A stretch of DNA of 55,353 nucleotides. Source: Elusimicrobiota bacterium (lineage in GTDB: Bacteria > Elusimicrobiota > Elusimicrobia > UBA1565). The position numbers and the translations under genes were made by a program. The notes beneath the pieces are model-generated. The model did not search any database. It had not been told where the DNA came from and saw only the letters and a list, made by a program, of their open reading frames with translations. The number at the start of each line of letters is the position of its first letter. Within the stretch, counting starts at the first letter, position 1. Where the stretch lies: the NCBI GenBank assembly GCA_043827405.1, contig JBDRPD010000052.1, forward strand, positions 1-55,353, in the 5' to 3' direction. Positions 1 through 55,353 of this stretch are shown piece after piece.

Positions 1-611
1 CAGCCGAACTCCGTCTCCGCCAGCCGCACCATGTAGCCGTAGCCGCAGCCGATATCCAGGAACTTGTCATCCGGCTGGATATCGAGCTCCGTCGCCGCCT
101 GCATGAATTTGCGGTGCTGCGCGTCATCGAGCGTCTCATCGTCGGGCGGCTCGATATGGGAGGGGTCGTTCCACATGGCGCAGGAATAGGCGCGCGTCCG
201 CTGGTCCAGGTAGGAAAGGATGAACTCATTGGGCAAATCGTAATGCGATGATACCGCGACCAGCTTGCGGCGAACCGAAGACGGACAGATCGCCGTCCAG
301 ACATGCCGCAGCCGCCGCAGCAGCCCCACCATCCACAGCCGCTCCAGGGAGAGGTAGTTGCGGGTGCCGACGAAGGCGTAGATATCGCCGTTGAGGTCGA
401 GCTCGCCCTTGACGTAGCGGTCCAGCACCGAGGACAGGTCGCCGCGCGCGAAGTCGCGCGTCACCGCCTCGGTCCGGCAAGCCAGCTCGATGCGCTCCGG
501 CCCCGTGCCGAGCGTGCCGCTGCGGCCGTTGTAGGAGATGCGAACGGTCCACGGCAGATGCGGGAAAAAGTACCGCATCCGGTCCACCGCCTGGTCCAGC
601 ACCCTGGGCAT
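1..611 (-). CDS. cfa: Cyclopropane-fatty-acyl-phospholipid synthase family SAM-dependent methyltransferase (N-terminal part; gene runs off the window)
   Basis: Not in the ORF track. Manual minus-strand translation from ATG at 611: MPRVLDQ...SSHYDLPNEFILSYLDQRTRAYSCAMW...TLDDAQHRKF...FLDIGCGYG. HYDL, YSCA, AQxxK and LDIGCG are Cfa-family motifs. Confidence 0.85.
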   Translation of the reverse strand, partial: MPRVLDQAVDRMRYFFPHLPWTVRISYNGRSGTLGTGPERIELACRTEAVTRDFARGDLSSVLDRYVKGELDLNGDIYAFVGTRNYLSLERLWMVGLLRRLRHVWTAICPSSVRRKLVAVSSHYDLPNEFILSYLDQRTRAYSCAMWNDPSHIEPPDDETLDDAQHRKFMQAATELDIQPDDKFLDIGCGYGYMVRLAETEFG

Positions 612-651
612 GTCCGTAATGTAACAGGACACGAGACAAATTGCAAATCCG

Positions 652-673
652 GGAAAGGTAAAGGAAAGGTAAA
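652..673 (+). repeat. Tandem direct repeat GGAAAGGTAAA x2 just upstream of a -35 box
   Basis: Identical 11-mers at 652-662 and 663-673, followed by GGTCCC then TTGACA. Confidence 0.7.
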
Positions 674-679
674 GGTCCC

Positions 680-708
680 TTGACAGGCTTCTGGAGCCTC
701 TTTAAACT
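680..708 (+). promoter_or_regulatory. Sigma70-type promoter for the small lipoprotein pair
   Basis: TTGACA (680-685), 17 bp spacer, TAAACT (703-708); purine-rich RBS before ATG 738. Confidence 0.75.
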
Positions 709-737
709 TTTAGGGTTCAGGGGGAGGGGAAAGGTTT

Positions 738-1046
738 ATGAAAAATCTTATATTTCCAGTAATTATGGCGTTTTCGCTCGGCATTGGACTGACCGCCTGC
801 GGCGGCGGCGGCTCGGATGCCGAAGAGCAGTATAAGCAGGAAGAGGCCAAGCTGCACGAGGACGAGGCCAAAGTCGACCGGATCAAGGAGCTGCAAAAGA
901 AGGTCGCCGACGAGTCGATCACCGCGGAGGAGCAGACCGAGCTCGACGACCTCTACAAGTGGCTTGAACAGGAAGGGCAGGATCCCAACGCGGCGGAGAA
1001 ATGCCCTGACGGAACTCCGATGCCGGAAGACGGAAAGTGTCCGTAA
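738..1046 (+). CDS. Small lipoprotein, helical, with a C-terminal CPDG...KCP Cys pair
   Basis: Signal peptide with lipobox LTAC then GGGG; charged coiled-coil-like body. Confidence 0.8.
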   Translation: MKNLIFPVIMAFSLGIGLTACGGGGSDAEEQYKQEEAKLHEDEAKVDRIKELQKKVADESITAEEQTELDDLYKWLEQEGQDPNAAEKCPDGTPMPEDGKCP

Positions 1047-1068
1047 CGCGCTGATAAGGATAACCATC

Positions 1069-1290
1069 ATGAATAACTTCAGATGGCTGTTGGTGCCGGT
1101 GCTGTCCGCCGGGTTTATGTTGGGCGCCTGCAGCGACAGCGACTCGGACAGCGAGGCGCGGGAAGCCTTGACGCAGGAGAAGGCCAAGCTCGAGCAGCAG
1201 AAGGCGGAGCTGTGGAAGATGCGCTACGAGCTGGAGAAGGAGAAGAAGGCGGCCGCTCCCGCACAGGAGAAAGCGCAAGAGCCGCAGTAA
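1069..1290 (+). CDS. Small coiled-coil lipoprotein
   Basis: ATG 1069 after AAGGA; MNNFRWLLVPVLSAGFMLGAC lipobox; E/K/Q-rich helix. Confidence 0.8.
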   Translation: MNNFRWLLVPVLSAGFMLGACSDSDSDSEAREALTQEKAKLEQQKAELWKMRYELEKEKKAAAPAQEKAQEPQ

Positions 1291-1309
1291 GCCCTGCTCC
1301 CGACCAGGA

Positions 1310-2185
1310 TTAACGCCTCTCCCGCGTAGTCGCGGGGGGGGCGTTTCCCTGCGCCTTGCGCATCACCGCGCCCATGTCGAGCATGTCCGGATCGATGCCC
1401 AGCATCTCGGCCGCCTTGTCCGCTGACGCGCCGCCGCTCTTCTTCATCTGCTCGCCGCTCTTCTTAAGCTGACCCATGCTGCCGAGGCCGGGCAGCGTGA
1501 GCTTGTCGATCGCCGCCCGCAGTCCGTACTCCTTGGTCATCACCTTGGCCGCCTGCATGACATCGGCGGAGCCCGCCATGGAGGTAAAAAAGGCATGAAC
1601 ATCGGGCTGGTTGATATGCTTCTTCACCACCTGGCCGAAATTCGGCGACTTAAGCGTATCGCGGATGAACTTGATGGTGCTGCCGTCCTTCTCATAGTAG
1701 TCCTTATTGAGTTTCTGCAGATCGGGGTAGGAGAGGAATTCTTTGCGGAATTCTTTAAGCGCTTTGGAGTCCTTGAAGCGCTTTGAGTTCTTGAGCCGGA
1801 AATAAGCGTCTTCCGCCTTTTTAACGATCGACCAAGTAGACCCGCCTCGCCGGCCGCGGGCCAGCTGCGCCCGCGTCCGTGCCAGGCGCAGTTCTACCTC
1901 CCGCAGACGAGCCTCGATCTCGGCGCTCATGGCGGCGCGGCGCTTGCCGGGCGAATCGAGCGCGGAGCCTCGGTCCCAGCCGGCGGCTTGCTGGGCCGCG
2001 ATGCGCGACTGCAGCTCAGCGCTGGAACGCGTATCGTCGAAAACGGAAGAACTCTCGGCCTGGGAGGATGACGGTGCGGATCCCGGCCGGGGGCCGAAAA
2101 CGAACAGCGCCGCCAGGACGCCGGAGAATACGACAAAGAGCATGCCGCCGACAACGAAAACACGACCGCGATCTTCATCAGCCAT
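1310..2185 (-). CDS. Single-TM membrane-anchored hypothetical protein (paralog of 45218-46087)
   Basis: N-terminal hydrophobic helix VFVVGGMLFVVFSGVLAALFVF, linker, then helical domain EFxxxP...N..Y..KD...KH...P.V shared with the 45218-46087 product. Start placed at ATG 2185. Confidence 0.75.
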   Translation of the reverse strand: MADEDRGRVFVVGGMLFVVFSGVLAALFVFGPRPGSAPSSSQAESSSVFDDTRSSAELQSRIAAQQAAGWDRGSALDSPGKRRAAMSAEIEARLREVELRLARTRAQLARGRRGGSTWSIVKKAEDAYFRLKNSKRFKDSKALKEFRKEFLSYPDLQKLNKDYYEKDGSTIKFIRDTLKSPNFGQVVKKHINQPDVHAFFTSMAGSADVMQAAKVMTKEYGLRAAIDKLTLPGLGSMGQLKKSGEQMKKSGGASADKAAEMLGIDPDMLDMGAVMRKAQGNAPPATTRERR

Positions 2186-2245
2186 CCCTTGAAATGTATC
2201 AGGAGAAACCCCTAAATGCAAGGTGTTTTGCTAGAATAAGCCCTC

Positions 2246-3106
2246 ATGCGGACAAGGATTTGCCTGTTTGTTTCAGCCGTTTTTCTATGCGGGGCCTGCG
2301 TGCCGCGCGCGGTGACGGTACGCGCCACCGCGGGGCTGCTCGAAAACGGAGTATCCGCCGTTTACGGAGAGCGCGATCCGCAGTTCGCCCGGGACGCCAT
2401 GCCGGGACAGCTCATGCTGACCGAAGTCCTGCTCAAGAACGATCCCGAAAACACCGACCTGCTGAAATCTCTGGCCGAGGGCTATTTCGGATATGCCTTC
2501 CTGTTCCTGGAAGAGGAAGAGCCGGAACGGGCGGCGGAATTCTACCGCCGCGCCGCGGATTACGGCGAGCGGGTGCTCCGCCGGCAGGGTCTCGCGGGAC
2601 TGGCGAGCGCCAGCCCGAAGAAGCGCGATAGCATCCTGGCGCGCGCCCGAGGCGCCGACGTACCGGCGCTCTACTGGACGGCCTCGGCGTGGGCCGGCAT
2701 CGCCAATATTAGGAAGAACGATACGCAGGCGCTCACCTTTGTTCCGCTCGCCGCGGCGATGATGCGCCGCGTACTGGACATGAATCCCGCCTATCAGCAC
2801 GGAGGTGCGGACATATTTTTCGGCGTCTACTACTCCGGGCGCCCGCGCCTCGCCGGCGGCGATCCGGACAAAGGCAAAGCGCATTTCGAGGCCGCGCTGC
2901 GCCGGACCGGACGGCACTATCTGATGGCGCAGTACCTGTACGCGAAGTTCTACAGCGTCGCCGTGATGGGAGAGGAGCAGTTCAAAGCGCTGCTCGCGGA
3001 GATCGCGGACGCGCCCCGCGAAGCCATGCCGGCGGCGGCGCTGCCCAACGCGGTGGCCCAATCCAAAGCGAAGAAACTTTTAGCGAGGTTCGATGATCTT
3101 TTCTAG
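2246..3106 (+). CDS. tatT: TRAP transporter T-component (TatT family) lipoprotein
   Basis: Lipobox LCGAC; helical TPR-like body with YWTASAW and GGDPDKGKAHF segments; directly precedes dctPQM. Confidence 0.8.
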   Translation: MRTRICLFVSAVFLCGACVPRAVTVRATAGLLENGVSAVYGERDPQFARDAMPGQLMLTEVLLKNDPENTDLLKSLAEGYFGYAFLFLEEEEPERAAEFYRRAADYGERVLRRQGLAGLASASPKKRDSILARARGADVPALYWTASAWAGIANIRKNDTQALTFVPLAAAMMRRVLDMNPAYQHGGADIFFGVYYSGRPRLAGGDPDKGKAHFEAALRRTGRHYLMAQYLYAKFYSVAVMGEEQFKALLAEIADAPREAMPAAALPNAVAQSKAKKLLARFDDLF

Positions 3107-4118
3107 CAAGCACGCTTTCGCGTTCGCCGCCGGTCTGCTGCTGTGGGCGACGTCCGCCGGCGCCGCGCAAATCAAGTTCGCGACCATGGCGCCCGAAGGG
3201 ACCGACGCCATGCAGGTCCTGCGCGAGATCGACGCCGAGGTGCAGAAAGAGACCGGCGGCAAGCTCAAGTTCAAGTTCTACTCCGGCGGCCGGCAGGGCG
3301 AGGAGAAGGACGTGGTACGCAAGATCCGCTTCGGCCAGCTGCACGCCGGAGGCTTCACCGGCGTCGGCCTGGGCGAGATCGCCCCCGAGGTGCGCATCCT
3401 CGACGCGCCGTGGCTGCTGCGCGATCACGAGGAAGTCGACCACATCTACGACAAGTTTTCCCAGTACTTCGAAGAGGCGTTTCGCGCCAAGGACTACATC
3501 CTGCTCGGCTGGACCGAAGTCGGCTTCATCCATGTCTTCTCCAACACCCCCGTGCGCTCGGCGCAGGATATGAAGAAGCTCAAGATCTGGGTATGGGAAG
3601 GCGACCCGATAGCCGAAGCGGCGTTTAAGGTCATGGGCGTCCATCCGATACCGCTCGCCGTCGCCGACGTGAACACTTCGCTGGAAACGGGCCTTATCGA
3701 CGCGGTCTACGCGGCGCCGTACTATGCCATCGCCCTGCAATGGCATGAAAAAACGAAGTATGTCTACTCCGTGACCATGGCGAACGCTTCCGGAGCCGTC
3801 CTGCTGTCGAAGAAGTTCTTTGACCGCCTGCCCAAAGACCAGCAGGATATCCTGCAGCGGGTATCCAAGAAACACCTGCAGCGGCTCAATCACAAAATCC
3901 GCGAGCAGAACACCACGGCCCTTGTCACGCTCAAAAAGCAGGGGCTTAAGGTAACCGAGCCGGCGACGCCCAAAGAGCTCAAGGCCTATGAAGAGGCCGG
4001 CCGCGAGGCCCGCCGCACCTTGGTCGGCCGGCTGTACAGCCAGGATATCCTAGACCTCGTCGAGAACGCCCTGCAGGACTTCCGCGCGCGCCGCGCCGCC
4101 AAGAAAGCCAAGAAGTAG
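3093..4118 (+). CDS. dctP: TRAP transporter substrate-binding protein
   Basis: Signal peptide; KFATMAPEGT, TGGKLKFKFYSGG, SLETGLIDA motifs. Confidence 0.9.
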   Translation: MIFSSKHAFAFAAGLLLWATSAGAAQIKFATMAPEGTDAMQVLREIDAEVQKETGGKLKFKFYSGGRQGEEKDVVRKIRFGQLHAGGFTGVGLGEIAPEVRILDAPWLLRDHEEVDHIYDKFSQYFEEAFRAKDYILLGWTEVGFIHVFSNTPVRSAQDMKKLKIWVWEGDPIAEAAFKVMGVHPIPLAVADVNTSLETGLIDAVYAAPYYAIALQWHEKTKYVYSVTMANASGAVLLSKKFFDRLPKDQQDILQRVSKKHLQRLNHKIREQNTTALVTLKKQGLKVTEPATPKELKAYEEAGREARRTLVGRLYSQDILDLVENALQDFRARRAAKKAKK

Positions 4119-4120
4119 CC

Positions 4121-4621
4121 GTGGAAACGCTGCGCGCCATCGAACGCCGGCTGCTGCAGGCTGAGAAGTATATTCTCATCGCGTTCCTGCTGGTAATGGT
4201 ATCGCTGAGCTTCGTGCAGGTAGTCCTGCGCGGTCTGTTTTCCGGCGGCTTCCTGTGGGCGGATACCTTCCTGCGCCATCTTGTCCTGTGGGTCGGATTT
4301 TTCGGCGCCGCTGTGGCCGCGGGGGAAAACAAGCAGTTCGCCATGGACGCCGCAGCCCGGGCGCTGCAAGGGCGGATGAAAGCCGCCTGCGAGATCGTCG
4401 CCTATCTTTTTACCACCATCGTCTGCGGCTTCCTGACCAGGGCCAGTTGGGCCTTCCTGATTGAAGAGCGGGCGACGGGCGGCGTCCTGTTTTCCATCGG
4501 CGCGAGCCTGCAGGTCCCGAGCTGGTACTTCGAGATCATCCTGCCGGTCGGCTTCGCCCTGCTCCTGGTCCACTACGCGCTCAAGATCATTATCGCCATA
4601 CCGCGCCTGAGGAAGCCGTGA
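4121..4621 (+). CDS. dctQ: TRAP transporter small permease
   Basis: Four TM helices; QVVLRG and LVLWVGFFGA motifs; between dctP and dctM. Confidence 0.88.
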   Translation: METLRAIERRLLQAEKYILIAFLLVMVSLSFVQVVLRGLFSGGFLWADTFLRHLVLWVGFFGAAVAAGENKQFAMDAAARALQGRMKAACEIVAYLFTTIVCGFLTRASWAFLIEERATGGVLFSIGASLQVPSWYFEIILPVGFALLLVHYALKIIIAIPRLRKP

Positions 4622-5880
4622 GCGGACTGCTCGTCGTGCTCGCCGTCCTGGTCCTCGCCGCGCTGGGCACCCCCATCTTCGCCCTGTTGGGCGCGCTGGG
4701 GCTGGGGCTGTTTCACGCCGCCGGCATCAACCTGGCGGTCGTCATCATTGAATTCTTCCGGCTGGCCAGCCTGCCGGCGCTGATCGCTATCCCGCTGTTC
4801 ACCTTCGCCGGCTTTCTCCTCGCGGAATCCAAGGCGCCCCAGCGCCTGCTGGCGCTGGCCGAGTCGCTGATCGGCTGGCTGCCCGGCGGGCTCGCCATCG
4901 TCGCGCTGCTGAGCGCGGCGCTGTTCACCGCCTTCACCGGCGCCTCCGGCGTCACCATCATCGCTCTCGGAGGCCTGCTGTTCCCGATGCTGCAGCGGCA
5001 GCGCTACCCGGAGTCTTTTTCCCTCGGCCTGATCACCTGCACCGGCAGCCTGGGGCTGATGTTTCCGCCGTCCTTGCCTATCATCCTCTACGGGCTGGTC
5101 GCCGGCGTGTCGATCGACGACCTGTTCACCGCGGGCGCCCTCCCCGGCATCATCCTCATCGTGCTGCTTTCGCTCTACAGCGCCTATATCGGCTGGCGCT
5201 CGGGACTCAAGAGCATACCGTTCTCCGCCGCCGCCGCAGTCAAAGCCGCCCGCGCCTGCGTCTGGGAGATCCCGCTGCCCTTTCTCATCATCGGCGGCAT
5301 CTACGGAGGCGTCTTCACCGCGACCGACGCCGCCGCCGTGATGGCCTTTTACGTGCTGGTAGTGGAGATCTTCATCTACCGGGACATCCGTATCGGCGAA
5401 CTGCCGCGCATTGTCTACGACAGCATGGCTTTGGTCGGCTCGATCATGATCGTGCTCGGCTGCGCTCTTGGGCTCACGAACTACATGATCGACGCCGAGG
5501 TGCCGGAGCGCATCTTCCAGTTGCTCAGCCTGTACATCCAGTCCAAGGCCTTCTTCCTCATCGTGCTCAACTGCATGCTGCTTATCATCAATATGGTGGA
5601 GATATTCTCGGCCATCATTATCGTCGTTCCGATCATCATCCCGATCGCCGCGCAGTATGCGATCGACCCGATCCACCTCGGCATCATTTTCCTGCTGAAC
5701 CTTGAAATCGGCTACATGACGCCGCCGCTGGGCCTCAATCTGTTCCTGTCGAACCGCCGCTTCGACGTGCCGCTGTTCAAGCTCTATAAAGCGACCTTCG
5801 TATTCTGGGCCATCCACGTTCTGATGCTCGTGCTGGTGACGTATTGGCCGAGCCTCAGCCTCTGCCTGCTCAATAAATAA
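4618..5880 (+). CDS. dctM: TRAP transporter large permease
   Basis: AIPLFTFAG, GSLGLMFPPS, EIGYMTPPLGLNLF motifs; polytopic. Confidence 0.92.
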   Translation: MSGLLVVLAVLVLAALGTPIFALLGALGLGLFHAAGINLAVVIIEFFRLASLPALIAIPLFTFAGFLLAESKAPQRLLALAESLIGWLPGGLAIVALLSAALFTAFTGASGVTIIALGGLLFPMLQRQRYPESFSLGLITCTGSLGLMFPPSLPIILYGLVAGVSIDDLFTAGALPGIILIVLLSLYSAYIGWRSGLKSIPFSAAAAVKAARACVWEIPLPFLIIGGIYGGVFTATDAAAVMAFYVLVVEIFIYRDIRIGELPRIVYDSMALVGSIMIVLGCALGLTNYMIDAEVPERIFQLLSLYIQSKAFFLIVLNCMLLIINMVEIFSAIIIVVPIIIPIAAQYAIDPIHLGIIFLLNLEIGYMTPPLGLNLFLSNRRFDVPLFKLYKATFVFWAIHVLMLVLVTYWPSLSLCLLNK

Positions 5881-5896
5881 TTGGGATAATAACACC

Positions 5897-6811
5897 ATGA
5901 AATCGAAAAATTTTTCCGCCGCGAAAATCAACAAAATGCTCAAGCGGGTCATGGCCTCGCCGACCTATGAGAAGGCGTACAAGGACCTGAGCTTCATGCA
6001 GATCGAGGAACTGCGCCCCATCCGCCTGCAGCTTGAGCTGCTCAAGCCGGAGATGGCGCTGACGGCCCATGACATCCGCTCGACCATAGTGGTATTCGGC
6101 AGCGCGCGCCTCAACCCGCCGGATGTTATGCGGAAAAAAGTCGCCGCCGCCCGCCGCCGGCTGCAGGCCCGCCCGCGCAGCCGCGAGCTTCAAGAGCAGC
6201 TGCACACCGCGGAGCAAATGCAAAAGAATTCGCACTACTACGAGGAGGCGCGCCGCTTCGCGGCTATCGCCACCCGGGCGTCGCAGGCGGACAAAAAGCG
6301 GGACTTCGTTATCGTGACCGGCGGCGGTCCCGGCATCATGGAGGCCGCCAACCGCGGCGCCTTCGACGCCGGCGGCAAAAGCATCGGTCTTAATATCACC
6401 CTGCCGCACGAACAGACCCCCAATCCCTACATGACGCCGGAACTCAGCTTCTGCTTCCACTACTTCGCGATCCGCAAGATGCACTTCATGATGCGGGCCA
6501 AAGCGATGGTCGCCTTCCCCGGCGGCTTCGGGACGTTCGACGAGCTGTTCGAAACCCTGACTCTGGTGCAGACCAGCAAGAAAAGTGATTTCCCGATCAT
6601 CCTGTTCGGCCGGGAGTTCTGGACCAAGGCCGTAAACCTCGAATTTCTGGCTGAGCAGGGCGTCATTTCGCGCCGGGATCTTAAGCTCTTCCGGATTGTG
6701 GAGACCGCCGAGGAAGCCTGGCAGTCCATCCGCATGTACTGGAAAAAACACGGCACCCAGCTGGCAAAAAGAAGAAGGACGCTCATCGCCGATCACCTGG
6801 ATGACGCCTAA
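5897..6811 (+). CDS. LOG family (TIGR00730-like) nucleotide phosphoribohydrolase
   Basis: VFGSAR, TGGGPGIMEAANRGA, PGGFGTFDELFE motifs. Confidence 0.88.
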   Translation: MKSKNFSAAKINKMLKRVMASPTYEKAYKDLSFMQIEELRPIRLQLELLKPEMALTAHDIRSTIVVFGSARLNPPDVMRKKVAAARRRLQARPRSRELQEQLHTAEQMQKNSHYYEEARRFAAIATRASQADKKRDFVIVTGGGPGIMEAANRGAFDAGGKSIGLNITLPHEQTPNPYMTPELSFCFHYFAIRKMHFMMRAKAMVAFPGGFGTFDELFETLTLVQTSKKSDFPIILFGREFWTKAVNLEFLAEQGVISRRDLKLFRIVETAEEAWQSIRMYWKKHGTQLAKRRRTLIADHLDDA

Positions 6812-8006
6812 CGCCGCCGCCGTCCTGCTCTTATGCGCCGCGCTGCCGGTATGCGCGCAGCAGCATACGCGCAATCTGAGCGTCGCCGCCGGCGACCCGA
6901 TACTGGAAAAGGGACTGCAGGCTCTCTATAACCTGGAGTACGATGTCGCCCGCCGCAGCGGCGAGGAGTTTGTGCGCAAGCACCCGGACAACCCCATCGG
7001 CCACCTCTATATGGCCGGCATCCTCTGGTGGCAGGCGACGACCGAACTGGCCGGCGGTAATCCCGACCCGGCGCTGGTGCAGGTCTTCCACCAAAGCGTA
7101 TCCGAGACCGTCGATATTTCAAAACTGCTGTTTAAAGCCGATGACATCGCCCTGCGCTCGGACGGCTACTTCTCCGCCGGCATGGCGCTCGGACTGCAGG
7201 GACAGATGCGCCTTGCCGAAGGGCAGTATGTAGGAGCCTACCGCAGCGGTAAAAAAGCCATAAAATATCTTAAAAAATGCGTTAAATCGGATCCCCGCTA
7301 CTACGACGCCTACCTCGGCCTCGGCGTCTTCGATTATCAAGTCGCCGTCCTGCCCGGCGCCATTAAGCTCGGCGCGCGAATGCTGCTGCGCGGAACGGGC
7401 AATGCCCAGCGCGGTCTGGAACGCATCCAGCTGACGGTCAACAAGGGCAGCTTTTCTTCGCGTCAAGCCGCGGGCTTTCTGCTGACCATCTACGTCCTCA
7501 ATGAAAAAGACTATGCCAAGGCGCTGACGCTCACCGAAAGTCTGCGCCGGGACTTCCCGCTGAGCCCTTATTTCAGGTTCATCGAGAGCATGCTCCTGCA
7601 CCGGCTGGGAAGAGACACGGAATCCTACCGCAAGGCCTATGAGCTGTTCAGCGCCCTGCGGACCGATAGCGCCTCTTTCGGCCGCAAGCAGGTGGGAACG
7701 CTGTGCGGCCTTTACGGCGCGGCCTGCCTGGAGCGGGAGAACCTGGAGATATCTCTCACCTGGCTGACCATGGCGGTTCTCGCCGCCGAGCGGGACGCCG
7801 CGGACAAGGGCTGGACGGCCTATCTCGTTTTCTACCGCGGCATGGTCAATGACCTGCTCGACCGCCGCGAAGCGGCGTTGACCGACTACCGGCGCGCGCT
7901 CAAGCTGCCGGACTTTCACGGTACGCAGCGCTGGGCCGCGCAGCGGCTGAAAACGCCCTGCCAGCCGCGCGACGCCGCGCGCTTCATGCGCGGCGAATCT
8001 CTGTAG
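6801..8006 (+). CDS. Exported tetratricopeptide-repeat protein
   Basis: ATG 6801 overlapping the upstream stop; signal peptide; TPR-like helices (DAYLGLG, YRGMVNDLLDRREAALTDYRRAL). Confidence 0.75.
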   Translation: MTPNAAAVLLLCAALPVCAQQHTRNLSVAAGDPILEKGLQALYNLEYDVARRSGEEFVRKHPDNPIGHLYMAGILWWQATTELAGGNPDPALVQVFHQSVSETVDISKLLFKADDIALRSDGYFSAGMALGLQGQMRLAEGQYVGAYRSGKKAIKYLKKCVKSDPRYYDAYLGLGVFDYQVAVLPGAIKLGARMLLRGTGNAQRGLERIQLTVNKGSFSSRQAAGFLLTIYVLNEKDYAKALTLTESLRRDFPLSPYFRFIESMLLHRLGRDTESYRKAYELFSALRTDSASFGRKQVGTLCGLYGAACLERENLEISLTWLTMAVLAAERDAADKGWTAYLVFYRGMVNDLLDRREAALTDYRRALKLPDFHGTQRWAAQRLKTPCQPRDAARFMRGESL

Positions 8007-8028
8007 ACTTCCTGGAGCGGGGGGCTTT

Positions 8029-10488
8029 CTATACGGAGATGAGGTCTTCTTTGCGGCTGACCATCATCAGCGGCTGGGTCTCGCGGATTTCTTCGAGCGC
8101 CTTCATCAGCTCCGCTTCGGTGTTGAGAATGTGCCCGGTCTGCTTGTCGAGCAGGCCGACCGGCGTCATCTCGTAGCGGTTCTGGTCCTTGAGCTTCGTC
8201 TGATCCGACGAGGTCAGCCGCATCGCCAGGGCGTAGGCGATGTTCCCGATCGGGATGCCCCGCTTGACCCGGTCGATGACGGTCTGTGCGGCGCGGGTAC
8301 CGTTGATGAGACCGGCCCCCTGAAACTCCTTCTTCTCGCCCAGATCCTTGGCGGTCTCCATCAGCATGGCCTTGATCTCGAAGGCGTCCACTTCGGCGCC
8401 GTTCTCCTTGGCGTAGCCGATCACGTCGGCGGCGAAGCCTGCCGTCATGGGCGCGGCCTGCGAGGTCCCGGACATCAGCCGGTAGCCCGGATAGCCCGCG
8501 ACGGTGCAGGCGGTATCGGGGTCGGCGCTGCTGCGGGGCGCGGCGACACCGGGGCCGTAGACGCAGCCCTTGCCCGCAGGTCCGCCTTTCCCGGCGCTCT
8601 TAAGGCCCGCCGGCGCGTCGCGCAGATCGTCCGCGGGCCGCGCCTGCACCATCAAAGTCTGCTTCTCGACGGCCGAGAAGTCGACGCCGCCGGCCACGCC
8701 GACGAGATCCGGTTTGGCGTAAAGCAGCTTGCCGCTGGCATCGCGAATCGGCCCGCGTGAGGAGAAGAAAACAGGTTTGCCGTCCTTGTCCACTCCGCCC
8801 ACGGTGAGCGCGTAGCGGGAGTTGCCGGGAGAGCCCACGCTGCCCTCAAACGGCCCCTCGTTGCCGGCGGCCGCAACGATCAGGATATTGTCCTTAACCA
8901 TCATCTGGTTCGCCAGCGAGCTCAGCGGGTCCTTATTGGCGACCCCCGGGCCGCCAAGGCTCATATTGATCAGGTCGACTTTCTGGCCGTCGCGCATCCA
9001 CTTCATCGCGGCCAGAATTACGCTCTCGTCGGTCTCGCCCTTGGTGCCGAACACCTTGGCGACCTTAAAGCGCGCGTCGGGCGCCATGCCCTTGAACTTC
9101 CCATTGGAAGCCGCGCCGGTGCCGCCGACGATTCCGGCGACATGGGTCCCGTGGCCGACGACGTCGTCCTTGCCCTCTTCGGTGAAATCGATATACTCGC
9201 GGACCCGGCTCTGGCCCTTGTCGTCCATGAAGTCCTGGTGCTTCATGTCGATGCCGGAGTCGATGATGCCGACGTAGGCGCTTTTACCCGTCATGCCTTC
9301 CTTGTGCAGCCCCGCGGAATCCACGATCGTCCCGCTCTCGGCCAGCTTCGGCTTAACAGTATTGGCTTCTTTCTTGCCCAAGAGAGCGGAGGGGATCGGC
9401 AGGAACTGCGCTCCCATAAGCGCGGAGGCCGGCGATTTCAGCGCCGCTTCGGCGCCGGTTTTCGCCGCCTTGTAGACGCGGGCCGGGCGGCTTTCGACGC
9501 CCTGCTTCTGCAGCGCCAGCCCCAGCTTCGCGGCCGACGGAAGGGGCACATCGATCGCCACGATATTTCCGACCACCCGCACGACCTGAGCCCCATGCTG
9601 GTCCAAGAGGGCCTGGTCGAGGCCGGTCTGCCGGTAGACCTCGCCCTTCACGGCCTCGCTGTCGCTGACTTTAAAATGATCCTGGGCCGCGGCATGATCG
9701 GCGGCCACCAAAACACGCACCGTGCCGGCCTCCTTGTTATAGGAATAGCCCTTGCGCTCCGCGGTCTGGGCGAAACCCTTCAGGCCGCCGGCCGCCGAAA
9801 CCGCATTGTCCATATTGTTCCAGTCGAAATCGCCGAGCTCCAGCCGCGAGCCGTCAAAGGCGCCGTTGGGATCGCCCATCGCGGCATCGCTGCGGCGCAC
9901 CGCCATGACTCCGCCCGCGGCGCGGCTTTTGGGAGCATCGCAGGAATAGGCGCCCTGCCCGCATACCACCACTTCCGACTTCTTCTGAATCTCCTTGGCC
10001 GGCGGCTCCAGCAGGCCGCCGTCGCTTGCGGTAAGGATGTCGAGCAAAGCGGTGCGGCCGAGCGCGGTGAGCTCGAGGCGCTGGTCCTGTCCGCGCTTGA
10101 GGAAGGCGTTGTCATCGAGCTGGCGCGGGTCCATCCGCGGCGCCAGGTAGCTCTGCATGGCCAGGGCCATCCCCAGTTCCGGATCGTCGGCCGGCAGCTT
10201 GGAGAGGAACTTGACGACTTTGCCGGCCGTTTTCTCATCCAGGGGCTGCGCGGCGAATTCGCCGGTTCCCGCGTCCTTCTCCGCCAGCACCAGCTTGCCG
10301 TCGGCGGCGAAGCTCAGCCCGAGGACACTGGCGGACTTCTGGATGTTTTCGCGCTGCGGCGCCGAGTAGCGGGCCAACAGGACCGGAGCGACGACCGAGG
10401 CGGCGAACACGAAATCCGACGAGAAAACACAAACGACGAGCAGGGCCGTCAGCTTCTTGCCCCATCCTGTCGACTGTTCTTTGGTCAT
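8029..10488 (-). CDS. Secreted S8 (subtilisin-family) serine protease with a long N-terminal extension
   Basis: Signal peptide; catalytic motifs IIDSG, GHGTHVAG, SGTSQA; NMSLG and AAGNEG. Confidence 0.92.
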   Translation of the reverse strand: MTKEQSTGWGKKLTALLVVCVFSSDFVFAASVVAPVLLARYSAPQRENIQKSASVLGLSFAADGKLVLAEKDAGTGEFAAQPLDEKTAGKVVKFLSKLPADDPELGMALAMQSYLAPRMDPRQLDDNAFLKRGQDQRLELTALGRTALLDILTASDGGLLEPPAKEIQKKSEVVVCGQGAYSCDAPKSRAAGGVMAVRRSDAAMGDPNGAFDGSRLELGDFDWNNMDNAVSAAGGLKGFAQTAERKGYSYNKEAGTVRVLVAADHAAAQDHFKVSDSEAVKGEVYRQTGLDQALLDQHGAQVVRVVGNIVAIDVPLPSAAKLGLALQKQGVESRPARVYKAAKTGAEAALKSPASALMGAQFLPIPSALLGKKEANTVKPKLAESGTIVDSAGLHKEGMTGKSAYVGIIDSGIDMKHQDFMDDKGQSRVREYIDFTEEGKDDVVGHGTHVAGIVGGTGAASNGKFKGMAPDARFKVAKVFGTKGETDESVILAAMKWMRDGQKVDLINMSLGGPGVANKDPLSSLANQMMVKDNILIVAAAGNEGPFEGSVGSPGNSRYALTVGGVDKDGKPVFFSSRGPIRDASGKLLYAKPDLVGVAGGVDFSAVEKQTLMVQARPADDLRDAPAGLKSAGKGGPAGKGCVYGPGVAAPRSSADPDTACTVAGYPGYRLMSGTSQAAPMTAGFAADVIGYAKENGAEVDAFEIKAMLMETAKDLGEKKEFQGAGLINGTRAAQTVIDRVKRGIPIGNIAYALAMRLTSSDQTKLKDQNRYEMTPVGLLDKQTGHILNTEAELMKALEEIRETQPLMMVSRKEDLISV

Positions 10489-10501
10489 TCGGCCTATCCT
10501 C

Positions 10502-10590
10502 TTGTTCCCAAGGTCCTAACCCTAGTGTAGCCGAATGGGCCCCCCTCACAAGTTCCAAGGGGCCTACCGTGAAATAGGTCCAAGGGCCTA
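10502..10590. promoter_or_regulatory. Three copies of a palindromic motif TAGGNCCNNGGNCCTA upstream of the S8 protease
   Basis: TAGGTCCAAGGGCCTA at 10575-10590; degenerate AAGTTCCAAGGGGCCTA at 10550-10566 and TTGTTCCCAAGGTCCTA at 10502-10518. Confidence 0.55.
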
Positions 10591-10615
10591 CGAACGGCCA
10601 GGAGGGGGGCCGCCC

Positions 10616-10873
10616 TTACGGGGCCGTCTTCTGTGCGGCGGGGTGGGATTTGAGGATTTTGTCGGGAGGAGTCTCGGAGGCGTTTTTGAAAAACTTGAAC
10701 TTCTTGGGCTCGACCGGGGGCTCTACCTTGATCGGCTCCTCGATGATGCGCTGGGGCTTATCGGGCTCTCCCAGCCAGTCGATGCGGTACATGATATTGT
10801 AGAGCTTGGGCAGGCAGTACAAGGTCCAAGCGAGCAGCGCGATGGCAGCGAGGAGGGAGATGATTCTGGCCAC
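10616..10873 (-). CDS. Small single-TM hypothetical protein
   Basis: N-terminal hydrophobic helix, Pro/Lys-rich tail; fills the gap between co-oriented genes. Confidence 0.65.
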   Translation of the reverse strand: MARIISLLAAIALLAWTLYCLPKLYNIMYRIDWLGEPDKPQRIIEEPIKVEPPVEPKKFKFFKNASETPPDKILKSHPAAQKTAP

Positions 10874-10880
10874 TCAGCTC

Positions 10881-12365
10881 TCAGTTGTTGTACAAACCGG
10901 GATTACCAGCGTCGAGCGCTGCGGCGCCCTTGAGCCCCGAGCTCACCGCCTCGCCGCCCTTAAGCGGCATACCCTTGGCGACGCCGGTAGCCGCCACCGA
11001 GATGTCCTGCTCGACATTCTTGGCGGCGGAGGCGTCGTACAGAATCATCCCGGCGCGGATGGCCAGGAGGCCGCCGGTGGTGATAAAGGTGATACCCTGC
11101 ATATTCTGCCCCTCCGCGTTGAGCAGCCGGGCGCCGATAGCGGCCGCCCCCATTGCGCCCATGGCGGCCAGACCGGCGGCGATCTTCACCTTGGTCAGCA
11201 TGGCCTGGGCGGCGGCCGGATTGGCGGGCATCAGGGCATCCGCCTTGTTTTTGAGCCAGCCGGCCACGAACATCAGCGCCGTCGACAAAGCGAGGGCGAT
11301 CATCGCCGCGTTGACCAAATTCTGGTACGGCGTCTTGTTTTTGGGATAGGTGATCTTCGGCGGCGGCTTGACATCTTTTAGATCCTGCATCGTGCTGGGA
11401 TTGGGTCCGGTCACCGCGGTTTTTCCGCCCACTCCCGTGCCGTCCGGGGCCGCGGCCGCATCAGCTCCGATCTGGCCGGCCTGTCCGCGTCCGCCATCAT
11501 AAGGAAGCCCGGAGTTCGCGCTTGATAAATTGCTGCGGGCGAGCGAACTCCGCATATGTTTTTTCACCTGCAGGGCCTGCTGGGAAGCCGACATATTCTT
11601 GTTCTGCCGAATCGCCGACGGCTTGCGCGAAGAGGTGCTGCCGCCCGCATGCCGCAGAGCAGCGCTCTTTCCTTCATTAAGGTAGGCGCCCCCGCGTGAG
11701 GCGCCCCGCAGCCCTTCGCCCGCGGCGACCTGCGCGCCGGTTGCGCCGCCGCCGGTGCTGATGCCGCTGCTCGCGACCAACCGCTGCCGGGGACGGGTCG
11801 CGGACGCCGCCCGGGATGAGTCCCTACCATAACGGTTATCGGGCGTCTCGACTCCCGATGAAACCTCCGGCGCGTCTTTTACGTCGTCTACCGCGCCGTC
11901 CTCCGGCGCTCCGGCAGGCGAACCGGCAGGCGCGGCGGCTTCCTTGTTGGCCCGCGTCAAAAAATCCAAAGAGGACCCGGCGACGTCTTCTTTGCCGTCC
12001 GCACCGGCCGCCAAAAGAGCCTCCTGCTCGGCGACATCCTGCGCCAATCTTTCGGCCCGGACCTGGTCAAAAACACGCGCCCCCGCCTTGGGGCTGTGCG
12101 CAGACCCGGAATAGTTGGCAAACATGCCCAGGCTGATGGCCCCGGTATAACCGACCAGCATGAGCGCCGTGAAGCCCGCCTTGGAGGTGAGTATATCGCG
12201 GCCCAGAGAGCGCACTCCCTCGGAAGAGCCGCCCACGCCCAAGCGGCTGAGAAAGGCCGCGACCGCACCGCCCGCGGCCTTCTTCTTGCCGTCCTGCGCG
12301 AACTCCTCCGCGGCGACGAGAATCTTGCGGTCCTCTTCCTTCTGCGGTTTCTTTTTCTGCGTCAT
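10881..12365 (-). CDS. Membrane protein with Gly/Ala/Ser low-complexity region and C-terminal TM helices (paralog of 12519-13991)
   Basis: N-terminal TM, long disordered linker, KNKTPYQ motif, then hydrophobic helices. Start placed at ATG 12365. Confidence 0.8.
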   Translation of the reverse strand: MTQKKKPQKEEDRKILVAAEEFAQDGKKKAAGGAVAAFLSRLGVGGSSEGVRSLGRDILTSKAGFTALMLVGYTGAISLGMFANYSGSAHSPKAGARVFDQVRAERLAQDVAEQEALLAAGADGKEDVAGSSLDFLTRANKEAAAPAGSPAGAPEDGAVDDVKDAPEVSSGVETPDNRYGRDSSRAASATRPRQRLVASSGISTGGGATGAQVAAGEGLRGASRGGAYLNEGKSAALRHAGGSTSSRKPSAIRQNKNMSASQQALQVKKHMRSSLARSNLSSANSGLPYDGGRGQAGQIGADAAAAPDGTGVGGKTAVTGPNPSTMQDLKDVKPPPKITYPKNKTPYQNLVNAAMIALALSTALMFVAGWLKNKADALMPANPAAAQAMLTKVKIAAGLAAMGAMGAAAIGARLLNAEGQNMQGITFITTGGLLAIRAGMILYDASAAKNVEQDISVAATGVAKGMPLKGGEAVSSGLKGAAALDAGNPGLYNN

Positions 12366-12467
12366 AGGCCGGTATCTCCACTTTGAGTTTAAACGCCAGG
12401 CCCGCATTTGTCAATGGACCGAGTCCGATAGTTACCAAAAATTTAACCGCTTTTCGGGTTCCGGCCC

Positions 12468-12496
12468 TTGCATTGGCCGCGCGGCACCTATATACT
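12468..12496 (+). promoter_or_regulatory. Sigma70-type promoter
   Basis: TTGCAT (12468-12473), 17 bp spacer, TATACT (12491-12496); GGAGG RBS before ATG 12519. Confidence 0.65.
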
Positions 12497-12518
12497 CAAA
12501 GCAAGCGGAGGTGGGGCC

Positions 12519-13991
12519 ATGGAGCCGGATAATTCCTACGAGATGCAGGAACGCGAACCCAAACGCGAAAAAAAAGGCGGAGCGATGTCCCCATGGCTCA
12601 GCCGCTCCGGTTCGCCGACCGTCCCGACGGGGATCGACTGGTCCTCTCCCATGTCCGCGTTCCGTTCCGCCTGGACCATGCTGGCCTACGCTCCGCAGGG
12701 GACCTTGCTGCGCGTCGCCATTGGCGCGGCCATCGGCGTGCATGGCCTGATGCTGGGCGCCTCGATCATGTCGAAACAGCAAGGCGACTCCGCGCAGGGA
12801 GAAGTTGTGTTCAACAGCCGCGTCAACGCCCGCGACGCAGCGGGCATGGAGCTCGGCGGACGCAAGCCGATGGACGCCCTGCTGACCGGCTATAAGACTT
12901 TGCTCCGCGACGGCCCTTCCGGCACCGGCGGCGAAGGCGCGGACGGTAAAAGCGCCGAAGGGGCCGACGGCGAGGGAGCCGACGGCGAAGGCGCAGACGG
13001 CGAAGGCGCAGACGGCGAGGCCGATGGAACCGCCGGGGCGATGGATGCATCCGCCGGCATGGAGGAAGCGATGCGCGCCGCGATGGACACCGCGGGCGGC
13101 GGCAAGAGCGGCGGCGGCGTGTCGGCGTTCGGCAAGCCGGCCTTCACCAAGCTTGCATCCAATCTCGGCGGCAGCGGCAGTTCGTCCGCCCGATTCAGCG
13201 CGCCGGCTCTCGGCGGCGCCTCCGGCGGCGGCAAAAACGCCGCGGGAGACAAGGCTGCCGCCCGCGGCGCGACCTCGATGCGCGCGGGGGGGAAAACCAT
13301 CGCCAAAAGCCCCGTCCGCCAGCGGGGCTCGCTCAATCAGCTCAAGTTCGCCAACGACAAGTCCCAGCGCGGTCTGGGCGCCAAAACCCAAGGCGCGGGC
13401 TACGAAGCCGCCAGCAATGCGTTCGAGCAGCAAACCGGAGGCAGTGGAATAGGGACACCGATCGGCGGCTCCGGAGCGGGAGTCGGCGGCGCCGATACCG
13501 CCGCTACGCCGACCAATCTCAAGGGCGACTCGCTGGACAGCAAGCAGATCGAACCGGCGGAAACCTGCCGCTCGGGCTTCTATCTTACGCCCGACGGCTG
13601 CGTTTATGTCGGCAACAAGAACGTGACCCCCTGGCAGAGCGCCCTGCAGCGGGCGAAATGGTCGCTCGTCGGCGCGGGCATCGCCTTCGCTTTCGCTCTC
13701 TTCATGTGGAAGTGGGTCGCGACCAAAGTCCCGCCGGGCCCTTGGCATACCGCAATTCTGGTCTCCGCGGGCATCGCCGCGGCCATCGGCGCCGGACTGC
13801 TGATCAACGCGATCGTCGTCGCCAACCAGATCGAAGACAAGTACGGACAGACGCTGCAAAAAGAATCCGTCGTCGATCAAGGTCTGCGGCGCTCCGTGCA
13901 AGGCAAGCAGCTGGAGCAGGGGCCGTCGCAGCTCGAGGATGCGAGCAAGCTGCGCGATCACGGAGGCGCGGCCGGGAAATTCGGCTTCTAG
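12519..13991 (+). CDS. Membrane protein with Gly-rich low-complexity region and C-terminal TM hairpin (paralog of 10881-12365)
   Basis: GGAGG RBS; N-terminal TM, GEGAD repeats, KNVTPWQ motif, two TM helices, KYGQTLQ. Confidence 0.8.
   Translation: MEPDNSYEMQEREPKREKKGGAMSPWLSRSGSPTVPTGIDWSSPMSAFRSAWTMLAYAPQGTLLRVAIGAAIGVHGLMLGASIMSKQQGDSAQGEVVFNSRVNARDAAGMELGGRKPMDALLTGYKTLLRDGPSGTGGEGADGKSAEGADGEGADGEGADGEGADGEADGTAGAMDASAGMEEAMRAAMDTAGGGKSGGGVSAFGKPAFTKLASNLGGSGSSSARFSAPALGGASGGGKNAAGDKAAARGATSMRAGGKTIAKSPVRQRGSLNQLKFANDKSQRGLGAKTQGAGYEAASNAFEQQTGGSGIGTPIGGSGAGVGGADTAATPTNLKGDSLDSKQIEPAETCRSGFYLTPDGCVYVGNKNVTPWQSALQRAKWSLVGAGIAFAFALFMWKWVATKVPPGPWHTAILVSAGIAAAIGAGLLINAIVVANQIEDKYGQTLQKESVVDQGLRRSVQGKQLEQGPSQLEDASKLRDHGGAAGKFGF
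12930..13025 (+). repeat. In-frame 15-bp tandem repeat encoding GEGAD
   Basis: GGCGAAGGCGCAGAC exact at 12984-12998 and 12999-13013, with degenerate copies on both sides. Confidence 0.85.
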
Positions 13992-14006
13992 CAGCAGGAC
14001 TACATC

Positions 14007-15305
14007 ATGCGTTTTGGACTTCTCGCGCTGCTCTTGGCGGCGATGCCGCCGTCGGCCGCCGGGGCCGTAACCCAGGCCCCGGAAGCTGAGCGTATCGAAC
14101 AGCTGCTCGGCGACTTATTGGGCCGGGACAAAGCCCGCGTCTACATCGTGCGCGAAACGCGCACCGTAGATTCTCCGGTCGACATTCCCGAAAGGAAAAT
14201 CGATATGCTGTGGGACCGCTGGGAACAGCGGGCGCAAGACCTGCCGCCCGTCCTCCCGGGCTACCGCATCCCGCGGTCTCTGCGTGACGAGATTCACCGC
14301 ACCCTCCAGGCCGACGCCCCGGCCCCCAAGACGCGCACGGAGGAGTTCCGGACGGTGACCTTGGTGCTGGACCCCAGCGTCCTGGTCGATGAAAGCGACC
14401 GGGCACGCGGCGTCGTCGAAGAAGTATTGGGGCTGGTCCCGACACGGGGCGATACGCTGAGCGTAGTCCGCGCCCCCATCCATGCCCGAAAAAGCGAAGC
14501 GGCCCTGCGCGCCAAGCTGTTGGACTGCATGCTCTATGCCGCGACCGCCGCCGTCCTGCTCCTGCTGGCTTTTATCCTGTTCCGGCCGCGCCGCCAAGCC
14601 TCGCCGCCGGAGGCCGCGCCGCGCGGGAAGCGGCGAGCGGCGCCCCCCCTGGCATTGCTGGCGCCGCAGCATGTGCGCGGCGCGGTCGAACTCCTCGACA
14701 AGGAGCCCGCCCGCAGCGCCGTCCAGGTCCTGCGCAAGGCTTCGCCCGAGGTCGCCGCGGACATCTTTCGCCGCCTTGCCGGCGCGAAGCGCCTGGACGC
14801 TGCGCGGCTGCTGCTGGCCGAGCCGGCAGTCGGCGCGCCTCCGCCGAATGCGATCGAGGCGCGGGTGCTGGCGGCGGTCGGCGCGCATGAGGCCGGCGAA
14901 GGGCTGCTCGAGCGCCTGCTTCTGCGAGCGCCGGAAAGCGTGCGCCGGGAAATCCTTTCCGAATTGTATAAAGCCTTTCCGGAACGCGTACGTCGTCTCA
15001 AATCCAGGCTGGTATCGATGCCGGACCTGGCGGCTGCCGAGCCGAACTCCCTGCGCACCTGCCTGGCGGCCTTCTCGTGTGAGGACATCGCCCTCAGCCT
15101 CTACGACGCGCCGGAAGATTCGCGCGCGGCATTCCTCAACGCCCTGCCCGATACCGTACGCTATATGGTTCAGGAGCGGCTGAAGTACATGGTTCCGGAA
15201 TCCTACGACCAAGTCCACCGCGCGCGCGCCGACCTTTACACCCGCTGGAAGCGGCTGGAAACCTACGGCCGCGTGTCCCCGCTGCCGGCAGCGCGGGAAG
15301 CCTGA
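14007..15305 (+). CDS. FliF C-terminal-like ring domain + TM + FliG-like C-terminal domain fusion
   Basis: ERIEQLLGDLLGRDKARV and VLGLVPTRGDTLSV resemble FliF RBM3; after one TM, DIALSLYDAPEDSRAAFLNALP...QVHRARADL...KRLETYGRV resembles FliG-C. Confidence 0.7.
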   Translation: MRFGLLALLLAAMPPSAAGAVTQAPEAERIEQLLGDLLGRDKARVYIVRETRTVDSPVDIPERKIDMLWDRWEQRAQDLPPVLPGYRIPRSLRDEIHRTLQADAPAPKTRTEEFRTVTLVLDPSVLVDESDRARGVVEEVLGLVPTRGDTLSVVRAPIHARKSEAALRAKLLDCMLYAATAAVLLLLAFILFRPRRQASPPEAAPRGKRRAAPPLALLAPQHVRGAVELLDKEPARSAVQVLRKASPEVAADIFRRLAGAKRLDAARLLLAEPAVGAPPPNAIEARVLAAVGAHEAGEGLLERLLLRAPESVRREILSELYKAFPERVRRLKSRLVSMPDLAAAEPNSLRTCLAAFSCEDIALSLYDAPEDSRAAFLNALPDTVRYMVQERLKYMVPESYDQVHRARADLYTRWKRLETYGRVSPLPAAREA

Positions 15306-15307
15306 AT

Positions 15308-16033
15308 ATGCCGGCAGGACGCCTGCGCTGGACCCTGTTTGCGCTGTTGGCGGCGCTGACCGCCTGCCGCGCTTCCGCCGGCCCCGCCGCCGCCGACAGT
15401 GAACCTCCCGCGCCGGCCGCAGCGGACTCCGTCGCGGTATCGACCGCGCCGGCCGAGCCGCCGGCTGATGCGCTCCCAAGCCTCACCCCCGCGAATTCCG
15501 AACAAACGCGAAACTTGCGGCGGGCGAAGCTGCTCGAATCCATAGGCGATGAAGAGCACCCGCTGAGCGGACTCCTGCATCCCGACGGCTATGACGGGCC
15601 GATACTGGCGGGACAGGCGATAGAAGCCTACGCGGAAGGGGAAAGCGGCAAGGCCTTGCTGCTGGCGCAAGCGGCTTTGGGCGCGGCTCCGGGAAACGTT
15701 GCCCGCCGGCGGCTGCTCAGCGCCCTGGAGCTGAAAACAGGCCTGCGCTCCGACCCCGAAGGCATCCTCCCTCTGCCGGACCTGGTGCACCGCGAGCTAA
15801 CGCTGGCAGAAACGGCCTTTTTCGGCGAGCGCTACGGTGCGGCGGTACAGCACTGCCGGCGCGCCCTGCTGCTCGACGAAGAGGATGCCTTGGCCTGGGA
15901 ACGTTTAGGCTCGGCGCACTTCGCCGCCGGCGCGCGCCGGTCGGCCTGGAAAGCATACCGGCGGGCGCTCGAACTGGACCAAACGAACGAAACATTGCGG
16001 GCCTTCCTGAAGAAGCGCGGCTGGACGGATTAA
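15308..16033 (+). CDS. Exported TPR protein (possible lipoprotein)
   Basis: Signal peptide with LTAC; AWERLGSAHFAAG...AYRRALELDQTN TPR. Confidence 0.75.
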   Translation: MPAGRLRWTLFALLAALTACRASAGPAAADSEPPAPAAADSVAVSTAPAEPPADALPSLTPANSEQTRNLRRAKLLESIGDEEHPLSGLLHPDGYDGPILAGQAIEAYAEGESGKALLLAQAALGAAPGNVARRRLLSALELKTGLRSDPEGILPLPDLVHRELTLAETAFFGERYGAAVQHCRRALLLDEEDALAWERLGSAHFAAGARRSAWKAYRRALELDQTNETLRAFLKKRGWTD

Positions 16034-16085
16034 CTCTCTCCGAAATATGTTTGAAATACCTTACTTTTAGACTATTACCGTATCT

Positions 16086-17111
16086 ATGAGCGAGGCCCAA
16101 TTCGATCCCTTCAAGGGGTGGCTGTCCAGTTTCGACAACGAGGTGGATAAAGTGTTGTCGGGACAAAGCAGCCCCTCTCTGGCCCCGGTACGCGGCGCCC
16201 TGGCGGATTTTGATGACTGGTGGCGCCGTGAAGTGCCCGGCACGGGCGACGAGTCCGAGATGGACCTCGCCTCGCATCAGACCAGCAAAGAACTCGACAT
16301 ATCGCGCGAGGAGGTCCGCGCGCTGAAAGAAGATATCGGCCGCCTGAAGTCCTCACCGGATATGAGCTCGGCGGCGGCCCTGCGCAGCAAGCTCGAAGAG
16401 CTCACTCTGGAGCGCGACCACCTGCGGGAAGAAGGACGCGTCCGCGGCGAAAAAAGCGGCGGCGAAATCCATGAGCTCAAAGAACACAATATGCGGCTCG
16501 AGCGTGAGCTCGCGGACCTGCAGCTGCAGCTCTCCCGGGAGCGCGACAGCTTCGACGGCCGGGGCCGGCAGCTCGAAGAGCGGGCCTGCCGGCTGGAAGA
16601 CCAGCTGCGCGACGCCAAGGAGAGCCGGCAGTTCCTGGAATCGGAGCATGGCCGGCAAGGCGAACGCCTGCAGCAGACCGAGAACCGCCTGCTCGAGGCG
16701 GATACGGAAAAGAAGAATCTGCAGCGCCAGATGCACGAGATGACGCGCACCCAGGACGAGCTTAAGCGGACGCTGATTGACCGGGACACGGAATGTTCCG
16801 CCCTGCAGCGCGCCGTCGACGAGCTGCACGCCCAGGCGACGGATTTGCGGGAGCGGCTGATCAAGAGCGGCGACATCGACGCGGGCGAACGGCAGGCGGG
16901 ACGCGAAGAGCTCCGCCGGATGAGCCGGCGCAGCGAAGAGATCGAAAGCCAGCTGGCCGCCGGCCAGCGCGAGGCGGACGCGAAAATTCGCGAGACGACG
17001 CGCTATCTGGAAATGAAGATCCGGGAGATTCACGACGAAAGCAAGGAGCAGTTCGGCCATTTCCGGGAACTTCTTGACGCGCTGGTCCGGTTCCGTGAGG
17101 AGGACCGATGA
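16086..17111 (+). CDS. Long coiled-coil hypothetical protein
   Basis: E/R/L-rich heptad pattern over about 270 aa; acidic aromatic N-terminus (FDDWWRRE). Confidence 0.75.
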   Translation: MSEAQFDPFKGWLSSFDNEVDKVLSGQSSPSLAPVRGALADFDDWWRREVPGTGDESEMDLASHQTSKELDISREEVRALKEDIGRLKSSPDMSSAAALRSKLEELTLERDHLREEGRVRGEKSGGEIHELKEHNMRLERELADLQLQLSRERDSFDGRGRQLEERACRLEDQLRDAKESRQFLESEHGRQGERLQQTENRLLEADTEKKNLQRQMHEMTRTQDELKRTLIDRDTECSALQRAVDELHAQATDLRERLIKSGDIDAGERQAGREELRRMSRRSEEIESQLAAGQREADAKIRETTRYLEMKIREIHDESKEQFGHFRELLDALVRFREEDR

Positions 17112-18256
17112 AGTACTGGATTTATATGAACGGCGAGATTCCCGGCAGCTACGAGCCGGAGGAGCTGGTCGCTCTTCCGGGGTTCCAGGAAACCGCCATG
17201 GTCTGCCCCGCCGCGGGGGGGGTGGAAGACCGGAGCTGGCGCCGCGCCGGCCAGTTCCCGGACATCATCGAGGCCTCCGAGCACCAACGCGCCTCCCGCC
17301 CGCCCGCGATCTTTGACCCGCGGCCTGAGCCCGGTCCGGCACAGGGCCCCGACGACATGCTCAACGACGCCAGCTCCAAGATCTTCGGACATGTGACCGA
17401 TCTCATGAAGGAGCTTGAGAACCGGCGCGAGGAGCGGGCGCTTTGCCAGTCGCTTCAGCGCCAGCTCATCGAGGCGAAAAACGAGCTGCAGGCCCTGCGT
17501 GAACGCGGCCAGTACCTGCAGGAACGGGTGGACCTGCTGCCCGGATTCCAGAAACGGGAAAACAAGCTCGAAGAGAAGATCCATCAGCTGGAGGCGGATG
17601 CGCGGGAGCATGAAGACGCTTTCTCCCAGCTGGACGCCAAGGCCAAGGAGCTGGCGAGCGAGCTCAATAAGACGAAGAAAAGCGAGCGGGACCTGTCCAC
17701 CGATCTCGTCCGCCAAAGCAGGCTCAGCGATGAGCTCAACGCGAAACTGGCGGAAAAGGAGCTGCAGCTGGCGCGCGCGTTCGGCATCATATCCAAGCTG
17801 GAGTCCATGCTGGGCGACATCCTGCCCGGCGCGACAGCCGGCATGCAGCAGCGTCCGGCGGCGGAGCGGGGAGACGACGTCGAGCCCACGGAGCAGGCGG
17901 CCCCGATGCCCGCGCAGGAAGCTATTATTGAGGAAGTCCAGCCTGCGGAGTCGGCGCAGGAAGCTCCCGCGCCCGAACCGCCTCTTCCCGCCGCTGTCCC
18001 TCAGCAGGAGAGCAATGGCGGCTTCACCACCGATGCCGAAATGTCCGATCTCAAGCCGGACTGGCCGGAAGAAGGAGAGGTAAAGACCGTACCGCCTCCA
18101 TGGAAAGAGCGTTTGAAGCGAGTCGCCGGCAGCATAAAAGAACGCATTTCCAAGATGTCAAAGCACACCGATTCCGCCCCGCCCCCGCCGCCCGCCCCGT
18201 CGGCAGAGACGCCTGCCGCGGAGCCTGAAACGCCCTCCGATACGACCGGCCAGTAA
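17108..18256 (+). CDS. GYF_2-like N-terminal domain + coiled coil + Pro-rich tail
   Basis: MKYWIYMNGEIPGSYEPEELVALPGFQETAMVCPA...WRRAGQFPDI resembles GYF_2/DUF4339; ATGA overlap with the upstream gene. Confidence 0.7.
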   Translation: MKYWIYMNGEIPGSYEPEELVALPGFQETAMVCPAAGGVEDRSWRRAGQFPDIIEASEHQRASRPPAIFDPRPEPGPAQGPDDMLNDASSKIFGHVTDLMKELENRREERALCQSLQRQLIEAKNELQALRERGQYLQERVDLLPGFQKRENKLEEKIHQLEADAREHEDAFSQLDAKAKELASELNKTKKSERDLSTDLVRQSRLSDELNAKLAEKELQLARAFGIISKLESMLGDILPGATAGMQQRPAAERGDDVEPTEQAAPMPAQEAIIEEVQPAESAQEAPAPEPPLPAAVPQQESNGGFTTDAEMSDLKPDWPEEGEVKTVPPPWKERLKRVAGSIKERISKMSKHTDSAPPPPPAPSAETPAAEPETPSDTTGQ

Positions 18257-18267
18257 GGCCTTTATAG

Positions 18268-18294
18268 TTAGCACTCTCATTAAGCGATTGACAA
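18268..18294 (+). promoter_or_regulatory. CIRCE (HrcA operator) copy 1, overlapping the -35 box
   Basis: TTAGCACTC-N9-GATTGACAA versus consensus TTAGCACTC-N9-GAGTGCTAA. Confidence 0.75.
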
Positions 18295-18316
18295 TTATGC
18301 GCTTCATTCGTATAAT
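18288..18316 (+). promoter_or_regulatory. Consensus sigma70 promoter of groESL
   Basis: TTGACA (18288-18293), 17 bp spacer, TATAAT (18311-18316). Confidence 0.92.
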
Positions 18317-18342
18317 TAGCAATCAGATCATCTGATTGCTAG
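18316..18342 (+). promoter_or_regulatory. CIRCE (HrcA operator) copy 2, over the transcription start region
   Basis: TTAGCAATC-N9-GATTGCTAG, part of the palindrome TAGCAATCAGAT-C-ATCTGATTGCTA. Confidence 0.85.
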
Positions 18343-18381
18343 CATAGGCTCCAAGGAGCCCTCAATCTGGAGGAACAAAGA

Positions 18382-18693
18382 ATGGCAGAAGCAACTCTCA
18401 CCAAGGTCAAATTACAGCCCCTGGGCGACCGGGTCCTCGTACAGGCACTCGAACAGAAGGAAGTGAAAAAGGGAGGCATCATTATCCCTGACACAGCGAA
18501 GGAGAAGCCCCAGGAGGGCAAGATCATCGCGGCCGGAAAAGGCAAGACCACCGAAGACGGGAAGGTCCTGCCCATGGACGTAAAAGTCGGCGACAAGGTT
18601 CTTTACGGAAAGTATTCCGGCACCGAGATCAAGATCAACGACGAAGAATACCTCATCATGCACCAGGAAGACATCCTGGGCATCCTGAAGTAA
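18382..18693 (+). CDS. groES: Co-chaperonin GroES
   Basis: [42 protein letters not shown]. Confidence 0.98.
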
Positions 18694-18702
18694 CTCATCT
18701 AG

Positions 18703-20361
<1,659 letters not shown>

Positions 20362-20384
20362 GCCAAATCCATAAAGCGACGGCG

Positions 20385-20418
20385 AGAGCCCCTGGGGAAA
20401 CCCAGGGGCTCTTTCTTT
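20385..20418 (+). terminator. Rho-independent terminator after groEL
   Basis: AGAGCCCCTGGG-GAAA-CCCAGGGGCTCT followed by TTCTTT. Confidence 0.9.
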
Positions 20419-20536
20419 AGGGGCAGGCCAAAAGCCTCTTGCGTCCGGAGCCCGGAATGTGATAGGGCGGGGGCTATGCAAGCGGGGGGGTTTGTGCTAT
20501 AATGGTGACCGTTGGGGAAACAGCGAATCTCCAATC

Positions 20537-21223
<687 letters not shown>

Positions 21224-21266
21224 GGGATTTACCGCAAACATACACAGAAACTAACGGAGGGATTGA

Positions 21267-21530
21267 ATGATCGTCAAAGTTCGAATCATCCCCAACGCAC
21301 CCGACAACGAAGTAGTCAGCCGCATCGGGAGCGTATTGCGCGTGAAGGTAACCTCTAACGAGGTCAACGACAAAGCCAATACTTCCCTCAAGAGCTACCT
21401 GGCAGAGTTCTTTGAGGTAAAAAACAAATCCATCAATATTATACGCGGCGCCAAAGGCCGTGAGAAAACGGTGGAAATCACGGGCAAGACCGAAGAGAAC
21501 CTCAAACGGGTTATGGAGGCGATTCCGTAA
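21267..21530 (+). CDS. yggU: DUF167/YggU family protein
   Basis: VKVRIIPNA...LRVKVT...KAN...IIRGAKGREKTV; follows yggS; GGAGG RBS. Confidence 0.85.
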   Translation: MIVKVRIIPNAPDNEVVSRIGSVLRVKVTSNEVNDKANTSLKSYLAEFFEVKNKSINIIRGAKGREKTVEITGKTEENLKRVMEAIP

Positions 21531-21546
21531 ATCCGTCCATCTGAGG

Positions 21547-21584
21547 AGCCCCGGTGGGCGATTGCCCCCCGGGGCTTTTTCTTT
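21547..21584 (+). terminator. Rho-independent terminator after yggU
   Basis: AGCCCCGG-T-GGGC/GATT/GCCC-C-CCGGGGCT stem-loop followed by a T-run. Confidence 0.8.
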
Positions 21585-21601
21585 GTTATACTAGGCCGAC
21601 G

Positions 21602-23068
21602 ATGAAAATGGATAACACCGGCCACAAAAACACGCTTCCCCTGCCGGACCCCACATTCGGACTGACGCTGCGGCTGCGACTCTCCAACCGCACCCGCATA
21701 TTGGCGCGCATCATCGCGACGATCAAGAAAGCCGGCGGCTCGGTGAGCGCCATCGATCTGGTCAGCGCTTCCGAGACCACGATCACGCGCGACTTCCTGG
21801 TCCATCCGATGAGCGAAGCGCAGGGACAACGGCTGCTCAAGGAACTCACAGGCATGAGCGGCGTAGAGGTCCTCAACATCTCGGATCAGACCCTGCTGAC
21901 GCACCTCGGCGGCAAACTCGAGATCATATCCAAGCAGCCGATCCGAACGGCGGCCGACCTGGCGATACTGTACACCCCCGGCGTCAACCGTGTCTGCCGG
22001 ACCGTTGCCGAACACCCCGAGAAGATCTGGGGCCTGACGTCGAAAAGGAATCTCGTCGCGGTCGTCAGCGACGGCTCAGCGGTGCTCGGCCTCGGCAATA
22101 TCGGCCCGGCGGGAGCCCTGCCCGCGCTGGAGGCGAATTCCCAGATATTCAAGATCTTCGGCGGAGTGGACGCCTTTCCGCTCTGCCTCACCACGCAGGA
22201 CGCCGGCGAGATCATCGAGACCCTAGTGCGCATCGCGCCCAGTTTCGGCGGCATCAGCCTGGTCGGACTGTCCAGCCCGCGCTGCTTCGAGATAACCGAA
22301 AAGCTGCAGGCGCTGCTGGAGATGCCGGTCTACCATGACGACCAGCACGGCACCTCCGTCGTGGTCCTGGCGGCGCTCATAAACGCCTGCCGGGTAACCG
22401 GACGCAAGCTGAAGGAATGCAGCGTCGTGCTTTCCGGCGTCGGCGCCTCCGGCGTCGGCGTAGCCAAGCTCCTGCTGCATATGGGCGTCAATCAGTTGAT
22501 CGGATGCGACACGGCGGGCGCCATCTACAAGGGCCGGCGCGAAAACATGAACTCCATTAAGGAGTGGTTCGCCGAACACACCAATCCGAAAAACATCAAA
22601 GGAACAGTCGATAAGGCCCTGCGCAAAGCCGATGTATTCATCGGCCTCTCCGGCCCGGGCACGGTCAAGCCCGCCCATATCAAAGCGATGGCGAATGATT
22701 CGATCGTCTTTTCACTGGCCAGCCCCAAGCCCGAGGTCGATCCCGAGAAGATCCAGTTCGCCGGCGTCATCGCGACCGGGCGGACGGACTACGCCAACTA
22801 CGTCAACAACGCGCTGGCTTTCCCCGGCATAATGCGGGGCTGCCTGGACGTGCGGGCGAGCGCGGTCAACATCGACATGCTCGCTTCCGCGGCCGGGGCG
22901 CTGGCGGATGTCATCCCCCAGAAAAAGCTGCAGCGCGGCTATATCATCCCGTCCCTCTTCAATACCGACGTCGCGCGCAATGTCGCCGCGGCGGTTTGGG
23001 AGTCGGCGCGGAAAACACGGGTCGCCCGCCGCAGCGCCAGCAGCGACTACCATGACGGCCATTTCTAG
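21602..23068 (+). CDS. ACT-domain malic enzyme homolog with a degenerate active site
   Basis: N-terminal ACT-like domain; YTPGV, DGSAVLGLGNIG, HDDQHGT and NNALAFPG retained; EGK reads EAN and NLED reads SLVG. Confidence 0.85.
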   Translation: MKMDNTGHKNTLPLPDPTFGLTLRLRLSNRTRILARIIATIKKAGGSVSAIDLVSASETTITRDFLVHPMSEAQGQRLLKELTGMSGVEVLNISDQTLLTHLGGKLEIISKQPIRTAADLAILYTPGVNRVCRTVAEHPEKIWGLTSKRNLVAVVSDGSAVLGLGNIGPAGALPALEANSQIFKIFGGVDAFPLCLTTQDAGEIIETLVRIAPSFGGISLVGLSSPRCFEITEKLQALLEMPVYHDDQHGTSVVVLAALINACRVTGRKLKECSVVLSGVGASGVGVAKLLLHMGVNQLIGCDTAGAIYKGRRENMNSIKEWFAEHTNPKNIKGTVDKALRKADVFIGLSGPGTVKPAHIKAMANDSIVFSLASPKPEVDPEKIQFAGVIATGRTDYANYVNNALAFPGIMRGCLDVRASAVNIDMLASAAGALADVIPQKKLQRGYIIPSLFNTDVARNVAAAVWESARKTRVARRSASSDYHDGHF

Positions 23069-23118
23069 CCGCGGCTGACATTCCGCGCTGAGGCGGCTTA
23101 TTCCAAGAGAGGCAGACC

Positions 23119-24195
23119 ATGAGTTCACGAGCCCGATCCATCCCCTCCCGGATGCGCGACAAGTACCGTCCGATCTACCGCGCCGGCGGCACCATTATGG
23201 TGCTCGATCAGGTCGTGCTGCCGCACCGCGTCGTCTACCAGCGCATCCGCACTCCCAAAGCCATGGCGACCGCCACCCGCGACCTCGTCCTGCGCGGCGC
23301 CCCGCTGATCGGCTGCGCCGCCGCTTACGGCTATGCCTTGGGGGCAGCAGACGCCAAGCGCGCGACCCCCGGTGTATGGCGGCGCCTGCGGGAGGCGGAG
23401 AAGGTTTTATTGGCCGCGCGGCCGACCGCCGTCAACCTCAAGCACGCCGTGCAGCGCATGCGTCGCAAGGCCGAGGCGCTGGCGGCCGCGGGCACCTCAC
23501 GCCTCGGCTTCGAGCTCATGGCCGAAGCGGATACGGTAACGCGCGAGGACATCGAAACGAACTGGCGGATGGCGCAGGTCGGAGCGCCGCTCCTGCCGCG
23601 CGACGGGAAGATCATGACGATCTGCAACGCCGGCGCTTTGGCCACGGCCGGTATAGGGACCGCCGTCGGCGTCATCCACTGGGCGCACCGGTCCCGGGGA
23701 CTGCGCCACGTCTACGCCTGTGAGACGCGGCCGTTCCTGCAGGGAGCGCGGCTGACCATGTGGGAGCTGCTGCAATACCGCATCCCCTCATCGCTGATCA
23801 CCGACAATATGGCCGCGCATATCATGAAGACGGAAGGCATCAACGCGGTTGTCGCCGGTGCCGACCGCGTCGCCGGCAACGGCGACGCCGCCAACAAGAT
23901 TGGGACCTACGGCCTGGCGATCCTCGCCCGGGAGCACGGGATTCCATTCTACATCGTGGCGCCCTCGACGACGGTCGACCTGGCCATCCCCAGCGGCGAA
24001 CATATCCCGATCGAGGAACGCTCATCCGACGAGGTAACGGTGATTGCGGGGAAATCCTTCGCTCCCAAGGGGACCAAGGCACGCTATCCCGCCTTCGACG
24101 TCACTCCCCGCCGCTACATCACGGCTCTGGTCACGGAAAAAGGCGTGGTCAAACCGCCGGGAACCCGGCTGCTGCGGTCGGTATTGGCGAGCTAG
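23119..24195 (+). CDS. mtnA: Methylthioribose-1-phosphate isomerase
   Basis: RGAPLIG, RPTAVNL, CNAGALAT, ETRPFLQGARLT, GADR...NGDAANKIGTY. Start may be ATG 23152. Confidence 0.92.
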   Translation: MSSRARSIPSRMRDKYRPIYRAGGTIMVLDQVVLPHRVVYQRIRTPKAMATATRDLVLRGAPLIGCAAAYGYALGAADAKRATPGVWRRLREAEKVLLAARPTAVNLKHAVQRMRRKAEALAAAGTSRLGFELMAEADTVTREDIETNWRMAQVGAPLLPRDGKIMTICNAGALATAGIGTAVGVIHWAHRSRGLRHVYACETRPFLQGARLTMWELLQYRIPSSLITDNMAAHIMKTEGINAVVAGADRVAGNGDAANKIGTYGLAILAREHGIPFYIVAPSTTVDLAIPSGEHIPIEERSSDEVTVIAGKSFAPKGTKARYPAFDVTPRRYITALVTEKGVVKPPGTRLLRSVLAS

Positions 24196-25499
24196 ATCGC
24201 GCCCTTAAGCCGGTCCAAGCCGACCTCGATGGTCTCGGCGACCGAGGAGTTGAAGACCTTGGCATCCAGCTGCCCCTCGCTCCTAGCCACGATGCAGGTC
24301 ACCGCGGCGTCACCCGTGGTATTGACGGCGGTGCGGACCATGTCGAGAAGGCGGTCCACGCCGATGATCAGGCCGATCCCTTCGACCGGCAGGCCGACCT
24401 GCTTAAGCACCATCGCCAGCATGATCAGCCCGACCCCCGGGACCCCGGCGGTGCCGATAGACGCCAGGGTCGCGGTGAGGATGACCATGAGGTAGTCGTT
24501 GAGGGCCAGCGGGATGCCGTAAGCCTGGGCGATAAAGACGGTCGCTACCCCCTGCATGATGGCCGTGCCGTCCATATTGATCGTCGCCCCCAGCGGGATA
24601 GTGAAGGAAGCGATTGATTTGTGCACTCCCAAACGCCGCTCGACGGTTTCCAGCGTTACGGGGAGCGTCGCGTTGCTGCTCGCCGTACTGAAGGCGAATA
24701 TGATCGGCGGCTTCATCTTCTTGAAGAAGGTGACGGGGCTGAGCCCGGAAAACAGTTTTAGGAGCAGCGGATAGACGCCCAGCGCGTGCACCGACAGCAC
24801 CAGCATGACGACGCCGAAGTACTTGGCGAGGGGCACGATCGCCGCGAAACCCTGCTCGGCGAATACCTTGGCGATCAGGCAAAACACGCCGTAAGGCGCG
24901 GTCGACATAATGAGCATGACGAGCTTCATGATGATCTCGTTGAGATCCTTGAAGGTCCTGGCGACGCGCGCGCCCGCGTCCCCGGCCAGACACAGGGAGA
25001 GACCGAACAGAATCGAGAAAACGATGATCTGCAGCATATTGCCTTCGGCCATAGCCTTGATCGGGTTGGTCGGGAAGATGGCGATAAAGGTCTCGCTCAG
25101 GGGCGGCGGCTGGCCGGGAACGAACTGGGCGGAAGTCGTCAGCTCGAAGCCCTGCCCGGGCCCCACCAGCAGGGCGAAGCCGACGCCGAGCGTGATCGCC
25201 AAGGCGGTAGTGAACAGATACAGCCCCAAGGTCTTGCCGCCGACCCGCCCGAGCTTGGCGATATCATCGAGGGAGGCGGTCCCGCAGACCAGCGAGACGA
25301 ACACCAGGGGCACGACCAGCAGTTTGAGCGCGGCGAGGAATATCCTGCCGCCGACGTGGAACAGGCCCCCGACCAGAAATCGCTGGATCAGGGCGGGCGG
25401 GCCGGCGAGGTTGAGCACGGTGCCGAGCGCGAGGCCGACCGCCATTGCGATCATGATCTTCGTGGTCAAGCTCGCCGGCTGCTTGTTCTTTCCCGCCAT
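24192..25499 (-). CDS. Dicarboxylate/amino acid:cation symporter (DAACS)
   Basis: FSTASSNATLP, PLGATINMDG, GVDRLLDMVRT; start placed at ATG 25499 after GGAGG. Confidence 0.93.
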   Translation of the reverse strand: MAGKNKQPASLTTKIMIAMAVGLALGTVLNLAGPPALIQRFLVGGLFHVGGRIFLAALKLLVVPLVFVSLVCGTASLDDIAKLGRVGGKTLGLYLFTTALAITLGVGFALLVGPGQGFELTTSAQFVPGQPPPLSETFIAIFPTNPIKAMAEGNMLQIIVFSILFGLSLCLAGDAGARVARTFKDLNEIIMKLVMLIMSTAPYGVFCLIAKVFAEQGFAAIVPLAKYFGVVMLVLSVHALGVYPLLLKLFSGLSPVTFFKKMKPPIIFAFSTASSNATLPVTLETVERRLGVHKSIASFTIPLGATINMDGTAIMQGVATVFIAQAYGIPLALNDYLMVILTATLASIGTAGVPGVGLIMLAMVLKQVGLPVEGIGLIIGVDRLLDMVRTAVNTTGDAAVTCIVARSEGQLDAKVFNSSVAETIEVGLDRLKGAI

Positions 25500-25575
25500 G
25501 CTGCCTCCAAAATTTGAATCGGTATTCAACCATTTCCAAGAGCACGTTTGAACCTGAAATTTGTATCATCGCACC

Positions 25576-25929
25576 ATGGATATACCCTATGGTGTGTTCT
25601 TTGTGACCGCTCCCAACAAGGAGACTGCGGAGAAGCTCAGCCGCGGCCTGGTGGAAGCCAAGCTCGCGGCCTGCGTCAATATCCTGCCCAACGTGACTTC
25701 GACTTACCGTTGGGAAGATAAGATTGAAACGGCGGAGGAGTTTTTCCTCATTATTAAGTCGAAGCTGGGCTTGGCGCCCGAGATCTCGGCGTTCGTCAAA
25801 CAGAACCATCCGCACAAGGTTCCCGAGATCATCTGCCTGCCCATCGTCAACGGCAGCCCGCAGTATCTGAACTGGGTCGGCGCGAACACGGTTATCGCAA
25901 AGGATATTCTGTCGCTGGTAACGGGGTGA
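25576..25929 (+). CDS. cutA: Divalent-cation tolerance protein CutA
   Basis: LVEAKLAACVNI, STYRWEDKIE, HPHKVPEII. Confidence 0.9.
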   Translation: MDIPYGVFFVTAPNKETAEKLSRGLVEAKLAACVNILPNVTSTYRWEDKIETAEEFFLIIKSKLGLAPEISAFVKQNHPHKVPEIICLPIVNGSPQYLNWVGANTVIAKDILSLVTG

Positions 25930-26675
25930 CGCTCCCGGACGCCCGCGGTGGGCCGGAGACGATGACGGCCGTCACCGTGAGCAAGATCGTCGACGAGGGC
26001 GCCGGCGCGAAGACGTTTCGCTTGGCGCTGCCCGAAGGGACGACGCTGCCGTTCCAGCCGGGGCAGTTCGTCCTCGCCGGGCTCCCGGACGCCCCCGAAA
26101 CACACCGCCCGTACTCCATCGCTTCCTCGCCGCTGGAACCGGACTTCATCGAGATCACGGTCGGCCGCCTCGGAGAGGCCGAAGAGCGCCTGTTCGGCCT
26201 CAAGGGCGGCGAGACGCTGCTGATCAGCGGCGCCCTAGGCGCCTGGCAGTTCCGCGACGAACACCGCAACGCCGTGCTGCTGTCGACCGGCGTCGGCATC
26301 GCGCCCCTGCGCTCGATCATCCGCTACGTCCTGGATAAAGGCCTGCCGAACCGGCTGTCGCTGTTTTACGCCGAACGCCGGCCGGCCGACATCCTCTACC
26401 AGGAAGAGCTGAAGGATTTCGCGCGGCATGGAGTATTCGTGCACGCCACGCTGACCGAGACGGAGGGGCTGCCCGAAAATGAGCTGTGGGACGGTCCTAA
26501 AGGTCCCGTCACCATCAAGGATATCCGCAAGAACGTAAAGGACTTTAAAACCGCGGCCTACTACCTCTGCGGACCCAACGCCTTCGTCGAGGCGCTGCAC
26601 GCCGAGCTCGCCGACGCGGGGATACCGCCGGCATCCATCCTGGCGGCGAAATGGGGTAATTTTTCGTGCGCCTGA
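25926..26675 (+). CDS. FAD/NAD(P)-binding oxidoreductase (ferredoxin reductase-like)
   Basis: FQPGQF, RPYSIASSP, TGVGIAP, YLCGP. Confidence 0.88.
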   Translation: MTLPDARGGPETMTAVTVSKIVDEGAGAKTFRLALPEGTTLPFQPGQFVLAGLPDAPETHRPYSIASSPLEPDFIEITVGRLGEAEERLFGLKGGETLLISGALGAWQFRDEHRNAVLLSTGVGIAPLRSIIRYVLDKGLPNRLSLFYAERRPADILYQEELKDFARHGVFVHATLTETEGLPENELWDGPKGPVTIKDIRKNVKDFKTAAYYLCGPNAFVEALHAELADAGIPPASILAAKWGNFSCA

Positions 26676-27238
26676 TTCTGGCGTCCGCGTCGCCGCAGCG
26701 GCACCGGCTGCTGCGCCGGCTGCGCCGTCCGTTTTTGATCATCCCGGCCGAGGTATCGGAAAGATGCGCGGAACACGCACCCCGCCGCCTCGTCGTTAAG
26801 CTCGCCCTGCGCAAAGCGCGCGCCGTCGCGCGCGAGCATCCCGACGCCCTGGTTCTCGGTGCGGACACGGTCGTCGCGCACCGCGGCGCGGTCATCGTCA
26901 AGCCCCGCAGCCGCGCCGACAGCTCCCGCATCCTCAACACGCTCAACGGCAAGGTGCACCGCGTCTACACCGGAGTCGCCTTGGTCGACGGCGCCAGCGG
27001 AAAATCCTGGACCGCGGCCGCGGTCAGCAAGGTCAAGGCACGCCGGCTGCCGCCCGCCGAGCTGGAACGCTTCATCGGCAAGCATATGGACAAGGCCGGG
27101 GCCTACGCGGTACAGGACCGCCGCGACCCCTTCATTGAAAGGATCGAGGGCCCGCGCGACAACGTCATCGGCCTGCCGCTGGAGTGCGTCCGCCAGCTTC
27201 TCCGCCGGGCCGCCACACAAACCCGGCCCGGGCGATGA
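26666..27238 (+). CDS. maf: Maf family nucleotide pyrophosphatase
   Basis: LILASASPQR, GADTVV, DKAGAY, NVIGLP. Confidence 0.92.
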   Translation: MRLILASASPQRHRLLRRLRRPFLIIPAEVSERCAEHAPRRLVVKLALRKARAVAREHPDALVLGADTVVAHRGAVIVKPRSRADSSRILNTLNGKVHRVYTGVALVDGASGKSWTAAAVSKVKARRLPPAELERFIGKHMDKAGAYAVQDRRDPFIERIEGPRDNVIGLPLECVRQLLRRAATQTRPGR

Positions 27239-28476
27239 CGCCCCCGCGGACCGCAGCGGTGCTGCGCACGACGAACCTGCTGCTCTTCCTGCTGTGCCTG
27301 CACCTGCTCAAGATGTACGGCGGACGGCTCATCGACCTCACCGTGCCGACCGGAGCTATCGCGCTTTACCTCCTGGCCGGCGCCGCGTTCTTCGGCCTGC
27401 GCTGCGCCGGGGCGAAGCTCGAAGCGGCCGCACTCGGCGGCGACATCCTGCTCATCGCCTGGACCTGCGTATGGACGCGGACCGGCGATTCCCAGCTGCC
27501 GCTCGCCTTATACCTTCCCGCCGTTATCGCGGCCCTCCGTTTGCCGCCGCGGCCGGCCGCCGCCGCCGCCGCGCTCGCCGGGGGGGGGATGATCGCGGCG
27601 CTGCATTTCGCGGCCGTCCCCGCCGCCGCCTGGGTCATGCGGCTGGCGCCGCTCGCGCTGCTGGCCGCCGCGGCCGTCATGCTGGCCGGCGCGCAGGGCG
27701 ACGGCGGCGAACCGCGCCGGACCGCGCGCGAACGGACGCGGGGGATGATCTTCAACGAGTTCATCAACCACATCCTGTTTCAGGTTCGCGAATACCTCAC
27801 CTCCATCACCACGACGTCCGAGCACCTGGCGCGCACCGCGCAGGAGCCCGAGGTCCGCAATCTCGGCGGCAAGCTGCAGCGCATGATCGTGGAGCTCAAC
27901 GGCAAGGTGGGGCGGATGCTGAGCACCGTCAAATCCTACTCGACGGGCCGCCGGCCGGTCTCAGCCGCGGAGTTCGAGCTCGAGAGCCTGCTGCGGGAGA
28001 GCCTGCGCGACGCGCGCGACGCGACGGCCGCGGCCAAAGCCAAGACGCGCCTGTGGTGCGATCCCGGCATCGGGCCGCTGGCATGGGAGCGGGACCTGCT
28101 CGACACCGTCTTTACCGCCGTCTTCACCAACGCCTGCGAAGCGATCGCCCCGCTGGACGATAAGGGCCTATTGAACGTATCGGCTCGTCTGGAGAACGAT
28201 ACCGTCCGCGTTGAAATCGTCGACAACGGCGGCGGCATCCCCGATGCGGCCCTGGATCAGGCCTTTCTGCCCCTGTTCACGACCAAGGGCAAGAAGGGGA
28301 ACCTCGGCTTGGGCTTGTCGATGAGCCGCCGCATGCTGGAACGCTCGGGAGGCACCATCAAGATCAAGCGCGAGGGAGATCGTACTCTGGTGAGCGTGAT
28401 CGTCCCCCTGCGTCCCACGCTGCCGATAATCCGCACCGCGGAATCGACGTGGTCCGGCCGGCGTCAGGGCATCTGA
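27235..28476 (+). CDS. Membrane sensor histidine kinase-like protein with an atypical H-box
   Basis: Several N-terminal TM helices; HATPase boxes TNACEA, DNGGGIP, LFTTK, GLGLSMS; H-box region reads HILFQVREYLTSI. Confidence 0.8.
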   Translation: MTPPRTAAVLRTTNLLLFLLCLHLLKMYGGRLIDLTVPTGAIALYLLAGAAFFGLRCAGAKLEAAALGGDILLIAWTCVWTRTGDSQLPLALYLPAVIAALRLPPRPAAAAAALAGGGMIAALHFAAVPAAAWVMRLAPLALLAAAAVMLAGAQGDGGEPRRTARERTRGMIFNEFINHILFQVREYLTSITTTSEHLARTAQEPEVRNLGGKLQRMIVELNGKVGRMLSTVKSYSTGRRPVSAAEFELESLLRESLRDARDATAAAKAKTRLWCDPGIGPLAWERDLLDTVFTAVFTNACEAIAPLDDKGLLNVSARLENDTVRVEIVDNGGGIPDAALDQAFLPLFTTKGKKGNLGLGLSMSRRMLERSGGTIKIKREGDRTLVSVIVPLRPTLPIIRTAESTWSGRRQGI

Positions 28477-28489
28477 CATGGATTTTCCC

Positions 28490-28518
28490 TTGCTACGCCG
28501 AAGAAACCCGGGTATGCT
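28490..28518 (+). promoter_or_regulatory. Sigma70-type promoter, near-leaderless
   Basis: TTGCTA (28490-28495), 17 bp spacer, TATGCT (28513-28518); ATG at 28525. Confidence 0.55.
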
Positions 28519-28524
28519 AAGGTC

Positions 28525-29916
28525 ATGGAGCCGATGACTCCGCCCCCGCCGCCAAGCGGCGGCTCAGACCGTGATCCCATCGATCTGCCCGGAGCGGGCG
28601 GAGCATCCGCGCCGCCACCCAGCCAGCCCGCGACGACGGCGCTCAATACCGCCTATATCCCGGAACCCGTCGACGAGGATGGCCCGCCGCCGGAGCCCGT
28701 CCAGTACGGGCCGCCGCCCGAGCTCATGGAGACGCTGGAAGCCACGCTGAAGGCTGCTTTCATGCCCACCAGCGCCTTCACGGACCTGCGCGACCGCGAG
28801 CCCGCGGATTTCTTCACGTCGCTGCTCAACGCGATGCTGTGGAGCATGGGGGGAATGCTCATCTTCCTCGTCCTAACCTTCATGGTGCATCCCTCAACCG
28901 TGGGCCTTGGGCTCCTGCCTACGTTGATCACGCTGGTATCCGGCCTGCTGGCAGCCGCCGTGCTGAGCTTTCTCTGCGCCGGCATTCTGCACGGCCTGGC
29001 GATGGCGGCCGGCGGCAAGGGCGGCTACGCGCGCAGCTATCAGACCGTCTCGCTGCTAAGCGGCATCCTCCCGCTGACCGCGATCATCCTGTACCTGCCG
29101 GTTCCGCTCGCCTGGCTGGTGCCCACGATATATCTCACCTTTCTCAGCATGCGCGGCGTCGAGCTGATGCACCGCTGCTACAGCATGGCGGTCATATCCA
29201 CCGTGGGGCTGTGCGGGCTGATTCTTACCGGGCTGCAGTTCGCCGCGCACAAGAAGGTCGAGAACTTTCAGCGCGACCTGGTAACCCGCGCCACCATCTA
29301 CACGACCACCGCGGATGATCCCGCGGCGCAGGACGCCGACGGCTCCTCCTCCGCCGCCATGCCCAAACCCCAGTGGCAGCGGCCGCAGGCGCCCGACGCC
29401 CGGATGCCGTCATCCACGGACATGCAGGTGGGGCGTCCGTTCGGAGCGGCGACGGGTCCCGGCATGGGAACGGGGCAGCCGCTGCCGGGCGCGCCGGCGC
29501 CGAGCGGAAGCCTGGGCATGATCCGGACCAACCGCGACGCCGCACCCGGCGGCCAGCCCATGACCAGCGCCGCGCCGGGCATGATGCTTGATCCCGGCAG
29601 CGGCGCCGCCGCCAATCCGCAGTCGATGGCGCAGACGGTGCTCAACATGCTCAACCAGCAGATGCGCAACAATCCCGAAATGCTCAAGCAGATGACCCCC
29701 GAGCAGCGCGCCAAGTTCTCACAGCTGCTCAACAATGCCAACACCCGGATAAAGCAGAAGGGCGCCACGGGCCTGACGGATGCGGATACGCAGCAGATGA
29801 TGCAGAGTTTGGCGCAGGAAAGCAAAACCCCGCAGCGCAAGAGCCGCAGCCGGAGCAAAAAACGCAGCCGCCAGGCGCCCAGCATCCCCGTCGACGACGA
29901 CCCCTTCACGCAATAA
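28525..29916 (+). CDS. Yip1-domain membrane protein with disordered termini
   Basis: Five TM helices with ILHGLAMAAGGKGGYARSY (Yip1-like); Pro-rich N-terminus; Met/Gln-rich helical C-terminus. Confidence 0.7.
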   Translation: MEPMTPPPPPSGGSDRDPIDLPGAGGASAPPPSQPATTALNTAYIPEPVDEDGPPPEPVQYGPPPELMETLEATLKAAFMPTSAFTDLRDREPADFFTSLLNAMLWSMGGMLIFLVLTFMVHPSTVGLGLLPTLITLVSGLLAAAVLSFLCAGILHGLAMAAGGKGGYARSYQTVSLLSGILPLTAIILYLPVPLAWLVPTIYLTFLSMRGVELMHRCYSMAVISTVGLCGLILTGLQFAAHKKVENFQRDLVTRATIYTTTADDPAAQDADGSSSAAMPKPQWQRPQAPDARMPSSTDMQVGRPFGAATGPGMGTGQPLPGAPAPSGSLGMIRTNRDAAPGGQPMTSAAPGMMLDPGSGAAANPQSMAQTVLNMLNQQMRNNPEMLKQMTPEQRAKFSQLLNNANTRIKQKGATGLTDADTQQMMQSLAQESKTPQRKSRSRSKKRSRQAPSIPVDDDPFTQ

Positions 29917-29922
29917 TATATT

Positions 29923-30044
29923 TGGTACCGGTTATTAACATTAACTTTCGCATGATTTATCAATTTCGTAGACAAATCCTCCCGTCAGCAGTAATATGGT
30001 TATCCGTCTTAAGCAGCAAAAGTTAATGTTAATAACCGGTACCA
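29923..30044. mobile_element. 122-bp AT-rich element with perfect 26-bp inverted repeats (MITE or invertible promoter)
   Basis: TGGTACCGGTTATTAACATTAACTTT (29923-29948) is the exact reverse complement of 30019-30044; internal TAGACA-N17-TAATAT. The repeat is certain; the functional class is not. Confidence 0.7.
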
Positions 30045-30045
30045 T

Positions 30046-30945
30046 ATGAGGATGGGACAGAAGACGCTGCCGCCTTGGCTGAAGGTCCGCCTGCCACACG
30101 GGGAGGCGTACCGCCGCGTGCGCGGCGAGGCGCGCGGCGATGAGCTCCATACCGTCTGCGAGGAGGCCCGTTGCCCGAATCTGGCGGAATGCTGGGGCGG
30201 CGGCACCGCGACCTTCATGGTCCTCGGCGAGACCTGCACCCGCGGCTGCCGCTTCTGCTCGGTCGCGACCGCCCGCCGGCCGGCGCCGCCCGACCCCGAA
30301 GAGCCGGCGCGCCTGGCCCGCACCATAGAGCGGCTCAAGCTGAAGTACGCCGTCATCACGACCGTCTGCCGCGATGACCTGCCGGACCAGGGCGCGGGAC
30401 ATATCGCCGCCTGCGTCGCCGCGCTCAGAAAGCGCTGCCCCGAGCTGCTTTGCGAATTTTTGCTGCAGGATTTCCGCGGCGACAAGGACTGCCTGCGCAC
30501 CGTCGCCGGCGCCGCGCCCGACGTCCTGGGACACAACATCGAGACCGTCGAGCGCCTGACGCATCCGGTGCGCGACGCCAAGGCGGGCTACCGGCAGTCG
30601 CTCGAGGTCCTCGCGGAGCTCAAACGCCTCGCGCCGCGGCGTCTTACCAAGTCCTCGCTCCAGCTCGGGCTGGGCGAACGGGACGCGGAGGTCCGGGACG
30701 CCCTGCGTCACCTGCGGGAGGCCGGCGTGGACATCGTCACCCTGGGACAGTATCTGCGGCCGTCGCAGCAGCCGCGCCATCTGCCGGTCGCGCAATACGT
30801 CCATCCGGAGCGCTTTGCGGAATGGGAACAGGCCGCTAGGGACCTGGGCTTTCGCCATGCCGCAGCGGGGCCGCTCGTGCGCAGCTCCTACCGCGCGGGC
30901 GAGCTGTTTGTCGCCGGACACTTGAGGGAACAATGTACTCAGTAA
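30046..30945 (+). CDS. lipA: Lipoyl synthase
   Basis: CEEARCPNLAEC, CTRGCRFC, GQYLRPS, VRSSY. Confidence 0.95.
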   Translation: MRMGQKTLPPWLKVRLPHGEAYRRVRGEARGDELHTVCEEARCPNLAECWGGGTATFMVLGETCTRGCRFCSVATARRPAPPDPEEPARLARTIERLKLKYAVITTVCRDDLPDQGAGHIAACVAALRKRCPELLCEFLLQDFRGDKDCLRTVAGAAPDVLGHNIETVERLTHPVRDAKAGYRQSLEVLAELKRLAPRRLTKSSLQLGLGERDAEVRDALRHLREAGVDIVTLGQYLRPSQQPRHLPVAQYVHPERFAEWEQAARDLGFRHAAAGPLVRSSYRAGELFVAGHLREQCTQ

Positions 30946-31337
30946 CCAAAAAGCTGACTTTTTGCTACGGCCACCGGCTGTTGAACTACGACGGCAAGTG
31001 CCGCCACCTGCACGGCCATAACGGCCTGCTCGAGCTGGTGCTGGCGAAGCCCGAGCTCGACGAGCTGGGGATGGTCATGGACTTCGTCGACATCAAGTCC
31101 GCGGTCAAGAAATGGATCGACGATGAGCTCGACCACAAGATGATTCTCAACGAGCAGGACCCGCTAGCCGCCGAGCTCAAGAAGCATCAGCAACCCTGCG
31201 TTTTGCTCCCGGGCAATCCCACAGCCGAGGCGATCGCGCGCCACATCTTCGAACACTGCCGGGCGGTCAAGCTGCCGGTCAAGCGGGTGCGCCTGTGGGA
31301 AACGCCGGACTCCTGCGCCGAATACGGAACGGACTGA
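30933..31337 (+). CDS. queD: 6-carboxytetrahydropterin synthase
   Basis: CRHLHGHN, GMVMDF, LDHKMILN, NPTAEAIA, WETP. Confidence 0.9.
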   Translation: MYSVTKKLTFCYGHRLLNYDGKCRHLHGHNGLLELVLAKPELDELGMVMDFVDIKSAVKKWIDDELDHKMILNEQDPLAAELKKHQQPCVLLPGNPTAEAIARHIFEHCRAVKLPVKRVRLWETPDSCAEYGTD

Positions 31338-31340
31338 AGT

Positions 31341-32651
31341 CTAAAGCCGGTTCGTCCTGGCCACCTCGGCGTAATACTCTGCGCCGGAAGCCGGCGTACG
31401 CGCCAAGCCGTTGTCCCGGTCGACGCTGAACAGCCCGAACTTCGGCCGATAGCTGCCCCATTCGTAATTGTCGATCAGGCTCCAGTGCAGATAGCCTTCG
31501 ACATCTACCCCGGACGCCAGCGCCCGGCCGAGCGCCGCAAGGTGGCTCTTGAGGTAGTCTTCGCGCCCGTGAGCCGTCGTCGACGCCAGGCCGTTCTCGG
31601 TGATCAGGATCGGGAGCTTGTAGGCGTCCCAGCAGCGCTTGACGACGCGCTCCAACCCCTCGGGGACGATCTCCCATCCCATATCGGTGCGCGGGCGGTC
31701 GCCGCGCCGGCCGCCGAGCCAGCGGAACAGCCGGGGACCGAGGAGCTCTTCCACTTCGGCGTAGCCGGGCATGGTCCCCAGCGGGACGAACGGCAGCCGC
31801 GACGCGGCGACGTAGATGCGGGTATAGTAATTGATGCCCAGGAAATCGAGCGTCGCGTCATGGTGCAGAAGGTCCAGGAGCCGGGCGTGCATGAAGCGTT
31901 CCCAAACCTTGACCGCATCGCGGTCCTCCTTGCGGTCGCCGGCCGGCTCGAGGTCGCCGATATGCTGGGCGATCGAGACCCGGGCCTCCGGGACTTCGCG
32001 GTGAATGATGCGGTACGCCTCCTTGTGTGCGCGCGCGACCCGGCCGACGAGTCCGCCGCCGCCGTAGTTCCCGTAGAAGGTCCGCTGCAGCGACAGCAGG
32101 CTCCGCCGTCCGGGCGGGAACTGTCCGATGCCGTAGCCGGCCAGCAGCCAGACGAGCGGCTCATTGAAGGTGAGCCAGTCGCGCACCTCGCCGCCCATAT
32201 ACGTCACGACCTTGTCGACGAAACGGATGAAGAGCTCGGCCGCCGGCGCCAGCGCGCCGCGGCCCGCCGCCGCGGGAGTAAGCCAGCCGTCCGGCACCTG
32301 AGCGAACAGCCAGGCGGGCTCGGAGAAATGGTGCAGGCAGACAATGGGGCGAATGCCCTCGTCTTTGAGGGCGCGGACCATCTCGCGATAGCGCGCGAGC
32401 GCGCGCTCGTCGAACTCGCCGGGCCGCGGCTCGATGCGCGACCACTCGACCGAGAAGCGGTAGGCCTTGAGGTTGAGCCGCTTGAGACAGGCGACGTCGT
32501 CGCGCCAGCGCTCCCAGGAACCCGCGGCGGCGCCCGAGCGCTCCCAACCCTTGCGGCGTTCCCAGTCCCACAACGCGGAATGCTCATTGCCGCCTTCGAT
32601 CTGATAGGCGGCAGTCGACGCGCCCCAAATGAAACCGGTGGGAAATTTCAT
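31341..32651 (-). CDS. Glycoside hydrolase family 1
   Basis: FIWGASTAAYQIEG, YRFSVEWSRI, TFNEP, ITENG, WSLIDNYEW. Confidence 0.93.
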   Translation of the reverse strand: MKFPTGFIWGASTAAYQIEGGNEHSALWDWERRKGWERSGAAAGSWERWRDDVACLKRLNLKAYRFSVEWSRIEPRPGEFDERALARYREMVRALKDEGIRPIVCLHHFSEPAWLFAQVPDGWLTPAAAGRGALAPAAELFIRFVDKVVTYMGGEVRDWLTFNEPLVWLLAGYGIGQFPPGRRSLLSLQRTFYGNYGGGGLVGRVARAHKEAYRIIHREVPEARVSIAQHIGDLEPAGDRKEDRDAVKVWERFMHARLLDLLHHDATLDFLGINYYTRIYVAASRLPFVPLGTMPGYAEVEELLGPRLFRWLGGRRGDRPRTDMGWEIVPEGLERVVKRCWDAYKLPILITENGLASTTAHGREDYLKSHLAALGRALASGVDVEGYLHWSLIDNYEWGSYRPKFGLFSVDRDNGLARTPASGAEYYAEVARTNRL

Positions 32652-32694
32652 ATACTCAACCCGTCGTCAAATCCATTTCTGCGAGTATCATACC

Positions 32695-33630
32695 ATGCCC
32701 GAAACACGAAAAGTCGTCATCATCGGCTCCGGCTCGGCCGGCTACACCGCGGCGATCTACACCGCCCGCGCCAATCTCAACCCACTGATCTACTCCGGGA
32801 TATTGAAGGGCGGCCAGCTGATGATTACGACCGACGTCGAGAATTTTCCGGGCTTCCCGGAGCCGGTCATGGGACCCGAGCTCATGGAGCGCATGGAAAA
32901 GCAGGTCCGCCGGCTCGGCGTCGAGATCGTGCAGGAGAACGTCGCCAAGCTGGACCTGTCGAAGCGCCCGTTCGCCGTTGAGACGACCGAAGGCAAAGCG
33001 GTCCTCGCCGAAACGGTGATCATCGCGACCGGCGCCGAGGCCAAATGGCTCGGCATCGAGTCCGAGAAAAGGCTCAGGGGGAAAGGCGTTTCCGCCTGCG
33101 CGACCTGCGACGGCTTCTTCTTTAAGGGCAAGGAGCTCGCGCTGATCGGCGGCGGCGACACCGCGGTGGAAGAAGCGAACTTCCTCACCAACTTCGCGGC
33201 CAAAGTCACGATCGTACATCGCCGGGACGAGCTGCGGGCCTCGAAGATCATGCAGGAGCGTGCCCGGAAGAACCCCAAGATCGAATTTGCCTGGGACAGC
33301 GTGGTCGAGGAGATCAGCGGCGCGGAGAAGGTCAGCGGCGTCAAGCTCAAGAACGTCAAGACGGGCGCCGTCAGCGAGCTCGCCTGCGACGGCGTCTTCA
33401 TCGCGATCGGACACAAGCCCAACACCGAACTGGTGAAAGGCCAGCTGGAGCTCGACGCGGCGGGCTACCTGCTCACCGACGAACGCGGCCGCACCAAGAT
33501 CGCAGGGGTTTTCGCGGCGGGCGACGTAATGGACTCCCGCTACCGTCAGGCGGTCACCGCCGCCGGCGCGGGCTGCCGGGCGGCGCTCGAAGCGGAACGC
33601 TTTCTGGGCGAGCAGGGCTCAGCGGCGTAG
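32695..33630 (+). CDS. trxB: Thioredoxin-disulfide reductase
   Basis: GGQLMITTDVENFPG, CATCDG, GGGDTAVEEA, QAVTAAG. Confidence 0.96.
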   Translation: MPETRKVVIIGSGSAGYTAAIYTARANLNPLIYSGILKGGQLMITTDVENFPGFPEPVMGPELMERMEKQVRRLGVEIVQENVAKLDLSKRPFAVETTEGKAVLAETVIIATGAEAKWLGIESEKRLRGKGVSACATCDGFFFKGKELALIGGGDTAVEEANFLTNFAAKVTIVHRRDELRASKIMQERARKNPKIEFAWDSVVEEISGAEKVSGVKLKNVKTGAVSELACDGVFIAIGHKPNTELVKGQLELDAAGYLLTDERGRTKIAGVFAAGDVMDSRYRQAVTAAGAGCRAALEAERFLGEQGSAA

Positions 33631-35109
33631 AAAGCCCAAGGCGCGCAGTTCGGCCGCAGTCTTGCGCTGACATTCGACGAACAGCCGCCACGCCTTGAGC
33701 AGAGCGTCCGCCTCTTGCGCCGGCATCGCGGGACGAAATTCCCGGTCCCGCCCTCCGCCGCATAGACGCTCGGCCCACGGCAGCCCGGCTTCCTGCGCCG
33801 CCATGGACGCGACGCCCAGGGCCGTGGCCTCCTGTTCCCGCAGGCGCACGATCGGCTGGCGCAGCATATCGGCCTGAAACTGCAGCAGATAATGGATGCT
33901 CGCCAGCCCGCCGGAAGCGCGCAGCGAACGGACCTCGATCCCCTTGGTGCGGATCGCGTCGACGATATCGGCGATAAAAAAAGCCAGCGACTCGGTCACG
34001 CCGCGCACCACATCCTCCGGCCGCGTATTGGAGTCGAGCCCCATAAGGACCGTCGGCGTATCGTAGTCCCAGCGCGGCGCGCCGAGCCCGCCGATCGCCT
34101 GCAGCGCGAAGATGCGCTGCGTGGAACGCCGGCAGGCCGCGTCCACCGCGCGCACATCCGGGAGCAGGCCCAGGTTATCCTTCAGCCAGCCGTACGAAGT
34201 ACCCGCCGCATGCACCGTCCCTTCCAGGAAATAGCTGCGCCGTCGGCCGCCCCGCTGCCAGGCCACCGAGGTAAGAATCCCGGGAATATGATGCAGGCGC
34301 TCTCCCGTATGCAGCAGGAAGAAAGCGCCGGTCCCGTAGTTGAGCACGCCGCTGCCGGAAACGCCGCCGCCCTGGCCGTAAGCGGCCGACTGCTGATCGC
34401 CCATCACCGCCCCAAGGCGCAGAACCCGGCCCTTGCGCCGGATCGCGGCCCAGGGCCCCGTCGTCGGAACGATTTCGGGCAAGGCCTCGCGGGGAATGGC
34501 GAAGAGCGCCAGCAGGGTATCATCCCAGTCCCCGCTCTCGATATTGAACAGCAGCATGCGCTGCGCCATCGCCGGGTCGACGGCGAACACTTCACCCCGG
34601 GTCCACTTCCACAGCGCATAGGTCGTTATGGGGCCGATGCGCAGGCGTCCCTTGTCGGCCAGGGCGCGCAGCTTGGAATCGCGGTCCAGCGCCCAGCGGA
34701 TCTTCGGCGCCGAGTAATAGGGAGTGAGGTAGAGCCCGGTACGCCGGTGCACGTCATGCTGCCGGTCCATAAGGCCGGCGACGACGGAAGCCGCCCGGCC
34801 GTCCATCCAGGAAAACGCGGGCAGCAGCGGCCGGCCGGTCTTGGCGTCCCACAGGACGATCGTCGAGCGCTGCGCGGCGAAGCCGACCGCCGCGATCTCG
34901 GTCCGCGGTCCCAGCTCCGCCAGCACCTCATCGAGGGACGTCTCGAGCGTGCGCACCAGCGATTCGGGATCCTGCTCGACCCAGCCTGGCTTGGGAAAAC
35001 GCATTTTGACCGCACGCTGGGCCCGGGCGACCGCCTTGCCCCGGGAATCAAACGCCAGCACCCGCGAGCTTGAACTGCCCTGATCCAGCGAAACGACAAC
35101 CTGCTTCAC
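33619..35109 (-). CDS. glpK: FGGY-family kinase, glycerol kinase-like
   Basis: LDQGSSSSR, PGWVEQDP, GDQQSAAYG, NYGTGAF, GLGAPRWD; GTG start at 35109 overlaps the upstream stop. Confidence 0.8.
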   Translation of the reverse strand: MKQVVVSLDQGSSSSRVLAFDSRGKAVARAQRAVKMRFPKPGWVEQDPESLVRTLETSLDEVLAELGPRTEIAAVGFAAQRSTIVLWDAKTGRPLLPAFSWMDGRAASVVAGLMDRQHDVHRRTGLYLTPYYSAPKIRWALDRDSKLRALADKGRLRIGPITTYALWKWTRGEVFAVDPAMAQRMLLFNIESGDWDDTLLALFAIPREALPEIVPTTGPWAAIRRKGRVLRLGAVMGDQQSAAYGQGGGVSGSGVLNYGTGAFFLLHTGERLHHIPGILTSVAWQRGGRRRSYFLEGTVHAAGTSYGWLKDNLGLLPDVRAVDAACRRSTQRIFALQAIGGLGAPRWDYDTPTVLMGLDSNTRPEDVVRGVTESLAFFIADIVDAIRTKGIEVRSLRASGGLASIHYLLQFQADMLRQPIVRLREQEATALGVASMAAQEAGLPWAERLCGGGRDREFRPAMPAQEADALLKAWRLFVECQRKTAAELRALGFLRR

Positions 35110-36200
35110 TGCGCCCCCCATGACATGATCTGCAGCAGCCAGGTCCCGTAGGCCACCGCCAGGAGCAACGGCCGGACCCGGCGGTAGAGCGGGAACCGGA
35201 AGATTGTACACCATACGAGCAAGGCCGCGAAAACCGCCTCGGCGAGCGCGTACGGCCAGTTGTCGACGCCGGGAAAACCCGCGACCTGATGCACGACCCC
35301 GGCCAGCGCCGCCCACGGCAGCAGGTGGCGCAGCCATTTCACGAACCAGCCCCGCATCTCCAGCATAATTTCCAGGCCCAGCAGCAGCACATAGGCGGAA
35401 ACCCATATCACGGCCGGCCGGCCGTAGGACGCCCAGGCCTCCGGCGGAAGGAACAAGCCGCACAGCAGGAGGAACAGGGGGGGAATTCCCTCGACCTCCG
35501 GCCGCGGCCGCTGCGGCGCGCCGCGCAGCAGCCGGTCCAGCCGCTTATCCCGGCGCAGCGACGGCAGCAGCGACATATGGATGGTCGCGATGAGCCGCTC
35601 GACGATGCGCCGCTCGCGCCGCTTGTCCCGCCGCCACAGCGGCCGCTCGCTCGCGTCGATATAGATGGGGGGATGGAACACCACCCGGATCGGACCGGGC
35701 TTGGGCAGCAGATCGCCCTTGCGCCAGACACGCCGTCCGCCGATGATGGTCGCCGGAACGATCGGCGCACCGGTGATCAGCGCCAGCCGCGCGACGCCGG
35801 ACTTGAGCGGGTTCATCGGCGTCAGCCCCTTGGTGCGTCCGCCTTCCGGGAAGATGCCGAAAATCTTCCCGCCGCGCAGGATCTTGACGGCGGCTTCAAA
35901 GGACGCGCGGCCCGGCTTCTTCATGTCCACCGGGATCGCGCCGTAATGGCGCATCAGCATCCCCAGCAGCGGGACGCGAAACGGCTTCTCCCAAGCCATA
36001 AAGCATATCGCGCGGGTCAGCCCGACCATAAGAAACGCCCCGTCGAGGTAGGTCGGATGATTGGCGGCGATAATGGCGGGGCCGCTGCGCGGGACATGCG
36101 CCGCGCCTTCGACGCGGATATCGTGGTAGACGCCGAAGAGCCAGTGCGCCAGCGTCTGCAGCTGACGGTGCAGGAACGGAACGCGCTCCCCGCCCCTCAC
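35106..36200 (-). CDS. plsC: Lysophospholipid acyltransferase with C-terminal TM extension
   Basis: ANHPTYLD (NHx4D) and FPEGGRT motifs; hydrophobic C-terminal helices. Confidence 0.8.
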
Positions 36201-36607
36201 TCGCCGATGATCTTGACGATCGCGCGCTTCTTGCGGTTGCCGTCAAACTCGGCGTAAAAGACCTGCTCCCAGGGGCCGAGATCCAGCTTCCCCTTGGTAA
36301 CGGGCAGGATCACCTGGTGGCCGGTGAGCGTCCGCTTGAGGTGGGCGTCGCCGTTGTCCTCGCCGGTGCGGTGATGCCGGTAATCCGCCGCGGGCGCGAG
36401 GCGTTCGGCCCAATCGGCGAAATCCTGCTTGAGCCCCGGCTCCTCGTCGTTGATCCAAATGCCGGCGGTAATATGCATGGCGCTGACCAGGCAGAAGCCC
36501 TCCTGGATTTTGCTCTTCGCTACCAGGCCCTCGATGCGCTCGGTGACATTGATCAGCTCGCGGCGATGCTTGGTCTCGAACCAGAGGTATTCGGTCAATG
36601 CTTTCAT
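36197..36607 (-). CDS. yjbQ: YjbQ family protein (UPF0047)
   Basis: [33 protein letters not shown]. Confidence 0.9.
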
Positions 36608-37767
36608 CCTTCCTCCACCGCGACCTTCTTCACGCGCAGCGTTGATTGGACCGCCCGCTTGCCGAGCTTGCGCAGAGTGTCCTGCAGGTCGAGCGGCAAA
36701 TTGGGATCCTTCATCAGCTTCTGCACGGCCGGGGCCGACGGCGCGATGATGCGGTCCCAATAGCCGGCACGCTCGATCGCCGCCAGCACCTTCGACTTGT
36801 CCTTAAACTCCCAGCGCTCGTCGAAATGGACGCTGGCCTCGAAGCTGCTCCCGAGCACCCGGGAATCCTGCTCGCCCACAGCGTCCAGAATCTGCTGCTT
36901 CAGCTCGTCGGCCTTGGCTTCGCGCGTACGGATATCCTCCTTCATCTTGCCGTAGCGGTCCACCAGCTTCGACAGCCTCTTGTCGGACGCCATGAGCGGC
37001 AGCTGCTCGGCCGGCTTCGCCGCCGCCGCCGCCGCCGGATTGAAGACCGGACACATATCTTTATAGTCGCACCAGCCGCATTTGCGCTCATGCGGGAGCG
37101 GCTCAAACTGGTCGGCCAGGATCTTTTCCGCCACCGTCACGATCCGGTCGCGCAGGACCTTCACCTGGTCGGCGGAATGCCGCTGGGTAGCGACGGAGGT
37201 CTGGCTGTTAAGGTGGTAGAAGACGAGCTCGCCGACCGTCGCGCCCAGGACCTCCTCGCAGGCCAGCTGATACATCGTCAGCTGCGGGTCCTTCTTGACC
37301 CGCGCCAGCGGAATCTCCTTGCCCGTCTTGTAATCGATAATCGAGAGCGAGCCGTCGGGCAGCTTGTCGATGCGGTCTATAAAGCCGGTGACCTTGACCC
37401 CTGAGACCTCGAAGTTGAACGGGTATTCGGTGGAATACGGAAGGCGAAAGCCGTCGATGTGCTTGTGATAGTAATCCTCGATGATCCGGCGGCCCTTGGT
37501 TCGGTACTCGTCCTCCTGCGCCGCGCTGGCATAGCCCTCCGTGATCCAATTCTGCCGGTAGTACTCCAGCAGGTTGTCGAGGTCCGGCGGCGGAAGCTGC
37601 TCGACTTTATAGAAGTACTCCAGGACGTTGTGCAGGGTCTTGCCGAAGGAGAAGAAGTGCCTGGGTTTCTGCGGAATCTTTTCGATGTAGCGGAAATGCC
37701 ATTTGCGCGGACATTCCTCGTAGCAGCTGATCGAAGAATGGGAAAGCGGACGCGGCAGTTTATCCAT
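36604..37767 (-). CDS. PD-(D/E)XK nuclease (RecB/AddB/Cas4-like) with Fe-S cysteines
   Basis: [34 protein letters not shown]. Confidence 0.88.
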
Positions 37768-37798
37768 GCCCGGATTGTATCAAATGGCCCGGTCCCGG

Positions 37799-38632
37799 CT
37801 AGGTTCGCGTCTTGTACTTGGCGAGTTCGGTATTGGGATTCTCGCCCGTCGCTACGCCGATCGAGGTCTTGACGCGGCCGATGCCCGGGCAGTAGTAATC
37901 GAAAATCCAGGAAGGATAGTCCAGGGTCCGGCGCTTGATCTTGAGGCAGCCGTCATAGCGGCCCGCCTTCACCTGCACCGCGATGCCGGCGGCTTCAACG
38001 CTGAAGCGCTCCCGCTTCCCATCACGGATCACTTCCCACGAGCGTCCGGCATTCAGGGGGTACTTCAGAATCGGAGCGCTGACGCCGTCGATGGTCTCGT
38101 AAACGGACCAGCCCTCCTTGCGGTAGCTCCGCTTGTACTTGAGGATCATCTGCTCGCCGGCATACATTTCGCCGAGGATCAGGCCGCGCACGTTCGCGGT
38201 CGCGGCGTATACGCCGATGCGCAGGTGCATGTTCTTGCCGCCGCTCAGAGTATCGACGTAGGTCCACTCGGTGTCCTGGCGCAGGGGGAAGAAATCGGGA
38301 CAGGACAGCAGTCCGAGACGCGCCTGCTCCGCCATTTCCTTATCCTCAGGCGCCTTGCTGCGGGCGGCCGCCTCCAGCAGCGGCACGGCCTCCTCGCATC
38401 GCCCCAGCGACTCGGCGTAGATGCGGCCGGCGCGCCAGCTCACCTCCACCGCCCGCGGGTCGTCCGGATGCTTGCTGAGGAAGGACCGGTACTCCTCGAC
38501 CGCCCGGAAGTGCTGGCCGGTCCGCTCCAGGTGACGGCCCTGTTTGTAGTCGAGATCGGGCCCGCAGCCCGCGGCCAGCACGACCGCGGCGCCCAGGGCC
38601 GCGACCGGCATCAGCGGGAAAACGCGGCGCAT
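37799..38632 (-). CDS. TPR-containing lipoprotein
   Basis: Signal peptide ending AAGC; N-terminal TPR; C-terminal beta domain (VKAGRYDGC, YCPGIGRVK). Confidence 0.75.
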   Translation of the reverse strand: MRRVFPLMPVAALGAAVVLAAGCGPDLDYKQGRHLERTGQHFRAVEEYRSFLSKHPDDPRAVEVSWRAGRIYAESLGRCEEAVPLLEAAARSKAPEDKEMAEQARLGLLSCPDFFPLRQDTEWTYVDTLSGGKNMHLRIGVYAATANVRGLILGEMYAGEQMILKYKRSYRKEGWSVYETIDGVSAPILKYPLNAGRSWEVIRDGKRERFSVEAAGIAVQVKAGRYDGCLKIKRRTLDYPSWIFDYYCPGIGRVKTSIGVATGENPNTELAKYKTRT

Positions 38633-38650
38633 ACAGGCAGAGTATACCAA

Positions 38651-39325
38651 CTACAACAAGCCGTGTTCGCGGAAGCTGTAGTAGCGGTGCTCGGAAACGA
38701 CCACGTGATCCACCAGCGGGATGCCGAGGATGCCGCCGGCCTGGACCAGGCGCCGCGTGGCCGCGCGGTCCTCGCCGGACGGATGCGGATTGCCTGAGGG
38801 ATGGTTGTGGGCGACGAGCACCGCGGCGGCGCTGCGTTCGAGCGCCGGAGCGAACACTTCCCGCGGATGGACGAGGCTCGCCGTCAGCGTGCCGATCGAA
38901 ACAGTCTCCCGGTGCAGCAGGCCGTTGTCGGCGCTCAAATAGAAGGCAATAAAATGCTCTTTGCGTTGTCCCGCCAGGAAAGCGAGCTGATCGCGCACGC
39001 GCGCCGGTTCGTCGAGCCGCACCGCGGCGCGGGTACCCGTCCACCGCCGCATCAGCTCACAGGCGGCGGCCAGCGCACAAGCCCGCCCGAAGCCGATGCC
39101 CGCCTGCCGGCGCAGCCCCGCCAGCGGAAGCTCCGCCAGCGCGCCGTCCGGATGCCGCCGCAGGAGGTCCCGCGCGACTTCCAGAACGTCCTTACCCCGG
39201 CAGCCGGTCCCGAGCCAGGCGGCCAGGAGCTCGGCGTCGTCGAGCGCCGCCGCACCGCACCGCGCCAGCTTCTCGCGCGGCCGGTCCGCGCGATCCAGCG
39301 CGCGCAGGCTAGAATTCGCCTTCAC
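38651..39325 (-). CDS. radC: RadC family JAB-domain protein
   Basis: RPREKL, VHPREVF, AHNHPSG...SGED, DHVVV. Confidence 0.93.
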   Translation of the reverse strand: MKANSSLRALDRADRPREKLARCGAAALDDAELLAAWLGTGCRGKDVLEVARDLLRRHPDGALAELPLAGLRRQAGIGFGRACALAAACELMRRWTGTRAAVRLDEPARVRDQLAFLAGQRKEHFIAFYLSADNGLLHRETVSIGTLTASLVHPREVFAPALERSAAAVLVAHNHPSGNPHPSGEDRAATRRLVQAGGILGIPLVDHVVVSEHRYYSFREHGLL

Positions 39326-39911
39326 CCGATTCGGGAGAGACCGTCGCGGCGGCTTCCTCCGCCGCGGGGAGATGCTTTCGCCGCGGGTCTCCGGGGCCGC
39401 GTTCGCGCCCTTCCTTCATCATGCGCCGCAGCAGCATGCGGCGGCGCTTGAGCCGGCGCTTGGCGTCCAGCATGCGCTTATTCGCGGCCACCGCCTCCCG
39501 GTTATTGGAGCGGCGCACGGCCTTCTTCATCGCGTAGCGCGCGCGCCGCACTTCGTTGAGGTCCTCTTTGATCTCCCGCTTGAGCTGGCGGAAGCGGGGG
39601 GAAACCTCGCCGTTCTCTATGGCGGCAAGGAGACGCTCTCTGCGGCGCCGCTGCTCCGCCCGGCTCTCACGCAGCCGCTCCTGCAAGCGCTCGACCGTCT
39701 CCGCATCTCCCTCGGCGCGAGCCTTGCGGATGCGGCGGCGGACGCGCCGCACCTCGCTGCGGCCTTCGCGTACGCGGTCCACGAGCTTCTGTTCGACGCC
39801 GCCGGGAGTCTCTTTTGCCCCGGCCTCCGCCGGCGGCACGGCCTCCTGCGGCTGCGCGATCGCGGCGCCGGGCAGCGCCAGCAAAGCCAGCAGCAGCCAA
39901 TAACCGGTCAT
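39309..39911 (-). CDS. Exported Arg/Glu-rich helical protein
   Basis: Signal peptide; highly charged coiled coil; overlaps both neighbours in the ECF operon. Confidence 0.7.
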   Translation of the reverse strand: MTGYWLLLALLALPGAAIAQPQEAVPPAEAGAKETPGGVEQKLVDRVREGRSEVRRVRRRIRKARAEGDAETVERLQERLRESRAEQRRRRERLLAAIENGEVSPRFRQLKREIKEDLNEVRRARYAMKKAVRRSNNREAVAANKRMLDAKRRLKRRRMLLRRMMKEGRERGPGDPRRKHLPAAEEAAATVSPESGEGEF

Positions 39912-40951
39912 GGCCGCGCCTCCCCGGCGGGCATCAGCGATTCCGCCACGCGGCGCAGGGCGTCGACACCCAGCCGCCCCAGCAGCACGAAATGATCTTC
40001 ACCCCACCACTCCAGAAACTTGCCGTCCGCGGTCAGGACCAGACGGGCGCCGGCGCCGCCCACCGCGACCTTCCCGGGTGCGGCGCCGGCGGCGGCCAGC
40101 GCCCCGGTATAACGCACCCGCGCTCGCCGCGGCGCCTGGAAAAGCGACAGCACGTCCAGACCGTCGGTGAAGCGGTAATGCAGTATCGTCGCACCTTTAT
40201 GCGGCAGAATATTGACGCTCTCAAATAAATACCCGGGCGGCAGCCAGGCGGGAATCTGCGGCCGCATATCGGTCGCGGCCGCGGCCTCGTCGAACTCCAG
40301 GTAGTCGGGCCGGATACGGCTGCGTTCCGTGCGCACCCCGGCGGGCGGGGTAAAGGTAAATTCCCAATCATCCGGCTCGGCGGGAACTTCGAGCCGGTGA
40401 AAGCTCATGCGGGACGCTTCGCTGCCGTCCGCGAGATACGCCGCACGCTGCAGCACGATGCCGTATTCCCGGTCGACCCACAGCTGGCGAACCAGGCGCC
40501 CGCCGGACCGTGCCCGCACTTCGAGCACGCGGCAAACGCGCCCCGCGACGGTTTCGTCCGCGCGCAGGCTAAACGTGTAATTGAGCTCGAGCAGGCGCTG
40601 CTCCTCATCCGGATCGAGCAGCTTGTAATCGGGATCGGCAGGCTCGCCGCGCCAAGCGGTCGCCCGCTGGCGATCGTAGATCCATTCCTCCTCACCGTCG
40701 GAAACGATGGTCAACAGCGGAAAGCCGTGGCGGTCGACGACTTCGCGCTTGTAGCGGTTCGGCGGGGCGTAGGCGACGGTCAGCAGCTTCTCCTTTTCAC
40801 GGCCGTCGTGCCGCGTCACGATCGACAGCTGGCCGGAGAAGGCGACCGCCGACGGCGCCAGGCTGTCCGCCAGCACGTCCGCCGCCGACGCCGCGTACGC
40901 CCGCGGAGCGAGCGCCAGGCAGCATGCCGCCAGCAGGGCCTTAATACACAT
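39908..40951 (-). CDS. MucB/RseB-like (LolA-fold) periplasmic sigma regulator
   Basis: Signal peptide; ETVAGRVCRVLEV, LWVDREYGIVL, PAWLPPGY, FTDGLDVLSLF; follows the anti-sigma gene. Confidence 0.78.
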   Translation of the reverse strand: MCIKALLAACCLALAPRAYAASAADVLADSLAPSAVAFSGQLSIVTRHDGREKEKLLTVAYAPPNRYKREVVDRHGFPLLTIVSDGEEEWIYDRQRATAWRGEPADPDYKLLDPDEEQRLLELNYTFSLRADETVAGRVCRVLEVRARSGGRLVRQLWVDREYGIVLQRAAYLADGSEASRMSFHRLEVPAEPDDWEFTFTPPAGVRTERSRIRPDYLEFDEAAAATDMRPQIPAWLPPGYLFESVNILPHKGATILHYRFTDGLDVLSLFQAPRRARVRYTGALAAAGAAPGKVAVGGAGARLVLTADGKFLEWWGEDHFVLLGRLGVDALRRVAESLMPAGEARP

Positions 40952-41426
40952 CGCGCTCCTCGGCCATGCCGCCGGCCAGACGCACCGGCATCTCGGACAG
41001 TATTTTCTCGGACGGCGCCAGCGGCATGGTCAGCGCGTACTGGTTGTGCGCCGCCATGAGCAGATCGGCCGGGACATCCAGGCGCGGCACCAGCAGCCCC
41101 GCCTGGCGCACCCACAGCATAAAGGCGATGCCGGCGGCCAGGGCGAACGCCGCGACGGTGTTGCGCATGCTCAACGCCGTGCGCAGAACTTCGAGCATTC
41201 CGCGCCGGGGAACGCCGCCGCCGAGCGCGGCCAGCTCCGCGGCCAGGTCCGCCGGCAGCGCGGGAACCGGAAGCTCCCGCAAAGCGGTTTTCGCCGCCCG
41301 CATCGATGCGAGCTTGCGGCGGCAGGCGGCACACTCGTCGACGTGAGCCTCCACCGAGCGCGTCTGCACGCCGCCGGTCTCGGCGTCGATATACGCCGAT
41401 AAAATATCGAATTTAGGACAGCTCAT
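40941..41426 (-). CDS. Zinc-binding (zf-HC2) membrane anti-sigma factor
   Basis: LSAYIDAE...HVDECAAC (HxxxCxxC) plus one TM; start at ATG 41426. Confidence 0.85.
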   Translation of the reverse strand: MSCPKFDILSAYIDAETGGVQTRSVEAHVDECAACRRKLASMRAAKTALRELPVPALPADLAAELAALGGGVPRRGMLEVLRTALSMRNTVAAFALAAGIAFMLWVRQAGLLVPRLDVPADLLMAAHNQYALTMPLAPSEKILSEMPVRLAGGMAEERDVY

Positions 41427-41985
41427 CGGCCGCAAACCTCTCCGCCGCGAGGACCCGGCGCAGCGCGATGCGCGCGCGGCTGATCCGGGAGCGCACGGTC
41501 CCAACCGGGACGTCGAGCACGCGGGAAATCTCCTCGTAGCACAAACCCTCCATATCGCACAGCGTCAGCGCGACCCGGTGATCGTAGGCCAGGCTGTCAA
41601 GCGCCCGCCGCACCGTTTCCGCGGCCTCCGCCCTCTCCAGAGTCTCCAGCACGCGGCCATCCTCCTCCGGAATCAAATCCTCGTACGTCAGCTGCTCGCC
41701 ATCCGCTTCCCCGCGTACGGCCCGCTCCAGGGACAGGACATTGCGGCGTTCATAGCGCTTGCGTCCATCCAGAAATACGTTGCGCAGGATGGTAAAGAAC
41801 CAGCTGTCCAGCGCGCGGGACGCGTCGTAACGGTCCCAGCTGCGCAGCACCCGGAAAAACGCCTCCTGCACGAGGTCCTTGGCATCTTCGATGTTCCCCG
41901 TCAGACGGTAAGAGAACTGAAACGCCCGCTCACCGTATTCTTCGACGAACTTATCGAACTGAGGTCCCGGCCCGTTCTGCTCCAA
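41413..41985 (-). CDS. ECF RNA polymerase sigma factor
   Basis: DAKDLVQEAF, SWFFTILRN, YEEIS...VPVGTVRSRISRAR; TTG start. Confidence 0.92.
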   Translation of the reverse strand: MEQNGPGPQFDKFVEEYGERAFQFSYRLTGNIEDAKDLVQEAFFRVLRSWDRYDASRALDSWFFTILRNVFLDGRKRYERRNVLSLERAVRGEADGEQLTYEDLIPEEDGRVLETLERAEAAETVRRALDSLAYDHRVALTLCDMEGLCYEEISRVLDVPVGTVRSRISRARIALRRVLAAERFAADELS

Positions 41986-42000
41986 CGTTCACCCCGCTAG

Positions 42001-42026
42001 TACGACTGAACCCCGATTTTAGTTCC
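42001..42026 (-). promoter_or_regulatory. Putative autoregulatory ECF promoter
   Basis: Minus strand GGAAC-N17-CGTA directly upstream of the sigma gene, matching the AAC/CGT ECF pattern. Confidence 0.65.
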
Positions 42027-42132
42027 CTGCATTCTCGCATTCTCACAGCGTCACCCGCAATTACGAGCGAGCACGTTAAAAGTTCCCAAATAATCGGCAG
42101 CAGAACAAAAGGCGTAGGGCCTATATGTTAGA

Positions 42133-42942
42133 ATGGCCCGATTGCCTACCATGGCTATGCCGCGAAGTCTATTCGACGCTTGGCCGGCTTTCGAGCGCCA
42201 ACTGCGCGCGCAGCGCGGCCTGCTCATCGCCTTTGATTTCGACGGCACGCTGGCCGCGCCGGTACCCCATCCCAACCGCTCCCGGCTCGGCGGACGCACC
42301 CGCCGCCTGCTGGAGCGGCTGCAGCGTTTAAACCGCGGCTCGACGGCGATCATCAGCGGGCGCGGCCTGGCGGACCTGCGCCGCCGCGCCGCCGCCGAGG
42401 GGCTGATCTACGCCGGCAACCACGGCATCGAGATGGCGGGCCCCGGCATCCGCTTTCTCCACCCCAAAGCGCGGGCCGCCGCGCGCGCGCTGCGGCCGAT
42501 CGCCGCGGCGCTCAAGCGCCGCCTGCGGGAGCATCCCCGAGTCCATATTGAAGACAAGCGCTTTTCGCTTTCGCTCCATTTCCAAGGAGCCCCCGCCGGC
42601 GATCAGGACGCGGTCCGCCGCGCCGTCGAGTCGGCGACCGCCGGCCGCCGGCGCAGCTTCGAAGTACTGCTGGGCCGCGGCGTCAGCGAAGTCCGCCCGC
42701 GCATCTCCTGGGAAAAGGGCGATGCCCTGCGGCGTCTGCGCGGCCGCAGCCGCCGCTTCCCGGTCTTCGTCGGCGACGATACGGTCGACGAGCACGCCTT
42801 CGCGGCCGCCCGGTCCGCCGGCGGCGCCGGCATCCGGATCGGCAGGCCGCGGCACTCCGCGGCGACCCACTACCTGGACCGGCAGAGCCAGGTGAACGAC
42901 CTGCTCGCAAGGCTGGCGCGCCTGCTCGAGGGGGCCGGCTGA
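42133..42942 (+). CDS. otsB: Trehalose-6-phosphate phosphatase (HAD)
   Basis: FDFDGTL, IISGR, GNHGIE, VGDDTVDEHAF. Start could be a slightly later ATG. Confidence 0.88.
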   Translation: MARLPTMAMPRSLFDAWPAFERQLRAQRGLLIAFDFDGTLAAPVPHPNRSRLGGRTRRLLERLQRLNRGSTAIISGRGLADLRRRAAAEGLIYAGNHGIEMAGPGIRFLHPKARAAARALRPIAAALKRRLREHPRVHIEDKRFSLSLHFQGAPAGDQDAVRRAVESATAGRRRSFEVLLGRGVSEVRPRISWEKGDALRRLRGRSRRFPVFVGDDTVDEHAFAAARSAGGAGIRIGRPRHSAATHYLDRQSQVNDLLARLARLLEGAG

Positions 42943-42944
42943 CC

Positions 42945-43739
42945 ATGCGTCCGATACTCTTCTCCTGCGGCAAGTTCAGCGTGCTCGCGGGGCCGGCCTT
43001 CGCCGCGCTCTCCGCCGTGTTCGCCTTCTTCTATATCCGCCGCTACCGGGAGCATGCCGAGCTCTCGGTGGAGGAGCTGTGGACGCTGATGGCCTATCTC
43101 ACGGCCGGCACCTTCATCGGCAGCATCGCGCTCTACCTGCTGCTCTTCGGCGGCGGTCCGGGCAAAAACATCGAGTTCATGCTGCGCTACCACGCCATCC
43201 AGGGCGGCACCTACTTCGGCAATATCCTGGGCTGCTTTCTGGCCGCCGCGCTGTTCGCGCGCCGCAGCGGCAAAAGCCTGCCGGCCATCGCGGACCTGCT
43301 GGGCGGCGCCTCCCTGCTGGCGCTGTTTCTCATGCGCTGGGGCTGCCTGCAGCACGGCTGCTGTTTCGGCAAGATCACCGATTCCGCTTTGGCGATGACC
43401 TTCCACATCCCCAACTTCGGCCTCCGCAACACCCTCATCGGCCTGCCGCTGCACCCGACGCAGCTCTACTCCTCGGCCGGCGCCCTGCTGATGTTTGCAG
43501 CCGTACACTTCGGCGTCTTCCGCCGCGTCCTGAAGCGCGAGCTGCCCGCGGGCTCGGCTTTCGTCGCCGCGACCGTCCTCTACGGAATTTTTCGCTTCCT
43601 GCTTGAGTTCCTGCGCGGCAGCGACGCCGGTATGCTGCGGCCCTTCGGCCTGACGACCTCGCAGGTGCTCGCCGCGGCGAGCGTCGGGGCGGCGCTGTAC
43701 CTGCGCCGGGCATGGCGGCACGGGAAGCCCGCGCGATGA
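42945..43739 (+). CDS. lgt: Prolipoprotein diacylglyceryl transferase-like protein (GCCxG subtype)
   Basis: MRPIL start, RWGCLQHGCCFG, HPTQLY, YGIFRFLLEFLRG; polytopic. Confidence 0.8.
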   Translation: MRPILFSCGKFSVLAGPAFAALSAVFAFFYIRRYREHAELSVEELWTLMAYLTAGTFIGSIALYLLLFGGGPGKNIEFMLRYHAIQGGTYFGNILGCFLAAALFARRSGKSLPAIADLLGGASLLALFLMRWGCLQHGCCFGKITDSALAMTFHIPNFGLRNTLIGLPLHPTQLYSSAGALLMFAAVHFGVFRRVLKRELPAGSAFVAATVLYGIFRFLLEFLRGSDAGMLRPFGLTTSQVLAAASVGAALYLRRAWRHGKPAR

Positions 43740-43746
43740 GCCGCCG

Positions 43747-44544
43747 ATGAAGCGCGAACCCCAAAGGCTCTACTACACGCTGGCGGTCCTGGGCCTGTTC
43801 GCGCTGGTGGCGCTGGCGCGCTGGGACCTCGTGGCCGGCGCCTTCCATGCGACGCGGGCCGGCATGCAGCGCGACCCGCGAACCCAGCTGCACCTGCTCT
43901 TCGAGATCGCGCTATTTTCCGGGATCATGCTGCTGACGCTGCGCGCCATCCCGCTGCGCGCGAACATGCGCCGGGACGCCCTCGTCTTCTTCTTCGCCGC
44001 CGCCGCCGGCTATTGCGCCGAAGCCTGGGGAACGCGCACCGGGCTCTGGACCTACTATACGCGTGAAGCGCCGCCGCTGTGGATCGTCCCGGTATGGTCG
44101 TTGGGCGCGCTGGTCATCGACCGCATGACCGAGCGCACGCGCGCGCTGCTGCAGCGGCGGGCCGGGGAAAAGGGCGCGCGAACGCTGTACTGGCTCATCG
44201 CGGCCGGCGCCCTGGCGCTGTGCGCGGCATTCTCGCTGCCCGCCGCCGCCGCCCCCGCGACCTGGGCGGTATGGGCGCTGCTCGCCGCCGCCTTATTCGT
44301 CAAGCCGCGCCCCACCGCGGACGTATGGCTCCTTCTGACCGGGATGTTCTATGTCTTTTTCGCCGATCTATGGGGCGTCACCAACGGCTGCTGGAGCTAC
44401 TATATCGCGCGGGCCGGAGCGCCGCTGCCGGTGCGGCTGGCGGGAGTGGGCTTCGGCATGCTCTTTGATGCGACGGTGGTTTTGGCGGTTCTCAAAACCG
44501 CGCGTCTGCTGGTCCCTGGCGAAGAAGATAACGATCATGCATAA
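43747..44544 (+). CDS. Integral membrane protein with an internally duplicated (E/D)xWG...WxYY motif
   Basis: AEAWGTRTGLWTYY and ADLWGVTNGCWSYY; multiple TM helices. Confidence 0.75.
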   Translation: MKREPQRLYYTLAVLGLFALVALARWDLVAGAFHATRAGMQRDPRTQLHLLFEIALFSGIMLLTLRAIPLRANMRRDALVFFFAAAAGYCAEAWGTRTGLWTYYTREAPPLWIVPVWSLGALVIDRMTERTRALLQRRAGEKGARTLYWLIAAGALALCAAFSLPAAAAPATWAVWALLAAALFVKPRPTADVWLLLTGMFYVFFADLWGVTNGCWSYYIARAGAPLPVRLAGVGFGMLFDATVVLAVLKTARLLVPGEEDNDHA

Positions 44545-44546
44545 TA

Positions 44547-44588
44547 TAGGCCAAAGGACCTATGTTTTCATATAGGTCCTTTGTCCCT
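44547..44588. promoter_or_regulatory. Inverted pair of TAGGNCC-type motifs upstream of the small peptide genes
   Basis: TAGGCCAAAGGACCTA (44547-44562) and TAGGTCCTTTGTCCCT (44573-44588); perfect 12-bp inverted repeat CAAAGGACCTAT/ATAGGTCCTTTG. Could alternatively act as an RNA hairpin. Confidence 0.55.
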
Positions 44589-44658
44589 TGCTTAGGTGCC
44601 GCATGAGGGCAAAGCTATCATTAGACGGATGGGGCGGACCGTCGCCCGGGAGCTATTG

Positions 44659-44955
44659 ATGAAAACGAAATTTATAAGGTTTCTGGTGGTCGCCTTCTGC
44701 ACCTCGACGCTTGGCGGGCTGGCACTGACGCCCAATGTCAGCTACGGCGCGACCGAACAAGAGACGCAGGAACATATGGCGGCGGAGAAGCTGAAAACTC
44801 AGCAGGCAATAGCGGCCCAGCAGGATTACAACTCCGGCTATAACGAAGGCTACATGCGTGCCCGTGAGGAAGAGCAGAAAAAGCTCGACGAGCAGGCATA
44901 CAATCAGAACAGCGGCTGCTGCGGCGGCGGACAACAACAGCAGCAAACGCAGTAA
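44659..44955 (+). CDS. Small secreted Gln-rich peptide with a GCCGG motif near the C-terminus
   Basis: GGAG RBS, ATG 44659; signal-like KFIRFLVVAFCTSTLGGLALTPN; ends NSGCCGGGQQQQQTQ. Confidence 0.8.
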   Translation: MKTKFIRFLVVAFCTSTLGGLALTPNVSYGATEQETQEHMAAEKLKTQQAIAAQQDYNSGYNEGYMRAREEEQKKLDEQAYNQNSGCCGGGQQQQQTQ

Positions 44956-44967
44956 CCCGAACCGGCT

Positions 44968-45198
44968 ATGAAATTCATACGCCTGGCGGTACTTGCGGTC
45001 AGCAGCCTCACCTTGGGGACTCTGGCCCTAACCCCGAACCTCGGCCATGGTAGCGAGTCCTTCCAACAGGGCTATGATGACGGAGCGAAGGCCGGCCGGC
45101 GGGCGGCACAAGAGACCGCCTCCAACAACGAAACCCAAACCGGAGGCGGAGGCTGCTGCGGCGGACAGCAGCAGCCATCCAGCAGCGGCCAGCAGTAA
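44968..45198 (+). CDS. Small secreted peptide with a GCCGG motif (paralog of the upstream gene)
   Basis: MKFIRLAVLAVSSLTLGTLALTPN...GYDDG...GGGGCCGGQQQ. Confidence 0.8.
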   Translation: MKFIRLAVLAVSSLTLGTLALTPNLGHGSESFQQGYDDGAKAGRRAAQETASNNETQTGGGGCCGGQQQPSSSGQQ

Positions 45199-45217
45199 TC
45201 GATAGCAGGGATTCGCG

Positions 45218-46087
45218 TCAGCGCTTCGAACCGGCAGTCGGTTCCGAGCGCTTTCGCTTTTTGGACTTCTTTTTCTTCTTGAGAGGGTCCTGCATGCCCG
45301 TGATCGCCGAACCGATGGAGGACAGCTTGCCCAAGTCGGCCCCCTGGGGAGCGGCCTGCTTAACCATGTTGGCCATATTGGGGATCACTTCCTTGGTGAA
45401 TCCCTGCACGTAGTCGGTCATCTTGCCGTCGGTGGTCATGAAGCGTACCATCTCGTCGTGCACCGCCTTGGGCGGCGGCTTCTTGAGCGCATCCATGCAC
45501 ATCTCGACGGCGACCTTCCAGACTTTCGGGTTCTTGGCATGCTTGCTGATGGTGCGCCGCACCTCCGGCAGGCCGATCACGGTGCGCGCCCATTTGTAAG
45601 CGTCGCGGTCTTTCGCATACTCGGCATTGGCATTCATGTAGCGCGGCAGCTTGCCGAACTCCAGGTCGACCTCACGGACAATCGCGTACTTCTTGCGGTA
45701 CTCCTGTCCGATCGCGCCGAGACGCGACTGCTCCTTGCGGATCAGATGGTCGTACTTGCGGATAAATTCCTGTTCCTGCTCACGCTTGGACATCGGCGCT
45801 TTGCCCGGCTGGTAGATGTTGCTGGTTTCGGTTACGAAGCCGCCAAGCCCGGCGCCGCTCTGGCTTTGCCGCGCGTTTGTCTCCTGCTCGAACTTGGAGA
45901 CGTAGCCGCCGCCGGCCTTCGTATGGGTATCGGGCTTCTCCCGCAGATTGAAGCCGGAGGAGTCCAGTCCTTGGTCCTCGGATTTGCCGCTGATCATTCG
46001 AATGGTAAAGAAGCCGGCCGCGAGGATGGGGAGGAGGGCCAGCAGCAGCAGGGTTGAGGATGAGCTTTTACGAGGTTGCTGGGACAT
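45218..46087 (-). CDS. Single-TM membrane-anchored hypothetical protein (paralog of 1310-2185)
   Basis: N-terminal TM LLLLALLPILAAGFFTI; shared helical domain; poly-Lys C-terminal tail. Confidence 0.8.
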   Translation of the reverse strand: MSQQPRKSSSSTLLLLALLPILAAGFFTIRMISGKSEDQGLDSSGFNLREKPDTHTKAGGGYVSKFEQETNARQSQSGAGLGGFVTETSNIYQPGKAPMSKREQEQEFIRKYDHLIRKEQSRLGAIGQEYRKKYAIVREVDLEFGKLPRYMNANAEYAKDRDAYKWARTVIGLPEVRRTISKHAKNPKVWKVAVEMCMDALKKPPPKAVHDEMVRFMTTDGKMTDYVQGFTKEVIPNMANMVKQAAPQGADLGKLSSIGSAITGMQDPLKKKKKSKKRKRSEPTAGSKR

Positions 46088-46127
46088 AGCGTTCTATAGG
46101 GAAGTGTAACACCCGGCTCAAGGGCTG

Positions 46128-47756
46128 TCAACACGACGGGCACACACGACGGGCACGCCGCCGCGCCGCAAACGGCAAAAGGTTAATCAGCAGCAGCAGC
46201 AGCGCTCCCAAATGGTAGAACGCTTCGCCGGCAAACGCATGCGGCGTGCGCATATCCATGGTCGCGACGGTCTCGACCAGCGCGCCGCGCACGTCCATAC
46301 CCAAGGTGCGCCGCAGCCGGCCGGTAGGTTCGACCACCGCGCTGATGCCGGTAGTGACGGCGCGCAACAGATACTTCCGGTTCTCGATGGCGCGCAGGCG
46401 GCTGCCGGTCAGATGATGCGTCGGGCCCAGCCCCGGCCCCAGCCAGGCGTCGCTTGACAGCGCGATCAGCAGCTGGGCGCGGTCGCGCGCATACCATGCC
46501 GCATGCCGCGCGACGAACTCCTCGTAGCAGATGTAAACGCCCAGGCGCGCGCCGTTCTCATGGAACAGCAGGGTGCGCGGACCGCGGGAGAGCGGCTCCA
46601 TACCCGGCCGGGAAAAACGGCGCAGAAAGGGGAAATAGGCGCCCAGCGGGACATACTCGCTAAACGGCGTCAAGTAATACTTCCCGACCATCCCCTGATA
46701 GCGCCGCTGCGAATCCGTAAGAAAAGCCGAGTAATACATTCGCCGCGGCCGCGTTTCATCACCCTGCAGAATGGATGTCCCGCTGAGGATGGCGGGCGCG
46801 CTGAAGCTCAAGTCCAGGCGCAGCGCTTCCTCGAGCGGCCGTCCGTCGACGCGCGGCCGGCGCCGCGCGTAGTCGCTGCGCTCGAAGGTCAGCGTCCGCT
46901 CATAGGCCGCCTGCGGCCAGACGACCAGGTCCACCGGCCCGCGCGCCAAAACCGACCGGGTCAGCTCATTGTAGACCGCGAGGTTCGATGCGAACGATTC
47001 GGGCTTTTCCACCTGCTCCCGCGGCAGCGAGCCCTGGATCACGGCGACGCGCAGAGCGAAGCCCTCGCGCATTCGCCGTGCGGCCCAAGCGTCCACCTGG
47101 CGGATGCGGACCAGGCCGTAGCATTCGTTGAGCAGCAGCAGGGCGACGGCGATCTTCAGCCCCGTCCAGCGGTACCGCGCCGCCCGGTCGGAGAAGAGCC
47201 CGACGTACAGGCAGGCATTGGCGCCGTACAGCAGCCAGGCCAGCCCCGCCGTTCCGAACACCTCCAGCAGCTGCAGGAGCGGCAGGTGGTAGAACTGGGT
47301 ATGCGCGGCGGGCAGCGGATTATAAAGGGGGAAGTAGGCCTCCGCGCAGATCATGGCCGGCACGAAAACGCAGGCCGCCGCCGTCCGCCGCGAGCAGCGC
47401 AGGAAATCCGCAAGCGCGCCGGACATCGCCGCCGCCGCGCCGCCCACGCCCGCGAGCAGCAGCCCGCTGTAAAGACAGATCGCCAGATAGCTCATGGCCG
47501 ACTCAATGGGTGAAAAAACGAGATAGGTCTCGATCGTATCCAGGAACCAGCGAAAGCCAATCAGCCAGGAGAGCGTCCCGAAAGCCCAGCTCCAGAGAAA
47601 AGCGCGAACCGGACCAAGCCGCTCCAGCATGCGCAAAAACGGCACCAGCGCGAACCACATGAGAAGGCCCCATGGTCCCGGCGTATGTCCCAGAGAGTAC
47701 AGGACAGCGCCGAGCAGGAGGGCCCCCGCGCGGCGGCGCAGCGCAGCGCTCAGCAC
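46128..47756 (-). CDS. lnt: Apolipoprotein N-acyltransferase-like protein
   Basis: N-terminal TMs; VIQGSLP, VVWPQ, KYYLTPFSEY, ICYE, SSDAW, RAIENRKYLLRAVTTGISA; GTG start at 47756 overlaps the upstream stop. Confidence 0.85.
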   Translation of the reverse strand: MLSAALRRRAGALLLGAVLYSLGHTPGPWGLLMWFALVPFLRMLERLGPVRAFLWSWAFGTLSWLIGFRWFLDTIETYLVFSPIESAMSYLAICLYSGLLLAGVGGAAAAMSGALADFLRCSRRTAAACVFVPAMICAEAYFPLYNPLPAAHTQFYHLPLLQLLEVFGTAGLAWLLYGANACLYVGLFSDRAARYRWTGLKIAVALLLLNECYGLVRIRQVDAWAARRMREGFALRVAVIQGSLPREQVEKPESFASNLAVYNELTRSVLARGPVDLVVWPQAAYERTLTFERSDYARRRPRVDGRPLEEALRLDLSFSAPAILSGTSILQGDETRPRRMYYSAFLTDSQRRYQGMVGKYYLTPFSEYVPLGAYFPFLRRFSRPGMEPLSRGPRTLLFHENGARLGVYICYEEFVARHAAWYARDRAQLLIALSSDAWLGPGLGPTHHLTGSRLRAIENRKYLLRAVTTGISAVVEPTGRLRRTLGMDVRGALVETVATMDMRTPHAFAGEAFYHLGALLLLLINLLPFAARRRARRVCPSC

Positions 47757-49069
47757 GCGCGCTCCGCGGCGCGCGGCCAGGTCTCCCGCAGGAACCGGTC
47801 GACGGCGAGAAACACGCCGTCGGTATTCAGATAGTCCCAGCGTCCGCTGCGGCCGAGCAGGTACAGCCCCTGTTCTTCCAGGCGGCGCTCCAGCCCGGCG
47901 ACGGCCTCCGGCAGGCCGAGCGTCTGGATGGGATAGGTGCAGCGCTCCAGGTGCGCGGCCGCCAGCTCGACATCGCTCTCGGCGGCGAGAATTCCGGTCT
48001 CCGACAAGCCGCGCAGGACCTGCGCCGTCACCGCACCTTCCGTCAGCCCCGGCGCGCCCCGCCGGCGGGTGATCTCGGCGACCACGGTCGGCGGGCGATC
48101 CGGATCGAGCGGCTGCATCATGGTCAGGCGGTAGAAGGCCTCGGGTCCGGCGAAGAACGTCCAGTGGTTGCCGCCGCAGCGGGCGAAGGTCCGCCCGGCC
48201 TTGAGCCCGACGACCGCAAAGTAGGTGTCGTTGCAGAGGAAGCTGCCCGCCTGACCCGACAGGTCCTGGTCCGCCAGCGCGCCCAGAAGCTCGGGGATTG
48301 GAATGGTCGACACAACGATATCCGCCGCCACCTCCCCGCCGGCGCCGCGAACCTTCCACCCGCCGCCGGAACGCCGCAGCTCACGCACCGGCCAGCCGGT
48401 GCGGATATGCGGCCGAATCTCCGCCGCCACCGCTTCCGGCAGCGCTCCCGCGCCGCCGGCTCGGGGATACAGGAAGTTCGCCTGATAGGTCCGCCCTACC
48501 GTGCCGCGGACAAAACCGTTGCGCAGGATCTTCCAGGCCGGCTCCGGCTCGATCTTGCCCCGCACCAGCGCCATGGAAATGCGGTCCAGCGGACAGTCCC
48601 ATATTTTCTCGTTGTATGGCGTCATAAAATGCCGCGCGATCCCGGCGCCCAGGCCGTTGGCGATCCAGTGCTCGAGGTTCCGGTAATTCCGGTCGCCGCA
48701 GAGAGCGGCGCGCAGATAGCCGAGCACGCACTCCATCTTGTGCCCGAACGGCAGATCGGCCAGACCGTTCTCAAACGGATAGTGCAGCTCGCGGATACCG
48801 CCGCCGGGCTCGCGATGGGCGACGCGGACCCGGCGCTGCCGCTCGTGGTATTCGACCGGCAGCTCGCGATAGAAATCCATAGCCGCCGGCTCGCGGCTGT
48901 AAAAGGCGTGCGGCCCGAGGTCCCAGCTGTAGGCGCCGCGGCGCAGGCTGCGGCACAGTCCGCCGACGACGTCGCGGCTCTCCAGCACCACGCAGTCGAC
49001 GCCCTTGGCGCGCAAACGGCGGCAGAGCTGCAGCCCCGTCAGGCCGCCGCCGAGGACCGCCGCCTTCAT
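47750..49069 (-). CDS. FAD-dependent oxidoreductase (protoporphyrinogen oxidase / UDP-galactopyranose mutase-like)
   Basis: VLGGGLTGL, GGLCRS, WDLGPHAF, PYNEKIW, GRSGRWDYLNTD. Confidence 0.8.
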   Translation of the reverse strand: MKAAVLGGGLTGLQLCRRLRAKGVDCVVLESRDVVGGLCRSLRRGAYSWDLGPHAFYSREPAAMDFYRELPVEYHERQRRVRVAHREPGGGIRELHYPFENGLADLPFGHKMECVLGYLRAALCGDRNYRNLEHWIANGLGAGIARHFMTPYNEKIWDCPLDRISMALVRGKIEPEPAWKILRNGFVRGTVGRTYQANFLYPRAGGAGALPEAVAAEIRPHIRTGWPVRELRRSGGGWKVRGAGGEVAADIVVSTIPIPELLGALADQDLSGQAGSFLCNDTYFAVVGLKAGRTFARCGGNHWTFFAGPEAFYRLTMMQPLDPDRPPTVVAEITRRRGAPGLTEGAVTAQVLRGLSETGILAAESDVELAAAHLERCTYPIQTLGLPEAVAGLERRLEEQGLYLLGRSGRWDYLNTDGVFLAVDRFLRETWPRAAERAC

Positions 49070-49788
49070 GCCGCGTCCGCGATCTTCTCGAAGGCGGTCA
49101 GGGTGTTGCGCCGCTCGATGCGGCGCACCCGCGGGTCATGCATGAGATTCTCCTCAACGTAGCGGTCGATGCCCGGCCAGGCCCGGCAGGAGGTATCGTG
49201 CAGGGCCAGTATGCCGCCGCGGTTGAGCAGGGGCAGGCACAGTTCCGCTTCCTTGCGGACCTGATCGTAGTCGTGCATCCCGTCGATGAAAACCATGCGG
49301 AAGCGCTCGGTCAGAGCGGGCAGCGCGGCCTCGGACGGGCTGGCGACGACGACGATGCGGTCGTAGAACCCGTGCTTCTTGGCGTTCTCGATGAACTCGT
49401 AGAACGTTCCGGGAGCGCCGCCGCGCACGCTGCGGTGGATTCGATCCTGCAGTTCGGTTCCGCGCATATCAAAGGTATCGATGCAGAAAACCTTGGTCTC
49501 CGGCGCGCTTCGCGCGCAGGCGCCGGCCAGGATGCAGGTCGACTTCCCCAGCCACGAACCGATCTCCAAAATATGCCCCGCGCCGGGGCGCTGCGCCAGC
49601 TCCCACAAGAACTCATGCTCGCCGTCGTAAATCCAGCCGTCGATCTCGGCGGAGCGGCGAATCCAGGAATTCGCATCGTCCTTCCCGACGGAGGAGACGT
49701 ATTTGTATTCCACTATGGCCGCCGCCGTTAGCGGCAGGCCCAGCAGCCTTTTGGCCGTTTCCCAGAGAAATGATGCCTTGCGGGCCAT
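49066..49788 (-). CDS. Class I SAM-dependent methyltransferase (Methyltransf_24-like)
   Basis: LEIGSWLGKST, VFIDGMHDY, GGILALHD. Confidence 0.85.
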   Translation of the reverse strand: MARKASFLWETAKRLLGLPLTAAAIVEYKYVSSVGKDDANSWIRRSAEIDGWIYDGEHEFLWELAQRPGAGHILEIGSWLGKSTCILAGACARSAPETKVFCIDTFDMRGTELQDRIHRSVRGGAPGTFYEFIENAKKHGFYDRIVVVASPSEAALPALTERFRMVFIDGMHDYDQVRKEAELCLPLLNRGGILALHDTSCRAWPGIDRYVEENLMHDPRVRRIERRNTLTAFEKIADAA

Positions 49789-49894
49789 GAGGTAAAATAG
49801 CAAAAAAGCTCTTGAAATCCTCGCAAAATGGGGGTATATATGTAGTACCCCTCTGGTGGCGGCCGTCTGGTCCCGGCCCCTAGCGGGGCTTACT

Positions 49895-52800
49895 ATGAGG
49901 AAAAGCGCCGCCCTGCTTTTAGCTGTCGCCGTCTCCCTGCAGCCCGTGGGGGGCGGCCTTTCTTATGCCGCCCAAACAGTCGAAGATCCCGCTCCGCTAA
50001 CCGCCGAGTTTCTCGACCGGCTCGACCGGACGATTGCCGACTCCTTCACCCGGGCCAAGCTCGATGCCGTCGATATGGACGCCGCGGCGCTGCGCGCCCG
50101 CATCGCGCAAACAGCGACGCCCATCGCGCGCGCCAACCTGAACCTGCGCATAAGGGAAATCGGGACGCGCCACGGCTATTACCAAGCCCTGCTCTCGGCG
50201 GTCGCGGCACAGGACAAGAGTGCGATCTCGGCCCAAGTCGGTTTGCTCGGCGACGCCTTTCCGGCGCTCAGGGCGGATAAAGAAGGGCTGAACAAGACCT
50301 ATCAGCTGCTGGCGGAAAAAGGGCTGGCGGCGGTCACCGGGGAGAAGACGCCGCAGCATCCCAATGACAACAAGCTCGCCCAGGGCCTGCAGGCGCGCGT
50401 CGGCACGATGAACAGGCTTCCGGCGGCGCTGCACGGCAAAGCGGGCGGCGACAAGTATTACGACGGCAGCATGCAGCGCGGCGCAGCGGCGGCGGACCCG
50501 AAGCTTCCCGGAGGGCCTGACGAAACAAGCAAGACCAATGCCGCCGGGATGAAGAGCTCCGACTTCCAGCCCCGGCAGGCGGCCCTTACCGTCTCGGACG
50601 TCCCCATGAGCTCCCGGTCCACCAAGCTGGAGGCCGACCGCTACGGGACGAACAGCCCCTTCATGAATAAACTGGCGCTCTCCTTCCATACCGCGGCGGC
50701 CAACGTGACTTTGCCCGGCGCGCTCGACCGCTCCCTCGACGCCGTGCGCGCCCAGCACAAGGGAGAGGCCTACCGCCTCACCGACGACCAGATCACCACC
50801 GACCGGGGACAACGGACCGCGGAATTCATCAGCGGGCTCGGCGCGGACACTCCCGACATTAAGAAGCTGCAGGGGATATACCAGGAGGCCGTCAGCAAGA
50901 ACGATCCCGAGCTTATGCGCAAGTTCCTCGACCGCGCCGACAACGCGATCACCCGGCTGGACGCGCCGGCGCTGCGCGGCGAGCGGGACAAACGGACCTC
51001 CTACGCCGCCGCTCTCGAGGAAACCCAGACGGCGATGAACAGCTTTGCCGGGCTCATCGAGAGCCGCCGCCCGGAAATGAAATCGAGCCTTATGAAGCTC
51101 GCGGACAATCCCGGAGCGTTGTCGGAGGGGGAGTGGGCGGGCTTGCAGGACGCCTTCCAGGAGCACCGGGATTCCCCGGAGTTCAAGGCTTTCATGCAGG
51201 CGCGCGCGCAGATGAACGGAGCGCGCGCCGGCCTCGATGAATTCTACGCCGCCAACCCCCTGCTCGCCCGCTACCGCGCCGACCTCGCCTCTTCGGCGCG
51301 CTTTCACTGGCAGGCCATGCTCGGCGGATTGGTAAAGGACGGGACCTGGTTCTCACCGCATGAGCTGCAGGCGCACGATGTGCCGCCGGGAGCGTCGCTG
51401 GTCAAGGGCACCGAGACCGGCCGCGCCGGCCTGTGGACCATGGTGGGCGGCAAAAAGACCAGCTTTAAAAGCTTCGACGGCCGCTACACCGCCGAGCAGT
51501 TCACCGACGCCGAGGGTACGCCGCTCGAACGGCGCATAACGGCGAACAAGCCCGGACAGGCGCCCGACGTAGAGATCATCAACCAGGGAAATAAGAAAGG
51601 GGGATGGAAGCGTCACGTCGGCACTTTGGCCGGCGGCAAGTTCGTCCACGCCTTCACCGAATACAAGGACGGCTCCTTCGACTTGGACACCGAAGCGCTG
51701 TTCGCCGCCGAGCGGGGAGCGGCCAGACAGCAGCCGGCGGCCGATACCGCCGGCGCCATCGTAAAGCTGCTGGGCTGGAAGGACGAGGGCGGCGCCCGCT
51801 CCGGACCGCTCGCCCAGTGGCTGGCGGACGGCTACTCCAAGGGCCAGGGCATCAAAGCGATGCGCCTGCGGGCGCAGAAAGACGGCACCCTGCACGTCAT
51901 TTACGAGCGCTCCGGGGGCGCCCAGGAAATCCGTACCGCCAAGTTCGCCAAAGCCTCCAAGTTTCAGGACCAGGACATGGGCGAAGCGCTGGTGGTGCTC
52001 AAAAAATCCTGGATTCGCGCCGACGGCAGCAAGGATATTCAGCTGCAGCGAACGATGGAATACCTGCCCGACGGCTCACGGCTCTTGTGGAATGAGCAGT
52101 TCGAGAGCACCGAGGCGGGCTGGGTAAAATCGCGCAAGAACCATACCCGCATCTCGCTCAAGCACGTCAAGCGCCGCGCCGACGGGACGCTGGACTGGAA
52201 TAATGCCGGCGTCGAGCGCCGCGCGGAGCTCGACCTCACCGAGGACGTCGACACCACGTCGACTCTCGGGATGGTGAGCGCCGCCCTGCACGACACCCCG
52301 GCTCTCGGCCATGCGCTCAAGGGGCTCGGCTGGGTCGGCGACCGCGGCTACAACGGCGTGGTCGGCGGCTACCAAGGATTGATCGGCGAGATCGCCGACA
52401 GCCCCATCTACCGCGTCCACGGCATGGCCGGCTCCAAGCGCATGGTAATGTCGCGCGATGATGAGCGCTGGGAAAACGTCGCGGCTTCCTTCGGCCGCCG
52501 CGAGAAAGCCGTCATCGACGGCGACGTCCACCGCCTGCGCAGCCGCCACCTAAGCCAGCAGGGCCTGCAGCGCGAGCGCATGCTCGACGATAAGGCCTAC
52601 CAGGACTTCCGCTACCGCGAGATCACCGATAAGGAGCGCGGCCATACGCTGGCCACCGCCGTCGGCGCCGGGACCTACGGCCAGTACTTCGCCGACCTGG
52701 CGGCCGAGGAAACCGGGATCAACCGCGTTCTCTACGAGACCGCCGGCGTCGGCATGACGACGCTCGAGAGCATACCGCAGACCTTGCCGGTCCTGCTGGC

Positions 52801-54775
52801 GCTCGGCCCGCTGGGCAAGGCGGCGGGGACCGGCAGCTGGGCGGTGCGCGGCGTGTCGCTGGCCCGCGTCGGTCACGCCGTCGTTACCCCTTACGTCATG
52901 ACCTCCTGGGGCGTCAATATCCCGCTGGGCGTCAACGACTTCGTCGAGGGCATCCAGGAAGGCGACCCGCACAAGACCGTGCGCGGCGGCGGCCAGGCCC
53001 TGACCGACGCCTTGTTCCTGGCGGTCGCGGCCAAGGACTTCGCCAAGACCCTAAAATCGCAGCGCACCCAGGCGCAGGTCAAAAATTTCGACAAAGCGCT
53101 GACCGAACCCCAAAGCGCGCCCAAGATCAAGCCCAAGCGGGCGCACAACCCCAAGTCCGCGGCGCAGGGGAAAAGCAAAACCGTCGCCCATCCGGTGAAG
53201 GAGACGGTAAAGGCAAGAGGCGAGTCGAAGGCCGGCCGCGAGGTCCAGGCCGACGCCCTGATGGAGCAGCAGGTGGCCAAGCGCGGCGAGTACCTGGAGA
53301 GCCGCAAGACCGACGCTAAAGCCGGCAGGGAAACGGTCGAGCAGCGCCAGACGCGGGCGCTGGAAGAGCGCGCGCTGGCGAAGAAGGCCTACAGCGAAGC
53401 GGTCGAAATCGGCAAGGGCGCCAAAGAAAGCCCGGTCAGCGAAGCCGGCGTCGATGCCGCCATCGCCGAAGGGACCCTGGCCGAAAACAGCAATCTCAAC
53501 GTAGCGCAGCAGGGCTCGCAGACCTGCGCGCTGCACGCCTGGACCAACCATCTCAACTCGGCCGGCGTGAAGATCACGCTCGGCGAGGTGTTTAAAGTAG
53601 TCGAGCAGCGCCTCGGCCCGGAGCTGCTGCAGAAGGCCAAGACCCAGGGGCTGTCGCAGGCCGAGACCATGCTCGTCTACAAGGCCGTGGCGTTGGAGAA
53701 AGGCATCAGCCTCGAGCGCGTCCCCGCCGGCAAGGTGTTCTCCAAGATCGCCCAGGAAGGCAACAGTGCCTCGATGACCATGCGCACCGGCGAGGGGCAT
53801 CACCAGGTCGTCGTCGAAGGCGTCGTCCAGGGCAAAAACGGCGGCAAGTACGTCTCCTACATCGACTCGCAGACCGGCGGCCGCACCTTCATGCCGGTCG
53901 AGCTGTTCGCCAAGCTGGCCCGCTCCGACGGCCTGGTCGCCGGCAAGAAGGCTGCGCCGCAGACCTATGCCGAGTGGCGCTCCGAGTTCAAGGCCTTCAA
54001 GAAGGGGAAGATCAAGTTCGCCGCCGAGAAGGACGCGATGAAGCTGGAGGAGCTCGTCGACGGGGGGGAGACGGCGCGCGTCGGCCAGGGCGAGGCCCCG
54101 CCGCCGATGAAGGTGATGGAAGCGCTCGATAAGCTGCTGGACGATCCCGCCAATATCGCCAAGATCAAGGACAACCCGAACGCCTACCGCAATATTCTCG
54201 GCAAGATGATGGGCGGCAAGAAGCAGGCGTCGAAGCCGCTCAACGAAGCGCAGATCGTAGAGGCGCAGCGGGCCTATAAGCAGCAGCTTATGCCGGAAGC
54301 GAAGAAGGTATTGGAACGCTACAACCTCACCGAGGCCGATGTCGTCTCGCACGGCACCAGCCTGCAGGGCCTGATGGGAATGATCTTCGAGGGCGGCATC
54401 CGGGCCTCCGACTCCTTCGGCGACGGAGCCAAGCATTGGGCGGCAAAGGGCACCGGCGGCGCGACCTATATCGCGGCGCCGGCCGGACGCGGCGAGCCGG
54501 GCGTCGTCGTCATCATTGAGAACAAGGGCAACCGTCTCGGCCATACGATCGACTATACGGCGAAGTCGCCCCAGGTCATGAGCGACTTCCTGGCCGTCAT
54601 TATCACCGACGGCGCCAAGACCGTGGTTCTCGACAAGGCGCAGCTTATGACCTTGGGCTCCTCGGCCAAGGCCTGGAAGACCAAGGTCAGCGACTACAAC
54701 CAGCCCGGCTGGAAGATGAGCGACTTCTCCGCCTGGGAGAAGTACCAGAAGATCTTCGAGTCGACCAAGCGCTGA
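49895..54775 (+). CDS. Giant exported multidomain protein, polymorphic-toxin-like: C39/papain-like protease domain and C-terminal ART-like domain
   Basis: Signal peptide from ATG 49895; hydrophobic segment near 52770-53030; QQGSQTCALHA...HHQVVV...YIDS protease motifs at about 53500-53900; VSHGTS...MIFEGGIRAS from about 54344. The ORF is solid; the domain calls are by eye. Confidence 0.7.
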   Translation: MRKSAALLLAVAVSLQPVGGGLSYAAQTVEDPAPLTAEFLDRLDRTIADSFTRAKLDAVDMDAAALRARIAQTATPIARANLNLRIREIGTRHGYYQALLSAVAAQDKSAISAQVGLLGDAFPALRADKEGLNKTYQLLAEKGLAAVTGEKTPQHPNDNKLAQGLQARVGTMNRLPAALHGKAGGDKYYDGSMQRGAAAADPKLPGGPDETSKTNAAGMKSSDFQPRQAALTVSDVPMSSRSTKLEADRYGTNSPFMNKLALSFHTAAANVTLPGALDRSLDAVRAQHKGEAYRLTDDQITTDRGQRTAEFISGLGADTPDIKKLQGIYQEAVSKNDPELMRKFLDRADNAITRLDAPALRGERDKRTSYAAALEETQTAMNSFAGLIESRRPEMKSSLMKLADNPGALSEGEWAGLQDAFQEHRDSPEFKAFMQARAQMNGARAGLDEFYAANPLLARYRADLASSARFHWQAMLGGLVKDGTWFSPHELQAHDVPPGASLVKGTETGRAGLWTMVGGKKTSFKSFDGRYTAEQFTDAEGTPLERRITANKPGQAPDVEIINQGNKKGGWKRHVGTLAGGKFVHAFTEYKDGSFDLDTEALFAAERGAARQQPAADTAGAIVKLLGWKDEGGARSGPLAQWLADGYSKGQGIKAMRLRAQKDGTLHVIYERSGGAQEIRTAKFAKASKFQDQDMGEALVVLKKSWIRADGSKDIQLQRTMEYLPDGSRLLWNEQFESTEAGWVKSRKNHTRISLKHVKRRADGTLDWNNAGVERRAELDLTEDVDTTSTLGMVSAALHDTPALGHALKGLGWVGDRGYNGVVGGYQGLIGEIADSPIYRVHGMAGSKRMVMSRDDERWENVAASFGRREKAVIDGDVHRLRSRHLSQQGLQRERMLDDKAYQDFRYREITDKERGHTLATAVGAGTYGQYFADLAAEETGINRVLYETAGVGMTTLESIPQTLPVLLALGPLGKAAGTGSWAVRGVSLARVGHAVVTPYVMTSWGVNIPLGVNDFVEGIQEGDPHKTVRGGGQALTDALFLAVAAKDFAKTLKSQRTQAQVKNFDKALTEPQSAPKIKPKRAHNPKSAAQGKSKTVAHPVKETVKARGESKAGREVQADALMEQQVAKRGEYLESRKTDAKAGRETVEQRQTRALEERALAKKAYSEAVEIGKGAKESPVSEAGVDAAIAEGTLAENSNLNVAQQGSQTCALHAWTNHLNSAGVKITLGEVFKVVEQRLGPELLQKAKTQGLSQAETMLVYKAVALEKGISLERVPAGKVFSKIAQEGNSASMTMRTGEGHHQVVVEGVVQGKNGGKYVSYIDSQTGGRTFMPVELFAKLARSDGLVAGKKAAPQTYAEWRSEFKAFKKGKIKFAAEKDAMKLEELVDGGETARVGQGEAPPPMKVMEALDKLLDDPANIAKIKDNPNAYRNILGKMMGGKKQASKPLNEAQIVEAQRAYKQQLMPEAKKVLERYNLTEADVVSHGTSLQGLMGMIFEGGIRASDSFGDGAKHWAAKGTGGATYIAAPAGRGEPGVVVIIENKGNRLGHTIDYTAKSPQVMSDFLAVIITDGAKTVVLDKAQLMTLGSSAKAWKTKVSDYNQPGWKMSDFSAWEKYQKIFESTKR

Positions 54776-54780
54776 CCTCC

Positions 54781-55260
54781 GTGGACACCCCCCCTGAACT
54801 CGCCCGTGCCCAGAAGCTCGCGGAAGACGGAAGCTTCGACGACAGCATCGCGATCTGCGACGCCGTCCTCGCCGGCGAGCCCGACTCGGCGGCCGCCCTC
54901 AGCCTCAAGGGCTGGTGCCTGGACCAGCAGGGCAAGAGAGAAGAAGCGCTGCGCGCCTTCCAGGAAGCCGTAAAGCACCTGCCGGTCTATGCGCCGCTGC
55001 GCAAACAGCTGGGACAGGCCTATGCCGACTTCGGCCGCGCCGAAGAAGCGGTGGCGGAGTTTAGTGAGGCCCTGCGTCTCGACCCAAAGGATGCCGATGC
55101 GCTGATCAAACGCGGCGCCTGCCGCTTGGCCACCACCGAACTGAAGGAAGGTCTACAGGATATCAAGGACGCGGTCGCCATGGACGGCTCGCTGCACGAG
55201 CGCGGCGAAGAGATCTGCCGCGCCTTCGCCGCAGCGCATAAGCTCGATCTCGGGCTTTAG
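54781..55260 (+). CDS. Small cytoplasmic TPR protein
   Basis: Three to four TPR motifs (ALSLKGWCLDQQGKREEAL, LGQAYADFGRAEEAVAEFSEALRLDP); starts 5 bp after the giant gene. Confidence 0.8.
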   Translation: MDTPPELARAQKLAEDGSFDDSIAICDAVLAGEPDSAAALSLKGWCLDQQGKREEALRAFQEAVKHLPVYAPLRKQLGQAYADFGRAEEAVAEFSEALRLDPKDADALIKRGACRLATTELKEGLQDIKDAVAMDGSLHERGEEICRAFAAAHKLDLGL

Positions 55261-55290
55261 CGCCGGCCCGCGCGCCGAGACGGTCGCGCC

Positions 55291-55353
55291 CTAAAGCTCG
55301 TCGGCGCTGGTCACGGCGTTGCGCCCCTTGCGCTTCGAGGCGTAAAGCGCTTC
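55291..55353 (-). CDS. C-terminal end of a GGDEF diguanylate cyclase (partial)
   Basis: Minus strand reads EALYASKRKGRNAVTSADEL*, matching the ALYxAKxxGRN terminal motif of GGDEF domains. Confidence 0.75.
   Translation of the reverse strand, partial: EALYASKRKGRNAVTSADEL

Follow-up and report, generated by a model that had tools for sequence, protein, structure and literature searches.

A dedicated cassette of Lgt and Lnt paralogs associated with small, lipobox-less cysteine-motif peptides in Elusimicrobiota

Organization of the locus

The window, i.e., the whole stretch of 55,353 nucleotides that was analyzed, contains all six of the ORFs described in an earlier note on this DNA, each at the position given there. 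On the forward strand, lgt2 (42945..43739) encodes a cassette-specific prolipoprotein diacylglyceryl transferase paralog of 264 aa, assigned by PF01790 and by its branch in the tree. It is followed by the gene for Mem (43747..44544, forward), a polytopic membrane protein of 265 aa with an internal two-fold repeat, which has no Pfam match and was described from its AF2 model and fold searches. The two peptide genes come next: peptide A (44659..44955, forward; 98 aa) consists of a leader, a linker, SGCCG and a 10-residue tail, with its invariant Cys88 encoded at 44920-44922, while peptide B (44968..45198, forward; 76 aa) consists of a leader, a linker, GGCCG and a 12-residue tail, with the invariant Cys64 at 45157-45159. 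Upstream of the peptides, a 12-bp inverted repeat (44552..44583) was recognized in the sequence; it is one instance of a genome-wide intergenic motif, a looser form of which has 30 matches in the genome, and is not specific to the cassette.

The remaining genes lie on the reverse strand. TM289 (45218..46087) is a protein with a single N-terminal TM helix and an all-helical domain, defined by its AF2 model and its co-occurrence with the other parts. In front of it is a sigma-70-like promoter match (46103..46131, reverse), a consensus match at 10 of 12 positions, of a kind found 3 times where 1.2 were expected. Lnt2 (46128..47756, reverse; 542 aa) is a cassette-specific apolipoprotein N-acyltransferase paralog, identified by TIGR00546, alignment and tree. 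Its start is overlapped by the stop codon of an accessory PRK07208-like FAD-dependent oxidoreductase (47750..49069, reverse; family searches and neighborhood), which adjoins lnt2 in some relatives only. No Lsp is encoded in the cassette, the single lsp of the genome being unlinked, on contig C105.

Lgt2 and Lnt2 are additional paralogs

The Lgt-like and Lnt-like genes of the earlier note were upheld as such by family searches. The Lgt of the window scores 112 bits against PF01790 (cut-off 24.9) and matches the solved Lgt 5azb at E 4e-6, but remains below the cut-off of the housekeeping equivalog TIGR00544 (61.5 versus 118.9). In the tree, a branch with support of 99/97 sets the window copy and 39 other rows apart from the 13 further Lgt copies that these genomes encode. 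The N-terminal Tyr is present in all 13 other copies and in none of the 39 Lgt2 rows covering that position, and Lgt2 mostly carries Asp in place of a conserved Glu. His103, the proposed catalytic residue of E. coli Lgt, is found in none of the 53 rows, the other copies of these genomes included (Phe in the window copy), and therefore does not separate Lgt2 from them. Lacking the His and the N-terminal Tyr, and with Asp for Glu, Lgt2 could differ in its chemistry.

The Lnt of the window combines PF20154 (LNT_N) with PF00795 (nitrilase) and scores 189 bits against TIGR00546 (cut-off 132.9). All 27 Lnt2 rows fall on one side of a branch with support of 99, apart from the other Lnt copies that these genomes encode. 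When these were aligned to a solved Lnt, the catalytic Lys and Cys proved to be kept in 27 of 27 rows and the Glu in 20; the others have Gln (the window copy and four relatives), Gly (one) or a gap (one), so that the window protein carries Gln-Lys-Cys in place of the Glu-Lys-Cys triad. The catalytic Glu of Lnt activates the catalytic Cys, according to PMC8689077, and the Lnt2 copies without it may be inactive or altered.

The earlier note had raised the question of whether canonical genes exist elsewhere in the genome. This is the case: three Lgt and four Lnt-like genes are present, with copies scoring higher than those of the window on contigs C62 and C56 (Lgt) and C47 (Lnt), such that the window copies are extra paralogs.

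Distribution and gene order

The survey covered 401 genomes of the phylum, and the homologs named here are from Elusimicrobiota. Lgt2, the peptides and TM289 are present in the same 19 of them, 10 of which belong to one family. Lgt2 scores at least 287 bits in these 19 (next, 221), the peptide search gave 19 true matches, in the genomes with Lgt2, and TM289 matches strongly in 19, at E 4e-48 or lower (next, 3e-15); the search profiles were built from cassette members, and matches in those genomes are partly so by construction. Mem occurs in 18 of the 19 (not found in G319). Lnt2 was detected in 14 of 381 genomes, all among the 19, and was not found in G090, G301 and G319. G301 lacks both Lnt2 and the glycosyltransferase described below, but keeps Lgt2, Mem, TM289 and a peptide. 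In the synteny check proposed in the earlier note, peptides were found only in genomes with Lgt2 (19 of 19), and 15 of these have a peptide gene no more than 2.3 kb from lgt2; the few extra copies elsewhere are also in cassette-bearing genomes.

The cluster persists with rearranged gene order across families f1, f3, f5 and f14, and in two genomes (G354 and G276) Mem has moved away while lgt2, the peptides, TM289 and lnt2 are still together. Among metagenome loci, Lgt2 adjoins a close Mem in 25 of 29, and none of 49 loci with a distant Mem contained a peptide, TM289 or Lnt2; the distant Mem homologs have no consistent neighbors. Gene fusions are of two kinds. Among the 120 Mem homologs listed, 6 are fusions with Lgt, as is one ORF of the locus L047, and Lnt2 is often fused to an HpnI/ceramide-glucosyltransferase-like enzyme (GT-Lnt2 in 8 ORFs, the GT being N-terminal). 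Co-occurrence, clustering and fusion together distinguish three modules: Lgt2 with Mem, the glycosyltransferase with Lnt2, and the peptides with TM289. Sugar- and lipid-related genes are recurrent nearby, including PRK07208-like flavoproteins, phosphomannomutase, HAD phosphatases and a geranylgeranyl-reductase-like gene.

The earlier note had allowed for coincidence. That housekeeping genes and unrelated small ORFs came together by chance is contradicted by the separate paralogy of Lgt2 and Lnt2, the conserved clustering despite rearranged order, the matching patterns of presence and absence, and the two kinds of fusion, and is extremely improbable. The three findings named in the earlier note as speaking against a dedicated system (peptide homologs without lgt/lnt neighbors, an unconserved CC motif, and window copies that are the sole housekeeping lgt and lnt) were all looked for, and none was observed. 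A dedicated cassette of Lgt/Lnt paralogs with peptides is well supported.

The peptide family

Both window peptides carry a common leader, GYxxG, and GCCGG with Gln, as the earlier note had described. The pattern CCGG[GQ]?Q occurs in 2 of 74,984 six-frame segments of the genome, both being these peptides, and peptide A as query recovers the leader of peptide B in the genome at E 0.003. As family-wide traits these features did not hold: across 38 homologs, LALTP was present in 3, GYxxG in 8, GCCGG in 10 and the Gln run in 2, with LALTPN, GYxxG and the Gln run restricted to particular lineages. The signature of the family is a conserved leader of ∼24 residues, a variable low-complexity linker of 15-107 residues rich in A, S, G, T, E, Q, D and N, and the motif G-[C/S/N]-C-[G/S], in natural peptides of 44-185 residues. 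In having short precursors with a conserved leader and core, clustered with putative modifying enzymes, the family resembles RiPP systems.

The conservation of the CC motif was borne out most fully for its second Cys, which is present in 51 of 51 collected peptides and is followed in all of them by G or S; the first is present in 48, being replaced by Ser in two peptides of G316 and by Asn in G301. In 29 of the 51 the chain stops one residue past the second Cys, and the remaining tails are polar, four of them being 28-91 residues long and holding further Cys.

A vicinal CC could denote periplasmic metal- or disulfide-binding peptides, the Lgt/Lnt paralogs then serving other substrates of the same envelope-stress regulon. 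In line with this, GGCCG also ends a weakly matched protein in G389, which we take to be ArsD-like, and in family f1 a cluster of ECF sigma, anti-sigma and RseB-like genes adjoins the cassette. However, the peptides with Ser or Asn as the first residue of the pair do without vicinal Cys, which weakens the disulfide or metal site considered in the earlier note; moreover, no metal transporter or oxidoreductase occurs among the constant neighbors, and the joint presence of Lgt2 and the peptides in 19 of 401 genomes would be left unexplained. We consider this explanation improbable.

The leaders are conserved in length and in their end, the h-region closing with [ML]-[AS]-[VIL]-[ST] near residue 24. 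The peak 15-residue hydropathy is 1.8-3.1 in all 38 aligned peptides, and K/R are in excess before the helix in 32, after it in none and equal in 6, i.e., a basic n-region with N-in orientation. The reported lack of a lipobox Cys extends to all 38 aligned members, none of which closes its signal peptide with [LVI][ASTVI][GAS]C, and S/T occupies the position of the lipobox Cys in 35. A strict AxA site is present in just 13 of the 38 leaders, and many have looser signal-peptidase-like sites.

These leaders might also remain uncleaved, with the N-terminal helix in one membrane and a lipidated C-terminal Cys in another membrane or complex, forming a tether or spacer of variable length. The conserved ends flanking a low-complexity linker, the scarcity of strict AxA sites and the conserved length and end of the leader would suit such an arrangement. 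It is opposed by the shortest linkers, since 15 residues are short for spanning a periplasm, as well as by the looser cleavage sites, and it provides no free amine for Lnt2; it appears even less probable than the metal- or disulfide-binding role. Its lipidation step is shared with the pathway that we prefer below.

Mem, TM289 and the linked glycosyltransferase

The duplicated motif previously noticed in Mem reflects two homologous halves (hhalign 98.7%). The AF2 model has a pLDDT of 95, and E92, D/E207 and C215 are invariant. The best fold match is MvINS 4xu4 (Z 9.3, rmsd 5.0, 158 aligned; next, Z 6.0), where Z 13 is advised for helical proteins, and the top Foldseek match is also MvINS/Insig (prob 0.98, E 0.07). 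The resemblance of the predicted fold to Insig is moderate. The pocket of MvINS holds density resembling DAG, as described in bioRxiv 2021.06.03.446951.

The TM289 family comprises 141 representatives and gave no match in domain/family searches; its AF2 model is helical, with a best structural match of Z 4.4. Similarity to PF23195/PF17830 (STI1/ubiquilin-like) was seen in 0 of 20 close homologs and in 4 of 20 distant paralogs, always under the cut-off. TM289 is probably a scaffold or chaperone.

The linked glycosyltransferase matches PF13506 above cut-off and scores 81-106 bits against the HpnI equivalog, whose cut-off of 310 is not reached. Its closest relatives, HpnI and ceramide glucosyltransferases, act on lipids. 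The cassette might make or remodel a membrane glycolipid, GT and Lnt2 building an N-acylated sugar lipid and the peptide Cys acting as a transient diacylglyceryl/acyl carrier or as a regulator rather than forming part of the final product. The look-alikes of Mem (DUF817, DUF2878 and lycopene-cyclase-type membrane proteins) and the recurrent sugar and lipid enzymes are compatible with this, and the identical CCG ends of tandem paralogs suit a multi-copy carrier. On the other hand, G301 retains its peptide and Lgt2 without the GT, which means that the peptide goes with Lgt2 rather than with the GT; the long Cys-rich tails of four peptides resemble cargo, and in the genome of the window the GT is unlinked, on another contig. 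A glycolipid pathway is regarded as unlikely.

Comparison with known systems

A literature search found no description of such a cassette. In Rab-type prenylation a GGCC-like C-terminus receives lipid on both Cys, in the eukaryotic cytosol, with an isoprenyl group and by an enzyme unrelated to Lgt. The end of the cassette peptides is similar, but their first Cys is replaceable by Ser/Asn.

The Lgt-Lsp-Lnt pathway, as presented in PMC8689077, has in common with the cassette the homologous Lgt and Lnt and an exported substrate with an N-terminal hydrophobic helix and an invariant Cys that follows small residues and precedes G/S. In contrast, none of 38 cassette peptides has a lipobox where the h-region ends, their Cys is 15-107 residues further on, mostly adjoining the C-terminus, and the enzymes are dedicated paralogs beside the substrate genes, without Lsp and with two extra families.

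MYXO-CTERM-type signals combine a signal peptide with a Gly/Cys motif near the C-terminus containing an invariant Cys (generic GCGC; adjacent CC in TraA), according to PMC11980579 and bioRxiv 2023.06.07.544157; the former ascribes lipidation of this Cys to an unidentified enzyme, predicted to be Lgt-like. In the cassette peptides, too, a Gly-rich motif close to the C-terminus contains the invariant Cys (51 of 51), but, compared with the signals as outlined there, they lack a TM helix or Arg cluster after the Cys, and the substrates are tiny peptides with a dedicated Lgt paralog genomically tied to the motif. No CPBP-family myxosortase was found among the cassette genes and 48 scanned neighbors.

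DAG-RiPPs are also small exported ribosomal peptides, predicted to carry diacylglyceryl and N-acyl groups on Cys; according to PMC13056109, they rely on the endogenous lipoprotein pathway, with an N-terminal Cys that follows the signal peptide, and have an MNIO tailoring enzyme. In the cassette, by comparison, the part of dedicated tailoring genes falls to the lipid enzymes, and the cassette genes and scanned neighbors include no MNIO. Finally, the actinobacterial ppm operon (Ppm1 and Lnt/Ppm2) couples a GT2-type glycosyltransferase to Lnt, linking lipoprotein N-acylation and glycosylation, and acts on ordinary lipobox proteins (PMC3460810). The GT of the cassette differs in being HpnI/GT21-like (below the HpnI equivalog cut-off) and in preceding Lnt2 in the fusions, and the genes seen near the cassette include no protein mannosyltransferase.

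Proposed pathway

As stated in PMC8689077, a Cys in an exported peptide is the target of Lgt as well as of Lnt. We think it probable that the locus is a dedicated pathway placing lipid on the invariant Cys of small exported lipobox-less peptides, the chemistry being presumed. The basic, hydrophobic leader would direct the peptide into Sec export, leaving its C-terminus outside, and hold it in the membrane, where Lgt2 would dock on it. The flexible linker, never shorter than 15 residues, would allow the G-x-C-G motif to reach back to the site of Lgt2, and Lgt2 would transfer diacylglyceryl to the second Cys. Mem, with its putative DAG-type cavity fold and its invariant acid and Cys, may handle lipid or cleave the chain in place of Lsp; its role as a peptidase is a guess. 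Lnt2 would then add an acyl chain, most simply onto the amine of the freed Cys, while the product or a lipid partner might be glycosylated by the linked HpnI-like enzyme. The GT-Lnt2 module would be optional, because G301 lacks both.

A triacyl Cys-Gly-type lipopeptide, cut before the Cys, is tentatively suggested as the product, and the long Cys-bearing tails of four peptides would be expected if the Cys starts a mature lipoprotein. Against this, it would be wasteful to discard a variable linker if up to three paralogs then give the same Cys-Gly. A peptide anchored at its C-terminus is a somewhat more doubtful product.

More speculatively, and with comparable doubt, the cassette may be a self-contained second lipoprotein pathway, in which Lgt2 reads a Cys-less pseudo-lipobox leader and lipidates a remote Cys, an Insig-fold enzyme replaces Lsp, and the GT-Lnt fusion finishes a glyco-lipo-dipeptide (acyl, diacylglyceryl-Cys-Gly) or a mini-lipoprotein. 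If true, a membrane lipid would derive from a ribosomal peptide precursor, and a bacterial Insig-like family would gain its first enzymatic role.

Significance

Lgt is assumed to depend on a lipobox that closes the signal peptide. In the cassette, co-occurrence, clustering and fusion link a dedicated Lgt paralog to peptides whose sole conserved Cys sits far downstream. The cassette supplies a candidate enzyme and natural substrates for direct tests of lipobox-independent Lgt activity, and a portable tag for lipid anchoring at the C-terminus could come of it. It also provides a functional context for two uncharacterized membrane families, Mem and TM289, and for a new glycosyltransferase-Lnt fusion.

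Gene content and setting of the cassette

The earlier note had proposed that a pair of GCCGG peptides flanked by Lgt-like and Lnt-like genes forms a possible dedicated peptide-lipidation system, and all six of its ORFs were confirmed in place: lgt2 (42945-43739, forward strand), mem (43747-44544, forward), the genes for peptides A and B (44659-44955 and 44968-45198, forward), TM289 (45218-46087, reverse) and lnt2 (46128-47756, reverse). PF01790 identifies the lgt2 product as Lgt-like (112 bits; below the cut-off of the housekeeping model TIGR00544), and TIGR00546 identifies the lnt2 product as Lnt-like (189 bits). No Pfam match was detected for the polytopic membrane protein Mem, for either peptide or for the single-TM protein TM289, and the only NCBIfam match among these four was a weak one of Mem to CBO0543.

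An ECF sigma factor, an anti-sigma-like ORF and an RseB/MucB-like gene are located at 39908-41985. The same set is divergent from lgt2 in eight related loci of family f1; in the window, the two are separated by a trehalose-phosphatase gene (42133-42942). Envelope-stress control of the cassette by this neighboring cluster is possible. Beyond lnt2, positions 49856-54775 hold a 1,639-aa ORF with a signal-peptide-like start, polymorphic-protein-like and followed by a TPR protein; it had no Pfam match at E 0.01. A TAGGYCYTTNGNCC-type motif occurs in intergenic DNA throughout the genome, often as inverted or tandem copies (~30 sites, including 44552-44583 of the window), and in several f1 relatives it also precedes the peptide genes. 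A global regulator or nucleoid protein may bind there. The window's inverted repeat ahead of the peptide genes is an instance of this genome-wide motif, and was rejected as a cassette operator.

Distribution among the Elusimicrobiota

The close homologs that carry names are from Elusimicrobiota. Mem was found in 18 of the 401 sampled phylum genomes, and in the 20 loci around it lgt2, TM289, lnt2 and one to three peptide genes recur in varying order. At E 0.01 the peptide profile gave matches in 24 genomes, 19 of them real; the five weak matches (G269, G274, G373, G389 and G248) lacked the leader or the Cys motif and were dropped, the two features occurring together in none. The TM289 profile matched 52 genomes (19 at E 4e-48 or better, 33 at E 3e-15 or worse), and that of Lgt2 matched 21, including 19 at 287 bits or more and two borderline cases that were excluded (G076, 221 bits; G200, 215 bits). 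The resulting peptide, TM289 and Lgt2 genome sets are identical, consisting of the 18 Mem genomes and G319. Lnt2 was detected in 14 of 381 genomes, every one among the 19, and G382 and G394 have Lnt2 in their loci; searches of G090, G301 and G319 gave no Lnt2.

In 15 of the 19 genomes, lgt2 and a peptide gene share a contig and are no more than 2.3 kb apart. The exceptions are G313 and G382, broken at contig ends, G316, in which the modules are ~26 kb apart, and G319, in which the genes are scattered. Cassette members served to build the profiles; we consider it informative that no component was found alone in the other ~380 genomes, and that components from G354, G276, G316 and G319 were recovered though absent from profile building. 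The set is complete in the window's family (10 of 10 genomes) and patchy elsewhere (5/48, 3/47 and 1/1), so that kin genomes are not independent. In 80 metagenome loci gathered with the Mem alignment, some of which duplicate the sampled genomes, of the 29 with a close Mem, 25 had Lgt2 adjacent, and none of the 49 with a distant Mem had a peptide, TM289 or Lnt2 nearby. Adjacency by chance is scarcely credible.

Paralogy of Lgt2 and Lnt2

Three Lgt genes are present in the genome (184 bits on contig C62, 146 on C56 and 112 for the window copy), together with four Lnt-like genes (275 bits on C47, 190 in the window, and one each on C91 and C94), additional nitrilase-type matches and one copy of lsp, on C105. 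The C47 Lnt gene adjoins a gene called secA-like by its sequence. The window copies are consequently spare rather than the sole housekeeping ones, a point on which the earlier note had left its proposal to depend. In unrooted trees drawn from the window's genome and related loci, with groups assigned by profile score and all rows from the phylum or metagenome loci, a 99/97 branch separates 40 Lgt2 rows from 13 other Lgt copies, and a branch with support 99 separates 27 Lnt2 rows from 12 others.

The number of Lgt genes per genome is two to four, with tandem copies in G301 and G276. Several f1 genomes have additional copies of Lnt2 and TM289 away from the peptides (L197 and L205 in G316; L253 in G180; L254 and L255 in G341).

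Lgt2 retains the Arg, GCxxxGCCxG, HPxQ and YxxxRF elements. The N-terminal Tyr motif, found in 13 of 13 other Lgt copies, is replaced in all 39 Lgt2 rows, and the late Glu is mostly Asp. None of the 53 Lgt rows, other copies included, has a His at the position of E. coli His103. In all Lgt copies seen (the window's at 42945-43739, those on C62 and C56, and L215-L230), GCxxxGCCxG stands where the E. coli signature motif is. With three Cys close to the conserved HPxQ His, a metal site that activates the substrate thiol is conceivable.

The catalytic Lys and Cys of Lnt2 are present in all 27 rows. At the catalytic Glu position, 20 rows have Glu, five Gln and one Gly, and one is unaligned; the five Gln rows constitute a single subclade that includes the window's Lnt2. 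Among the three Lnt2 copies of G316, the position is Gln in one and Glu in two.

The peptide family

A total of 51 peptides were collected; the leader and lipobox counts cover 38 aligned members of the family. Their basic n-region leads into a hydrophobic helix closing with [ML]-[AS]-[VIL]-[ST] near residue 24 (S/T in 35 of 38), followed by a low-complexity linker of 15-107 residues and then G-x-C-[G/S]. The lack of a lipobox Cys, first noticed in peptides A and B, extends to the family (0 of 38). Of the motifs described for this pair, LALTP (3/38), GYxxG (8/38) and the Gln run (2/38) proved to be minority features, while the second Cys of GCCGG is invariant. Over five residues the site reads GGCCG in 32 peptides, SGCCG in six, GGCCS in six, GGSCG in two (G316), CGNCG in one (G301) and single variants in four; since the first position varies, the second Cys is the sole invariant one. 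That the peptides bind metal or form a disulfide is distinctly unlikely.

The chain extends beyond the motif Cys by one residue in 29 peptides, by 2-12 in 18 and by 28-91, with further Cys in the tail, in four. The peptides with long Cys-rich tails (L208:1712-2281, L047:2755-2997, L067:2080-2289 and L200:10080-10334; also listed protein P0281), the longest with 91 residues and an internal repeat, would be the natural substrates best suited to locating the mature N-terminus. A role of the peptide as an uncleaved tether appears quite improbable.

Among the genome's 74,984 six-frame segments, the motif CCGG[GQ]?Q occurred only in peptides A and B. A homolog search with a single peptide returned only the query, and no NCBIfam model was found for the 19 peptides scanned (any family matched at most four; best E 0.0017). 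A scan of genome contigs gave a single leader-only match, to the peptide B leader, on an Acidobacteriota contig (L014:6001-6066, 64% over 22 residues). By eye, many peptide genes have a promoter of the TTGAC...TATA[CA]T type together with a strong ribosome-binding site. Unlinked extra peptide copies occur in G176, G344 and G319, genomes that each carry Lgt2.

Mem, TM289 and the associated glycosyltransferase

Mem contains an internal repeat, and its predicted model has a pLDDT of 95. The best structural match is MvINS, a mycobacterial Insig homolog (Z 9.3, the next being 6.0; Foldseek E 0.07), whose pocket holds DAG-like density (bioRxiv 2021.06.03.446951). Leads from the atlas and Pfam were DUF817, DUF2878 and lycopene-cyclase-type families. 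All 113 rows carry D or E at position 207, and E92 and C215 never vary. Lgt and Mem are fused in 6 of the 120 homologs listed and in one ORF of G394. Distant Mem homologs (L085-L135; P0086-P0121; Chloroflexi where named) keep E92, C215 and the acid at 207 and occur without Lgt2; no recurring informative family was detected beside them among 34 neighbor proteins scanned. In one atlas cluster the Mem domain lies within a 788-aa archaeal DUF362 protein.

The helical TM289 had no structural match (best Z 4.4), and its predicted orientation was split (27 N-in, 20 C-in, 18 ties). The predicted TM289-peptide complex (score 0.01, mark 0.32) was uninformative either way. Distant paralogs form a family found widely across the order in genomes that lack the cassette (33 genomes; e.g., L249:4843-5604, contig C32 of the window's genome), and 4 of 20 such paralogs gave weak STI1/ubiquilin-like C-terminal matches, with none among 20 close homologs of TM289. 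Directly before one distant paralog, on C14, a small ORF rich in Cys carries a lipobox-like site (L250:1044-1295, forward), a hint that the wider family is associated with small lipoproteins.

In relatives, a PF13506 (ceramide-glucosyltransferase/HpnI-like) domain is N-terminal on Lnt2 in seven of nine long ORFs scanned and in one more in G341; elsewhere the glycosyltransferase gene stands beside lnt2 (seven scanned, with further cases in the alignment). The enzyme scores below the HpnI cut-off. Its alignment contains DxD-, ED- and RW-like motifs. An ortholog search covering the window's genome and G301 yielded one copy in the former, unlinked to the cassette (C83:246248-247501, reverse strand), and none in G301, which is also without Lnt2. 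Given the linkage in relatives and the absence of both genes from G301, the system reads as three modules: Lgt2-Mem, an optional glycosyltransferase-Lnt2, and the peptides together with TM289. It seems unlikely that the peptide serves as carrier in a glycolipid pathway.

Proposed mechanism and comparison with known systems

Linkage, paralogy, fusions and conservation of the peptides at both ends are established. The dedicated Lgt2 probably lipidates the peptide Cys. The leader would export the peptide and dock on Lgt2, the linker would loop the invariant Cys into the Lgt2 site, and S-diacylglyceryl would be transferred to that Cys. Cleavage before the Cys, by Mem or the housekeeping Lsp, might follow, with N-acylation by Lnt2, giving an acyl, diacylglyceryl-Cys-Gly product or a mini-lipoprotein. 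Alternatively, the linker would be retained, leaving a C-terminally anchored peptide. Cleavage is favored because Lnt requires a free Cys amine, as stated in PMC8689077, and because four peptides have long tails; anchoring is favored because many paralogs carry one core. The glycosyltransferase would add a sugar.

The cassette resembles Lgt-Lsp-Lnt in its mode of working, although its substrates fail the lipobox test. MYXO-CTERM proteins resemble the cassette peptides, which, however, lack the C-terminal helix; for MYXO-CTERM an Lgt-like enzyme is predicted and not yet identified, according to PMC11980579 and bioRxiv 2023.06.07.544157. DAG-RiPPs rely on the endogenous pathway (PMC13056109). 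The ppm operon likewise couples a glycosyltransferase (GT2) to Lnt, but its substrates are ordinary lipoproteins (PMC3460810). No description of the cassette was found in the literature searched, which covered few subscription journals. The cassette is a real, conserved and apparently undescribed system, which would be a variant of lipoprotein or RiPP lipidation with putative chemistry.

Follow-up and report, generated by a model that had tools for sequence, protein, structure and literature searches.

A giant exported protein of Elusimicrobiota with an internal papain-fold protease, an ART-like tip and an adjacent TPR gene: a candidate polymorphic toxin system

To our knowledge, nearly everything known of Elusimicrobiota beyond the gut lineages comes from genomes, which encode many giant exported proteins. 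One such protein is encoded near the end of a 55,353-nucleotide stretch of Elusimicrobiota DNA (contig JBDRPD010000052.1), the whole of which was analysed and is called the window here. What does this giant do, and why is it followed so closely by a small TPR gene? A preliminary description, made from the sequence alone, had proposed a toxin whose protease releases an ADP-ribosyltransferase (ART)-like effector. The locus presents a testable handle on the question: a carrier without known fold, a small pair of terminal domain ("tip") and TPR protein, and a natural tip swap between orthologues. The family is moreover a pool of new candidate antibacterial domains.

The giant gene occupies positions 49895-54775 of the forward strand and codes for 1626 amino acids from its ATG; a start at the GTG in frame at 49856 would lengthen the protein to 1639. 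The reading frame, the catalytic-looking residues and the VSHGTS motif described previously were all recovered when the sequence was read again. Codon 53525 is Cys1211, the sole cysteine of the 1626 residues, with Gln1206 five residues upstream; codons 53801 and 53864 are His1303 and Asp1324, and VSHGTS contains His1486. The Sec-type signal was judged probable by eye, from its basic start, hydrophobic residues 4-26 (Kyte-Doolittle peak 1.63) and A-x-A end. No Pfam or NCBIfam family matched the giant over cut-off, and no RHS/YD, haemagglutinin or RTX family did at E<=1, in agreement with the reported lack of such repeats. Two descriptions needed correction. The hydrophobic Gly/Ala stretch is present but just moderate, as no 19-residue window exceeds 1.3 across residues 27-1560. 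The terminal domain is present too, but measures about 225 residues (1400-1626) and not about 150 if the helical lead-in that accompanies it is counted, as it should be. The signal-less TPR gene does begin 5 bp past the stop codon of the giant; it runs from 54781 to 55260, starts with GTG and codes for 159 amino acids (TPR_19, E 1.4e-15). The parts are, in order:

49895..49972, + strand: probable Sec signal peptide, residues 1-26 (sequence and hydropathy, by eye)
49973..51574, + strand: N-terminal region, residues 27-560, no family (no Pfam match over cut-off), shared by few relatives (comparison with L017 and P0001)
51575..52249, + strand: scaffold, beta-rich domain, residues ~561-785 (AF2 model, genome profile; no PDB match)
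52250..53101, + strand: scaffold, Gly/Ala-rich helical module before the cargo, residues ~786-1069 (model helices; hhalign to sister subfamily)
53102..53446, + strand: charged Lys/Ala/Pro linker, whose last ~30 residues travel with the protease (sequence, homologue alignments)
53447..53977, + strand: papain/C39-fold cysteine protease with Gln1206, Cys1211, His1303 and Asp1324
54062..54067, + strand: Gly-Gly, residues 1390-1391, in a low-confidence linker (pLDDT <50), kept in P0001; a speculative self-cleavage site
54092..54772, + strand: terminal tip, residues 1400-1626, helical lead-in and ART-like core with His1486, Trp1515, Tyr1525 and Asp1553 (18-member alignment, motif counts, strand order, Atlas leads)
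54781..55260, + strand: TPR protein without signal, member of a distinct subfamily and candidate for immunity to the tip; the unit ends with this gene

The same parts follow each other in the same order in P0001, an independent protein with 55% identity over 1393 columns, and the arrangement is therefore not an assembly artefact. The contig of P0001 itself was sought in 41 stretches, none of which was confirmed. The window is an entire contig, the end of which overlaps the next contig by 141 bp, and because the first gene there is convergent, the unit consists of two genes with the TPR gene last. In a scan for promoters and terminators, the gene ends scored no higher than shuffles. Among the matches listed for RNA run X7 there is one exact contig of 262 bp at depth 2, which is not proof of expression. 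Divergent genes upstream (46128-49803, - strand) code for a methyltransferase, a flavin oxidoreductase and an apolipoprotein N-acyltransferase, with no link to the giant seen. Farther away, at 8029-10488 (- strand), an 819-codon reading frame with signal-like start possibly represents another lineage-specific exported protein.

The N-terminal scaffold, previously called unrecognised, is indeed a carrier with neither a Pfam family nor a fold match among solved PDB structures. Its AF2 model (pLDDT 81, pTM 0.76) consists of a beta-rich domain followed by long Gly/Ala-rich helices. The region preceding it is 32% identical to L017, the closest scaffold relative, over 297 amino acids, and P0001 aligns from residue 246. 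Residues ~560-1100 match large reading frames in relatives, and the scaffold profile was found in 68 of 301 genomes of the class; its own family contributes 15 of 16 genomes and another family 46 of 78. The helical module recurs in a sister subfamily (hhalign probability 96.9, E 1.7e-10, 230 columns), and it is the one part, the beta part not included, for which homology between the two was shown. We infer that the module is a candidate for membrane insertion or translocation. L017 ends right after the helices, carries no cargo and is followed by a convergent gene. In eight close relatives, one of them the genome's own paralogue of the scaffold (G000:C56; L016:5539-11079, - strand; 1846 amino acids), no enzyme is recognised at the C-terminus, which consists of a linker rich in Gly and a hydrophobic anchor and also holds a conserved HLxxGxLP-like motif; this anchored form may be the ancestral one. 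Eight of nine named scaffold relatives come from Elusimicrobiota MAGs and one is labelled only "bacterium"; the database names of tip homologues point the same way. At L026/L027 (G001:C56) and L215-L218 (G001:C14, C52), giants with the scaffold, ~800-5000 amino acids long, stand in tandem arrays and have differing, in several cases kinase-like, ends.

The protease-like region has a papain fold according to its structure model, and the intact triad and papain/C39 fold suggested before were borne out by model and Foldseek. The top matches include two antibacterial toxins, 8ssm and 9l5u (E 7.5e-4 and 9.4e-5, respectively; 14-18% identity), and Atlas look-alikes belong to C39-type families (0.94). 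HMMs of Pfam Peptidase_C39, C39_2 and C70 gave no match at E<=0.05. Q1206, C1211, H1303 and D1324 are invariant in 13 sequences, and the C-H-D triad is kept in 25 of 27 domains. The proposed dedicated releasing role is weakened: the protease sits immediately before the tip in the giant and in P0001, but no domain comes after it in 7 of 27 cases, and the tip-bearing giants L139, L140 and L141 lack it. In the other 20 it is followed by further, often toxin-like, sequence, and it is doubled in P0003 and P0012. By its distribution in sequences the protease behaves as mobile cargo, so that a dedicated releasing role is unproven. Giants carrying it also contain GGDEF, PP2C, FHA, MFS and glycosyltransferase domains. 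One protease lies inside an open frame of 13,760 amino acids (L135, G053:C15), which holds glycosyltransferase domains too in the part fetched.

The tip family was detected in 16 of 101 genomes of the order and in none of the other orders sampled. ADP-ribosyltransferases of the H-Y-E/D type carry a tyrosine in strand 2. Alignment of 18 tips revealed an invariant core of Gly, Gly, Trp, Tyr, Pro, Asp and Gly. The strand-1 motif HG(S/T) is present in the window as His1486-Gly-Thr; its first residue is His in 11 tips, Asn in five, Ser in one and Thr in one, and the next Gly is kept in all 18. In place of the strand-2 tyrosine there is an invariant tryptophan (Trp1515, 18/18), with a second, invariant Tyr 11 residues farther in 15 of 18. 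Six residues before the invariant Pro, 14 tips have an acid, Asp1553 in the window, and four lack it; the MAFFT alignment puts His1550 instead of Asp1553 into this column. The tip is modelled with confidence and its predicted strand order is compatible with an ART; Atlas leads to HYD1, exotoxin A (ExoA) and PARP clusters are weak (0.84-0.87). Because tip and protease were folded as one model and protease matches filled all four fold-search lists, missing ART rows in these lists are uninformative. Full and core tip profiles found no significant match in PDB, and none of the 18 members matched Tox-ART-HYD1 (PF15633) or KptA (PF01885) in Pfam. Direct comparison with KptA by hhalign gave a probability of 0.7, and 53 of 500 shuffles scored as high. 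The best tblastn hit of the tip in phages had an E of 4. The PF15633 profile found nothing in 151 genomes, and its controls were also at zero. From the motifs, the predicted strand order and the weak Atlas leads we consider an ART fold likely. The tip is also found at the end of a set of smaller exported proteins (L036-L043, L072-L075, L081), whose N-terminus is of low complexity and whose genes are followed by unrelated housekeeping genes; in P0021 an HD domain follows the tip.

The TPR protein belongs to a distinct subfamily with seven copies in 6 of the 101 genomes. Its profile was built from three copies, and 37 candidates per genome were scored. Copies scored 163-262 bits, the four new ones 163-177, and the next match reached 85. 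Four of the seven stand directly behind a tip (the window, G131, G203 and G216), and their tips do not form one clade (p-AU 4e-6). Since L139 and L140 combine tip and TPR gene in the absence of the protease, the link is to the tip. Two further copies stand behind L188 (G196), a tip-swapped orthologue, and the remaining one is separated by 2.4 kb from another giant upstream, the tip-bearing giant of that genome being on a different contig. The linkage expected in relatives is seen for four of seven TPR copies and, from the side of the tip, in a minority of places: 18 of 20 tip places have 3' context, and 14 of these 18 are without a subfamily TPR gene behind. Among the 37 candidates scored per genome, none was found in 11 of the 16 tip genomes. 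TPR-less tips lie mostly on frames of 340-970 amino acids, some cut by contig ends, and all four genomes with a tip on a frame of at least 1300 amino acids contain a TPR copy. On one reading, only the giant carrier delivers the tip into kin. The gene linkage makes the TPR protein a candidate for immunity to the tip. At L125:720-2115 (+ strand), a gene pair resembling a type IV (AbiE-like) toxin-antitoxin module was noticed by eye; it is flanked by a giant with the protease and by a TPR gene of the subfamily.

Exchange of C-termini, expected for a polymorphic toxin, is evident in the sister subfamily. L140 (G131) and L188 (G196) are syntenic orthologues from one genus, with the same flanking genes and 70% identity over 1584 columns. 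Identity is 54-94% up to residue ~1595 and drops to 24-30% beyond it. L140 ends in a window-type tip followed by a TPR gene. L188 ends in a kinase-like domain, then come a 206-codon gene of no family overlapping the stop codon and two TPR copies, the nearer of which is sister to the TPR gene of L140 (support 92/93). This pair shows, at the level of sequence, a variable C-terminus on a conserved carrier. The anticipated swapped ends and variable downstream genes were thus found in the sister subfamily but not in P0001, the closest full-length homologue, which has the window cassettes and in which the tip is one of the best conserved regions (64-76%); variation is therefore visible at the family level only. 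In a run from another study, contigs among the matches listed differ from scaffold and protease at 12 of 986 and 4 of 882 bases. A contig over the tip core differs at 48 of 321 bases at similar depth, the protease contig stops matching at 54096, and no contig among the matches listed bridges the tip junction. This hints at a divergent tip allele in that run.

A further cassette connects the family with known toxins. L139 carries an L140-type scaffold, an internal CdiA_C domain (E 6e-13) and the tip, followed by two TPR genes and SitI3 (E 1.3e-15); CdiA_C is also internal in L212-L214. According to the available part of PMC5562445, SitI3 provides immunity to the CdiA-like tRNase SitA3. Among 101 genomes, SitI3 is present in 11 of 12 with CdiA_C and in 2 of 89 without it, counts that are not independent because the genomes are kin. 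In the 11, it is directly adjacent in five, the third gene downstream in one and unlinked in five. The five adjacent pairs (L251-L255) comprise exported proteins of 525-2449 amino acids ending in CdiA_C with SitI3 directly next; their carriers match neither scaffold profile, and they are further polymorphic toxin carriers in the order. A ~400-residue cassette with a DHH-like motif (by eye, no Pfam match) was seen in L140, L188, L212-L214, L222 and L223, internally in two and terminally in five.

On balance we favour the reading that the window contains a polymorphic toxin system, a two-gene toxin-immunity unit in which cassettes are stacked and the TPR protein confers immunity. Against this reading stand the unchanged tip of P0001, the many tip loci and genomes in which no subfamily TPR gene was found, the membrane anchor at the end of most close scaffold relatives, the varying His of the tip and the non-toxin domains of protease-bearing giants; the tip swap and the pairing with SitI3, moreover, come from the sister subfamily. 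Its main rival, which we find rather unlikely, is a surface-displayed or injected multi-enzyme effector akin to the Omnitrophota giants, whose cassettes digest or reprogram prey or host, whose protease matures a polyprotein and whose TPR partner serves giants as a chaperone in folding or export and not as immunity protein. Such a role would suit a genome with 60 open frames of at least 1200 amino acids and three secretins over cut-off, as well as the signalling and sugar enzymes among the cargo of protease-bearing giants. Six of the seven TPR copies have a giant gene upstream (before the seventh there is a tip truncated at a contig end), and the TPR protein bears a weak likeness, far below cut-off, to SycD/LcrH chaperones (E 1.6e-7). 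C39 domains of Omnitrophota giants have also been proposed, in the part available of 10.1101/2023.11.21.568195, to cut a polyprotein. However, the TPR subfamily occurs in 6 of 101 genomes and the scaffold in most genomes of two families, so the TPR protein is not a general chaperone. The new gene and orphan TPR genes at the swapped locus and the pairing of CdiA_C with SitI3 are, moreover, marks of conflict among kin.

That the protease is a dedicated auto-processing domain with release of the ART tip as its sole job seems improbable to us. Its position just before the tip, the flexible linker and the Gly-Gly kept in P0001 (Gly-Gly is common in the giant) agree with this role, as do the sequences, often toxin-like, after most copies and the papain-like releasing peptidases of polymorphic toxins (PMC3482391, part available). 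Tips without protease in L139, L140 and L141 and terminal or doubled proteases elsewhere nevertheless speak against it, and the nearest folds include toxins that cut topoisomerases (PMC12136450; 10.64898/2026.05.07.723447; both as far as available). We give very little credence to a third alternative, in which the giant is an adhesin that has accreted domains, among them a tip that binds nucleotides or proteins without being an enzyme and has the TPR protein as an ordinary partner. The varying first histidine, the acid missing in four tips and the many small secreted tip proteins without partner gene would fit it, but the invariant Gly, Trp, Tyr, Pro and Asp stand in ART-like order and the same slot is used by kinase-like and CdiA_C cassettes.

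The architecture, the exchange of cassettes and the gene linkage are shown by sequence, and the protease fold is shown by its model. Working as the polymorphic toxin system we favour, the giant would be exported by Sec, judging from its signal, and presumably displayed through one of the bacterium's own secretin systems. The scaffold would present the C-terminal part, and its Gly/Ala-rich helices might help to cross the target membrane. Behind the scaffold would sit interchangeable enzyme cassettes, here the protease and a putatively NAD-using, ART-like tip. The protease would be one of the cargo enzymes and might, like StbD, additionally release itself and the tip by cleavage. The cytoplasmic TPR protein, as its linkage suggests, would neutralise tips delivered by kin. 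Tips would be replaced by recombination, the new immunity gene coming with the new tip and the old ones staying behind as orphans, the pattern of the sister subfamily. As a tentative extension, which we put forward as a conjecture, the family might represent an undescribed contact delivery, in which a Sec-exported scaffold of new fold uses its helical module to carry toxin stacks into neighbours, with a new H-W-E/D clade of ARTs and dedicated TPR immunity needed only on the giant carrier. Should the favoured reading hold, the polymorphic toxin catalogue would gain a scaffold for delivery, a clade of ARTs and a family of immunity proteins. In the literature covered, with supplementary tables and most subscription journals outside its scope, no description of the giant family was found, and carrier, tip family and TPR partner had no match in the libraries searched.

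How does this unit compare with known systems? Features of CDI, RHS and T6SS effectors were looked for, and no haemagglutinin or RHS Pfam match was found in the giant. The T6SS sheath protein VipB was not detected in the 98% complete genome by a search whose control responded; the TpsB partner ShlB appeared only below cut-off, with a silent control, and no CdiB was found. StbD/CdiA-CT of Citrobacter rodentium (8ssm) and Cpe1 of Escherichia coli (9l5u) have the C39-like fold in common with the window protease. As far as their sources were available, StbD both cleaves itself and intoxicates, and 9l5u is titled as a papain-like toxin/immunity pair. In contrast to the window, where the peptidase is internal and precedes a second cassette, it is the terminal toxin of CDI or T6SS carriers in both. 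The tip resembles Tox-ART-HYD1, H-Y-E ADP-ribosyltransferases and KptA in its HG(T/S) strand, the helix with following GI, the aromatic second strand, the Tyr 11 residues later in 15 of 18 tips and the acid before the last strand in 14 of 18. It differs from them in that a Trp always replaces the second-strand Tyr, the His varies, no Pfam family matches and extra helices lie at both ends; an ART fold is probable.

SitA3/SitI3 of Myxococcus, in the part of PMC5562445 available, represent the same tRNase-type cassette and immunity family as found in this order, once on a tip-bearing giant. SitA proteins are, however, lipoproteins passed on by outer membrane exchange, whereas the window giant has neither a lipobox Cys nor the tRNase cassette. 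The Omnitrophota giants, as described in the available part of 10.1101/2023.11.21.568195, which names Elusimicrobiota as rich in very large genes, are likewise large multi-enzyme proteins that are exported, contain C39 domains and lack annotation in their N-termini. They differ in their length of 10,000 to >30,000 amino acids and many membrane segments, and that part reports no immunity genes or tip swaps. The closest parallel in logic is offered by the Sec-exported (T2SS-class) polymorphic toxins of PMC3482391, again as far as available: signal peptide, carrier, internal papain-like peptidase, C-terminal toxin, and adjacent and leftover immunity genes are common to both. Contrary to them, the window family uses a carrier without Pfam or PDB match, stacks several cassettes on one protein and has a TPR protein as candidate immunity, and immunity genes can be unlinked in this order, as in the five SitI3 cases of 11. 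The logic is that of polymorphic toxins, with a carrier, a family of tips and a TPR partner that appear to be new.
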